Positions 1-46,955 of a stretch of 46,955 nucleotides of DNA are shown here, piece by piece. A program made the position numbers and the translations under genes. The DNA lies in the UHGV virus genome UHGV-2105699; one strand, given 5' to 3'. The notes beneath the pieces are model-generated. The model saw nothing but the letters and a program-made list of their open reading frames with translations, was not told the origin of the DNA and ran no database searches. The number at the start of each line of letters is the position of its first letter. Position 1 is the first letter of the stretch. The stretch is from a virus.

Positions 1-998
1 ATGCTGCTATTGTCCGTTATATTCCGGCGTGGGAAGAGCAGCTTCGCGTCAGTGAGTGGGAAAATGACGAAGCCAGCGAGGACTATGGTCAGCCGAAGAT
101 GTACGAATATCAGGAGTCGGTAGTCGGCGCCTGCAACAGCGACGGAAAACCAACGCGCTCCCTGAGCATTCATCCCGATCGCATTATCGTATTTGCCGAG
201 GGCGCGATGGATGGCTCCATTTACTCTGGCGTTCCACTCCTGCGTGCCGGGTATAACCACCTCATCGACATGGCGAAAGTCACCGGCTCAAGCGCTGAGG
301 GCTTCCTGAAGAATGCAAGCCGACAGCTCAACGTTAATTATAATAAAGACAACGTTTCCGCTCAGTCTCTGGCTCAGCAAATGGGCGTGCCGCTGGAAGA
401 GCTGGCAGATGTGCTCAATGAGGATGTGGCGCGCCTGAATGAGGCCATTGACGCGGCAATGTTCACGATGGGCGCTGATGTCAAGGTGCTCTCAGTGACA
501 CCAGCCGACCCAGGGCCAACGTGGACCATTGCGGCCAACCAGTTTGCGGCATCCATCAAGAAGCCATTCACCATCCTGTTTGGTCAGCAGACTGGCCGCC
601 TTGCATCCGATGAGGATAAAACCGACGACGCTATGAGTGCCAAGCAGCGCCGTGAGGACTGGCTGGACTACATCATTTCGGTGTTCATCGACCGGATGAT
701 TTCCTTTGGCATTCTGGATAAGGCGCCAGAGAGCGGTTATTACTGCAAATGGGACGACCTGCTTGCACCTTCCGAGCTGAACAAGGCCGACCTGCTGGTT
801 AAACTTGCCACTGCAAATAAATCTGTATTCGACGCAGGTCAGATGGCCCTGATGACCGCAGATGAGATGCGTGGCATTGTTGGTATGGAACCTCTGGAAG
901 AGCAGCTTCCTGACGGATTACAGGAAGGCCAGCAGCAGGACCAGCAATCGCAGCAGGACCAACAGCAGGACCAGACCGATGCGCCTCCTCAAAATTAA
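1..998 (+). CDS. portal protein, C-terminal portion (reading frame open from window position 1; continues the ORF that runs off the 3' end of the window)
   Basis: Frame 3 is open from nt 3 with no stop; ORF-track protein 99..998 lies in this frame. Position immediately upstream of the head-morphogenesis gene and downstream (circularly) of terminase. Frame continuity with 46505..46955: 451 nt + 998 nt = 1449 nt = 483 codons. Confidence 0.55.
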
Positions 999-1026
999 TG
1001 CCCGGCTTCCGCAGCCAAAATTAAGC

Positions 1027-1923
1027 ATGAGCCTGACAGACCCACTCGGCGCAGTGGGTCGCGTTAATAAGATGGTGCGCGATGTTGACGCCAGATATGT
1101 GACGCTAAAATCGCAGGTTGCCGGGCTGTTCCGCACGATTCCTGTGGCGACCGGCAATGCTGAGGCTGGAAATTATTATTATGATTTCTCTGCCTACCGC
1201 GCATCGACATTCTTTGATGAACTTCAGCGCATTCTTGATGACCAGCTACTGGAAGGAGATGATTTCACGCATGGAAGATTGTGGGCATCATCCTACGTGA
1301 GCGACGCCATGTATGCTGGCACGCAGAAGGCAAACTCAGACCTTGGCGACCTGTCGTCGGCATACAAAGACAGCAGGCCGCTTGCTGAAATCCTGTACTC
1401 TCAGCCGTATCTCGACAGGCTTCAGCTTGCGTACACGCGCACATATAACGATTGGGGTGGCCTTTCAGATTACACGCGGCAACAGGTGGCGGAAGTCATC
1501 ACTGCTGGTATTGCAAATGGCGACGCTCCTGGAGTGGTTGAGCAAAACATCGTTAATCGCATGGACGTGTCAAGGAGCTATGCGCGGTCAATCGCTCAGA
1601 CTGAAATTACCAACACCCTGCGTGAGGCTAACAGGCGCGAGGTGAAGGAGGCGCAGGTTACGCTGGGTATGGATACCATTATGCTCTGGCAGTCGGCGCT
1701 TATGAAGACCACCCGCGTCACTCATGCCGCGCGTCATGGGAAGTATTACACCCCGGAAGAGATTGATGAGTTCTACAGCGAAGGAGCAAACCGCAGGAAT
1801 TGTCACTGCGCGCAGACTCCGGCGCTGGTGATGGATGGCAAGCCGGTTATACTTGAGAAGACGCAAGAAAGACTCGATAAGCAGCGCGAAGCGTGGCAGG
1901 ATACACACAAGAAAGCCGCCTGA
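1027..1923 (+). CDS. head morphogenesis / minor head protein (SPP1 gp7 / Mu F-like family by position and size)
   Basis: ORF open 862..1923; start chosen at ATG 1027 (MSLTDPLG) to avoid a 137-nt out-of-frame overlap with the portal ORF. Immediately follows the portal, as in many siphoviruses. Confidence 0.45.
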   Translation: MSLTDPLGAVGRVNKMVRDVDARYVTLKSQVAGLFRTIPVATGNAEAGNYYYDFSAYRASTFFDELQRILDDQLLEGDDFTHGRLWASSYVSDAMYAGTQKANSDLGDLSSAYKDSRPLAEILYSQPYLDRLQLAYTRTYNDWGGLSDYTRQQVAEVITAGIANGDAPGVVEQNIVNRMDVSRSYARSIAQTEITNTLREANRREVKEAQVTLGMDTIMLWQSALMKTTRVTHAARHGKYYTPEEIDEFYSEGANRRNCHCAQTPALVMDGKPVILEKTQERLDKQREAWQDTHKKAA

Positions 1924-1936
1924 TGGCGGCTTATGC

Positions 1937-2128
1937 TTATCTTTTTCTTGTAGCGGCCTTTAAAAGTAAATAAGGCCACGCAAGGCTTGAGGGGATCATG
2001 ATAATAAAAACCAATAGCGCACGATATAATCCATCAATTGATTTTATTAAATCTTTCACACTCATATAAATACCTGGAAAATCAATCACGCAGCCAATAA
2101 AAACATACAGAAAAACCAAATAAATCAT
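1937..2128 (-). CDS. small membrane protein (2 predicted TM helices), hypothetical
   Basis: 63-aa ORF with hydrophobic stretches LVFLYVFIGCVIDFPGIY and LLVFIIMIPSSLAWPYLLL; start overlaps stop of upstream gene 2130..2927 (translational coupling). Confidence 0.4.
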   Translation of the reverse strand: MIYLVFLYVFIGCVIDFPGIYMSVKDLIKSIDGLYRALLVFIIMIPSSLAWPYLLLKAATRKR

Positions 2129-2129
2129 A

Positions 2130-2927
2130 TCAATCCTCCAGCTTAATGCCAGGAACTTTTCCAGCGGCGATGAGGTCGTAAATTTCCTCAGCAGCAGCCT
2201 GACACCATCCTGTTAACATAATTGCTTTCACCGCCTCATCTCGCTTCCGATCGGCTTCTGAGCGGATGGGGCGGGTAGGGCGGAATGTGACGTCGCCAAT
2301 GTTATAGGCATCCTCCCTGCCGCTTTCTTTCAACTTAACTACAACAATTTGACCGCTTGCGAAGAGTATTTTGCATGACTGCCATTCATCGCCAGCCCAT
2401 GAGCGTTCGCACACGCAACCAACTGGAGGTGTCACGCCTTCTCCATTCCAAACCGGCGCAGCATCCTGGCCGATGCACTCATTCAGGTCAGCTTCGTCAT
2501 CAGCTTTGGCCTGCTCTGCTTTCTGCGGATGGTGCATGCGGTAGGCGATGATGTCGCCGTCGTCGTCTTCGTGGCTCAATGGAAAATAGCAAGCTTGTCT
2601 ATTATTGATATGGCCAGGAAGCGGATTGCGGTATTTGACTTCAACAACCGTGTCACCACTTACCGGGCAATCCCCACCACCCCACTCAATCCATCCGTCA
2701 TCCTTGGCAGCCAGCGCGGCTTCGTACTGTTCGCGGGTGATTTTCGTGCCGCTCTTACCATGCTTGCGATGGTCAGCAGCAAGTTGATCAAGGAAGATTC
2801 CAGACCTAACATTTCCTCGACCGTAAAACATAAGTTCACGGTCGTAATCCTGTCCGATATGCGTAACCTTTTCAGGCCAACCACCAATCGCCGGTAACGC
2901 CTGAACCAACAAATCAATCGTTTTCAT
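2130..2927 (-). CDS. hypothetical protein (265 aa)
   Basis: Long ORF with good SD (GGAGATAAGAAATG) on minus strand; no recognisable motif. Confidence 0.5.
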   Translation of the reverse strand: MKTIDLLVQALPAIGGWPEKVTHIGQDYDRELMFYGRGNVRSGIFLDQLAADHRKHGKSGTKITREQYEAALAAKDDGWIEWGGGDCPVSGDTVVEVKYRNPLPGHINNRQACYFPLSHEDDDGDIIAYRMHHPQKAEQAKADDEADLNECIGQDAAPVWNGEGVTPPVGCVCERSWAGDEWQSCKILFASGQIVVVKLKESGREDAYNIGDVTFRPTRPIRSEADRKRDEAVKAIMLTGWCQAAAEEIYDLIAAGKVPGIKLED

Positions 2928-3040
2928 TTCTTATCTCCGTTATAAATGCTCTTCAGTTCACCCATCACATTCAGCCATGCTGCATGCTCATCCATGCCGC
3001 GCATCACCAGCTTAACGTAGCGATTGCGGGCCTTAAACAT
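2924..3040 (-). CDS. possible small ORF (37 aa, MFKARNRYVKLVMRGMDEHAAWLNVMGELKSIYNGDKK)
   Basis: ATG at 3040..3038; stop TGA overlaps ATG of 2130..2927 (ATGA coupling). Weak SD; below ORF-track cutoff. Confidence 0.25.
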   Translation of the reverse strand: MFKARNRYVKLVMRGMDEHAAWLNVMGELKSIYNGDKK

Positions 3041-3054
3041 CAGTAGCGGGCACA

Positions 3055-3345
3055 TTATTTGTCGCCCATCGTTGACAGGCAGACTTCACGGGCGACAGCG
3101 GCCACTTCTTTCGGTGTCTTGTCTGTCATTTTGTATGCCCCATCAACGATGGCCTTGCTGAGTTGGTTAAATTCAGCGCTATACTGGCCTCCAGAAGAAA
3201 CCATCAGCGCGATCTGCTTTGATACGCCAGCATCACGGGCTTCTGCTGCCGCTTCACCGAACTCACCAACTGCATTGCAAAACTCGCCAGCCGACGCACC
3301 AAATGAAGCCATTGCGAATACTGCTGCTGCGATTAATTTTTTCAT
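3055..3345 (-). CDS. small secreted protein with Sec signal peptide (MKKLIAAAVFAMASFGASA|GEF), hypothetical
   Basis: N-terminal n-h-c signal peptide with AxA cleavage site; SD GGAGAG upstream; first gene of leftward cassette 3345->1937. Confidence 0.55.
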   Translation of the reverse strand: MKKLIAAAVFAMASFGASAGEFCNAVGEFGEAAAEARDAGVSKQIALMVSSGGQYSAEFNQLSKAIVDGAYKMTDKTPKEVAAVAREVCLSTMGDK

Positions 3346-3364
3346 TTTTTACTCTCCTGTGTTT

Positions 3365-3421
3365 GTGTATCTACATCATCGCTTGCGATTCAATCTACGT
3401 CAATAGGATTATGATAAAATA
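3365..3421. promoter_or_regulatory. divergent promoter region with tandem ATCTACRTCA motifs (3368-3377, 3393-3403) and extended -10-like TGATAAAAT (3412-3420) upstream of endolysin
   Basis: Motif copies tcaatctacgtcaa and tatctacatca; read leftward gives TTGACG-N17-GATGAT. Rightward TG-n-TAAAAT sits 25 nt before ATG 3445. Confidence 0.4.
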
Positions 3422-3444
3422 ATCTGCATCACCGGAGGTAACAA

Positions 3445-3879
3445 ATGAAACTATCGCAACGCGGCATTGATTTAATTAAACAATTCGAGGGTTACAGCTC
3501 GAAGGCATATCCAGACCCAGCCACTGGCGGAGCGCCGTGGACTATCGGTTACGGTACAACCAAAGGCGTTAAGCCAGGCATGGTTATCACCGCACAGCAA
3601 GCGGAAAAGATGCTGCGTGACGACGTAGCGAAATTTGAAAGCGGCGTCTCGTCACTCATCACCGCCCCAACAACTCAGGGCCAGTTTGATGCAATGGTGT
3701 CGCTGGCCTATAACATCGGGCTTGGTAACTTTGGCAAATCAACTCTGCTGAAAAAGCATAACGCCCGCTGCTACACCTGCGCCGCCGACCAGTTCCGGGT
3801 GTGGAATCGTGCTAATGGCAAGGTCATGAACGGACTCACCAAGCGCCGCGCCGCTGAACGTCAGGTCTACATGTCATGA
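3445..3879 (+). CDS. endolysin, T4-lysozyme-like (glycoside hydrolase family 24)
   Basis: Catalytic triad spacing E..8 aa..D..5 aa..T in FEGYSSKAYPDPATGGAPWTIGYGTT; SD GGAGGT upstream. Confidence 0.9.
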   Translation: MKLSQRGIDLIKQFEGYSSKAYPDPATGGAPWTIGYGTTKGVKPGMVITAQQAEKMLRDDVAKFESGVSSLITAPTTQGQFDAMVSLAYNIGLGNFGKSTLLKKHNARCYTCAADQFRVWNRANGKVMNGLTKRRAAERQVYMS

Positions 3880-4109
3880 AGCGCCTAAGCAACTGGCTTA
3901 TCGGCATTTGGGCGTCATTCTGCTCGCTGATTCAGCTGTGGCCTGATGCTATGGTTCATGTGTGGGCTTTCATGCCTGAAGACTTAAAGTCTGCCATTCC
4001 GCCGATTGCGGTCAAGGCGATCAGCTACAGCATCCTTCTTGCCTCGCTGTTTGGGAAAATGCACGGCATGAAGAAAGAGATTAAGGCGCTGAAAAATGAC
4101 CAGAATTAA
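3876..4109 (+). CDS. putative holin / small membrane protein (2 TM)
   Basis: 77 aa, hydrophobic segments NWLIGIWASFCSLIQLW and IAVKAISYSILLASLFG, charged C-terminus; start overlaps endolysin stop (ATGA); lies between endolysin and spanins. Confidence 0.4.
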   Translation: MKRLSNWLIGIWASFCSLIQLWPDAMVHVWAFMPEDLKSAIPPIAVKAISYSILLASLFGKMHGMKKEIKALKNDQN

Positions 4110-4476
4110 GTTAATTCTAATCGCCATAGGCGTCGCGGTAATCATTGCTGTATCTGGTTATGGCGCTGGATACCTGAAAGGATGGTATGCGCACAGCGAA
4201 AAGGTTAATCGTGACGCAGAAAAGCGCAGGCAGGCGGCGCAAAGCAAGCAGGCTAAGTCCACGACGCAATCTCAGCAAGTGCGCGCTGTGACTGAAACCA
4301 AATACAAAACCATTTACCGCGACGTGGTGAAATATGTCTCCGACCCGAATCGTAATGTGTGTGTTTTTGATGACAACTATCAGCGGTTGCGCCAACAATC
4401 CCTCGACGCCGACGCCTCCATCGGCAGAGATGCTGGGTCAGGTGTGCGAATTGTCGAAAGTGGCGCCAAAAAATAG
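4096..4476 (+). CDS. i-spanin (Rz-like): N-terminal TM anchor plus periplasmic coiled coil
   Basis: MTRIKLILIAIGVAVIIAVSGYGAGY TM segment followed by charged helical region (RDAEKRRQAAQSKQAKS...). Confidence 0.65.
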   Translation: MTRIKLILIAIGVAVIIAVSGYGAGYLKGWYAHSEKVNRDAEKRRQAAQSKQAKSTTQSQQVRAVTETKYKTIYRDVVKYVSDPNRNVCVFDDNYQRLRQQSLDADASIGRDAGSGVRIVESGAKK

Positions 4477-4579
4477 CGACGAAAGTATCGTTATGGAGAA
4501 CCAGAACACGGAGTGCGCCACAAAAAGAAAGATGACGATTTACGACTGGCAGGATTGGTATCGTGATAACTTCCAATAA
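4334..4579 (+). CDS. o-spanin (Rz1-like outer-membrane lipoprotein), embedded out of frame in and extending beyond the i-spanin gene
   Basis: Lipoprotein signal with lipobox ISG|C (MSPTRIVMCVFLMTTISGC), Pro-rich mature N-terminus (ANNPSTPTPPS); starts inside Rz in another frame. Confidence 0.65.
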   Translation: MSPTRIVMCVFLMTTISGCANNPSTPTPPSAEMLGQVCELSKVAPKNSDESIVMENQNTECATKRKMTIYDWQDWYRDNFQ

Positions 4580-4581
4580 AA

Positions 4582-4606
4582 AAGCCCCTTTCGGGGCTTT
4601 TCTTTA
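4582..4606 (+). terminator. rho-independent terminator after lysis cassette
   Basis: GCCCC-tttc-GGGGC hairpin followed by TTTTCTTT. Confidence 0.7.
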
Positions 4607-4625
4607 ACCTTCTCCGTAGCCAATG

Positions 4626-4841
4626 TCACGCATAAAGCGCCTCCATTTTGTACCCAAACATTACTGCGTTCTGATGCTCAACACTACCAGCAAACGCCAG
4701 ATATCGGCGCCCACGATTGCTGGTGATGATGTATGCTGCTGGTTCTTCAAACCTCGGAGTGTGATAATCGCGCCGGGCAGGTTCGTGGAACTCCACCGTG
4801 TCAATTTCGATGCGTGGCACGGGGTTTTGTATTGGCATCAC
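4626..4841 (-). CDS. hypothetical protein (71 aa), last gene of leftward cassette
   Basis: Start overlaps stop of 4838..5311; competing + ORF 4623..4883 judged less likely because a leftward operon of overlapping genes runs 5961->4626. Confidence 0.35.
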   Translation of the reverse strand: MMPIQNPVPRIEIDTVEFHEPARRDYHTPRFEEPAAYIITSNRGRRYLAFAGSVEHQNAVMFGYKMEALYA

Positions 4842-5311
4842 TTTACCTCCCCATTCAGTTCATTAACAATTAATGTTGCATAGCCAGCAATGTCTTTCCA
4901 GCTATCGTCATATGTCGGGTCGCCATTCAGGATTCGACCGATTTTATGCTGAATCATGTCGAGCGCCTCCTTCTGGCTCGCCGTCAGGTTATTCCATCCG
5001 TCAACGTCGCGCATGGTGTCTTTCAGTGACTGCATGATATCGGCGCCGTCTTTGAATTTGCCATAGCGGCTGCCGCGCTCGGTGATGAGGGCTTCTGTGG
5101 AGCTGGTGCGCCCATTCAAGTCATCATCAGTTACTGGCTCACGATGCGCGACAACAATATCGCCAGCCTTTTCGATATCCTTATCTCGACCTGCATAATC
5201 CGCGCTGAGGTAGTATATTTTGCCACTGGTTGCTGATTTCACAACAAGAACGGCATCTTCATGACCATTAAAATAATCAGCACTTCCCTTCAGGTATTTG
5301 TATTTCATCAC
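4838..5311 (-). CDS. hypothetical protein (157 aa)
   Basis: Coupled ORF in leftward operon; no firm motif (EALITERGSRYGKFKD region noted, unassigned). Confidence 0.5.
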   Translation of the reverse strand: MMKYKYLKGSADYFNGHEDAVLVVKSATSGKIYYLSADYAGRDKDIEKAGDIVVAHREPVTDDDLNGRTSSTEALITERGSRYGKFKDGADIMQSLKDTMRDVDGWNNLTASQKEALDMIQHKIGRILNGDPTYDDSWKDIAGYATLIVNELNGEVK

Positions 5312-5505
5312 TCATTCACCCCACTCTCTTCAATTATTTTAATTTCAATCTGAGCAACGCGAGCATCAGGCCCATTGTCACACTCAATCAGATGCGCCCA
5401 TGCGTCGATGCGGTTGTTGAACACCCGGAAGCTGACGCCATGCTTTTCCTTGTCGGTCATAGCACTCACTCCACTATTATCAAGGACTATGAACTTCATC
5501 ATCAC
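5308..5505 (-). CDS. hypothetical protein (65 aa)
   Basis: Overlapping start/stop in leftward operon. Confidence 0.45.
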   Translation of the reverse strand: MMMKFIVLDNSGVSAMTDKEKHGVSFRVFNNRIDAWAHLIECDNGPDARVAQIEIKIIEESGVNE

Positions 5506-5539
5506 TTCACCTCCGATCTTTTATGGCGCTTGCATACAC

Positions 5540-5764
5540 TTATCGCCAGTTGCTCTCGTCTGCAATTTCTTTAATGAAAAACGCTAAATCACTCAGTTGC
5601 TCCATCTGAATCCTGCTAATCACTCTTCCGTATCTGTATTTGTTGCCATTCGCTACCCACTCCCACACTAACGTTAATGAGCAGTTAGATGTATCGAATT
5701 GATAAAAGAATGCCTTATCTTCCTTCCAGCATGAATCAAAAATAGTGCTGTCTATAATCATCAC
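5540..5764 (-). CDS. hypothetical protein (74 aa)
   Basis: Leftward operon member. Confidence 0.45.
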   Translation of the reverse strand: MMIIDSTIFDSCWKEDKAFFYQFDTSNCSLTLVWEWVANGNKYRYGRVISRIQMEQLSDLAFFIKEIADESNWR

Positions 5765-5961
5765 TCCACCCTCAATGTAACTTTGTTTTTCTCATCCACG
5801 CTGAAGTGTTCACGCACAAACGCATACATTTCTTCAGCGCTCCATTCCCGCATTGCTACATAGCAATGCGCGTAATATCTGACATCTCGCAGGCTTAACG
5901 GCTGGCGCTTAGCGATAATCTCAGTCAATACTTCCAGTGGTTCTTTGCGTTGTCTCGCCAT
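5761..5961 (-). CDS. hypothetical protein (66 aa), first gene of leftward operon
   Basis: SD CAGGAGAG upstream; preceded by motif site at 5986-6003. Confidence 0.45.
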   Translation of the reverse strand: MARQRKEPLEVLTEIIAKRQPLSLRDVRYYAHCYVAMREWSAEEMYAFVREHFSVDEKNKVTLRVE

Positions 5962-5984
5962 TGTCGCTCTCCTGTGAAAATCAT

Positions 5985-6036
5985 CTTGACGAATCTACGT
6001 CAATTAGTCAATACTAGATGCTGTAGATTATAACAT
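5985..6036. promoter_or_regulatory. divergent regulatory region: palindromic cTTGACGaatctaCGTCAAt (5985-6004) plus inverted partial copy ctgTAGATT and TATAAC -10 (6029-6034) upstream of HNH gene
   Basis: TTGACG at 5986-5991 and CGTCAA at 5998-6003 form an inverted repeat around the conserved AATCTA core. Confidence 0.4.
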
Positions 6037-6051
6037 CTTAATGCGAGTGAC

Positions 6052-6573
6052 GTGGATATGAACTTTATTGACTTGTTTGTTTACGAAAACGGCAAGCTTT
6101 ACTGGAAGGTTAAGCCGTCAAACAACGTAAAGGCTGGCGCAAGGATTGGGTGCCTGGAGCCAACGACAGGTTATCGAAAGGTAAAAGTAAAATACACCCA
6201 GACATATGAGCACAGGATTGTTTGGGAGCTATTTAACGGACCAATACCGGAAGACATGGAAATTGATCACATCAACCACATCAGGGATGACAACCGAATA
6301 GAGAATCTGAGGCTTGTTAACAGGAGAGAAAACACGAGAAACAGTTCAATCAGGAGTGACAACACCAGTGGTGTTGTTGGTGTTTGTTTTGATAAAAAGT
6401 GCGGCAAGTGGTACGCGCAAATAGTCTTAAACGGAACAAGGCTGCACTTAGGTCGCTTTTCAGAAAAGAGCGAAGCAATAAAGGCCAGACTTGAAGCTGA
6501 AATGAAATATGGTTTCCATGAAAACCATGGAATCAATAGGCCAAAAAGAATGATAAAAGGTGGTGTGGAATGA
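6052..6573 (+). CDS. HNH homing endonuclease with C-terminal AP2 DNA-binding domain (copy 1 of 3)
   Basis: HNH core EHRIVWELFNG...IDHINHIRDDNRIENLRLVNRREN; AP2-like SGVVGVCFDKKCGKWYAQIVLNGTRLHLGRFSEKSEAIKARLEAE. Confidence 0.8.
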   Translation: MDMNFIDLFVYENGKLYWKVKPSNNVKAGARIGCLEPTTGYRKVKVKYTQTYEHRIVWELFNGPIPEDMEIDHINHIRDDNRIENLRLVNRRENTRNSSIRSDNTSGVVGVCFDKKCGKWYAQIVLNGTRLHLGRFSEKSEAIKARLEAEMKYGFHENHGINRPKRMIKGGVE

Positions 6574-6785
6574 AGAAGTGGCAGGAGGTGACAGAGGTTC
6601 ATAAGCGCGATTGCCGGGAGACTCTGCAAATGCTTAATGTGCCGGAGTCAATCATTAAATCTATCGAGCAGCGCATTGACCTCGCTGCTATGGAGGCCGC
6701 CCATGAAGCCGAGGAAGCGCAAATGTTGTCATGGATGGACAGAACTCTACCGGGCGTTTTACGTCGTGGTAAGACTACCGATTGA
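6570..6785 (+). CDS. hypothetical protein (71 aa)
   Basis: Start overlaps HNH stop (ATGA). An overlapping alternative ORF 6637..6879 exists; not resolved. Confidence 0.3.
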   Translation: MKKWQEVTEVHKRDCRETLQMLNVPESIIKSIEQRIDLAAMEAAHEAEEAQMLSWMDRTLPGVLRRGKTTD

Positions 6786-6868
6786 AGATGATGACGGGTA
6801 TCTGCACAACCATAGTCAGGTGCTCAAATATTATGGCGTTCACTATAAAGTGCTGATGGAGAGAAAAA

Positions 6869-7060
6869 ATGACTACTGATCAGGTGTACGAAAAAGAATT
6901 GCTGAACAAGCTGGAAGAACTTGATCGCACTCGCGCGTGGGTTGAAAGCGAATTGCGCGAGGTTCGCAACCGTATGCAACGGCAGGTTAACCGCGAAATT
7001 ATCGAATGGCGCGAAGGGCGTCCGCATTTCAGCAACATTGGTGAATGGGTGGCGAAATGA
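6869..7060 (+). CDS. hypothetical coiled-coil protein (63 aa)
   Basis: SD GGAGAGAAAAAATG; helical heptad-like sequence. Confidence 0.5.
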   Translation: MTTDQVYEKELLNKLEELDRTRAWVESELREVRNRMQRQVNREIIEWREGRPHFSNIGEWVAK

Positions 7061-7269
7061 GCAAGGCCAGCACGTTGCTTCAGTTAATCATGGCTGACAT
7101 CAGAGAGAGTAATGCAAGGTGCGACCGGAAGAAAAACCAGCCGGACCGCAGAACGTTGAAGCAAATGCTGCATCCCAAGCAAAAGCGACGTTATCGCAGG
7201 GATAGGGTTTTGCGTAAACTTTGTGATATCCAGATGAAATTTTTTATTACTAATGGGCTGAAAAAATGA
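7057..7269 (+). CDS. hypothetical basic protein (70 aa)
   Basis: ATG 7057 overlaps upstream stop (ATGA); Arg/Lys-rich. Confidence 0.4.
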   Translation: MSKASTLLQLIMADIRESNARCDRKKNQPDRRTLKQMLHPKQKRRYRRDRVLRKLCDIQMKFFITNGLKK

Positions 7270-7502
7270 AACCAATGATGAATGATGATGGGCTGCTTGA
7301 ATGCCCGTTTTGCGGTAGCAATGAAGCATACAAAGATAACAGTTACGGTGGGTACTACGTTGCCTGCCCTCAGTGCGGCTGCGGAACTGATGGGCGCTTT
7401 AAACTATCATTGGTCGTGAAGTTATGGAACACCAGGAACGGCCACCTCTACACCGCTGACGACTACAAACAGGATGCAATGGAGCGCGCAAATGGACTTT
7501 AA
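7266..7502 (+). CDS. zinc-ribbon protein, Lar-family restriction-alleviation-like
   Basis: LECPFCGS...ACPQCGCG: two CxxC pairs with the CPFCG signature typical of Lar-family small proteins. Confidence 0.5.
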   Translation: MKPMMNDDGLLECPFCGSNEAYKDNSYGGYYVACPQCGCGTDGRFKLSLVVKLWNTRNGHLYTADDYKQDAMERANGL

Positions 7503-7962
7503 AACGCAAATACTCACGGTGATAGAGCGCTGTGGTGGCGCAACCAATGCCATGATACGCAAGCAGACTGGCATGACAAACCGTGCCAGCGTTACCGGCT
7601 ATCTGATTGAGCTGGAGGGTATGGGATTTATTATTAAAGAGGAAAGCGTCAGCCATGGCAGGCGCTGCTTTAAATATTTCCTCAATCCCGATAATACTGC
7701 GCTTGACATGGCAATTCAGACGTACCTTGAGGCTAATCCTGGACGCAAGAGTAAGCAGATAGCGGAGGCTGTCGGCGTCAATTACACCATCCTCAAGGCA
7801 CGCATGCGCTATCTGGCAAGCATTGGTCAGGTTGACCGTGAAATGCTTCCTGGCGGAGCGTGGAAATATTACTGGCAGGAGATTATCCCGTTTGGCATGA
7901 GCCGTGACAGGATGATGTTTGAGAAGCTGCTTGCCGGGGCGCGCCAGTCATGTGGGCGGTAA
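7492..7962 (+). CDS. putative DNA-binding protein with two winged-helix-like segments
   Basis: Start taken at MDFKTQ (7492). Helix-turn-helix-like stretches ILTVIERCGGATNAMIRKQTGMT and KSKQIAEAVGVNYTILKARMRYL. Confidence 0.4.
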   Translation: MDFKTQILTVIERCGGATNAMIRKQTGMTNRASVTGYLIELEGMGFIIKEESVSHGRRCFKYFLNPDNTALDMAIQTYLEANPGRKSKQIAEAVGVNYTILKARMRYLASIGQVDREMLPGGAWKYYWQEIIPFGMSRDRMMFEKLLAGARQSCGR

Positions 7963-8240
7963 AGCATAAATCAGGAACTGTGCTGTTTGTCACCAGCTGT
8001 GAGCGCACAGCCAATAATCGCAGAGAGATGGGGTGGATAGTGGAGGAGGTGAATGTGAGCAAACCAAAAAGCGCATTAATTAAAATTACATGGCACGACG
8101 ACACAGTTAGCCAGTGGCATGCAGATTCATTCAGAGAGGGTGAGCACTCCATTGAAATGAATATTGGTGGATGCATCGTTTGCATCCCCTGGAGGTTATA
8201 CAAAGATGGCGAAGTCAAACATTTGGATGTGGAGTCGTAA
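7950..8240 (+). CDS. hypothetical protein (96 aa)
   Basis: ORF in early-gene run; no motif. Confidence 0.4.
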   Translation: MWAVKHKSGTVLFVTSCERTANNRREMGWIVEEVNVSKPKSALIKITWHDDTVSQWHADSFREGEHSIEMNIGGCIVCIPWRLYKDGEVKHLDVES

Positions 8241-8585
8241 ATGAAACTACAACTTAACGAAATCATGGAAGCAACAATTAGCGAGCTTGACTCATGGGAT
8301 ATGATGCTTGCCTTTGAAATCGAAGCTATCGAGCGCCAGCTCTCCGGGAATCATGATGCAGGCAGGGTATGGAAAGAGAAGGCCATGAAAGCGCGTGACC
8401 ATATGAAGCGCACCCGCGCGCTGGTTCGCACTCGCCTTGATAAGCTCTACTACGGCGAAGAAAGAATGTTGCATGGCGCCATTCTTGCTGAAATCCGCAA
8501 GACGATGCCCATCGGGAAATTCATGGATGCAGTAAACCGCGCAAAAATTAACTGCGGAATGCTAAATAAGAATAGTCCTCAATAA
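8241..8585 (+). CDS. hypothetical protein (114 aa)
   Basis: SD GGAGTCG upstream; no motif. Confidence 0.5.
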   Translation: MKLQLNEIMEATISELDSWDMMLAFEIEAIERQLSGNHDAGRVWKEKAMKARDHMKRTRALVRTRLDKLYYGEERMLHGAILAEIRKTMPIGKFMDAVNRAKINCGMLNKNSPQ

Positions 8586-8629
8586 ATCTTCATCATTGGC
8601 TGTTACCTTGCACTCAGGAGGTAGCAGCC

Positions 8630-8752
8630 ATGCCAATCATACTGATATCATTCTTTGCTACTCTTTTTGCTTTTACCGCGTCTCCGCTTTACCTTCTTGC
8701 GTCCGTTTCGTGGTGCATATTCATGGTGTGTTATAATCCGGGCATAAAGTAA
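8630..8752 (+). CDS. possible small hydrophobic peptide (40 aa, MPIILISFFATLFAFTASPLYLLASVSWCIFMVCYNPGIK)
   Basis: Near-consensus SD AGGAGGT 7 nt upstream of ATG 8630; single TM-like segment; below ORF-track size cutoff. Confidence 0.3.
   Translation: MPIILISFFATLFAFTASPLYLLASVSWCIFMVCYNPGIK
8706..8737 (+). promoter_or_regulatory. candidate extended -10 promoter (TGtTATAAT, 8729-8737) for the head gene block
   Basis: TATAAT at 8732-8737 preceded by TG at 8729-8730; 30 nt upstream of scaffold gene start. Confidence 0.3.
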
Positions 8753-8767
8753 GCGCGGAGAAAGGTC

Positions 8768-10168
8768 ATGATTGTCAAAATTGGCGACAAGTGGGTCGTT
8801 AAATCTAAGGATGGCTCGCACCAGTTTGGCGAGTACGACACCGAAGAGGCGGCGAAAAAGCGCCTTGCTGAGGTGGAGGCATTTAAGCACATGAATAATA
8901 AATTACAGGTTAACATCCTGTACACCATCAACTCAGCCAGCAACATCAGTGAAAAAATCATTGATGGCGACCCGCATTATGTCATCAAGAATGTTGTTCC
9001 GGTGGTGGATGATATTGTCATGAACGGCGGCCTGTACCCTGGCGATGAGATTAAAAAATCATTCCATGGCCTTGACGGTAAACCGGCGCCATATGACCAC
9101 CCGAAGATTGATGGCAAATATGTGTCAGCCAACATGACGCGAGCCGCCAATCAGTTCAGCGTTGGTGCATGGATTGAGAACTCATCTCATGACGGCAGCA
9201 AAGCACTGGTAGACCTTTATATTAACAAGGTGGTAGCTGAGCGCTCTGATAAAGGCAGGGAATTGCTGTCGCGCATTGACGGACTCAAAGTTAACAGCGC
9301 CGATGCTGAACCTGTTCAGGTGTCTACCGGATTGCTACTTAACCGCGAGCAGGCATCAGGAACCTCCAAGGGTAAAAAATATTCCTGGATTGCCCGGAAT
9401 ATGGAATGGGATCACCTCGCTATTCTTCCGCCTGGTATTCCCGGTGCTGGTGGCCCTGCTGATGGTGTCGGTATCTTTGCTGCTAACGGCGAAGACATTG
9501 AGCGTGTTGTGGTTAATCTTGAGGAATCGGCAATGACCGACGAAAGTGCAAACAAAATCAAATGGTGGCAGCGCGCCATCAATCGCCTGACTGGCAATCA
9601 ACTGTCATTCACCGATATTACCGAGCAGCTCCGCAATATCATCAAGGACGAGACTCAGGCTGATGTATGGCCTTATATCGTCGCTGTTTATGATAATTAC
9701 TTCGGCGTTGAGATTGACGGCACCATTTATATGCAGTCCTACATCGTCCGCGAGGATATGGTAGAATTAGTCGGTGAACGGGTTAAGGCTGTTTATAAGA
9801 CAGAGCTTGAACCGGTAAAAACAACTCAAGGGGAAATCTCAATGACTAACGAGGAATTACAGGCTGTATTAGCCGATGCCCTCAAACCGGTTCAGGAATC
9901 GTTGACCGCAGTCAACCAGAAACTGGCCGATGTGGAGGCGCAAAACAAAACTCTGCGCGACCAGCTGCAAGCCAATGCTGCGCAGGAAGAAACCGCAATG
10001 CGCGCCGCCATTATGGCTGAGCTGAAGTTGCCGGAATCTGCTGTTAATGCGCTGACTGGCGAAGCACTGCGTGAAACCTATGCGCTCACCAGTAAAGCGG
10101 CTCCGATTTCCGGCGGGTTCCAGCCGAACCGTGCCGAAGAAGATTTTGATATGGAGGCACCTGAATAA
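8768..10168 (+). CDS. head scaffolding protein (possibly with N-terminal prohead-processing domain)
   Basis: 466 aa; C-terminal third is coiled-coil, Ala/Gln/Glu-rich (typical scaffold); positioned directly before decoration and major capsid genes; SD GGAGAAAGG. Confidence 0.45.
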
Positions 10169-10632
10169 TGGCTACTATCCGTTATGGCACCATCATCGGC
10201 GGCCCGGCCCGCAAAAATGACCCGCAGTTGCGCGAAGGCCTGATGAACACCGCCCTGCAACCGGGCGCGCTGGTCGATTTCGACTCCTCTGACAAAATCA
10301 TCGCGCATGCGACTGCTGGCGGTCATGGTTTCCCTTACGTTCTGCAACACAACTATGTTGGCGGCGGCGACGTGAGCGAAGCTGTACCGGCGAATGCTAC
10401 CGGCATGGCAGTACAGTGCGAATTTGGCGTAACGTATCACGCTCTGGTTGCGGCATCCTCCGCGCTGGTAAAAGGTACTCTGCTGGCAAGCGATGGCTCC
10501 GGCGCGTTAAAGGTTGCAGAAGCAGGAGAAAATATCCTGTTTTATGCGTATGAAGCCTACACCGTAGCATCTGATGGCGCTGAACTCGTTGCAGTTCGTC
10601 GTGCTGGCAATGCTGCAATGCCTGCGGCGTAA
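10168..10632 (+). CDS. head decoration protein (lambda gpD-like by position and composition)
   Basis: 154 aa Gly/Ala-rich beta-type protein located between scaffold and MCP, the position of gpD in lambda-like head modules. Confidence 0.45.
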
Positions 10633-10643
10633 GGAGCCGAACA

Positions 10644-11732
10644 ATGGAAAAGATTATCTTTACGAAAGGCTTAATCACCAACTCGCAGGTGGTTAAAGAG
10701 CAATGGCGCCACCTGACTGTTGACCGCAAGGTTTTCATCAATGGTGAAAACGCTCTGGCGAAAGAATACGGCGTGAATGCCACCGCACTGGTAACGAAAG
10801 ACTACTGGCGCGAAGTGGATGACGTGACCACCCGTGTATTCCGCAACGAGTCCGGCATGGACATGATGGCCGACCTGATGACGCTGGCGACCAACATCAA
10901 CATCGGTAAGACCGTGGCAATCAGCCGCATGGCTTCCGATGCTGGTAAGGTTGTGCGCACCATCTCCGGGCAGGAGCCTGAAGACCTGGATAAAACCAGC
11001 TATTCCTACAGCGGCGATGTAATCCCGATCTTCAAAACCGGTTATGGCCGCGAGTGGCGTGAGCTGCTGGGCATGCAGTCTGAAGGTTTCGACCCGCTGA
11101 TTGATGACCAGGAAAGCACCACCTTCAACCTGCGCGCAGACATGGCGGATTATCTGCTGGTCGGCGATGCAAGCCTGAACGTGAACGGCGTTTATACTGC
11201 TTACGGCATCACCAACCACCCGAACACCGTGCAGCTTAACCTGAGTGCCTCCGGTACTGGCGCGCTGAACATCGACCTGCAAACTGCAACCCCTGATGAA
11301 ATCGTTAAGTTCTTCAACCAGGATTTCCAGGCGGTTCTGGATGCGCAGAATGTGTTCGAGCCGGTTACTCTGTGGGTTTCTCCGTCTGTGCGCCGTTCCT
11401 TCAGCCGCCCGTATTCCAACGCGGCAGGCTTCAAAGGCGGCACCATTGAGGATTATATCCTCGCATTCGGCAAAACCGGCAACGTTGGCCGCATCGCGTC
11501 TATCGGCACCAACTTCAAGCTGACCGGGAACCATTTCGTCGGCTATGTGAAGAATGCACTGTATATTCGCCCTCGCGTCGCTCAGCCGGTATCTACCTAT
11601 GCAGAGCCGCGTACCACGCCTCACGCTAACTTTAACTTTTTAACGTGGGCTGCTATGGGTCTACAGATACGCCGCGATTATAGTGGCAAGTCTAAGGTTT
11701 TCAACGGCTACGGCGCGCAAACCGCGCTGTAA
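10644..11732 (+). CDS. major capsid protein (HK97-fold by position/size)
   Basis: 362 aa ORF, high coding bias (creates a long antisense ORF), SD AAGGAG; followed by a strong terminator. Confidence 0.75.
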   Translation: MEKIIFTKGLITNSQVVKEQWRHLTVDRKVFINGENALAKEYGVNATALVTKDYWREVDDVTTRVFRNESGMDMMADLMTLATNINIGKTVAISRMASDAGKVVRTISGQEPEDLDKTSYSYSGDVIPIFKTGYGREWRELLGMQSEGFDPLIDDQESTTFNLRADMADYLLVGDASLNVNGVYTAYGITNHPNTVQLNLSASGTGALNIDLQTATPDEIVKFFNQDFQAVLDAQNVFEPVTLWVSPSVRRSFSRPYSNAAGFKGGTIEDYILAFGKTGNVGRIASIGTNFKLTGNHFVGYVKNALYIRPRVAQPVSTYAEPRTTPHANFNFLTWAAMGLQIRRDYSGKSKVFNGYGAQTAL

Positions 11733-11737
11733 AAATA

Positions 11738-11758
11738 AAGGGGCGAAAGCCCCTTTTA
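11738..11758 (+). terminator. rho-independent terminator after major capsid gene
   Basis: GGGGC-gaaa-GCCCC hairpin followed by TTTT. Confidence 0.75.
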
Positions 11759-11774
11759 ACTATCAGAGGTTATC

Positions 11775-11969
11775 ATGGCTAAATATGAAGTAATCGCCAG
11801 CGGAATCTTCGTCAAGGATAAAGACGGTCGTCTGCGCGAGCTTGCTATTGGCGATGTCATTGACGAATCCACTCCGCACATTGAGTCAAAACTTCGCCCG
11901 GTTAGTGAGAAAATTCTGGAAGTTGCAACTCCGCAAGAATCGCAGCCAAAGGCGAAGAAAACCAAGTAA
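11775..11969 (+). CDS. small protein (64 aa) flanked by two terminators
   Basis: SD GAGGTTATC-ATG; same 13-mer GGTTATCATGGCT as the next gene start. Confidence 0.5.
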   Translation: MAKYEVIASGIFVKDKDGRLRELAIGDVIDESTPHIESKLRPVSEKILEVATPQESQPKAKKTK

Positions 11970-11973
11970 AATA

Positions 11974-11999
11974 AACCCGCAAACAAGCGGGTTTTTTAT
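11974..11999 (+). terminator. rho-independent terminator
   Basis: ACCCGC-aaacaa-GCGGGT hairpin followed by TTTTTT. Confidence 0.75.
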
Positions 12000-12010
12000 T
12001 GGGGGTTATC

Positions 12011-12829
12011 ATGGCTGTCAGGTACGAAATAAACACAACTCCGGCTGACGGAGAGGTTTTGCTTAGCGAAACCATGTCAGCAGACTGGACTGCATTGCAG
12101 GTACAGATTGTGCCATTAAACTCTTCCGGCGGCTATGAGCCATTAACAAGCGGCTCTGTCTCCGTAATGGTATCGCCGTTTGCATCTGGTGACTTCTGGA
12201 TTGACGTCAACAATAATAATTATTATGGCGTGGCATTGCGACTGAAGGTGATCAAGTCACAGCTTCCTGCTGGCGTTGCATCCCTGAAAGTCCTGGTGTG
12301 GCGAGCCGATACATCAGTGCCATCAAGCCAGGTTGTCGCGCAGTCCTACTCGGAGCTTGCCAATAAGCAAGGAAAGCTATTCACCGCATCGCGTCGCGTG
12401 ACTGATGTTGCTGGCGGGGCTAACCTTGACAGTATTTTTATTACCGGTTCAAAACAGGTTGTGTTTAACCAGCGTATTATCGGATACACCGGAAAAGGTG
12501 TCGTGGCGTCAATCTACCGTGGAGCCGTAGCCACTGGCGGCACCGCTGCGGAGATTAATAACCCAAATGACATCGCGCCGCATACTGAAACAGCGCAGCT
12601 TCTGACTGGCTCTACGATTACAAGTATTGGGCAGCTGACGGTAGCCGCGACGTATAGTGAAGGGAACGCATCGAATCAGGGGCAGGGTAATTCGCAGGCA
12701 AAACTTGGTGAACAGGTCATCATGGCGCCTAATACTACATATCTGTTGCGCATCACATCCCTGGATACTGCGGCGCAAAATATCAATGCTTACGTTTCGT
12801 GGTTTGAGGATGACGCTTATCTTCCGTGA
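12011..12829 (+). CDS. hypothetical virion-associated protein (272 aa from ATG 12011)
   Basis: ORF track starts at TTG 11999; ATG 12011 preceded by GGGGGT SD. Ser/Thr/Gly/Val-rich beta-type composition. Confidence 0.5.
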   Translation: MAVRYEINTTPADGEVLLSETMSADWTALQVQIVPLNSSGGYEPLTSGSVSVMVSPFASGDFWIDVNNNNYYGVALRLKVIKSQLPAGVASLKVLVWRADTSVPSSQVVAQSYSELANKQGKLFTASRRVTDVAGGANLDSIFITGSKQVVFNQRIIGYTGKGVVASIYRGAVATGGTAAEINNPNDIAPHTETAQLLTGSTITSIGQLTVAATYSEGNASNQGQGNSQAKLGEQVIMAPNTTYLLRITSLDTAAQNINAYVSWFEDDAYLP

Positions 12830-12837
12830 TAAAAGAA

Positions 12838-12860
12838 AAACCCCGGAAGGGGCTTTGTTT
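12838..12860. terminator. bidirectional terminator between convergent genes
   Basis: CCCC-ggaa-GGGG hairpin with A-run upstream and CTTTGTTT downstream. Confidence 0.6.
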
Positions 12861-13137
12861 ACTGGCGCTCCTGTAACTTATCACGAAGCATACTTAAAGC
12901 ATCAACCATAACCTGAACGTGCCAAAGGTCCTTTTCCTCATAAGCCAGCTTATCCTTGCCAATTGAAGTCGTCACGCAAGTTGTGATTTTGTTTCTCATG
13001 ATGTCTGAGAGCTTCAGCAACTGCCTTTCATCACCACATTGCAAAACCAAATCCACAAGCTCGGTATATTCCTTGTTGTGTTCTTCGTAACTTCCTTTAA
13101 CCACTCCACAGCAAAGGCACCTTTTCATATCAGACAT
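12859..13137 (-). CDS. hypothetical Cys-rich protein (92 aa; CLCCG...C motifs)
   Basis: Last gene of leftward operon; N-terminal CxCC and additional Cys suggest metal binding. Confidence 0.45.
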   Translation of the reverse strand: MSDMKRCLCCGVVKGSYEEHNKEYTELVDLVLQCGDERQLLKLSDIMRNKITTCVTTSIGKDKLAYEEKDLWHVQVMVDALSMLRDKLQERQ

Positions 13138-13148
13138 TTTCTAGAGCC

Positions 13149-13478
13149 TCATTTGTGATCGCGAAGACTAACAAGGCCATCAATCAGCCGCTGAATTGAG
13201 GCGTTGTCTTTGAATGTGATATAAATTTCCGCCTCATCAATATCATCAACTTCATCGCCAGGTACCCCTCGATTTGTGCTATTCGCAATAGCTATTAACT
13301 TTTCACCATGGCAAGAGCCAAATTTAATGCCAACGTAACCATCGCCAAGACGGGCAACTTTTGAGCCGTCCTTCTGAGTAAAAACGCCATTCTTTTTCAT
13401 CACTAAATCCTCATCGGAATAGCTGCTATTTTTTGTTCTTGATGTAATGCTGCTTTGCAATATACAGCATCTCATCAA
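13149..13478 (-). CDS. hypothetical protein (109 aa; true start may be internal MKKNGVF)
   Basis: Leftward operon member. Confidence 0.4.
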   Translation of the reverse strand: MMRCCILQSSITSRTKNSSYSDEDLVMKKNGVFTQKDGSKVARLGDGYVGIKFGSCHGEKLIAIANSTNRGVPGDEVDDIDEAEIYITFKDNASIQRLIDGLVSLRDHK

Positions 13479-13626
13479 ATGATTTTCCGGTAACGCTTCG
13501 GCATTGTCGATAGTGTTGTAACGCAGCCTCTATGGCAGCGTTGTCGATACCTGGCAGTTTTTCGCGCAGGTTTTTCTCTATGAATTGTTCGGGGTTCATT
13601 ACCAACTCTCCACCACGTTTGCGCAT
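13426..13626 (-). CDS. hypothetical protein (66 aa)
   Basis: Leftward operon member, overlapping neighbours. Confidence 0.4.
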   Translation of the reverse strand: MRKRGGELVMNPEQFIEKNLREKLPGIDNAAIEAALQHYRQCRSVTGKSFDEMLYIAKQHYIKNKK

Positions 13627-13796
13627 TCATCATAAAATAAGAAATGCCTTGTTTTTTCTTCGTAACGCTTCATTTCAAATGCGATTATGTCCTCCTGATA
13701 GTGAATTTTCTCCACCTGGCGAGCCACGCCGTCTCGCATTAGGATGTGATTGCCTTCTTTTATGTTTTTTGCAGCAGTGCCAATTGTAATCATCAC
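13599..13796 (-). CDS. hypothetical protein (65 aa)
   Basis: Start overlaps ParB-like gene stop (ATGA). Confidence 0.4.
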   Translation of the reverse strand: MMITIGTAAKNIKEGNHILMRDGVARQVEKIHYQEDIIAFEMKRYEEKTRHFLFYDECANVVESW

Positions 13797-14644
13797 AGCT
13801 TCTCCAGAATCGCCAGCACTTCACTCAACTCAGCAGAAGGAAGGCGCAAAAATTCTTCTGTCTCCTGTGCCACATGGCCCTCAGCGACAACCATGTGATC
13901 TGCTTCTTTCAGCAACTGAATCAGGCGGTCAATCGGCTTAACTTTTTTGGCCTTGAGCGTTTTCGCCGTCACCTTATCTTTGCCCTGCGCTTTCGCTTCC
14001 TCAACGGCAGCATCAATAACGTTAACGGCATCATCGCCATGCTCACGCGCCACTGCAACGGCGTTGGCATAGCTGATTTGGCCTGCATTGATGCGTTGCT
14101 TGATAGCATCAGGCACATCACCAAGTGACAGGTGCATCTGCACATCAGAAACTGAGCGGCCTACTTTTTTGGCGATTTCTTCATTAGTCCATCCGAACCC
14201 TTTCAGGCGCACATAAGCCTTTGCGCGCTCAAGCGGGTCAAGCTGCTTGCCCTGACTTGAAGACACCATGAAGGCGATTTTATCTGCTTCATCGCCGGTA
14301 AAGTCTTTGCACTCAATGCGCGCAATTGGTACCCCTCGCTCAATGGCACGCAGTGCGCCAAGATAACGATGCTGGCCGTCAAGAATCTTAATGCGCTTTC
14401 CGTCAGCATCAGGAATAACAGTTAACGCCGGGATTGGCTGGCCTGATCCCCAGCACTGCGCGAAGTATTCAACGTGCTGCTCATCGGCTTCGCGGATGTT
14501 GTACCCCGGCTCAAGATAAAGCTGGTCTACAGGAACCTGATAACCTTTGTTGACCACGATTCCGCCGCGAGTTTCTTTGTCTGAGTAAATTTTTCCGAGA
14601 GATGTCATCTTTTCCTCACTTTGATAAACAGATTGCGCTGGCAA
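13793..14644 (-). CDS. ParB/Srx-like nuclease-domain protein with HTH
   Basis: ParB N-terminal box KILDGQHRYLGAL (DGxHR) and HTH-like EEIAKKVGRSVSDVQ; 283 aa. Confidence 0.7.
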   Translation of the reverse strand: MPAQSVYQSEEKMTSLGKIYSDKETRGGIVVNKGYQVPVDQLYLEPGYNIREADEQHVEYFAQCWGSGQPIPALTVIPDADGKRIKILDGQHRYLGALRAIERGVPIARIECKDFTGDEADKIAFMVSSSQGKQLDPLERAKAYVRLKGFGWTNEEIAKKVGRSVSDVQMHLSLGDVPDAIKQRINAGQISYANAVAVAREHGDDAVNVIDAAVEEAKAQGKDKVTAKTLKAKKVKPIDRLIQLLKEADHMVVAEGHVAQETEEFLRLPSAELSEVLAILEKL

Positions 14645-14809
14645 TGGCGAATCCGATAACGATTAATGCAAGTTTGATTTTGAAGTTGCGCCATGCTTTC
14701 AGGTCTTCTTTTCGGATTTCGTGGCGGATCATTGGGATTCTCCGAGCGCTTTGGCGATGGCGTTGCGGGTTTCTGCGTTTGCGTAACGTCTGGATAGGGT
14801 TATCATTTA

Positions 14810-15001
14810 TTATCCTTGGAATCCGTGAGAGTAAGCATAGTTATATGCGTCTTCTGAGTTATCAAAATACTCATAATCAGCCCATCCGTCGCGAATAAAC
14901 TGACAGCACCAATACGCCGGAATACCATCATCAGCAGCCTGATAAAATACATCCACAACTACGATTTCTGTATCACCTTCCATCTTCATCACCTCTAACA
15001 T
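14810..15001 (-). CDS. small acidic, aromatic-rich protein (63 aa), first gene of leftward operon
   Basis: Likely true start at internal MKMEGD with GAGGTG SD; many D/E/Y/W residues. Confidence 0.45.
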   Translation of the reverse strand: MLEVMKMEGDTEIVVVDVFYQAADDGIPAYWCCQFIRDGWADYEYFDNSEDAYNYAYSHGFQG

Positions 15002-15009
15002 TTATTGTT

Positions 15010-15056
15010 GTTTCTACGTCATCACTATAGCGACACCCTCAATCTACGTCAACACT
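15010..15056 (-). promoter_or_regulatory. sigma70-type leftward promoter TTGACG-N17-TATAGT with conserved TAGATTGAGGG spacer start, followed by a second motif copy (TGACGTAGAAACA) at the transcript start
   Basis: Minus strand reads TTGACG (15052-15047), 17-nt spacer tagattgagggtgtcgc, then TATAGT (15029-15024); second copy ttctacgtca at 15012-15021. Confidence 0.55.
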
Positions 15057-15213
15057 TTATGATAAAATTAAACCAACAACACTCACCCCGCGCTGTTCCG
15101 TCCTGAAAAACGTAAGGCGGCGAAATTGGATATAGCAATCGGCGTTATCGTCATAGCGTTTTCGCTGGTTCAGGTGTACAGATGCTGGAAGTTCATCATT
15201 CGGAGAATAATTA

Positions 15214-15501
15214 ATGAGAGACGCGCTTCAGCACGCCGCAAACCAGATAATTAGTGGCACTGTCGGCCAGGTAATCGACAAAGCCGGTTATACATCCATC
15301 GGCACGGGTCTTGGCCTGAAGGTGGCAGAGCAGACGCCGGTCGCACAATCATACATTGCCGCAATGATCCCCCATTCGATTACCGAGTGGGCAGCGGTAG
15401 CCTCTATACTTGGCGCGCTGTCACTGGTGGCAAAAAACCTTTTTGAGATGTGGTGGAAGATTCGGGAGAGCAAAAAGAATGGCAGCACCGACAGCAAGTG
15501 A
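15214..15501 (+). CDS. hypothetical protein (95 aa)
   Basis: SD GGAGAATAATTAATG; first rightward gene after the divergent promoter. Confidence 0.4.
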   Translation: MRDALQHAANQIISGTVGQVIDKAGYTSIGTGLGLKVAEQTPVAQSYIAAMIPHSITEWAAVASILGALSLVAKNLFEMWWKIRESKKNGSTDSK

Positions 15502-15871
15502 ACTTGTCGCCGCCATGGCGTCAAGAGGCGTAACTATCACCACGGCGGACGCAACGGGCATCCTGTGTCTGGTGGCGAGCATCACAGAGTGCCTTGAGCT
15601 TAATTACCCTGAAGACACATGCAGGCAGGATGCAATTCTGCTATGGGCATCTATCCTGATTGCCTCAAATACTGCCGGGAGATACATCACCAGCCACCGG
15701 GCGCCATCTGGTGCGTCGCAATCATTTGGCTATGGAAGCAAGCCGTGGATGGCCCTTTACAATCAGATGAAACTACTCGATACGGCAGACTGCACAGGCG
15801 ACCTTGTGGAAGAGCCTGATGGAAGTGCAAAGCCGTGGTTTCGGGTTGTTACCGGGAGTAAGTGCAAATGA
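15479..15871 (+). CDS. hypothetical structural/assembly protein (130 aa from ATG 15479)
   Basis: ORF track 15410..15871; internal ATG 15479 (MAAPTASEL) overlaps upstream gene end; position before head-tail joining genes. Confidence 0.4.
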   Translation: MAAPTASELVAAMASRGVTITTADATGILCLVASITECLELNYPEDTCRQDAILLWASILIASNTAGRYITSHRAPSGASQSFGYGSKPWMALYNQMKLLDTADCTGDLVEEPDGSAKPWFRVVTGSKCK

Positions 15872-15989
15872 AAACGTTAACATTAACTGTAAATATCGCA
15901 ATCCGTAAATGGTGCATGCCGTTGCTGGTTATTCTGGTATTGCTGCGCCTTCCTGTTCCGCGCTGGGTTTATACTCTTGAGGCCGCGCC

Positions 15990-16334
15990 ATGTCAGCAAT
16001 AGCGAGATGGAGCTATACGCAGCCATGCACAATCTGGCGGCTTACTGGCAAGGATAAGTATGGCAAGCCGACATTCGCTGCGCCAGAATCCATCATGTGT
16101 GATTATGGCTTCGATAAGAATCTGACCACCGGGACTGCTGGCAATGAGATCGCACAGAAAAACACATTCTGGACGGAATATCAGAATGCGTCTGTTGGCG
16201 ACTTCATCATGCTTGGCACCATTACCAGTGCTGACCCGCTGACCGCCGGAGCTGACCAGATTAGAAACGTAGTGAATTACGGCAATACGTTAGACCGCAA
16301 TGACCTGCCTGATTTTGCGCTGGTAACGGGGTAA
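15990..16334 (+). CDS. putative head-tail joining protein
   Basis: 114 aa ORF in conserved position between head and tail modules. Confidence 0.35.
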   Translation: MSAIARWSYTQPCTIWRLTGKDKYGKPTFAAPESIMCDYGFDKNLTTGTAGNEIAQKNTFWTEYQNASVGDFIMLGTITSADPLTAGADQIRNVVNYGNTLDRNDLPDFALVTG

Positions 16335-16337
16335 TGT

Positions 16338-16754
16338 ATGGCCGCCAAAATGCGAGGTATCCAGCAGGCGATTAAGCGCACTCAGCAGATAGTCGGCGAG
16401 ATTACTGGAGAAAAGGCTGTGCGGGCCATAAAGAGCGCCAACTTTATTATCCGTACTGAAGCAGCCAGCATGACTCCAATAGCCACATCAACGCTGATAA
16501 ACAGCCAGTATGACACCGTTGAGGTTAATGGCACTCGCATAACTGGAAAGATTGGATATGCTGCTAATTACGCCCTGTATGTCCATAATGCACCTGGTAC
16601 GCTGCTGGGTACGAATACGCCGCGCACAGGGCGGCTCAAAGGAAAGGGCAACGTATGGGATAAGAGCGGTGAGCCTAAATTCCTTCTCAAGGCTGGCGAA
16701 AATACACGCGAGCTTGTCGATCAGGTAATTAAAAAAGAGATGACGCTAAAATGA
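16338..16754 (+). CDS. HK97 gp10-like head-tail joining / tail component protein
   Basis: 138 aa; KIGYAANYALYVHNAPG resembles the conserved YA..YVE.G element of gp10-like proteins. Confidence 0.4.
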   Translation: MAAKMRGIQQAIKRTQQIVGEITGEKAVRAIKSANFIIRTEAASMTPIATSTLINSQYDTVEVNGTRITGKIGYAANYALYVHNAPGTLLGTNTPRTGRLKGKGNVWDKSGEPKFLLKAGENTRELVDQVIKKEMTLK

Positions 16755-17134
16755 GAGATATGCTTGAACTTGTCGACCAGTACCTTAGCGATGCCGGTGT
16801 TTATGATGGGTGGACTTCTCAGCTTGAGTTCTGGAACGATACCGAAGTTGGCACCGAGCGCTTTATGGTGCTGCAATCCAATGGTGGCACTAGCGTAAGT
16901 AAAGGACTCGGCGGAGATTACTATTTTTCGCTCTATGTTGTCGGCCAGCAGGGTCAGTACAACATCGAAGAGACAAAAGCAAAGGCGCTTGATATCATCG
17001 CATACATCAAAGAGCATCCAGTTGATAGTTGTATTGGCATGATTCAGTTGCAGGCGCCGCTTGGTCGCCCTACGCTTACGACAGAGCAGAGGCCGGTTTA
17101 TGAATTGTTGCTGAGGGTTGTTTTTGGTGAATAA
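16751..17134 (+). CDS. putative tail completion / terminator protein
   Basis: 127 aa; start overlaps upstream stop (ATGA); last gene before the major tail region. Confidence 0.35.
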   Translation: MRDMLELVDQYLSDAGVYDGWTSQLEFWNDTEVGTERFMVLQSNGGTSVSKGLGGDYYFSLYVVGQQGQYNIEETKAKALDIIAYIKEHPVDSCIGMIQLQAPLGRPTLTTEQRPVYELLLRVVFGE

Positions 17135-17137
17135 AAA

Positions 17138-17160
17138 AGGCCGCTGATGCGCGGCTTTTA
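17138..17160. terminator. terminator between convergent genes
   Basis: GCCGC-tgatgc-GCGGC hairpin followed by TTTTAA, preceded by AAAAAA. Confidence 0.6.
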
Positions 17161-17343
17161 ATAATCATTACTACATAATAAATAATCAATGGCATCGCCA
17201 AGAGATTCGAATCTTGCATCATATCTCCCGGCAGAATTTGCAACAATATACCACTTCCCGACCTTTGATATACCAGCAACCCTGCTATTATTTTGGTCAG
17301 CTATGCGCCAGTAATCATCGTGGATTTTTTGGATTTGTATCAT
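17158..17343 (-). CDS. possible small protein (62 aa from ATG 17343, MIQIQKIHDDYWRIADQ...)
   Basis: ORF track gives 17158..17442; internal ATG 17343 has SD GGGGAG; upstream part of the longer ORF looks non-protein-like. Confidence 0.3.
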   Translation of the reverse strand: MIQIQKIHDDYWRIADQNNSRVAGISKVGKWYIVANSAGRYDARFESLGDAIDYLLCSNDY

Positions 17344-17767
17344 TGCGCTCCCCGAAGATGGTTCCCGCGACAGGATTCGAATTATTGTTGTGGCCCTGGT
17401 GCCTCCAGGTTGCTGGTCGGTAAATCCAGCAGGCATACCCACAAAAGGAGCATATTTCTACCTTGCCACGTGCGCATAGCCGCATTACCACAACGGAAAG
17501 AGCACTCCAGGACTTACCACACGTACTTTTGCGCATAGGTCGTCACCAGTGCGGGCGTGTCCCCTGAAGCTACCTGACAATGCTCTTACCTGTTGTGTGC
17601 CCATTATTAATCACACCGGGCCAGTGCGCCGAATTCATTGACAAGGAGTCGGAAGACCTTGCTGGTGTTTGGCCGTTAGGCTACTGCCAGATACATTTCT
17701 TCGTTTGCATTTATCTTTGTGGTCAGTTTCTAAAAACCCGCAAAGTCGCTTACGAAAACTATCTGCC

Positions 17768-17812
17768 ATTTAATCTACACCACCAATCAAAACCTGTCAA
17801 CATGATATAATG
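17768..17812 (+). promoter_or_regulatory. promoter for major tail gene: motif variant TTAATCTACACCACCAATCAA (17770-17790) plus perfect extended -10 TGaTATAAT (17803-17811)
   Basis: TGATATAAT consensus extended -10; the conserved AATCTACACCAMCAATCAA block is shared with the site at 36565-36585. Confidence 0.5.
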
Positions 17813-17845
17813 CGATTGTTTAGCTAAACACAGAGGATTCTAAAC

Positions 17846-18601
17846 ATGGCTATTTGTGCAAATGATAACGGCATCATCACAGGTCGCCAGTCTCTCATTG
17901 AGCTGGCTGATGGCTGCTGGGATGCTGTGCCAGCAGAGGAAGACTGGAAGTTTTTTGCTCCCATGACCTCAAAAGGCGTCGACTTCAGTCCAAGCACCAC
18001 CACTTCAGAGGCTGATGATGGCGATGGCTTTGTCGCCACGCTGGTCACTACGGCAGACCTCACCATTTCCGGTGATTTTGAAGTTCGCAAGGCTGACAAG
18101 GCTGATGAGTATGGCGTGCATAACCTCATCAAATACTTTGTCACCGAAGTAAAAGCGCGTCGCCAGCCGTCGCTGTGGGTTCGCCAGACCACCGGTAATA
18201 CTGTTGTCGTGGCTTACTGCAACATTACCGCTCTGAGCTACGATGGCGGCACCAACGACATCATCACCGGCTCTGTTGAACTCAAGCCGTATGATGGCTC
18301 TACCGTTGACGTGTACAGCATCGAAGACCTGACGCTGACTACTGATATCAGCGCAACAAAAAGCGTTGCCACTGGCGCCACTCTGACGCTCGGCCCGGTG
18401 GTTGCGGCTGGCGGTGTAGAGCCTTATACCTACCAATGGTATAAAGGCACCACGCCGATCAGCAGTGCTAATACCAACACGTTCACCAAGGACACTGCTG
18501 CCGCAGGTGATGATGGTACGTACTTCTGCCGCGTGATGGACTCGGCAACCAGTCCTGATTACGTTGACTCTACTAAGTGTGTCGTCACCGTGACCGAATA
18601 A
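17846..18601 (+). CDS. major tail protein with C-terminal Ig-like (Big_2-type) domain
   Basis: 251 aa; SD AGAGGA; C-terminal ~80 aa (TLTLGPVVAAGGVEPYTYQWYKGTTPIS...DDGTYFCRVMD) has an Ig-like fold signature (Y.C pattern) as in lambda gpV-type tail tubes. Confidence 0.6.
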   Translation: MAICANDNGIITGRQSLIELADGCWDAVPAEEDWKFFAPMTSKGVDFSPSTTTSEADDGDGFVATLVTTADLTISGDFEVRKADKADEYGVHNLIKYFVTEVKARRQPSLWVRQTTGNTVVVAYCNITALSYDGGTNDIITGSVELKPYDGSTVDVYSIEDLTLTTDISATKSVATGATLTLGPVVAAGGVEPYTYQWYKGTTPISSANTNTFTKDTAAAGDDGTYFCRVMDSATSPDYVDSTKCVVTVTE

Positions 18602-18603
18602 AG

Positions 18604-18632
18604 AAAACCCCCGAAAGGGGGTTTATTTTTTC
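18604..18632 (+). terminator. strong rho-independent terminator after major tail gene
   Basis: AACCCCC-gaaa-GGGGGTT hairpin followed by TATTTTTT. Confidence 0.8.
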
Positions 18633-18808
18633 AGCAATGAAGATACGCGGATTCTCCACAATGACAAGTTAGCGAGCGATACCGCTAACTCCATGTGAAT
18701 CAATCTAAGTTTTTCAATATCAACAAAGACCGGGGCGTTGTATTGTTGATTGCTTCTTATGTACTTTGAAATAGTATCAGCATCATTATTATCAAGAGTC
18801 ATCATCAT
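18623..18808 (-). CDS. hypothetical protein (61 aa)
   Basis: Last ORF of the leftward HNH cassette; weak support. Confidence 0.3.
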   Translation of the reverse strand: MMMTLDNNDADTISKYIRSNQQYNAPVFVDIEKLRLIHMELAVSLANLSLWRIRVSSLLKK

Positions 18809-19097
18809 TCTCCTCTCTGATTGCAGTATACAGTTGTCGACGCAACATACACAGCGCTCCGTGTGGCATAAACTGTGAAACCATTCCGTCGAATATCTTC
18901 CGGTTTAATTTATTATCAATTCTCGGCCTGATTGCAGACCAGCATGACCTGATTGCACGATTAACCGGACGGCGGTCGAGCATTGCTATTCGCGCAGCTA
19001 GCTCAATAGTCACGATCGCGTCAAGATACTGCTCGCAGGAGTAGCGTGATTCGTCATCCTCTTCCGTGGTTTTTATGGTAGTTAAGTTTTCTTTCAT
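18792..19097 (-). CDS. hypothetical protein (101 aa)
   Basis: Overlaps HNH gene end; part of AT-rich leftward cassette. Confidence 0.4.
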   Translation of the reverse strand: MKENLTTIKTTEEDDESRYSCEQYLDAIVTIELAARIAMLDRRPVNRAIRSCWSAIRPRIDNKLNRKIFDGMVSQFMPHGALCMLRRQLYTAIREENDDDS

Positions 19098-19602
19098 ATA
19101 TCAATCTCGCCTTAACGGCATCGTCAAAGTTTACGTAGTAACCTATTGTTTTCTTTTTACCATCAATTGATATTGAAGACTTCCATTTCCCAAACCTATT
19201 AATAAAACAAACGCCACTAACGCCGCTAGTATTGTTTTTTTGCCTTGGCCTGTTTTTCATATTCTCAGACATTGACACATTTCTTAGATTTTCTATCCTA
19301 TTATTAGTCCCATCACCATCAATGTGGTCGATGTAATCAGGCCAATAACCATAATTCATAAACCATATTACCCTATGAGCTTTGTAAACCTTGCCATCTA
19401 TCCTTATGTTAATGTAAGAAGTCTGATGATCTTTGCTTTTTGACTCCCAACCAGCTTTGCTACCTTTAACCTTCCTGGCGTATCTATCAACATTCCATAC
19501 GAGATAACCATCATTATGGTATGTGAACAGTTCATTAAGCCTATCAAGCGATACGTCTGTTAACATTAAACACTCAATGCACCATCGAATACTATGTAAC
19601 AT
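19054..19602 (-). CDS. HNH homing endonuclease with AP2 domain (copy 2 of 3)
   Basis: YKAHRVIWFMNYG...IDHIDGDGTNNRIENLRNV and AP2-like SGVSGVCFINRFGKWKSSISIDGKKKTIGYYVNFDDAVKARLIYE; AT-rich codon usage relative to neighbours. Confidence 0.8.
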   Translation of the reverse strand: MLHSIRWCIECLMLTDVSLDRLNELFTYHNDGYLVWNVDRYARKVKGSKAGWESKSKDHQTSYINIRIDGKVYKAHRVIWFMNYGYWPDYIDHIDGDGTNNRIENLRNVSMSENMKNRPRQKNNTSGVSGVCFINRFGKWKSSISIDGKKKTIGYYVNFDDAVKARLIYERKLNYHKNHGRG

Positions 19603-19646
19603 ATAATACTTGGTGCGGGTTTATCTGTCATCTATTTTTCTTCTCA

Positions 19647-19775
19647 TCAAGCATCACCACAGTGCACCGCCATGTCAGTATACGGGGATCTTGATATGCA
19701 GTCGTAGTCGACCACAATCTCTGCAACACGTAAATTAATCTCAAAATCACTCATCTTGCTGTAATCAGTGCTCAT
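19647..19775 (-). CDS. possible small ORF (42 aa, MSTDYSKMSDFEINLRVAEIVVDYD...)
   Basis: ATG overlaps stop of the upstream small ORF (ATGA coupling); below ORF-track cutoff. Confidence 0.25.
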   Translation of the reverse strand: MSTDYSKMSDFEINLRVAEIVVDYDCISRSPYTDMAVHCGDA

Positions 19776-19906
19776 CTCTTATCCTCCACCACTACGCCAA
19801 TCTTATCCAGCAACAAAATCGCCTTTACGCGGGCCTCTTCATAGGTGTAGCCCTGGTCAATGTAAAGGTCGATGTAGAATCTCAAATCAGCATCAGTCTC
19901 GTTCAT
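19772..19906 (-). CDS. possible small ORF (44 aa, MNETDADLRFYIDLYIDQGYTYEEARVKAILLLDKIG...)
   Basis: SD GAGGG 7 nt upstream of ATG 19906; first gene leftward of the divergent promoter. Confidence 0.3.
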   Translation of the reverse strand: MNETDADLRFYIDLYIDQGYTYEEARVKAILLLDKIGVVVEDKR

Positions 19907-19929
19907 ATGTCAAACCCTCAATCAACTTA

Positions 19930-19980
19930 TGCTTTCAATCTACGTCAGTTTTGCGCCCCCTGTCAATGGTATAATTACGT
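19930..19980. promoter_or_regulatory. divergent promoter region: motif TCAATCTACGTCA (19935-19947); leftward TTGACA-N18-TAGATT; rightward extended -10 TGgTATAAT (19967-19975)
   Basis: TATAAT at 19970-19975 with TG at 19967-19968; minus strand reads TTGACA (19967-19962), 18-nt spacer, then TAGATT (19943-19938, the AATCTA core of the motif). Confidence 0.45.
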
Positions 19981-20003
19981 CATTGTGAAAACAGGATTTA
20001 GAC

Positions 20004-20711
20004 ATGAGACAACGCACACCGCTAACAGAAATCGGAGAGATGCGCATCTCCCTGGCTGACAAGTCTTTTTTCTTCAAACCATCATTTGCGGCGATGAATG
20101 AGCTTGGCTCACCGAAAGAGATTGTCGAGCTGTACGCTACGCTTAATGGCTATGAATACGCGGCCATACTCGGCGCCATTCAGTCAATGCCGTATGGCGC
20201 GCAGATTCAGGTGGCAAAAATCCTGTCACGTCCTGCCTATGGTAAGAAAGTGCTCAGCGCCGCCTGCCTCATCATGCAGTCTTGTTGCGATGATGATATC
20301 TCGGTGCTCATTGGGTCATGGAAGCCGACTCCGCGTGGTGTGAAGTACGTCACCGGAAGAATGCCAGTAAATGACATTATTATTATTGCTAGAAACCTGA
20401 TGGAGCATGGCATCATCGGCAAGTCTCCGCTCAAGGTTCCTCAGCGCTCGGAAAACCAAAAGCGCACAACCAGTGAGTTGAGAATGTCGGATTACATCAT
20501 CTCAGCTCGCACTCACTTCGGAATCACCCGTGAGGAAGCAGAAGACCTGACCATGACCGAGTATCAGCAGATGATAAAATCAAAATACCCGGAACCTGAA
20601 GGCATGACGCGCGAGCAGTATGATGCGTCTTATGAACGGGTCAAGCTGAATAAACAGAAACTGAAAGAGAAAGCCGCCAGAAAGGCCGCTAAAAGCAAAG
20701 GAGCAAAATAA
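20004..20711 (+). CDS. putative tail assembly chaperone (by position immediately upstream of tape measure)
   Basis: 235 aa; Lys-rich C-terminus; stop overlaps TMP start; no obvious slippery heptamer for a G-T type frameshift was seen. Confidence 0.4.
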   Translation: MRQRTPLTEIGEMRISLADKSFFFKPSFAAMNELGSPKEIVELYATLNGYEYAAILGAIQSMPYGAQIQVAKILSRPAYGKKVLSAACLIMQSCCDDDISVLIGSWKPTPRGVKYVTGRMPVNDIIIIARNLMEHGIIGKSPLKVPQRSENQKRTTSELRMSDYIISARTHFGITREEAEDLTMTEYQQMIKSKYPEPEGMTREQYDASYERVKLNKQKLKEKAARKAAKSKGAK

Positions 20712-23700
20712 TGGCAGAAGAAGTTGGCGGCATTGTCTATGAGGTTGGCATTGACACATCTCAGTTAGCAGCTGGAAGTCGTGAAATAGAGTCGATGCTA
20801 AATGACCTCAGTGGGAACATGGGGCGGCTCGAGGCCAGTGTAAACAGGACGGAGCGCTCTATAAGCTCAATGGAAGGAACCATGTCGAGCCTCACTGGTG
20901 TCGCAAAAGGCTTGCTTGCAGCACTTTCCGTGCAACAGGTTGGCGCCTACGCTCAGGCGTGGCAGGATATGAGTAACAAACTCTCTAACGCCGTGAGAGA
21001 TTCGGTTCCGCCGTTTGAAACCCTTGCCGATGTAACTAATCGTGTTTTTGATATCGCGCAGAAAACACGCTCAGGACTTGACGCAACGGCCACCTTGTAC
21101 GCCAGACTTGAGAGGTCTACCAGAAGCTATGGTGTAAGCGTGGAAGACCTGACAAGGCTGACAACAATAATCAATCAGGGTTTTGTTGTATCAGGAGCGT
21201 CAGCTGAGGAGGCGAGCAACGCAATTATACAGCTTGCACAAGGCATGGCATCTGGCGCCCTTCGAGGAGATGAGTTTAACTCAGTAAACGAGCAGGGAAA
21301 CCGGCTCATGATAGCTCTTGCCGACTCTCTGGGTGTTGGCATCGGTGAGCTTAGAAATATGGCTGCGCAAGGGAAACTGACAACTGATGTTATAGTTAAT
21401 GGCCTTCTGTCGCAGGGAGACAGTATTGGGAGAGAGTTCGCCAAAACAACTTCTACCATCAGCCAGTCTCTGGAGATAGCCGGAAATAACGTTGCAAGAT
21501 TCTTTGGGGAAAACGCAACGGTAAAAACAGGTGTAAAAATCTTTAGCGATTCAGTGATACTGGCAAGTGAAAATATTCAGGCGCTTGGCACAGCGCTGAC
21601 TGTTGTTGCTGGAATCATGGGGAGTCGATATGTAGGCGCGCTGGCAATGTCCACTGCCGCGAAAATATCAGATATAGCAGCATCAAGACAGCAATTAATA
21701 GCTGAGAACCAGCAGGCACAATCAGCACTTGTGGCTGCAAATTCCGCGCAGAGGAAGGCTTTAGCTGATAAAGAGGCGGCGCTATCATCTCTGGCGCTTG
21801 CTCAGGCTGAATATAACGTAGCAAAAGGCAGTGCAGCCGAGATGCTGGCGCTTGATGCTCTGGTTGCAGCAAAATCAAGAGCTAGTGCTGCGTCACTATC
21901 ACTTGCTCAGGCTGAAAACGCACAGGCTACGGCATCAGCGAGAGCAGCATCCGCGGCAAGCGCTGCATCGGTAGGAATTGGCCTTGCCAGAGGTGCTCTT
22001 TCATTGATAGGCGGGCCAGCAGGCGCGGCGATGTTAGCAGCGGGGGCAATATTTTACTTTTGGCAGAAAGCACAGCAAGCCAGAGAAGAAGCAATCCGCT
22101 TTGCCGATAGTCTGGACAAAGTAAACGCCTCAATGAAGGCGATGAATAATACCCAACTCAGGGGGGTGATAGCTGACGCCAATATTTCAATTTCGGCGCA
22201 AAAGGATGCCGTGAGAAATCTGCAAAGTGAAGTTGATGCACTTCGTGAGAGGTATCTTAGCTTCACTCCTGCCGCGCAAGAGGTGGCTGAGTCACTTGGT
22301 CAAGGGTCGCAATTTGCTTCTGATCAGGAAAGGGTGCTCAATGAATTAAATAAAAAATCAAGAGATTTAGCTGATGCTCAGGATAAACTAGCAAGAACTC
22401 AGGACACGGCAGCAGAAGCAAGCAGAACCCTAACAAACAACATGCTTACCTCAATGGGGGTGCATGATGGTCTGATTGAGAAAGGCTCGACTCTTGAGAG
22501 AGTGCAGGGGGCGGTGGCAAGAGCATTTGGATTGACTGCCGATGAGATAAACAGAGCAAACCAAGCCGGGCAAAACTTCAACCCCAAATCCTTGCAGGTG
22601 TCAGCCCCAACAAAAGAAGCTGATAAGATCATTCTCAGTCTTGAGGAGCAGAATCAGCTTTTAAAAATACAGGATGAAAGACAGAGGGAGGTAACAAAAG
22701 CACGACTGGAGGCCCAAAAGGTAACTGATAACCCCAATCAGATAGCCAGGGCTGCTGAACTTGCAGGACAGATATATGATTTGAATGAGGCCGAGAAAGC
22801 AAGAGAAAAAGCACAAAATAATTCTCAATTATCGGCAAAAAAAGCAGCCACAGAGCAGGAGAATATCGCCAATAAACTTGAGCAGCTTCGCCAGAAGTCA
22901 CTGCTTACCGCTGAAAGTACAAGAGAGCTTAGCCGCGAACAGTCAATACTGGCTGCTCAGCAATCACTTGGTAAGGGGGCCACTCAGGAGCAAATTAACC
23001 TTGCCGGGCAATATGCGGCTAAGGCATGGGATAACGCCAACGCGCTCAAGGCTCAGGCAGAGGCGGAGAAAAAAAGAGCAGAAGCTGTAAAAGGCTTTGC
23101 TGCATTAAAATCGCAGACATCCCCAATGTTTGCCGTTGAAACAAACTATCAAAAAGATTTAGCAGCGCTCAATGCTTACGCGGTGGCTTACCCGAAAAAG
23201 ATAGCGGAGGTTGAGCAGGCCAGAGCAGCAATTGAGGAGCAATACCGCAAGCAGCGCCTCGATGCCATGTGGCAGGAGTGGAGCCAGCAGAACGCGGCCA
23301 CACAAGCGGCCGCTGCTGCATTTGATGCTTTTGGGCAAACCGCAAGCAACGCCTTAACTGGCGTTCTGACTGGCTCAATGTCTGTTAGCGAGGCTCTACA
23401 GTCAATAGGGAGCAATGTGTTAAATGCGGTTATTAACTCTTTCGTTCAGATGGGCGTGGAGTGGCTTAAATCGGTAATCATGGGACAGGCAGGAATGGCA
23501 GCAGCATCTGCCGCAACCGCTGCTCAGGCGGCAGGAATAGCAGCAGCCATGGCACCAGCAGCAGCGATGACATCACTTGCCACGGGTGGTGCTAACGCAG
23601 TACCTGCACAGGCTGGCATTGTTTCCACCATTGGTGTTGCTAAAGCAATGTCTGTTGCCGGGGCATTAAAGAATGGTGGGCCTGCGCAGGCTGGCTCAAT

Positions 23701-24004
23701 GTATCAGGTCGGCGAGAACAACCTCCCTGAAATCTTCCAGGCCAGCAATGGCAATCAGTACATGATACCCGGGGACAACGGAAAGGTTATCAGCAATAAA
23801 GACCTTACCGGCGGCGGCAGTGGTATCATTATTTATAATAATGTCACCAATAACAGCAGCGGAGCAACGGCCTCATCAACAGCAAGAGATAATGGTGACG
23901 GCTCTGTTACAATTGAGACTATCGTTGCCGACATAGAAAATGGCGGCCCTATTTCTCAGGCTATTACCAGCAATACCACTGCAACCAGAAGGGCAACAGA
24001 ATAA
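20711..24004 (+). CDS. tail tape measure protein
   Basis: 1097 aa, long Ala/Gln/Glu-rich coiled-coil regions and Gly/Ala-rich hydrophobic C-terminal segment; SD AAAGGAG. Confidence 0.85.
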   Translation: MAEEVGGIVYEVGIDTSQLAAGSREIESMLNDLSGNMGRLEASVNRTERSISSMEGTMSSLTGVAKGLLAALSVQQVGAYAQAWQDMSNKLSNAVRDSVPPFETLADVTNRVFDIAQKTRSGLDATATLYARLERSTRSYGVSVEDLTRLTTIINQGFVVSGASAEEASNAIIQLAQGMASGALRGDEFNSVNEQGNRLMIALADSLGVGIGELRNMAAQGKLTTDVIVNGLLSQGDSIGREFAKTTSTISQSLEIAGNNVARFFGENATVKTGVKIFSDSVILASENIQALGTALTVVAGIMGSRYVGALAMSTAAKISDIAASRQQLIAENQQAQSALVAANSAQRKALADKEAALSSLALAQAEYNVAKGSAAEMLALDALVAAKSRASAASLSLAQAENAQATASARAASAASAASVGIGLARGALSLIGGPAGAAMLAAGAIFYFWQKAQQAREEAIRFADSLDKVNASMKAMNNTQLRGVIADANISISAQKDAVRNLQSEVDALRERYLSFTPAAQEVAESLGQGSQFASDQERVLNELNKKSRDLADAQDKLARTQDTAAEASRTLTNNMLTSMGVHDGLIEKGSTLERVQGAVARAFGLTADEINRANQAGQNFNPKSLQVSAPTKEADKIILSLEEQNQLLKIQDERQREVTKARLEAQKVTDNPNQIARAAELAGQIYDLNEAEKAREKAQNNSQLSAKKAATEQENIANKLEQLRQKSLLTAESTRELSREQSILAAQQSLGKGATQEQINLAGQYAAKAWDNANALKAQAEAEKKRAEAVKGFAALKSQTSPMFAVETNYQKDLAALNAYAVAYPKKIAEVEQARAAIEEQYRKQRLDAMWQEWSQQNAATQAAAAAFDAFGQTASNALTGVLTGSMSVSEALQSIGSNVLNAVINSFVQMGVEWLKSVIMGQAGMAAASAATAAQAAGIAAAMAPAAAMTSLATGGANAVPAQAGIVSTIGVAKAMSVAGALKNGGPAQAGSMYQVGENNLPEIFQASNGNQYMIPGDNGKVISNKDLTGGGSGIIIYNNVTNNSSGATASSTARDNGDGSVTIETIVADIENGGPISQAITSNTTATRRATE

Positions 24005-24474
24005 TGGCTATAGCTTACCCATCATGGCTGCCGCTTGCGCAGCGTGCCAGCAAGAACATGGCGACTCAAACACCATTCCGCAGCGATCAGCCTGCGGTTG
24101 GGGCGCCAATATTTCAAAAGTTAACGACCGATGTTGCAGTAACATGGAGTTTGACATGGGTTTTCACGCTCAGGCAGGAGCGGGCATTTATGCAGTGGTT
24201 GAGAAGCCCAAATTATCTCAACAAGTGCAATGAATGGTTCACGATGGATATCGATCTTGGTGGCAGCGGATTACAGAATCAGACTTTGCACTTTACTGAT
24301 TACCCCGTACAGACAAGTATCAATGGCGGCATCGTTACATGGACTGGAAATGTCATCTGTAAAACTCTCAATAACTCCATGGATGAATTTGATGATGTGC
24401 TTGTTGAGCTTGATGAGAGATGGTATTCATGGCTAGATGAAGTCGTTAACAGGGATTTGCCGGAGTATCCATAA
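24004..24474 (+). CDS. minor tail protein (lambda M-like position)
   Basis: 156 aa directly following TMP with overlapping stop/start. Confidence 0.5.
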
Positions 24475-24944
24475 TGCCAACATTGCGTGAATACCAGTCA
24501 AAAAGGCCAAACTGGAAGCTGTATGACACCATAACCTTTTATCATTCCTCATTTGGTTATGTCCGGCTAGTTGGCAACGAGTTCTCTGATGTTGTCCTTG
24601 GCGGCCAGACCTACCAGCCAGTACGCATGGATGTAACCAGAAGCCAACAATCGAACACGCCGGTAATTAATGCCACGTTAAAGTTTGCGAGACTGGCTAA
24701 TGACTTTAAGCAATATTTAAAGTTATGGTCAGGCTCTGGACGTATTGAGCCTATCACTGCTTTATACCAGCGTTTTGATGAGACTGACAAAGACGCACCA
24801 TTAAAACCATATACGCTTTATGTAAATGATGTGACGCTTGATCAGTCTGATGTAACTGTCTCCATCTCCATAAAAAACCCAATCAATGGCAACGTGGCAA
24901 AACTTTATGACATCACAGAATTCCCAGGACTGCGTACCGTTTGA
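24474..24944 (+). CDS. minor tail protein (lambda L-like position)
   Basis: 156 aa; overlapping stop/start with neighbours. Confidence 0.5.
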
Positions 24945-25365
24945 CGATTTTGAGCGGCTGATGGCTGGAAAACCATATGTTGACAGATGCTGTCACGTTG
25001 ATGCAGTTGACTGCTGGGGTCTGGTGGTGCTTTTCTATCGCCTTTGTATGAATGTCAATGTTCATCACGATAATTCATATTCAAGTGGCGGAGATTTTGT
25101 CACTTGTTTCAATGGGGAAGTTTCATTCTGGAAAGACACAGACCGGCCAAAAATTGGCGATGTGGTGGTTGCCTATCGTGGTAGTCACCCGGTACATGTC
25201 GCGCTATGGTGGGGTCGTGATAAAATACTGCATGCGCGAGAGAAAACGGCAGTCAAGACAGACCGCCTTAAAACACTCGAAAAATTATCAACAAAATTAA
25301 GGTTCCTGACTTATGCCGGTTATTCACATTCAGAAGATGCCAGGAGTTCCAAAAGAGACGGGTAA
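24886..25365 (+). CDS. tail assembly protein, lambda K-like NlpC/P60 peptidase domain (start uncertain: 24886, 24907 or 24961)
   Basis: Cys...His NlpC/P60-type pattern [13 protein letters not shown] ... [20 protein letters not shown]. Confidence 0.6.
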
Positions 25366-27793
25366 TGTTCCTACTGGCACTAATCTGTGGAGATGGCTGG
25401 AGAATTCCGGTCTTCCATCTGACATCAGGATTGCACTGAATGGCAGCATTTTTGGCCCTGATGATGAATTGTCGATATCGTTAAAGCAAAACGATATTGT
25501 TAACATTTACTGTCAGCCTCGCGGCGCCATTGGCGACCTTATCAGCACGATACTCAAGCCTGTAACTAAGGTTCTTTCTTTTCTGCTGCCAAAAGCATCA
25601 ACGCCATCAACCAGCACTGGCACGACGGTTGAATCACCCAATAACAGCCTGAAATCGCAAACCAATATTGCGCGAAATGGAGAGGCAAGACCTGACAACT
25701 TCGGTCAGATAAGGGCATTCCCTGACCTGATTCAGGAATCGCTTTTTGAATACATTGACGATCTGAAGTACGTCACTGAGTTCATGAACTTTGGCCTTGG
25801 GAAATACACCATTTCATCGGTTCGCTATGCGGAAACTAATCTTGGTTCTCTACCCGGCGCTACTCATGTCATTTACAATCCTGGTGACGTGATTGGACAA
25901 ATCATTGAGCCTTACCAGTTCGACGGTCTTGATGGTCAGGAGGTTCCAGGACTGAACGAATCAGAAGATACGCCGATAGAGACAGCGACCACGACATCTG
26001 TTACCAGTGGTGATTATGCTGGCGGACAGTTGTTGATGGTCATACCAAAAAACACTGATTTCGATTACTTTATGGGTTTGTCTTTGCCGCACTCTGTGTC
26101 ATTAACAATAAATATTACCTACAACTCGACATCCGGGCCAGTTACTGAAAACATTCAGCTTAGTGGCAACATCATTTCAGCTGAGGAAACTGAGACAGGC
26201 GTCATTCCTGATACTCAGTATTTCTATAATTTCACCTTCAATAACATGACTGGCGCAAATCTTGGCAACCTGACAGGCGCAACCATCAACAATACTTATT
26301 TCCAGATTGTGGATAATGAGGCGCTTGTTGTTGGTCCATATGTTGGAGCCGTGGAATCGACGCAGGTATGGGTTCACGTTCAATCGGAGCTTGGTCCTAC
26401 CAGTGGCACGGCGGATTATCTGATCAAGGTATGGGCGGTTGATGATAATGGGGATGCCATTCCAGGAACCGAGGAGCAGCTCGCAGACAGTATTGACAAC
26501 CCATTTAATCAGACAACAAAAACCTATTATCGCACGTATAAGTTAACTCCTGCTTATGGGATGGCTAAGTATGCCATCAGCATTGAAAGAACAAACAACT
26601 CAAACTCTGGCAACCGCGTAACGTTGCAGGCGGCGCACGCTATCAACATCCGCGAGAATGTGGTTTATCCTGATGACACCCTTGTTAAAGTGACGGTGAA
26701 GGCCACGCTTCAGCCCACATCAGTTACTGAGCGTAAATATAACGCGCTGATCACCCGCTGGACTATTGGATACAACAGAACCACCGGGACAGTCGACTAT
26801 ACGTTAACGCCATCAAGAAGTTTTGCAGATTCAGTGCTGCATAACTGGCTTATTACTTCTGGTCAGCCTGAAAGCACCATTGATGTGGGAAGGCTCTATG
26901 AAATAGCTGATGCGTTGCCTGATGAGCGTCTTGGGTATTTTGATTACACATTTGATGATGAGGATAAATCGATCGGTGAACGAATTCAGACCATCTGCGA
27001 TGCAGCTCGCGTGACGGTATTTTGGGATGATGGTGTTTTATCGTTTTCAAGAGATGAGCAAAAATCAACCCCTGAAACCGTGTTCAATACCAGAAACACA
27101 CAGGCCGATGGCTATAAAATGTCTTATGACATGACTTTGCCGGGATCATATGATGGCGTGAGTGTTCAGTACCGCGACCCAAACACCAACAAACAGGCTT
27201 ACGTTTATTATAAAATTGGCACTTCTGGTATAGAGCCGGGAGAGCCAACTAAGCCAAAAAAATTCGACATGCTATACGTTCGAAATCTGTACCAGGCAAC
27301 AGACCGGGCTATACTTGAGTGCAATCGCCTGATGTACTCACGTCGCGGAATGGAGATAAAAGCGCTTGCTGATGGCGAGTGGGTGAACGTTGGCGATATG
27401 ATTTCTGTTGTCGACATTTATGATTCTGTACAGCAAACAGGTGTTATCCGTTCAAGGTCTGGAAGCGTATTTACCACCAGTGAACAGCTCACAGCGGGAA
27501 GCGGTCTGTTTGTGGTCATTACCGGCGCCAATGGGAATGTATCAGAGCGTCTGGCCTGCACTATTACCGGTTTGAACACGTTCGAGTGCGCATTACCATC
27601 TGATTTCGAGTTAAACATTTTTGACGGTGTTAATGTTCAGTCAGAATCAAGATATGCCATCTCCACAGAGGTTGAGCTTGATTCAACATTATGGACAGTC
27701 AGCCAGAAAACTCCAGGCACAGATGGTACAGTCTCACTTACTGTAACTGAGTACAATGATGCCATGTACGCCTACACCAACCCTGTTGCATGA
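25313..27793 (+). CDS. tail tip protein, lambda J-like with N-terminal I-like (ubiquitin-like) segment
   Basis: 826 aa following K-like gene; N-terminal ~90 aa resembles tail assembly protein I; large beta-rich central fiber/tip region. Confidence 0.65.
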
Positions 27794-27822
27794 TACAATA
27801 GGGCAATTAATGATTATGGAGA

Positions 27823-29988
27823 TTGCAGCCGATGGCTACTACCCCAACTAACAAGCCAATTCCTTCTGAAGACCCGCGCGACCTCAAGTTTAACGCCGGT
27901 AAGATTGATGAAGAGGTTAACGGAAGTTCTGATTACTACACCGACCGATTTGACGCACAGAGGCTGACTAATACCGGCAGGAATCACCAGTTTCAGACAG
28001 CACAAGATGAGCGTGAGGCAGAATTTGTTGCGTCACAGGTGGATAAAGAAGCGCGTTTTCAGCAATTCCTCTTAAATTCTGGTTATCAGTTTTTGGGAGA
28101 TTATGAAAATGGGCCATATACAATAACGGCGCTTAACCAGGTAATTCGTTATCAGGGTGAATTCTGGCGCTTAAACGCATCAACAACACCTCCATATACA
28201 ACTACAGGGATTGATAACACCTCTTGGGCGGTAGATGTGACCCATCTTGTAAGCGTTGGTGATGCAAAATTAAGACAGGATTTAAGTTCAACTACTTTGC
28301 CTGGTTTATCATTAGTCGGTCTTTCTGGTAATGGTAATTTAAACCATCTGCTAGGCAATCATACCTCTCCTGAGGCGTGGGGAGTGGTGCCAAATTCAGA
28401 AGCATCAGCTCATGCAAACTCTAGAAAGATGTTTGACATGTTTGAAAGTTTAAGATCGAAAGGCGGCGGTGTCGTATTCTTTACTCCTGGTAGAACATAC
28501 TGGATTGACTTTATTCAGTTCGTACCAAGTAACGTTGTTATAATTGGCTACGGCGCTACATTAAAGCAAATAAACCCTTTATCAATGTATGGACGCGGTG
28601 GTTTTGTGTTTGGTAGCAGTAGGGAATGGAACTATCAAAAAGCTAAAACGGCATATCTTGCAAACTCCTACCCTGCATCTGTATCTGATTCATCAATGCC
28701 TGAGTTGTCTTTAGGTTCATATTTAAGGGATAACCAATCATATTTACAGTGTGAAAGATGTACTGTGTATGGTTTGCGTATGGAAACAAAATTTACAGAT
28801 TCTACATATTGGGGTGGTTATGCATTTAATACAGTAAACGCGCAACACATCAGATTTTACGATGTTAAAGGAAGTGGTTGGACACAGCTATTCAATTTCG
28901 GTAATGATAGTTCCGCATCATCACCATCTTGTGATGATGTATATGCATTCAACTCAACAGTAGAAAGCGCAGATCTTGTTCGTTCTTACTATGCGATTGG
29001 TTTTATAGCCAACTCTACAAACTGTGGCTTTGATACAGCTGTTCTTCTAAAACCAATGACAGTTGATAGCATTAATGGGTCTGGTGCAGCAACAAACTAC
29101 ACTGAAAACTGCGTAATCAGAAATATAAACATACCAGATTTAGGGTTAACTTCATCATCTGAAGGTGTTTTATTAAATAACTCTAAAGGTTGTTTAATAG
29201 AAAATATTGATATCAGGAATTGTAAAAACGTAGTTAGTACATACTATACCGTCGCTTCATACAATGACACTGCAAAACCTAATATTTTAAGGAATATTAG
29301 TGGTCAAGGCGTTAACATTATAGCAATCAGGTCTAAATATGCACACATTGAATCATTTGAAGTAGTAGGTACATACACGAATGAAGTTCAATTTGCAAAC
29401 AACAATGCATCAGGCAATACCATAAATAAAAAACCAAAATCAATTGGTTTTGGTGGGACTAACTTACAGTCATGGTTTTTAACAAATAATACGGTAAAAG
29501 GATGGTCGCGAAAATATTTTTATATTCGGCCATCCGAAATTTTGTTGAACGATAAAGTAGACACTTTTTCATGGGATTATAATAAACTTGTCGCAACAAA
29601 ATCAGGAGTAAATCTTTACTTTATGTGGCGAGTTCCTGACGATATAAATGCAATTGATGATATTCGCGCTTTTATTAGATTTAACACTGCCGTAGATCAA
29701 GATGCTTCTGTTGCTGGATCTACAGTAGAGGCAAGTTTGATACAAATGGTCGCTTTCGATGGTAACATTGGCGAAACACCATATGTTGCTTTTTCAAACA
29801 GCAAGGTTGCAACAGCGGGTGTAGAAGACACAACGGTAGTAACGCAAATGGGTAGCAATGTACCAGGTTTGGTTTATATGGATGATACTACACATGGTTT
29901 ATCCTATAGCTGGTATGTGCTGTTTAAAATGACAAATAATGTCAACAATAACTACATGAAAGAAATCAGAGTAGCGGGGTATAACTAA
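27823..29988 (+). CDS. tail fiber / tailspike: conserved GC-normal N-terminal anchor (about 27823-28050) plus AT-rich beta-helix-like C-terminal receptor-binding/depolymerase-like domain
   Basis: 721 aa; sharp drop in GC after ~28050; repetitive N/I/V-rich beta-helix-like rungs (NCVIRNINIPDLGLTSSSEGVLLNNSKGCLIENIDIRNCKNVV). Confidence 0.6.
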   Translation: MQPMATTPTNKPIPSEDPRDLKFNAGKIDEEVNGSSDYYTDRFDAQRLTNTGRNHQFQTAQDEREAEFVASQVDKEARFQQFLLNSGYQFLGDYENGPYTITALNQVIRYQGEFWRLNASTTPPYTTTGIDNTSWAVDVTHLVSVGDAKLRQDLSSTTLPGLSLVGLSGNGNLNHLLGNHTSPEAWGVVPNSEASAHANSRKMFDMFESLRSKGGGVVFFTPGRTYWIDFIQFVPSNVVIIGYGATLKQINPLSMYGRGGFVFGSSREWNYQKAKTAYLANSYPASVSDSSMPELSLGSYLRDNQSYLQCERCTVYGLRMETKFTDSTYWGGYAFNTVNAQHIRFYDVKGSGWTQLFNFGNDSSASSPSCDDVYAFNSTVESADLVRSYYAIGFIANSTNCGFDTAVLLKPMTVDSINGSGAATNYTENCVIRNINIPDLGLTSSSEGVLLNNSKGCLIENIDIRNCKNVVSTYYTVASYNDTAKPNILRNISGQGVNIIAIRSKYAHIESFEVVGTYTNEVQFANNNASGNTINKKPKSIGFGGTNLQSWFLTNNTVKGWSRKYFYIRPSEILLNDKVDTFSWDYNKLVATKSGVNLYFMWRVPDDINAIDDIRAFIRFNTAVDQDASVAGSTVEASLIQMVAFDGNIGETPYVAFSNSKVATAGVEDTTVVTQMGSNVPGLVYMDDTTHGLSYSWYVLFKMTNNVNNNYMKEIRVAGYN

Positions 29989-30257
29989 TGACCGGTTCAG
30001 AATCAAGAAAAGCACAAGATCTCTTTTTTGGTATTATTGATTATTACGCTAATCTTTCAGGTACAGACATAACTGAAGATCAGTTGAAACAACGCGATGA
30101 AATAATAAAAAGTGGATCTATAGAATGTGATGATTCTTTAGATAGTGAAATCTTAGATTTGCAAGATCAATTTCTTGCAAAAAAAGAAAGTAACATCATA
30201 AATAAAGATCAAATAGCGATAGTTGAAAAAGCACTATCGCTATTAAAAAAATCTTAA
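29988..30257 (+). CDS. hypothetical acidic protein (89 aa), AT-rich, co-acquired with fiber distal domain
   Basis: Start overlaps fiber stop (ATGA); composition matches the AT-rich fiber C-terminus. Confidence 0.35.
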   Translation: MTGSESRKAQDLFFGIIDYYANLSGTDITEDQLKQRDEIIKSGSIECDDSLDSEILDLQDQFLAKKESNIINKDQIAIVEKALSLLKKS

Positions 30258-30273
30258 TTATCATACTGGTAGT

Positions 30274-30310
30274 AACGTGCATCTCATTTGATGCACGTTA
30301 TATTTATTTA
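30274..30310. terminator. terminator between convergent tail-fiber and SSB transcription units
   Basis: AACGTGCATC (30274-30283) pairs with GATGCACGTT (30290-30299), loop tcattt, followed by ATATTTATTT. Confidence 0.7.
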
Positions 30311-30316
30311 AATCAC

Positions 30317-30820
30317 TCAGAATGGGATATCATCATCAAAATCCATCGGCGGTTCGTTTGACGGTGGTTTTGACGTGTTTGATGGTTGCTGAGGTTTACC
30401 CAATCCTGATTGCTGATTACTTCCTGACTTTTGCCGCTGCTGTGACTGTTGGTTTCCATTATCACTTGATTTACCACCAATCATTTGCATAACGCCGTTC
30501 ATAGGCTGCAAGACGATTTCAGTAGTGTATTTTTCAACACCGCTTTGATCTGTCCATTTGCGAGTACGTAATTTTCCTTCTACATACACCTGAGAGCCTT
30601 TGCGCAGGTATTCGCCAGCTACCTCTGCCAGCTTTCCGAAGATAACAACGCGATGCCATTCGGTTTGCTCTTTCTTCTCACCTGTGGCCTTGTCATTCCA
30701 CTGTTCTGATGTTGCCAGAGAAAGATTGCACACAGCGCCGCCGGAAGGCATATATTTAACTTCCGGGTCTTGTCCGAGAGTGCCCAAAATGATTACTTTG
30801 TTGATTCCTCGAGATGCCAT
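30317..30820 (-). CDS. ssb: single-stranded DNA-binding protein
   Basis: OB-fold SSB signature ([17 protein letters not shown]...[14 protein letters not shown]) and acidic C-terminal tail ending DDDIPF. Confidence 0.9.
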
Positions 30821-30829
30821 AATTTACCC

Positions 30830-31492
30830 TTAAAAGTTTTCGATGTTCTGTTGAGATGTTGATGGCTTCTCTTCGTTTGCAGATGACGTAGGCGCATCTG
30901 CTTTCTGGAGTTTGGCCGGGTTGAAATCACTGCCGCCAGCAATGAATTTTGCTTTCATTTCCTGGTATGCGCCGACGATTACGCGAGTGGCAGCGTCATC
31001 ACCACGGAATGATTTGTATTCTTCACCATAAATAGCAGTAAGCTCATCCATGTTTGCTGCTGAACGAATGAGTGCAGCTGCATCTTTAGGAGACTTCCGC
31101 GCCGCATTGCCATCGTCATCAGCCTGCGCAATACCGAACATAGACGCAATAGAGTAGCGGCGCGCATACGTCATTGCTGAGCCATAACCCTGCGCGTCTT
31201 TCTTGGCAACTGGCATTGGCATGACTGAAGACATGTATTCACCAGACTCATGCATGATTGTTGTTTCCAGCTTCAAAACATCAACCGTATCGCTCTCAAT
31301 GGCGTTCTGGATGATGATAAGACCGTTAGCCTCAAGCGCTGGCCTGATGGCATTCAGGAATGACTCAAGGTTAGCATAATTGCTTTTAAGGTGCGGGTTT
31401 TGCGCATTCTTTTTAGCGCTGCTACTCATTACCTTGCGCGCCTCTACCAGAGCCTTAATCAGGTTTGCTTTCTGTTCTGAAAATTTCATCAC
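30830..31492 (-). CDS. ERF-family single-strand annealing recombinase
   Basis: GSAMTYARRYSIASMFGIAQADDDGN matches the conserved ERF core (GSA.TYARRY ... DDD). Confidence 0.6.
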   Translation of the reverse strand: MMKFSEQKANLIKALVEARKVMSSSAKKNAQNPHLKSNYANLESFLNAIRPALEANGLIIIQNAIESDTVDVLKLETTIMHESGEYMSSVMPMPVAKKDAQGYGSAMTYARRYSIASMFGIAQADDDGNAARKSPKDAAALIRSAANMDELTAIYGEEYKSFRGDDAATRVIVGAYQEMKAKFIAGGSDFNPAKLQKADAPTSSANEEKPSTSQQNIENF

Positions 31493-31512
31493 TTCACCTC
31501 ATTTACTATAAA

Positions 31513-32469
31513 TTACAGGTTAAATTGCTTTTTGAACCATTCTGGCGTTTCCATTTCGATGACCGGATTACCCATTGAGTAACCTGGCCATGAACTGGCC
31601 TTTTTGCATGCCTTATAGATTTCCATCGCGCTGCGCAGCTGAATGCGACCAATGCGTAACTGCTCATCCGTCAGACGAATCAGCGCAGGAATGAATGGAG
31701 ATTTTTTCTCCTGCACCAGAAGGTTTACCGAGCGAGGCGCATGCCCATAAGCCTCGACAAACATATCGTGTTGCATTGCCATCTTCATAAAGTACCCTAG
31801 CCGAGCAGCATGGCGGAAAAACTCATCAGGCTTGGCACTAACCGCTGTTTTGTAGTCGATGATATCGCCACCGCGAGTAAGGCAGTCAAAGCGTACTTTT
31901 GATGGCTCGCCAAGCAACTGACCGAGAATTGATACCTCAGAGTAAGCGCCAGAAAGCAGGCTGCTGTAATAGCTATTTGCATGTATTACAGCGCGCATCT
32001 GCATGATGGCGTCATAATCATTACCTTCCAACATTGATTTACCAGTAGCGGTCTTCTCTGCCTCTTCACGGATAACATCGTAAATTTGTACTGGCTCGCC
32101 AGTGGCCTGAATGATTTTAATCACTTCAGCTTTGGCCTTACCTGAAAGACCTTTGATGCCGCGCTCTTTTGCCCATGAGTTCATATCGGAAGCGGTTACC
32201 AGCACCGTGCGATTGCCATCTTTATCTTTTGGAAAATCTTCGACAACTGGCATGCGGGCATACTCTGCTTCGAAGCGCTCAGGCTCAAGCAGAGCGGTAT
32301 GGCTACCAGTACCAAATATCAGAGCCTTTGACTGCTCATCTTCTTCGTCTTTGTAGCGCCACGCTGCCGGGCAGCGGTCATAGATGTTCCACAGGCCAGA
32401 GCCGTTGATGTGCTCGGTGTCAGCGTGGTACTGCTCGTTGCTGAGTTCGTTGTTTAAATAAACTTTCAT
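31513..32469 (-). CDS. PD-(D/E)XK recombination exonuclease (exodeoxyribonuclease VIII-like domain)
   Basis: ALIFGTGSHTALLEPERFE and downstream D/E/K-containing blocks; partners ERF; strong SD AAGAGGTGA. Confidence 0.55.
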   Translation of the reverse strand: MKVYLNNELSNEQYHADTEHINGSGLWNIYDRCPAAWRYKDEEDEQSKALIFGTGSHTALLEPERFEAEYARMPVVEDFPKDKDGNRTVLVTASDMNSWAKERGIKGLSGKAKAEVIKIIQATGEPVQIYDVIREEAEKTATGKSMLEGNDYDAIMQMRAVIHANSYYSSLLSGAYSEVSILGQLLGEPSKVRFDCLTRGGDIIDYKTAVSAKPDEFFRHAARLGYFMKMAMQHDMFVEAYGHAPRSVNLLVQEKKSPFIPALIRLTDEQLRIGRIQLRSAMEIYKACKKASSWPGYSMGNPVIEMETPEWFKKQFNL

Positions 32470-32493
32470 CCATCACCTCTTTTTATTGTTAAA

Positions 32494-32521
32494 TCAATCT
32501 ACATCAAACCACGTCATTCAT
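32494..32521 (-). promoter_or_regulatory. motif copy TCAATCTACATCA (32495-32507) plus CCACGTCA variant upstream of the exonuclease gene
   Basis: Same motif family as 15039-15052 in the same orientation relative to a leftward gene. Confidence 0.35.
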
Positions 32522-32930
32522 CAAGCCCAAAATAGAATAACGTCGCCCTTTTTAACTCCTCAAGACCATAAGAAATGGCGCCAAAGTGACCCTCTGCAAT
32601 GGCGCACTCCAGAACCTCAATCTGCGATGGCGATACTTTTGATTTTGTCTTATCACGCCTCTTCAGCTCAATCAGGCCGCATTTATGATTAATGCCGTGA
32701 GTTAGTATCACATTGTCGCTTACTCCGCTCCTGACGCCCATTTTGCGGCGTTTCTCGACGAATTGAGGGCCGCTCTTTGTTCCAGTCTCGTTAGGCACAT
32801 GAAACCACAGGACTTCAGGGAATCGGTATTGCATCCACAGACCATAGGCCATCTGGTCAGTTTCCTCCCTTGGACACTCCCCGCGATAACCACTATCAAA
32901 TACCCATATTCCACTATCAAGCTGCTTCAA
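32514..32930 (-). CDS. VRR-NUC domain nuclease
   Basis: 138 aa with VRR-NUC-type core (GVSDNVILTHG...GLIELKRRDKTKSKVSPSQIEVLEC). Confidence 0.6.
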   Translation of the reverse strand: MKQLDSGIWVFDSGYRGECPREETDQMAYGLWMQYRFPEVLWFHVPNETGTKSGPQFVEKRRKMGVRSGVSDNVILTHGINHKCGLIELKRRDKTKSKVSPSQIEVLECAIAEGHFGAISYGLEELKRATLFYFGLDE

Positions 32931-33451
32931 TTTGTTCTCCTACCGTGGTTTTTATGGAATCCATGCTTAACCTCAGCTTCCGCTCTTGCTTTTGCCGCAT
33001 TATTAAAATCAACAAATAATCCAAGATAAATGTTTTTACCTTTGACTTTTATTTGAGCCATCCATTTCTTCCTGTCTGAGTTCCATGTCACACCAGTAAC
33101 TCCAGAGGAGTTATTGGTTGCGATACCTTGATTCATGCCATTCCCAAGATTATTAACTAGCCTGAGATTTTCTATTCGATTATCATCACGAACATGATTG
33201 ATGTGATCAATCTGCATACCTCCTTGTATTGGCTCGTTATGCATTTCCCATATGATTCTATGTGCACGATAAAGACCCCTGCCAATTCTGACCATTACAT
33301 AACCAAACCTTGGGCGCTTGTTGCCTGCCGCTTTATATGCAAACCTAGTATTCCAAGTAGCTGCTGACTTCTTCGTCTTAAAAGTTGAAACATTTCTCTC
33401 CTTCCATATCAGAAGGCCATTTTCATAGTAAAAATAATCATGCCAGTTCAT
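32927..33451 (-). CDS. HNH homing endonuclease with AP2 domain (copy 3 of 3)
   Basis: YRAHRIIWEMHNEP...IDHINHVRDDNRIENLRLVNN and AP2-like SGVTGVTWNSDRKKWMAQIKVKGKNIYLGLFVDFNNAAKARAEAE; ~80% nt identity to copy 1 over the HNH core. Confidence 0.8.
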   Translation of the reverse strand: MNWHDYFYYENGLLIWKERNVSTFKTKKSAATWNTRFAYKAAGNKRPRFGYVMVRIGRGLYRAHRIIWEMHNEPIQGGMQIDHINHVRDDNRIENLRLVNNLGNGMNQGIATNNSSGVTGVTWNSDRKKWMAQIKVKGKNIYLGLFVDFNNAAKARAEAEVKHGFHKNHGRRTN

Positions 33452-35069
33452 TTTTTTGTCCGAATTCTTTTCTGTGGATGATATCGCGGCCTTTATCGTT
33501 AAAACGATGCGTTATGCGTTTTGGCGCGCGGATAAGACCAGTGAACGCCATGAATGCTTTTGCGTTGTGGCAATTCATGAGGTTATCAATCATATTCCTG
33601 TCTGATACGTGGTTTAGTAATCCTTTAATCTTAAACTGATTTTTAAGGTACTTCTCCTGCCTGCCAAATGGATAGAAAACCTCACTGGCCCAGCCATCTT
33701 TGCCGTTTTCTTTCGTGATGAAGTAACGATAAACAACGCCCTTCTCATCTTTCGTTAGCTCAATCTTGAAATCCTTGACTTCAGTCCATTCATTATCCGT
33801 ATAAGCACGCTCATTGAGAGCCGCGTTAGGGTCGCGCAAAACGTGATCGCATTGACGGCAATAACGAGCTGTCGGGTCGTTTTTTGTGCCGCAACCATCA
33901 TCAAAAATACGGATGCCGTGCTTGTCGAAACCGCAGCGAATGAAGCTGAAAAACTCTTCGCAACGACCATCTGGCGACGTTGAGTCTTTACCGATGCAAC
34001 GCCGTGCATATGGGCTGTTCATCGTCTGGCATTTAGGGCATGGAACCTGCTCTCCGCTACGCTTGGCGCGCTGCGCTTCTGCTTCCTCAAGAATAGGGTC
34101 TTCGTAGAGTTGGCCAAGCTCAAACATTGTTCCCGAGAAATCGAGAACCAGATGATCTTCTTTATGATACCCGGCTTCTATGTGTTCTTTTTTAAGTAGT
34201 CGCATACCCCTGCCCAATAATTGGACAAGAAGAGTTAACGACATTATTTTCCTTAGTATGACGCTTACATCCCACAAAGGTATGTTTACACCTGTTGTTA
34301 ACGCCGCAATTTGGAATGTGTATTTTATTTTTCCAGTGTAGGCATCTTTTAGAGCCTTCCGGCGAGCTTTCATGCCCATATCTTCAGTTACTATCGCATA
34401 GCTTCCTTCTGGTAAATATTTAGCGGCTTCCAAGCAATGCTTTTTCCCGGCACATGTAATCAATACCCCGTTCCTGTTTTTGGTCAACTCCATAACCTTG
34501 AGCATGATTTTCTGTGTAAGCGTACCTTGCTCAAGGATTTCTTTCTGCATCTGCTTTAGTTGTTCGGCAGTGAAATCCTGTGTGCCATCGCTTCCTGATG
34601 CCTCAAATGCTGACAGATCGTAATGCAAATCATCAATGTCATGCAGGCCAAAAATCGTCGGCACAAGAAACCCAATATCAACAAGATATTTGGTGTCAAT
34701 GTTTACTATTTCATGTTTCCAGTAAGCACCCTTAATCGAGTCTGTGCCACGAAAGGGACTGCCTGTATATCCAATAACGATGACATCGTGACCGTATTTA
34801 GCCTTACATCTGCGGTTAAGTTCAGTCATTATTACGCCATATTGCGTTTCAGGACTTTCGCTTACCACGTCCTCCCAGTTCATCTGGTGGCAGTTATGAG
34901 CTATGAATCCGTTTGCAACAAAGTTGTGATGGGTAGGCATCTCTATATCCCACACCATCTCATCACCAATTTCATTTATTGACTCGATTACTTTTGATTT
35001 TGTATTCCACGCCATCTTCCATGTGGTCAGCAATTCTTTTAAAAAACTCATCCTGCGCTTCCTCATCAA
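33438..35069 (-). CDS. helicase C-terminal fragment carrying an N-terminal intein C-half (IntC) - C-extein begins CHQMNW (DECH motif II), contains motif VI QLLGRGMR and a C-terminal multi-Cys zinc-finger region
   Basis: ORF begins (TTG 35069 / ATG 35066 / ATG 35048 with SD GAGGAAG) with ...KVIESINEIGDEMVWDIEMPTHHNFVANGFIAHN|C = intein blocks F and G followed by +1 Cys; same reading frame as the N fragment (36518-35069 = 1449 = 3x483). Confidence 0.6.
   Translation of the reverse strand: MMRKRRMSFLKELLTTWKMAWNTKSKVIESINEIGDEMVWDIEMPTHHNFVANGFIAHNCHQMNWEDVVSESPETQYGVIMTELNRRCKAKYGHDVIVIGYTGSPFRGTDSIKGAYWKHEIVNIDTKYLVDIGFLVPTIFGLHDIDDLHYDLSAFEASGSDGTQDFTAEQLKQMQKEILEQGTLTQKIMLKVMELTKNRNGVLITCAGKKHCLEAAKYLPEGSYAIVTEDMGMKARRKALKDAYTGKIKYTFQIAALTTGVNIPLWDVSVILRKIMSLTLLVQLLGRGMRLLKKEHIEAGYHKEDHLVLDFSGTMFELGQLYEDPILEEAEAQRAKRSGEQVPCPKCQTMNSPYARRCIGKDSTSPDGRCEEFFSFIRCGFDKHGIRIFDDGCGTKNDPTARYCRQCDHVLRDPNAALNERAYTDNEWTEVKDFKIELTKDEKGVVYRYFITKENGKDGWASEVFYPFGRQEKYLKNQFKIKGLLNHVSDRNMIDNLMNCHNAKAFMAFTGLIRAPKRITHRFNDKGRDIIHRKEFGQKNELA
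34893..35015 (-). other. intein C-terminal half (about 41 aa: MAWNTKSKVIESINEIGDEMVWDIEMPTHHNFVANGFIAHN), blocks F/G
   Basis: Classic HNF..NG...HN terminal motif immediately followed by Cys (34892-34890); length and pattern comparable to naturally split IntC halves. Confidence 0.6.
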
Positions 35070-35841
35070 AAATACTTACACAAAACATTTCGCGCTTTTT
35101 CGTTCCGCCAATGTAAGAATTAACTCGCGCTCCATTTAACCCAAGAAAATCATTCAATGCATTGGCAACTTCCCAGCATTCATCCTCAATGAACGCCTCG
35201 GTGTGAATAAATACCTGCCTGTACTTGCCGTAAGATATTGATGAATGCCCATCATCACCAAAATAAACAGCCCAACCAACTTCGTTTAACTCCCTGCATA
35301 TCTTTCCTATGTTGTACCCATTTGCTGAGTCGCCATATTTCTCAGCGTACCTGTCAAGTATCTTTGTGCATGATGTTCTAACCTGGAACCATTTGTCACC
35401 GAATCCATGATTATCCCTTTCGCTGTATGCTGCATTAAGTTTTTTGAATCTTGCGGCCTTGCACAGAGCGTGTTCTTTATTTCCCATATTCCACATCAGT
35501 CTGTGCGTTCCCCTTTTTGTGTTCTTAATCAGACACCCATCACCAGCAAGAGCGGCGAGTATGTTTTGATGCAAGAAGTAATCAATAACAAGGCCGCTAT
35601 CAACCGTTGAATTATGATGACCAGACCTAAAATCAACATAGTAACCGTAAGGATTTTCCAGCAATGCACTCAATCCTTTGCTCGCGTGCGGAAAAACCTT
35701 CTCGCCACAGCCACACTTGCACGAAGGAGCTTTGTCATAAATCTGTCCGACGAGCCATCTAACGACAGAGTCATCCCAGCCTTTAGTTTTCCCGCTTCTA
35801 CCCAGCAGCCGTTTGAATAAAGTTTGTGTGTACTCGTGCAT
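34972..35841 (-). CDS. LAGLIDADG-type homing endonuclease ORF lying between/overlapping the two intein halves, in the -1 frame relative to them
   Basis: Two LAGLIDADG-like motifs (NILAALAGDGCLIKN and GWAVYFGDDGHSSISY); ATG 35841 preceded by strong SD GGAGAGGAAATAAAATG; overlaps IntN ORF by 172 nt and IntC ORF by ~95 nt. Confidence 0.55.
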   Translation of the reverse strand: MHEYTQTLFKRLLGRSGKTKGWDDSVVRWLVGQIYDKAPSCKCGCGEKVFPHASKGLSALLENPYGYYVDFRSGHHNSTVDSGLVIDYFLHQNILAALAGDGCLIKNTKRGTHRLMWNMGNKEHALCKAARFKKLNAAYSERDNHGFGDKWFQVRTSCTKILDRYAEKYGDSANGYNIGKICRELNEVGWAVYFGDDGHSSISYGKYRQVFIHTEAFIEDECWEVANALNDFLGLNGARVNSYIGGTKKREMFCVSIFDEEAQDEFFKRIADHMEDGVEYKIKSNRVNK

Positions 35842-36518
35842 TTTATTTCCTCTCCGCCTTTTAATTTAACTGATGATACGCGTTTTATGCCATTAGTAAA
35901 TACTCTTTTAGGTTTGTGGTACACCCACTCACCAGCGACCTCATCCAAGCACTTGATTTCTTTGTTTATTAAGCTATCGTCATCAATTCTCACCCATCCA
36001 TCACTCGTCAATATCAGTGCATCACCAGTCAGGCACTCATCCATAAGAACAAAGCGAGGAGAAAAATCGGAAAGCGCACCTTTAGAAAGTAAATTACCTG
36101 ACTCGTCCTTCTTATCGAAAAGGCCATTTATTATTGTTCCCTCCGTACCAGCAATAAGCGGGTATGCCGTTGACTTTCTGCCAAGAGCAGCGCTAAAAAG
36201 TGAGTTTTTCACACTCAGATTCCACAGTTCCTCCGCATCCTGCTCAATAATTTCTGGCTGTCTTGCAATAACAAGCCCTTCCCACCCCATATCCTGAAAG
36301 CGCCGCGCAATCATGGCAATCATGATCGTCTTACCAGCACCTACCGATGCGGTAACGAAACTTGGCTTAGGGTCTTTGCCAAACTTGCGGATAACTTCAG
36401 CCGTCTTTTCATAAACCAGCCATTGATAAGGTCGTGGCTCAATCTCACCCGTATTAACAACTGACCGCAATTTGTCTATATCCAGCTCCGCAATCATTGC
36501 GTCTATTTTATGCGTCAT
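35670..36518 (-). CDS. helicase N-terminal fragment (Walker A ASVGAGKT; motif II LMDE) fused to intein N-half
   Basis: 161 extein residues ending VLMDE, then intein block A; ORF terminates 121 aa later. Joining exteins reconstitutes DECH-box motif II (VLMDE + CHQ). Confidence 0.6.
   Translation of the reverse strand: MTHKIDAMIAELDIDKLRSVVNTGEIEPRPYQWLVYEKTAEVIRKFGKDPKPSFVTASVGAGKTIMIAMIARRFQDMGWEGLVIARQPEIIEQDAEELWNLSVKNSLFSAALGRKSTAYPLIAGTEGTIINGLFDKKDESGNLLSKGALSDFSPRFVLMDECLTGDALILTSDGWVRIDDDSLINKEIKCLDEVAGEWVYHKPKRVFTNGIKRVSSVKLKGGEEIKCTSTHKLYSNGCWVEAGKLKAGMTLSLDGSSDRFMTKLLRASVAVARRFFRTRAKD
35673..36035 (-). other. intein N-terminal half (about 121 aa) beginning CLTGDALILTSDGWVRI (block A) with block B IKCTSTHKLY
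   Basis: Cys1 codon at 36035-36033 directly after extein residues FVLMDE; TxxH block B; ends at its own stop codon (35672-35670). Confidence 0.6.
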
Positions 36519-36536
36519 AGCAACTAACCTTTGTTG

Positions 36537-36585
36537 ATGTTTCTACGTCAGTTAGCTTATACTCAATCTACACCAACAATCAAGG
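36537..36585. promoter_or_regulatory. divergent promoter region between helicase (leftward) and primase (rightward): TTTCTACGTCA (36541-36550) and TCAATCTACACCAACAATCAAGGG (36563-36585)
   Basis: Same two-copy arrangement as 15010-15056; leftward reading gives TTGATT-N16-TATAAG followed by TGACGTAGAAACA leader. Confidence 0.4.
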
Positions 36586-36592
36586 GTCAATT

Positions 36593-37487
36593 TATGAGAT
36601 ACGACTGGAAGGAAATCGAGCCAAAAATGATCGGCAACTGGCAGGCTGCCATCATGTCTATCGTCAATGTGGATAGCAGAGTTTTCAATGGCAAGCACCA
36701 ACCATGCCCATCATGCTCAGGAAAAGACAGATATCGCTTTGATGACAACTTCGAAACAAAAGGCGATGGCGGTGCGATATGCAATCAGTGCGGTTCCGGC
36801 AGCGGCATGAACTGGCTGATGAAACTTTCTGGCATGAACTTCCCCGAAGCGCTGGAGGCGCTGGGAGGATTTCTGAATATGCACCCACGCGAAAAACTTG
36901 AGGCGATTAGAAAGCAACTTCCAAAGGTCAACCATGCTTCTGACTACCTGACAGAGGCAGAAGTGGCGACCATCATGGAAAAAGCAGGAGGCGACACCAT
37001 AACCGGCAAAACTGGTGAACTGGTGGCGATACCGCTCTATATGGCTGGAACCATGACGCCATGCAATGTAGCTTTTCTGGCAGACGATGAAAGCGTGTCA
37101 TTTCGCGCGGGTTTTAGCCATGAGTACACTCGTGGAAGACTTACGCGCGGCGCGGTGACACCCATCGGCGATAAGACAGAATGGACATACCTTGTTGCGG
37201 ATTACTTCGATGCCTGGCGAGCACACCGACTTACCGGTGCTCATGTGTGGTGCTGCTGGTCGTCGGAAAATATGTGGGAAGTTGTGCGTGATGTGAGCGA
37301 TGAGCAGCGAGCCAAACTACGCTGTATCATTAATAATAATTTCGATGAGGTATGCGCAGCCGAGAATGCAGGTCTTCAGATACTAATTACTGATGACGGG
37401 CGGGATATTCGTTACAGTGGCGCCATCAGAAAAAGGTTGTATAAACCAGAAGAGCTATTTGAAGCACTAAAAAACAAACCCTCCTGA
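36593..37487 (+). CDS. putative DNA primase (zinc-ribbon plus TOPRIM-like region)
   Basis: Start at MRYDWKE (36593). CPSCSGKDRYRFDD...GGAICNQCGSGSGMNWL zinc-binding element typical of phage/plasmid primases; ILITDDGRD acidic cluster. Confidence 0.5.
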
Positions 37488-37502
37488 TGGAGGGTTTTTT
37501 GT
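37478..37502. terminator. terminator between convergent primase and ASCH genes
   Basis: CCCTCC-tgat-GGAGGG hairpin followed by TTTTTTG. Confidence 0.7.
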
Positions 37503-37735
37503 TATTCTATGCTAATTAAAACGTAACCAGGAAGATATGAGCTCACATCAGCTATATGCACAATTAATTTATCAACCCTCTCCCCTGTGTAATCACCATC
37601 CCATTCATAAAGAGCAAGAATGTCTCCAACCTTAAAATTACGGTCGTTATTCCTTAGTTCAGCCCTCTTTAAACCATCGACAACAGGCCAAAAGTGTTGA
37701 GGTAATATTTTAAGTTCATGTACTTTGCTCATCAT
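37502..37735 (-). CDS. ASCH-like (DUF3850-type) PUA-fold protein
   Basis: MMSKVHELKILPQHFWPVVDGLKRAELRNNDRNFKVGDILALYEW matches the DUF3850/ASCH N-terminal pattern (HELKIwP..F..v..G.K..E.R.NDR.F.vGD.L.L.EW). Confidence 0.55.
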   Translation of the reverse strand: MMSKVHELKILPQHFWPVVDGLKRAELRNNDRNFKVGDILALYEWDGDYTGERVDKLIVHIADVSSYLPGYVLISIE

Positions 37736-39285
37736 TTTAGTCTCGGATTCAGGTAAACAGTGTTATTAAGGAATACGCAATATCCATCTTCTTCAAGAGA
37801 CGGCAAAACATTTGACTTTAGTCTGTCATAAATATGCGGTATACCTTTGAATGGTCTAACGTTTTTTAGCGAATCATACAGCCATTTTACCGTGACATTT
37901 GTCTTTCCTTTTTGCGCAGCTGTGCGCAATTTTTCAGCAACTACATCAATTTCTGATTTCTCGCCAGCGTATCCATTTGACTCAACGGCATCGGTAAATG
38001 TTTTTGTTAGTGCATCATAAACGCTTATGGCGCGGCTTATATGCTCCTCACCAATAATTTTTGAGCGACGACCGCCATCGCACCAGTTTTCAGCGGCATG
38101 GAATATTGCTGAAAGCCTGATTATCTGTTTGTCAGCCTTACCCATGGCGCCACGAAGCAAAACGTGATCCCATTTACCACCTGGCAGGAAATTCTTTTCC
38201 CACTGGTTTCGTAAAAGCCCAATCATGCGCTGCGATTCTTTAGCTAGGGAGAAAACAACCTTCTCAGAAGCCACAAGGTTATGCACAAACCTGGCATATT
38301 CTGCCTTTAGTTCTTTAGGCATTGGCTTACTTACCGGGCAATCATTTTCTACATCCCAATGCTCACGATAACCCAACATTGACTGCTCACGAAGCATCAG
38401 GAATCGCTCTGACAATCCATTACCCCTGTCTCCAGCGGAAAGAATGGCATCAATACTTTCATCCTGCGCAATGACGCTGATGTTACCAAGCACATAGCCA
38501 GATGAAACACCGCGACCAACGCGAGCTGATCCAACAAACCCGCCATCCCAGCCTTTCAGGATTACCTCTGCGTTAGACTTGCCACCATCTTTGCCATATG
38601 AAAGGCCAAGACAGGTATTTAAAACGCTTGCCTCATCACTTATCAGGTTGAAAAAACCACCCTCATGAATTGCCTGGTGCTGCACCGCTTCTGGTGTTGC
38701 GTCGGTTAACGGGTAGGTGATGGTGTAAAGACTTTCCAGTTTCTCCTTCTCTTTCGCAATGTCATCTCCAATGATGGCTTTCGCGTTCTGATTCGTCGCC
38801 TCCTTGTAAGCCTTCATCAGGTCTTCAATGCGAATGTTTATCTTTGCAATTTCTTTCTCCATCTTTTTTGACAGGTTGTCATACTCAATTTTTATCGGGT
38901 TCATGTGCATTGAGTTGATGGCTGTCTTGCCAGCTGATGGTGGCTGCGACGTCACCACATACAAGGAAACAGGCAATTCAGAACCGTAGTATTCAACGCT
39001 AAAATTTCGCGTCATGGCACTGGCTACGCAGCCAAGCAGGTGCATGAATGACGTGCTAACGGGGAATTGAACAGCCCTAGCCGCTGCAACTGAATATCGC
39101 GTTATCAGGTCTTTCCTGTTGTCGCTGGTAAGCTCTATCTCCGAGTATGTTACATCCCTCTCCTGCCCTTCCTTGATTTCCGGCCACATGTTATGGCTTG
39201 GTGTCATGCCATGGTGAATGGCGACGCGCGCCGCAGAGGTGTGCGCCTCTCTTGCCTGATTGAAGATTTCCTGTGCCGCAATCAT
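37732..39285 (-). CDS. P-loop ATPase, DUF3987-like replication protein (primase/helicase-associated)
   Basis: 517 aa; deviant Walker A SQPPSAGKT; size and context next to primase and putative origin. Family assignment is from memory of DUF3987 features and not verified. Confidence 0.4.
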   Translation of the reverse strand: MIAAQEIFNQAREAHTSAARVAIHHGMTPSHNMWPEIKEGQERDVTYSEIELTSDNRKDLITRYSVAAARAVQFPVSTSFMHLLGCVASAMTRNFSVEYYGSELPVSLYVVTSQPPSAGKTAINSMHMNPIKIEYDNLSKKMEKEIAKINIRIEDLMKAYKEATNQNAKAIIGDDIAKEKEKLESLYTITYPLTDATPEAVQHQAIHEGGFFNLISDEASVLNTCLGLSYGKDGGKSNAEVILKGWDGGFVGSARVGRGVSSGYVLGNISVIAQDESIDAILSAGDRGNGLSERFLMLREQSMLGYREHWDVENDCPVSKPMPKELKAEYARFVHNLVASEKVVFSLAKESQRMIGLLRNQWEKNFLPGGKWDHVLLRGAMGKADKQIIRLSAIFHAAENWCDGGRRSKIIGEEHISRAISVYDALTKTFTDAVESNGYAGEKSEIDVVAEKLRTAAQKGKTNVTVKWLYDSLKNVRPFKGIPHIYDRLKSNVLPSLEEDGYCVFLNNTVYLNPRLK

Positions 39286-39543
39286 CTAAACCTCGTACTC
39301 AGTGGCAAATGATTCATGTGGGTTTTCAGATAGCCATTGCTTAGCTTTAAGTACGGCTGCGTTTGCCTCCTCTGCCGTTTCAAACCTGCCAAGCTCATAC
39401 CTGAGTCGGTTAACAACAATCCTAGCCCTGAAATATCCAGAGTGCTTATGGAAGTCAACCCCTCTAAACCCGGTAGATGATGGCCTTCCGCCACCGGATG
39501 ATGAAAGTCTTTTTTTCTTAAGTAGCTTTCCATGTGCAGACAT
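39286..39543 (-). CDS. free-standing AP2-domain DNA-binding protein (HNH-less)
   Basis: TGFRGVDFHKHSGYFRARIVVNRLRYELGRFETAEEANAAVLKA is an AP2-type fold like the C-termini of the HNH-AP2 endonucleases; stop/start coupled to the DUF3987 gene. Confidence 0.55.
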   Translation of the reverse strand: MSAHGKLLKKKRLSSSGGGRPSSTGFRGVDFHKHSGYFRARIVVNRLRYELGRFETAEEANAAVLKAKQWLSENPHESFATEYEV

Positions 39544-39559
39544 AATTTACCCTCGCTCA

Positions 39560-39950
39560 CGACTTTTAACCATGATACCCCATAAATTACCCTCCGTAAA
39601 GCGGCCACAAACAAACTTTGGTTAGGGTTAACTGGGTTAACTGTGGGGAAGGCCATCTTCCCCAGGATTTTTTACTGTAAGTGTATGTATTATAATAATA
39701 ATAGTAGTAGTTGGGTTAATTGGGTATATTATTATTCATATTATAGATTTTATTTTAACAATAAATTAACAAATGAATTATATGGGTTATATATAAGGGG
39801 ATATGGGTGAAAACATACCCTGCTGCCCCTAAATTGTTAAATTACAATATTAACATTAACTTACAGAGAAAAATCTGGGGCAATTAACCTGCCCCAGCAC
39901 CTTACCCACAGTGGTAAAACTTACCCCAGGCGGATTTATTTTCACCATCA
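39560..39950. repeat. AT-rich noncoding region with GGGTTAA-type iterons, a GGGGAAG/CTTCCCC hairpin and AT tracts - putative replication origin
   Basis: ttaGGGTTAActGGGTTAActg (about 39620-39643), GGGGAAGgccatCTTCCCC (about 39643-39662), gtatgtattataataataatagtagtag, ttGGGTTAAttGGGTAT, atGGGTTATatataaGGGGATatGGGTG, and CTTACCCACAG / CTTACCCCAGG direct repeats; no ORF >60 aa. Confidence 0.4.
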
Positions 39951-39952
39951 TA

Positions 39953-39981
39953 TTGACGTAGATTGGGCGCCATCGTATAGT
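39953..39981 (+). promoter_or_regulatory. sigma70-type rightward promoter TTGACG-N17-TATAGT with conserved TAGATTGGG spacer start
   Basis: TTGACG 39953-39958, spacer 39959-39975 (tagattgggcgccatcg), TATAGT 39976-39981; mirror image of the promoter at 15024-15052. Confidence 0.6.
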
Positions 39982-40011
39982 TACCACACCAACAACAAAG
40001 AGGTGATGAAA

Positions 40012-40197
40012 ATGACCAAAGCAATCTACACGCGCACTCAACTGGAGCCAGAAATGGGCGCAGTGAAAGCGCAAAACTTTATGATGGCGCAGGCAATGCA
40101 TGCATACAGCAACGGCAAGCGCGTCTGTCGCGTTTTTAGTGGCGAAGGCAAGCACAGAGTGCTTGAGCAGGTTATCGTGTCATCTGGTGGAAACTAA
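40012..40197 (+). CDS. hypothetical protein (61 aa from ATG 40012)
   Basis: SD AAGAGGTGA 5 nt upstream; first gene after the promoter. Confidence 0.4.
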   Translation: MTKAIYTRTQLEPEMGAVKAQNFMMAQAMHAYSNGKRVCRVFSGEGKHRVLEQVIVSSGGN

Positions 40198-40212
40198 ACC
40201 GGTTTAGCAACG

Positions 40213-40491
40213 ATGAATAAATTACTGGCAGTGGCTTTACTGGTTATCGCTAACGCGGCAAGCGCTGAAACGATATGGGTCACGAAGTACGCGCTGACCC
40301 GTGGCATTCAGAAGTACGAAAGCGCACAGCTATTCGCAGATGGTCAGGTGGCTGTGGTTGGCGATGTTTACTTTAAACGTGGTGAATACTGGCTTGATGA
40401 GCAACAGGCAAAAGAGCATGCAGAGACTTTGCGGCAACGCCGTGTATCTGCGCTGATGCGTGAGCTTGAGCGTTTACAGGCGGTTAAGTGA
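40213..40491 (+). CDS. small secreted protein with signal peptide (MNKLLAVALLVIANAASA|ET)
   Basis: Canonical Sec signal peptide with AxA site. Confidence 0.45.
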   Translation: MNKLLAVALLVIANAASAETIWVTKYALTRGIQKYESAQLFADGQVAVVGDVYFKRGEYWLDEQQAKEHAETLRQRRVSALMRELERLQAVK

Positions 40492-40497
40492 GGATTT

Positions 40498-40947
40498 ATG
40501 GATATCGAAATTAAAGAAGTTCAGGAAATTATTAAAAACCTTGAGAGTAGTGGCGAGCTATCAATCAAAGAGGAAAAATACCTCAAGGTGGCAAAGCTGT
40601 GCATGCAGGTGGTTGCGGAAAATGTGGGGCTAAAGGGGGCAATCCCTCAACTAAAAAATATTGATTATCAAAATGAAAGCATGGATGACGTGACATTGGC
40701 AGAAGAGATTGGGTTCAATGCAGCTGTGATGGCCATGTATCGCTGGGTTCCTAAAACCCCCGCCACCGATCGCATCGTAGCCGGGATTAAGGCTGATGGA
40801 GTGGATGAGTTTTCGAAAACTCTAGAGGGGGCCGCTGACATTTGTGGTAAGTCAAAAGCATGGGAGGCGCAAGAAAATTTACTTGATTTTGCTGAGCGTG
40901 GATTCGACTTCGCCAAGCAGCTGCGCGAGGGGGCTAATCATGACTGA
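40498..40947 (+). CDS. hypothetical protein (149 aa)
   Basis: ORF with overlapping downstream start. Confidence 0.45.
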   Translation: MDIEIKEVQEIIKNLESSGELSIKEEKYLKVAKLCMQVVAENVGLKGAIPQLKNIDYQNESMDDVTLAEEIGFNAAVMAMYRWVPKTPATDRIVAGIKADGVDEFSKTLEGAADICGKSKAWEAQENLLDFAERGFDFAKQLREGANHD

Positions 40948-41359
40948 TATCACCGAACTGGCGCAGAGCATGAAAGCGGCGGCAGAGAATGCCGGAATAG
41001 AGCAATGGGTTAACAATCGCGGAGAGGTAAACACAGCCGATTATGGGGTGGATGGTGGCATGTATATCGACCACATTTGCGACTGTGAAATCGTCGGAAC
41101 AGAAAGCCCGTGTGCAGAGTTCATTGCCCTGGCTAACCCTGCCAACGTTCTTGCGCTGGTAGAGTCGCTGGAGAAGGCGCAGCGGAGCATCGCCGAGCTG
41201 GAGTCACGCTTAAACTCTGCTGACAAATTGCAGGACAGTGCATTCCGTAGTGGATTGCAACACGGCTTTAGTCTCGGACAGACAGATGACCAAGAAGGTT
41301 ATGAGCAGAGCATGGCCGCTTATAGCTCCAACGCTGGCATCAAGGTGGAGGCTGAGTAG
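40940..41359 (+). CDS. Ead/Ea22-like protein
   Basis: Start at MTDITELAQSMKAAAENAG (ATGA overlap); CAEFIALANPANVLALVESLEKAQRSIAELE matches the Ead/Ea22 hallmark (..FIaaanPa.vLaL...LE). Confidence 0.5.
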   Translation: MTDITELAQSMKAAAENAGIEQWVNNRGEVNTADYGVDGGMYIDHICDCEIVGTESPCAEFIALANPANVLALVESLEKAQRSIAELESRLNSADKLQDSAFRSGLQHGFSLGQTDDQEGYEQSMAAYSSNAGIKVEAE

Positions 41360-41692
41360 ATGAAACCTGCAAATTTTGCCCCTGTGTACTGCGCACTTTA
41401 TCCGGCACTGGCAGAGATAGCCCGCAAGCACGGTTACGCAATGGCTATTCACGGAACGATGGCGCGTGACTTTGACCTTATTTGTATCCCGTGGGTCGAG
41501 ACTCCATCAAAACCTGAAGAAGTCGTGGCAGAAATCACCGCAACATATGCGACTACAGATATCACTAACCCTGGCTACAAGCCTCACGGTCGCCTGGCCT
41601 ATTCCGTCTTCTTTGGGTTCGGTGAGTTCTTTGCTGACATGTCGTTTATGCCTGTTATCGAAGGAGCCAACCAATGGCCAAATCAACCATAA
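41360..41692 (+). CDS. hypothetical protein (110 aa)
   Basis: ORF directly abutting upstream stop. Confidence 0.4.
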   Translation: MKPANFAPVYCALYPALAEIARKHGYAMAIHGTMARDFDLICIPWVETPSKPEEVVAEITATYATTDITNPGYKPHGRLAYSVFFGFGEFFADMSFMPVIEGANQWPNQP

Positions 41693-42255
41693 CCAGAGCG
41701 CGCATGCAGGAAATGCTAGAGTGGTGTGAGGTCTTCCGCCGCCACCCTCGCCTAGATGACATTGCCGAGGCTATACGCATGGCGCTGGCCGCAATGGACA
41801 GCAGCAAGTCGGTTGAACTGCCGCTTGACTACCTGCAGGGACACAAAGACGGTCTGGAATGGGCCGCCCAACTGGCAGAAGCCAATCAACCTGAAACAGG
41901 AGACTGGCTGTACGATAACCCTATCGAGCTGGCAAAAGCAATTCGCAAAGGTCCAGATATGCCGCCAGCTTCGCTGGCGGCGGACAGCGAGCCGGTGGCT
42001 TGGGTTGTGCAGAATAAAAATATTGGAGATGTTGAGATAGATGAACCTTTTGCAAAGGCAACAAATCCAAAATATTGGACTGACTCATTCCCTGTGTATC
42101 GCCACGCGCAGCAGCAGGTAGTGCCTGATGAGCTTAAAGAGGCTGCGGCTTACTTTCTCACAGTTCTTGACGAGTACCCGAAACAGTTGGTTCCGATAAA
42201 TAGAGATTCAGCCGTAGTTCGCGCCCTACGCGCCGCCATGAAGGAGGTGAAGTGA
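41674..42255 (+). CDS. hypothetical protein (193 aa)
   Basis: ORF; no motif. Confidence 0.45.
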   Translation: MAKSTITRARMQEMLEWCEVFRRHPRLDDIAEAIRMALAAMDSSKSVELPLDYLQGHKDGLEWAAQLAEANQPETGDWLYDNPIELAKAIRKGPDMPPASLAADSEPVAWVVQNKNIGDVEIDEPFAKATNPKYWTDSFPVYRHAQQQVVPDELKEAAAYFLTVLDEYPKQLVPINRDSAVVRALRAAMKEVK

Positions 42256-42548
42256 TGGAATGGTATTTCTCCACCGGACTTTTTTTGTGGATTTTTGCTC
42301 AAATAACAAGAGCAGATGAAACAACTGGCATTAAGAATAACATTCTGTGCTTGCTGCTCTTCATTGTGCTGTGGCCAAAGATCATTATGACCATTGCTTA
42401 CAAATTTATCGAGCAAAAGTGGTTGATGTCTAAGTCATCAGCAGAGGTAAAAACCATGAAACCCTACATCATCCGCAGGATTATTGCTGTAGCCTGCGTT
42501 GCATTCTGGATTGCTGTTGCGTTATCCGCCTGGTTTATCATGAGGTGA
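42252..42548 (+). CDS. membrane protein (3 predicted TM helices)
   Basis: Hydrophobic segments FSTGLFLWIFAQI, ILCLLLFIVLWPKIIMTIAY, IIAVACVAFWIAVALSAWFIM; ATGA overlap with upstream gene. Confidence 0.45.
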   Translation: MMEWYFSTGLFLWIFAQITRADETTGIKNNILCLLLFIVLWPKIIMTIAYKFIEQKWLMSKSSAEVKTMKPYIIRRIIAVACVAFWIAVALSAWFIMR

Positions 42549-42550
42549 TT

Positions 42551-42709
42551 TATGTTGTGGAGCAATATTCAGGCTGCATGCGAAGAGGCTGATTTTCTGT
42601 ATGAGGAGACTGGTAAGCATCATGCCGTCATTCAGGTTGGCAGCATGATGATGGTGGTTGAGCATAACAGCATGCTTCGGCATATGTACTCAACGACGAG
42701 GTATCAATA
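42551..42709 (+). CDS. possible small ORF (52 aa, MLWSNIQAACEEADFLYEETGKHHAV...)
   Basis: SD GAGGTGA 5 nt upstream; stop overlaps next start; below ORF-track cutoff. Confidence 0.25.
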
Positions 42710-42904
42710 ATGCCGCAAAAATCAAAGCAGGAGGTTTGGCAGAAGGCTCGGCTCGAAGAGGTTGACCACTTCATATCAGCAATCGCAAAAGCCTTTCCTG
42801 ATGCGATTGAGGTAGTTCACGTTCAAAGCAATAACTGTAATGTTTGGTGTTATGCGAAAACTGATGTACAATCATCTCATCAATCATCACCCACCACACT
42901 TTAA
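42710..42904 (+). CDS. hypothetical protein (64 aa)
   Basis: Followed by terminator. Confidence 0.35.
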   Translation: MPQKSKQEVWQKARLEEVDHFISAIAKAFPDAIEVVHVQSNNCNVWCYAKTDVQSSHQSSPTTL

Positions 42905-42928
42905 CCCGCTTCGGCGGGTTCTTTTTTT
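42903..42928 (+). terminator. rho-independent terminator
   Basis: ACCCGC-ttcg-GCGGGT hairpin followed by TCTTTTTTT. Confidence 0.75.
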
Positions 42929-42983
42929 ATCTACGCCATGTGTTAATATATCTGTATTCGGTTTACGAAAAGACGGAAACGAC

Positions 42984-43433
42984 ATGGCAAATCCAAATCC
43001 TATTATGAAGTTTTCTGCTGAATACCAGCCGGCAGGAAGGGGTTTAAGCTACAGAAACAGGTTAATAGAAGCATTAAAACGTTGCGGAATGGGTGAAGAG
43101 GAGTTTCTTGACGCATTCATTCGCACGTCAATCAGAATGGTGGAGGAAAATCCAACTCAGGGCGTGCAAATGCTGAAAGAAATATTTCTTCGCATTAGCC
43201 CCATGCAGAAGACAATGGCCCCTCCTGTTGAGTTCAAGTATCAGAAGGGTGCAACACCAGTTCGGCAGATTGAAGATGTCATTCAGTCAGTCTCGCTTGG
43301 TGAGCTTCCCATTGATGTTGCGTCTCAGGTTGTATCAATGATTAAGGTTGGCCTTGATGTTAAAGAGCTTACTGAGCTTGCCGAGAGACTTGAACGGCTT
43401 GAGAAGATGATGGAGAGCGCTAATGGCTCGTAA
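42984..43433 (+). CDS. terminase small subunit (by position; start at MANPNPIM)
   Basis: 150 aa ORF immediately upstream of, and overlapping, the large terminase; ORF track's upstream extension spans a terminator and is rejected. Confidence 0.5.
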   Translation: MANPNPIMKFSAEYQPAGRGLSYRNRLIEALKRCGMGEEEFLDAFIRTSIRMVEENPTQGVQMLKEIFLRISPMQKTMAPPVEFKYQKGATPVRQIEDVIQSVSLGELPIDVASQVVSMIKVGLDVKELTELAERLERLEKMMESANGS

Positions 43434-44847
43434 ACGCCTGTCAGCACTGGCAATAGAAAAGCTGGAGGCGCAGGTGGATGATGCGATGACCGATGTGGCA
43501 GAGTCGGCCATCTTCGGCATCTGCGATATGCAGAAGAACGTCATCAGGCGCCTCAGAATGACCGCTACGGGCGTGGAGGATGTCACCAGTGAAACAACGC
43601 AAGAAGACCACTTAATCCCCGCAAAACTCGAAAGGCTGCTTTATCCGAAGCGTAATAAGGTTGTCTTTGGTGGTCGAGCATCAACCAAAACTCGGACCGT
43701 AGCAACCATACTCACTGAGTCGGCGAGATTCAGGCCGGAGCGTATTGGCTGCTTCCGCGAAATTCAGCAGTCTATCGAGGACTCCAGCTATCAGGAGCTG
43801 GTAGATGAAATCGACCGCAAAGGAGAATCATCGGAATATCGCTGCATCGACGGCAAGATAACCCACAAGCGAACGAAATCAAAATTCAGGTTCCGTGGCC
43901 TCTATCGCAACATCACCGGCGTCAAGGGTTTTGCCGGGATATCGAAAGCATGGGTGGAAGAAGCTGAAAACGTCAGCCAGGCGTCGTGGGACATCCTTGA
44001 GCCAACCATCCGAGCAGAAGGTTCTGAGATATGGGTGACGTTCAACCCCAACAAAGAAACCGATGCCACTTGGACTCAGTGGGTGGCGCCCTATTACGAC
44101 AAGATGGTTGATGGCATCTACGAGGATGATGACACATTAATCATTGAGTGTAATTACCGAGACAACCCGTGGTTCTATGACACCCCGCTCCCAGCATCCA
44201 TGGAGAAAATGAAGGCGGTAGATTTCGACCGATATCTCTGGATTTGGGAAGGAAAATTTAATAAACGAAGCGATGAGCAGGTATTCGGCGGAAAATGGCG
44301 CACCGCATCGTTTGAGGTTAAACCTGAATGGCATGGCCCTTACCATGGCATGGATTTTGGTTTCTCTGGCGACCCTGCCGCAATGGTTGAGGTTTGGGTG
44401 GAAAACCTACCCGGCGACCGGCGCAACATTTATATTAATCGTGAGTATGGCAAGGTTCATCTTGAGATTACCGACCATCCGGCAGCAATGGACCAGGCAT
44501 TTCCGATGGCGCGCAAGGCAAGATGGTATGCTGACTCATCAAGGCCGGAAACCATCAGCCACATCAAGCGAGCTGGCTTTGACATTCATCCCTGCAACAA
44601 ATGGCCAGGCAGTGTTGAAGATGGCGTGACATGGCTCAGGGGTTGCGACAGCATCATCATTCACGACCGCTGCACGGAAATGAAAAACGAGGCTGCGATG
44701 TACAGCCACAAGGTCGACAAGAATACAGGCCTTGTGCTTACTGAAATCGTTGATAAATATAACCACTATTGGGATGCGGTGCGCTATGCGCTGAATGACT
44801 ATATTGTGCAGCGCGGCTCTGGATGGATTAGAAGGGGCAGGAGATAA
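43423..44847 (+). CDS. terminase large subunit
   Basis: 474 aa; deviant Walker A VVFGGRASTKT, ATPase-plus-nuclease two-domain architecture; followed by bidirectional terminator. Confidence 0.85.
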   Translation: MARKRLSALAIEKLEAQVDDAMTDVAESAIFGICDMQKNVIRRLRMTATGVEDVTSETTQEDHLIPAKLERLLYPKRNKVVFGGRASTKTRTVATILTESARFRPERIGCFREIQQSIEDSSYQELVDEIDRKGESSEYRCIDGKITHKRTKSKFRFRGLYRNITGVKGFAGISKAWVEEAENVSQASWDILEPTIRAEGSEIWVTFNPNKETDATWTQWVAPYYDKMVDGIYEDDDTLIIECNYRDNPWFYDTPLPASMEKMKAVDFDRYLWIWEGKFNKRSDEQVFGGKWRTASFEVKPEWHGPYHGMDFGFSGDPAAMVEVWVENLPGDRRNIYINREYGKVHLEITDHPAAMDQAFPMARKARWYADSSRPETISHIKRAGFDIHPCNKWPGSVEDGVTWLRGCDSIIIHDRCTEMKNEAAMYSHKVDKNTGLVLTEIVDKYNHYWDAVRYALNDYIVQRGSGWIRRGRR

Positions 44848-44849
44848 GA

Positions 44850-44880
44850 AAAAGCCCCGATTTCGGGGCTAAATTTGTCT
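44850..44880. terminator. bidirectional terminator after terminase
   Basis: GCCCCG-attt-CGGGGC hairpin flanked by A-run and T-run. Confidence 0.7.
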
Positions 44881-45099
44881 TTATGCCGCGACCGGGCGAA
44901 TGGTGTACCCATATCCAAGATAAGCATTTCTCTCCTGAAAAGATGAGGCGCGCAGACGGGCAGTAGCCTCACCCTTAACGGTTGCAACAACGCAGTCTGT
45001 GGAGTCTGGGCCATTCTCTACAGCCTCGAAAGCTGGTACGTTTTTAGTGGTCAGGTCGTATGTGTTCATTGTTTTATCCTCATTCATTCGCGGCACCAT
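44881..45099 (-). CDS. hypothetical protein (72 aa)
   Basis: Leftward ORF fed by promoter at 45105-45150. Confidence 0.4.
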   Translation of the reverse strand: MVPRMNEDKTMNTYDLTTKNVPAFEAVENGPDSTDCVVATVKGEATARLRASSFQERNAYLGYGYTIRPVAA

Positions 45100-45104
45100 T
45101 GCCG

Positions 45105-45150
45105 CCTCAATGACTACAATCTACATCAGCGATGAATCAACGTCAAAATT
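45105..45150 (-). promoter_or_regulatory. leftward promoter built from two motif copies: TTGACG (45137-45132) - N17 - TAGATT (45114-45109); plus TATAAT at 45143-45148
   Basis: CAATCTACATCA (45108-45119) and AATCAACGTCAA (45126-45137); minus strand reads TTGACGttgattcatcgctgatgTAGATT. Confidence 0.45.
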
Positions 45151-45159
45151 TATAATAAA

Positions 45160-45450
45160 TTATTTGTAAAGCCAGCAGTGAATCCCCGCGTTGCGCATGG
45201 CGGCATAAATCACATCATCAGACACGACCGCTATTGCCACCCTGTCTGCATCAATCTGCTGGTGCGAAGCCATAATGTCATCATAGAAAATATCGTTAGC
45301 ATGCAGCCACTCATACGCATGCTTTGCCCTCATGATAAGCACATCATGCCCGGCAGAGTAGAGTGACTTAGCCAGCGCAACGTTGCCAGCAATAGCATTG
45401 CCTTCCGCATCACGCAGCACACCATCAAGCTCAAAAATGACACATTTCAT
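45160..45450 (-). CDS. small HAD-like protein (96 aa) with motif-I-like FELDGVL
   Basis: MKCVIFELDGVL resembles HAD motif I (DxDG[TV]L) with Glu in place of the first Asp; SD GGAGAAATCTT. Confidence 0.3.
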   Translation of the reverse strand: MKCVIFELDGVLRDAEGNAIAGNVALAKSLYSAGHDVLIMRAKHAYEWLHANDIFYDDIMASHQQIDADRVAIAVVSDDVIYAAMRNAGIHCWLYK

Positions 45451-45469
45451 AAGATTTCTCCGAGAGGTT

Positions 45470-45540
45470 TCATTTTAATCTACGCCATGCTAGAATCTAC
45501 GCCAAGGCGCATTGACATAACTACATCACTGGGGCATCAT
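45470..45540. promoter_or_regulatory. divergent promoter region with tandem AATCTACGCCA copies (45477-45487, 45494-45504; 17-nt period) and TTGACA (45512-45517)
   Basis: Leftward reading gives TTGGCG-N17-TAGATT upstream of gene 45450; rightward TTGACA lies 21 nt before ATG 45539. Confidence 0.4.
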
Positions 45541-45778
45541 GAAGGCATACTCATCTTTTTCGTGGGAGCAGAAGGAAAAAATATACTCACTCGCAAGAGC
45601 TGGCGTGTCGGATGAGGCACTGTGCGAAAGGTACGATGTGGATGAGGCCATTCTGCTGCGCATGTATGATGAAGTGCTGTGTGAGTTGCAGCGGCGTCGT
45701 GGATACAGTGGGCTGAAGACGATTAATGATTTCTTCCGGAATGTTGAGCTAAATAACGATGAGGGTGGTGATTTATGA
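45539..45778 (+). CDS. hypothetical protein (79 aa)
   Basis: ORF; no motif. Confidence 0.4.
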   Translation: MKAYSSFSWEQKEKIYSLARAGVSDEALCERYDVDEAILLRMYDEVLCELQRRRGYSGLKTINDFFRNVELNNDEGGDL

Positions 45779-45945
45779 TTATTGAAGGAAAAATAGCGAA
45801 TGATTTGTCCACGAAGAATGTAGACAAGTTTCAGTTACTAATGAACATCAACCAGGATGGCGACGCAATAGTCATCGACAAACAACAAGCCGCGCAGCTT
45901 GTCGAAGTCCTGCGGCGCTGGGTTGATGGCGAGGAGATTGAGTGA
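45775..45945 (+). CDS. possible small ORF (56 aa, MIIEGKIANDLSTKNVDKFQLLMNINQDGDAIVIDK...)
   Basis: ATGA overlaps at both ends (with 45539..45778 and 45942..46457); below cutoff. Confidence 0.3.
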   Translation: MIIEGKIANDLSTKNVDKFQLLMNINQDGDAIVIDKQQAAQLVEVLRRWVDGEEIE

Positions 45946-46457
45946 TGATAACCCAAGAAGAGCTAAAAGAATGGCTTTCATATCATCCTGAATCAGGTAG
46001 ATTTGTATGGATTAAAGGCAAAAGGAAGGGGAAGGTCGCTGGCGCAAGGTCGGCATATGGATACCATATAGTATTGCTTCGCAAAACCTACACAGCAAGA
46101 CGTCTGGCATGGTTATATATGACTGGTGATTTTCCTCCAGACGGACAGAATGTGTACTCAGTATCACAAAACCCATTCAGCTCAAGGTGGAGTGACCTTT
46201 CTATATCCCCGTCTGGATGCAGAAACATTGGTGGCGAAGAGATAAGGGAGAAGAAGTTTAGCAAGCTATCAAGGAGGAGCTCACTACAAGTTCCTGGTGT
46301 GTCTCTTCACAAGAAGTCGGGGCTTTATCGGGTGACGATGAACATTAACGGGAAGCAGAAATCTTTAGGTTACTACAAGACTATAGGTGAAGCCGAGGTG
46401 GTATCCATATCAGCAAGGGAAAGGGTTGCTGAAATGGTAAGAAAAAACAACCCATGA
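45942..46457 (+). CDS. degenerate HNH-AP2 homing-endonuclease-like protein (HNH catalytic motif missing, AP2-like C-terminus retained)
   Basis: N-terminus SGRFVWIKGKRKGKVAGARSAYGYHIVLLRKTYTARRLAWLYMTG mirrors the HNH_3 N-region, but DH..N..NL motif is replaced by DGQNVYSVSQNP; C-terminal GVSLHKKSGLYRVTMNINGKQKSLGYYKTIGEAEV is AP2-like. Confidence 0.5.
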   Translation: MMITQEELKEWLSYHPESGRFVWIKGKRKGKVAGARSAYGYHIVLLRKTYTARRLAWLYMTGDFPPDGQNVYSVSQNPFSSRWSDLSISPSGCRNIGGEEIREKKFSKLSRRSSLQVPGVSLHKKSGLYRVTMNINGKQKSLGYYKTIGEAEVVSISARERVAEMVRKNNP

Positions 46458-46504
46458 CCATGCTATAATCCCATCCAGCGTGAGGGATTTTTTATGGTGA
46501 CGAA

Positions 46505-46955
46505 ATGTCAAAGTTAGAGGCGGTAAACGCCTATATTCAGCAGCGAGTGGCGAACAATAACAGGCTCATCGAGCGGCAGCGCCGTGAGTTTGGCGGGAAG
46601 AACATCGACCACAAACACGACAGGCTGTGGCTCGAATGCGGCTACCCTGAAGAAATCACCGCCGAGATGTTCCGCTATGCCTATGAGCGCTATGCACCGG
46701 CAACTGCTGGCGTCAATCGCGTACTCGATAAGTGCTGGCAGACTCCGCCGCAAATCCTCGAAGAAGGCGCCGATGATAAAGCAAGCACTCCGTGGGAGAA
46801 GGCAGCCAACAGGCTGTTTAAGCGCGCCGCGCCGTTCATCAAGGATGCAGACCGCCGCAACCTCATCAACCGCTACTCCGGCCTCATCCTGCAAATCCGT
46901 GATGGAAAACAATGGAATGAGCCGGTAGATACCACGAAAACAAAGCGCATCAAGG
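46505..46955 (+). CDS. portal protein, N-terminal portion (ORF runs off the window end and continues in frame at position 1)
   Basis: ATG 46505 with SD GGTGACGAA; open to window end (150 codons + 1 nt); g + at(1-2) then gct gct att... matches the open frame at window start. Not in ORF track because no stop within window. Confidence 0.55.

Follow-up and report, generated by a model that had tools for sequence, protein, structure and literature searches.

A mirrored array of G-rich boxes around AT-rich DNA is a candidate replication origin in Roufvirus-like Klebsiella siphophages

What is the function of the AT-rich DNA that separates the two gene arms of a small Klebsiella phage? We analyzed this question in a stretch of viral DNA of 46,955 bp (hereafter the window), which by its sequence is a virulent Roufvirus-like Klebsiella siphophage of ~47 kb. 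The region of interest and its flanks are 95–97% identical to Klebsiella phages BUCT610 and ZX4 and to the Roufvirus type phage pIS4-A. A search of E. coli genomes with the region returned no match, and the element was not found on plasmids either. The two gene arms diverge at 39.5–40.0 kb, where the original prediction had placed a candidate origin consisting of GGGTTAA-type iterons, a hairpin, and AT tracts next to replication genes. On balance, and by a modest measure, we favor the reading that 39622–39930 is a bidirectional replication origin located between divergent early promoters. This part of the prediction is strengthened by a box array, by the least stable DNA of the genome, by a position at the head of the replication operon, and by an architecture shared across genera, whereas its AP2 binder and its separate hairpin are not supported.

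Among the genes conserved in all occurrences of the element, the nearest encodes a DUF3987 helicase in the leftward arm, and the earlier assignment of a DUF3987-like ATPase to this gene is borne out (Table 1). The protein is 86–99% identical in 10 relatives and always has 517 residues. The primase had been counted as part of the same leftward replication block, but its gene is on the + strand. The leftward arm also carries a DUF3850/ASCH gene. On the other side, the DUF7540 gene is a variable right neighbor of the element, and nucleotide identity to the Salmonella-phage group drops to ~35% there. No dedicated initiator of the O or RepA type was found next to the element, and a small terminase was not identifiable in the window with PHROGs.

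Table 1. Features of the element and of its gene neighborhood (coordinates refer to the window)
Feature	Position	Strand	Remarks
Primase, Zn-ribbon, DnaG/T7-type	36531–37487	+	
DUF3987 helicase, 517 aa	37732–39285	−	Pfam DUF3987, 124 bits (cut-off 27)
AP2-like gene, 85 aa	39286–39543	−	Between helicase gene and element
Candidate leftward promoter P_L, TTTACG-17-TATCAT	39572–39600	−	Consensus scan; variable left flank
Boxes L1, L2 (AGGGTTAAC, TGGGTTAAC)	39624–39641	+	Tandem, 9-nt spacing
Tandem repeat GGGTTAACTGGGTTAACT	39625–39642		Tandem Repeats Finder: period 9, 2.1 copies, 100% match
Left dyad TGGGGAAGGCCATCTTCCCCA	39644–39664		Box L3 and inverted box L4
Inverted repeat GGGGAAG-gccat-CTTCCCC	39645–39663		Inside left dyad
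Left AT tract	39665–39711		T-run, near-invariant TAAGTRTATGTA, (ATA)n(GTA)n
AT tract as originally quoted	39683–39709		
TATAAT	39691–39696	+	In left AT tract
Iteron-like copy TTGGGTTAATTGGGTAT	39711–39727		As originally quoted
Central box pair C1–C2 (TGGGTTAAT, TGGGTATAT)	39712–39729	+	In all 28 relatives
AT-rich core, candidate unwinding element	39730–39795		Invariant ATTATTAYTCATATTATAG
GGGTTAT...GGGGAT..GGGTG	39784–39809		Iteron-like stretch, as originally quoted
Inner cluster boxes C4, C5 (AGGGGATAT, TGGGTGAAA)	Within 39796–39830	+	
Inner cluster boxes C6, C7 (TACCCTG, GCCCCT)	Within 39796–39830	−	
Right dyad TGGGGCAATTAACCTGCCCCA	39876–39896		232 nt from left dyad
Boxes R3 (TGGGTAAGG), R4 (TGGGGTAAG)	39900–39928	−	Originally quoted as CTTACCC repeats
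CTTACCC-type strings CTTACCCACAG, CTTACCCCAGG	39901, 39919		As originally quoted
Rightward early promoter P_R, TTGACG-17-TATAGT	39953–39981	+	TTGACGTAGA invariant
First rightward gene, DUF7540, 61 aa	40012–40197	+	Pfam 124 bits; start per ZX4 annotation
Large terminase	43423		Rightward arm; small + strand genes lead up from 40012

The region had been described as AT-rich and unlike its flanks, and its composition agrees. G+C is 0.35 for 39560–39950 and 0.242 for 39665–39875, compared with 0.47 for the whole window, and the lowest-GC intervals of 100, 150, and 200 nt in the entire sequence all start at 39666–39681 (17–24% G+C). The claim that no ORF exceeds 60 aa is correct for the core but not at the margins, where three longer mechanical ORFs enter (39282–39656, 39302–39625, and 39856–40155). 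A 55-aa GTG ORF in the core (39643–39810) is missing in relatives that share the same core, and no conserved ORF was found in the core among the relatives compared. Cumulative GC skew, proposed as a check on the origin, has its minimum at 39–40 kb, at the element, and its maximum at ~30 kb. Its sign, however, follows the strand of individual genes, with the + strand primase interval at +0.09 among values of −0.1 to −0.26; GC skew is therefore unable to tell a replication signal from one of transcription or coding bias, and we do not count the minimum as evidence for or against an origin. We also considered the next most AT-rich site, 30000–30310, as a second origin candidate and rejected it, as it comprises a small AT-rich ORF and a bidirectional terminator and has no repeats.

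A string check located each of the repeats, the hairpin, the AT tract, and the promoter quoted in the original prediction at the positions given for them. The GGGTTAA repeats, both arms of the hairpins, and the CTTACCC repeats nevertheless belong to a single motif family, (T/A)GGG(G/T)NA, found on either strand. The CTTACCC direct repeats are thus present but are the same box on the opposite strand rather than a separate family, and the "perfect hairpin" is not a separate feature but one of two inverted-box dyads. With the fuller consensus (T/A)GGG(G/T)NA(A/G), ~14 copies fall in 39622–39930. Counted as [TA]GGG[GT][TCA]A, 11 boxes lie in one 320-nt stretch of the element and no more than 3 anywhere else in the window, and a chance control of 2000 random placements reached a maximum of 6. 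The cluster of 11–13 boxes in ~320 nt compares with 0.4–0.7 expected, and the spacings of 9, 11, 9, 12, and 20 nt correspond to about one helical turn. GGGTTAA is part of this dense array, with three copies in the element, but by itself is only mildly over-represented in the window (8 versus 3.4 expected). The inverted pattern TGGGG-N9-13-CCCCA occurs twice in the whole window (0.12 expected), at 39644 and 39876, and both occurrences are in the element. No further iteron-like repeat arrays were found in the whole window, including by Tandem Repeats Finder.

These boxes are arranged in a roughly mirror-symmetric fashion and enclose the stretch of the genome that melts most easily. At the left (39624–39664) they form a tandem triple, the third copy of which doubles as the 5′ arm of the dyad, and the left module of box, dyad, T-run, and CTGTAAGT is mirrored on the right. 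The AT core contains two invariant TTAACA hexamers (39755–39760 and 39766–39771, 11 nt apart), and ATTATTAYTCATATTATAG reads TATAAT on the − strand at 39745–39740. Within the inner cluster the box positions are conserved and the sequences vary (TACCC, GCCCC, and AACCC). Another AT-rich stretch, with an A-run at its end, lies between the inner cluster and the right dyad. In a simple self-alignment the dyad symmetry of the window's copy is modest (37 versus 26.5 ± 5.9 in shuffles, z ~1.8); in nhmmer searches the relatives' copies of the element align to their own reverse strand with E values down to 1e-10. Of the interval first proposed, 39560–39950, the conserved part is 39622–39930, whereas 39544–39620 is variable leader or promoter DNA that moves with the small-gene cassette. 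The promoter predicted at 39953 was recovered by the consensus scan. The placement of P_L is tentative because, although S13a has a counterpart (TTGTGA-17-TATGAT), no such site is flagged in the left flank of IME207.

A sensitive BLAST search found the element in 62 phage records from several genera (Roufvirus, Macdonaldcampvirus, Shuimuvirus, Caminolopintovirus, and Akiravirus), and our alignment comprises 28 distinct copies. The copies come from several genera and keep both the boxes and the AT core. The positions and G-runs of 13–14 boxes are invariant in all of them, while at each position the flanks interchange among GGGTTAA, GGGGCAG, GGGGTAA, GGGGAAG, and GGGTAAG. For L1 and L2, whose G-runs are likewise invariant in the 28 relatives, the flanks swap among GGGTTAA, GGGGCAT, GGGGTAA, and GGGTAAC; R4 reads TGGGGTA in 28/28. 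Because the G-runs are fixed and the flanks interchangeable, the boxes behave as one binding motif with a tolerant flank. Also kept in the 28 relatives are the TGGGG-N11-CCCCA dyads, 231–232 nt apart, and the AT-rich core, and the genes on either side are swapped. Relative to the Salmonella-phage group, the AT core is ~80% identical and the helicase gene ~77%, and both the small gene with 39544–39620 and the rightward genes are unalignable. The same element is found in Salmonella phage Vi II-E1 (AM491472), whose record marks two GTGGGGCAACCAACCTGCCCCACGA repeats of 25 nt, 231 nt apart, that match the window dyads at 39644 and 39876; the record assigns them no function. The element was not found on viral contigs that lack the helicase. 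An invariant 19-mer occurs in 11 unrelated viral contigs, none of which fits the element profile, and we rejected these as chance matches in AT-rich DNA.

The two dyads could instead act as a convergent pair of intrinsic terminators insulating the promoter region, with the other repeats being incidental. Both indeed score as terminator-like, the + strand hairpin at 39644–39664 being followed by GGATTTTTTA and the − strand hairpin at 39897–39875 by ATTTTTCTCT. Conservation does not follow this pattern. Five pairs of each dyad are invariant in the 28 copies, but the sixth pair of the left dyad is A–T in 11/28, C–G in 11/28, and a C·T mismatch in 6/28, and that of the right dyad is mismatched in 11/28. 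Moreover, relatives do not retain the T-run that follows the left dyad, and the S13a and STGO-35-1 types carry a deletion of the A-run preceding the right one. Paired boxes are therefore a better description of the dyads than terminators. In addition, both hairpins point toward the interior of the element, which no annotated transcript reaches, and their arms are copies of a box that occurs unpaired elsewhere in the element. We rejected the hairpins as intrinsic terminators and regard this explanation as very improbable.

A further possibility is that the core encodes a small noncoding RNA or a primer RNA. In favor of this are the strong conservation of the core, its promoter-like hexamers, and a better fold than in shuffled sequences, with z-scores of −3.46 and −3.40 on the two strands. 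Equal values on both strands, however, point to symmetry at the DNA level and are expected from a DNA dyad. A scan against Rfam gave no family match to the element and two chance-level lncRNA matches, both outside the core. There is no conserved terminator, and the long-range inverted repeat that would close the structure is specific to one group. The sequence of the AT core is also not kept in the distant relatives L047 and Ymer, which keep the box architecture. An RNA gene is consequently the least probable of the readings considered here.

More distant lineages separate what is essential to the layout from what is not. In L047, a metagenomic contig with a 64% identical helicase, the AT-core sequence has diverged and the layout is intact: a TGGGGTAA tandem triple ends in a dyad and is followed by a central pair, an AT tract, inverted boxes, and a second dyad. 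The TTGACGTAGA promoter is also present. In Pectobacterium phage Ymer (helicase 50% identical), GTGGGGAACC forms a tandem triple whose last copy starts a long dyad, and next comes the pair GTGGGGAAAATGGGTAAT with an AT tract, at the head of the helicase-containing operon; here, too, the AT-core sequence is not retained. Vibrio phage 1.278.O (helicase 26%) follows the same plan with a different repeat, GATGACACG, present in at least 8 copies in both orientations within a divergent 570-nt gap that precedes a small gene and DUF3987 and has a center of 25% GC. A tandem triple of GATGACACG with 9–10-nt spacing adjoins these two genes. The layout thus goes with the MCM-like DUF3987 helicase of this lineage wherever that protein occurs, with TGGG-type boxes accompanying helicases that are 100%, 86%, 64%, and 50% identical and GATGACACG accompanying the one at 26%. 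A constant plan whose repeat differs from one helicase lineage to the next suggests iteron-like behavior. In T1-like phages (helicase 36–40% identical), the helicase gene lies deep in a long codirectional operon, and in Ymer it is likewise well inside such an operon and does not adjoin the element. On account of these two cases, which speak against the origin reading, we associate the element with the head of the early or replication operon rather than with immediate proximity to the helicase gene. In Tls, a noncoding stretch of ~790 nt heads the helicase operon and has its own repeats and AT-rich core; a recent re-annotation of TLS did not find origin-like repeats in that genome (PMC11447400).

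The arrangement could also be explained by transcription. The region would then be purely a control region in which the boxes are operators or activator sites of an early regulator that coordinates P_L, P_R, and possibly core promoters, the AT-rich DNA would serve as UP elements or bent DNA, and replication would start elsewhere or by recombination. Two sigma-70-type promoters do flank the element, the invariant P_R being one of them, and each −35 hexamer lies ~25 nt downstream of the start of the outermost box on its side. There are 7 promoter-like sites compared with 2.2 in shuffles; TATAAT is invariant on both strands of the core; in 1.278.O, the tandem repeats and a −35-like ATGACA of the helicase operon overlap; and a DNA-binding AP2-like protein is encoded next door. 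Two observations count against an origin in the same way: its location precisely between divergent promoters is one in which operator arrays would be expected as well, and the invariant TATAAT hexamers (39691–39696 on the + strand and 39745–39740 on the − strand) could partly explain conservation of the core as promoters. However, ~14 mirrored boxes over 300 bp are far more than typical operators have, none of them overlaps the P_R core promoter, and dyad copies and box clusters are absent from the other promoters in the genome. Transcriptional control also leaves unexplained why the boxes surround the part of the genome that is least stable, and it is compatible with an origin, since iteron origins commonly autoregulate. 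We consider a purely transcriptional role rather unlikely, though a serious contender.

The original prediction had named a free-standing AP2 protein as a candidate iteron binder. As to the AP2 identity itself, the Pfam AP2 score of 24 bits is below the cut-off of 33.3, but PHROG matches to HNH-endonuclease DNA-binding modules (E 3e-12) lend it support, and against the PDB the protein matches the AP2 domain of WRI1 at E 0.02. Between the helicase gene and the element there is a slot that holds an AP2-like gene in the window and in ZX4, KlebP_265, S13e, IME207, and Akira. The slot is taken by an unrelated protein of 72–77 aa in S13a, STGO-35-1, ST1UNAM, and MK54, by a third unrelated protein in L047, and by a pseudogene in Vi II-E1. 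Judged by eye, box variants do not track the type of cassette. Because the boxes stay the same when this swappable cassette changes, we rejected the AP2-like protein as a general box binder. Candidate regulators on both sides of the element are swapped among relatives in this manner while the boxes remain constant, which also argues against a purely transcriptional role.

In the pac sites of SPP1 and P1, repeated boxes flank a central region, and the box layout of the element resembles these sites. We therefore weighed whether the boxes bind a small terminase and flank a cleavage region. The records of six relatives (ZCKP8, ZC2, ZCKp20p, KpV2811, Akira, and Ymer) open inside the element, the ends of the Tls record fall in the equivalent noncoding stretch, and the large terminase subunit is encoded 3.4 kb to the right. 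The openings are nevertheless scattered, at window positions 39692, 39717, 39722, 39731, and 39769, and at the two junctions that were read (ZCKP8 and Akira) the sequence continues with no or almost no gap. PhageTerm analyses of two related phages indicate permuted headful packaging without defined termini (PMC11769527, PMC9901506), so the element is not a genome terminus, and we rejected a physical genome end at this site. A pac site usually lies within or adjoins the small-terminase gene; here, variable small genes occupy the 3.4 kb up to the terminase, and the conserved partner of the element is the helicase operon. There is accordingly only a very small chance, in our estimation, that the element is a pac site. 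The AT-rich element may explain why assemblies of these phages are frequently opened at this spot.

Under the origin reading, the helicase is the constant partner of the boxes and the candidate to recognize the origin. A search of PDB sequences with the helicase gave no match, and the fold search alone succeeded. The AF2 model (pLDDT 90.5) has almost exclusively MCM subunits among its listed Foldseek matches in the PDB (best E 1.8e-5, TM ~0.36). The last 80 residues form an H-b-H-H-b-b unit in the model, and the C-terminal 82 aa folded alone match winged-helix domains, including those of MCM4 and MCM8, with weak E values and TM scores of 0.5–0.66. As modeled, the helicase is thus an MCM-like (SF6) fold with a C-terminal winged helix. 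The published classification is the same, with DUF3987 proteins described as SF6, MCM-related predicted replicative helicases with a C-terminal wHTH (PMC4889955), and a PriCT–DUF3987 protein was shown to unwind DNA 5′ to 3′ (PMC11724360). We speculate that the winged helix of this protein is the reader of the boxes. Among the residues of this domain, the motif KWLYDS is seen in TGGG-box lineages and xQLRD in T1-like proteins, a weak hint only. Against this speculation, the winged helices of MCM proteins frequently lack sequence-specific DNA binding.

A possible mechanism would begin with recognition of the boxes by the C-terminal winged helix, which would assemble the helicase to either side of the AT-rich tracts. 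Transcription directed outward from both promoters, P_L and P_R, would add negative supercoiling to the DNA between them, as in the twin-domain model. The AT tracts beside the central boxes would then melt, and helicase rings would load in opposite directions. The DnaG/T7-type primase of the phage (36531–37487) would prime synthesis, and the host polymerase would extend the primers; DNA polymerase genes are reportedly missing from relatives. Where boxes lie close to or downstream of promoter-like sites, they probably exert feedback control on the replication operon as well, in the manner of plasmid iterons. More tentatively, and with considerable doubt, we propose that the MCM-like helicase is its own initiator, in that its winged helix would read the TGGGKNA boxes and the mirrored arrays would set two rings head-to-head around the AT tracts without a loader of the ORC, Cdc6, DnaA, or DnaC type. 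If true, this would be a minimal counterpart, in a bacterial virus, of MCM double-hexamer loading, common to Roufvirus- and Skatevirus-like phages and perhaps, with other repeats, to T1-like phages.

We know of no origin described for this group of Klebsiella, Salmonella, and E. coli siphophages or for the related T1-like phages. The group includes phages that are therapeutic candidates, and for annotators the element is a conserved landmark. An element of 300 bp, a clear box consensus, and a confidently modeled helicase make DNA opening by DUF3987/MCM-like proteins experimentally approachable.

Under the origin reading, the element is probably an undescribed member of the class of origins that combine repeats with AT-rich DNA. 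In P4 (alpha), SV40 (large T antigen), and papillomavirus (E1), the initiator is the replicative hexameric helicase with its own DNA-binding domain. The P4 ori/crr and the SV40 and papillomavirus origins place short direct or inverted boxes beside AT-rich, easily melted DNA, and no separate loader is encoded. The element is alike in architecture, the comparison on our side covering architecture and helicase fold, and its dyad symmetry would similarly let two rings load in opposite directions. It differs in that the helicase is MCM-like (SF6, DUF3987) rather than SF3, the primase is encoded separately and on the other strand, and the box is TGGGKNA rather than TGTTCACC or GAGGC. Unlike P4, with its ori plus crr, it consists of one locus.

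Archaeal oriC provides a second parallel, with inverted ORB and mini-ORB boxes bracketing an AT-rich unwinding element as the G-rich boxes do here. An AAA+ replication gene adjoins in both cases (orc1/cdc6 in archaea), and both involve an MCM-type helicase with a C-terminal winged helix. In contrast to archaea, no Orc1/Cdc6-like initiator was identified in our analysis, the box sequences are unrelated, and the host is a bacterium whose polymerase is presumably used. The lambda ori, in which four iterons and an AT-rich region lie inside gene O and are activated by transcription from P_R, and the iteron plasmids (P1 oriR, pPS10, and R6K) likewise have repeats about one helical turn apart beside an AT-rich unwinding region. 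As in those systems, nearby transcription likely contributes, and the repeats are likely to mediate autoregulation. Unlike the lambda ori, which is part of an initiator gene, the element lies between genes, and no O- or Rep-type initiator was found beside it. Its boxes, compared with those of lambda and the iteron plasmids, are short (7–9 nt), occur in both orientations, and form mirrored arrays.

In several phages of the Salmonella group (L004, L009, L035, and L037), the left dyad of the AT-rich candidate origin is a 21-25-mer identical to the right one. Because the identity extends through the asymmetric loop, the two sites in these phages are direct rather than mirrored copies of each other, an arrangement that suggests concerted evolution of both sites.

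Six independently deposited records of relatives open within the AT-rich element, at several different positions between 39690 and 39770 of the window: MZ440881 (ZCKP8), OP481875 (ZC2), OP373729 (ZCKp20p), MT682064 (KpV2811), MK599416 (Akira), and OP748252 (Ymer). Published PhageTerm results for relatives indicate permuted genomes despite this clustering. A likely cause is that sequence so rich in A+T lowers the read coverage or breaks the assembly, or that the records were opened on purpose at the strand switch.

The runner-up for AT-richness, positions 29989-30316 of the window, is the site where the two gene arms converge. A small AT-rich ORF in this region contains five or six GATC sites. 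A bidirectional terminator hairpin with a perfect 11-bp stem is also present there, but no repeat array.

In the record of phage pIS4-A (L002), the AP2-like gene is overlaid by a different annotated frame, encoding a 92-aa "hypothetical protein"; the frame conserved among relatives is the AP2 frame, not the one annotated in pIS4-A. The 77-aa DUF3850/ASCH-like gene lies directly downstream of the DUF3987 helicase, a position kept in several genera, and is annotated as an "RNA-binding protein" in relatives. The DEAD/DEAH-type helicase gene is split over three overlapping ORFs, and in relatives it is a single unbroken gene of 637-645 aa. The three-ORF version resembles a gene carrying an intein, either split or frameshifted, together with its homing endonuclease.

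Coordinates of individual features
Feature	Sequence	Position	Strand
Bidirectional terminator hairpin	window	30273-30300	
DEAD/DEAH-type helicase gene	window	33438-36518	-
ResIII N-part and HINT/intein-N ORF	window	35670-36518	-
LAGLIDADG endonuclease ORF	window	34972-35841	-
Intein C-splicing region and Helicase_C ORF	window	33438-35069	-
DUF3850/ASCH-like gene	window	37502-37735	-
Frame annotated over AP2-like gene	pIS4-A (L002); window	151-429; 39282-39656	-
Left and right dyad copies	Salmonella-group phage L004	2518-2542 and 2749-2773	
Tls non-coding stretch	L049 and L050 (both ends of AY308796)	2480-2603 and 1-590	

Finally, in the T1-like Escherichia phage Tls, a non-coding stretch of ~790 nt heads the operon containing the phage's own DUF3987 helicase. 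This stretch carries two tandem copies of TAGACCGATTGGTC, numerous GATTK repeats, two or three copies of GTGAACA, an AT-rich core with GGGT boxes, and a TTGACG promoter. It may correspond to the candidate-origin element in the window.
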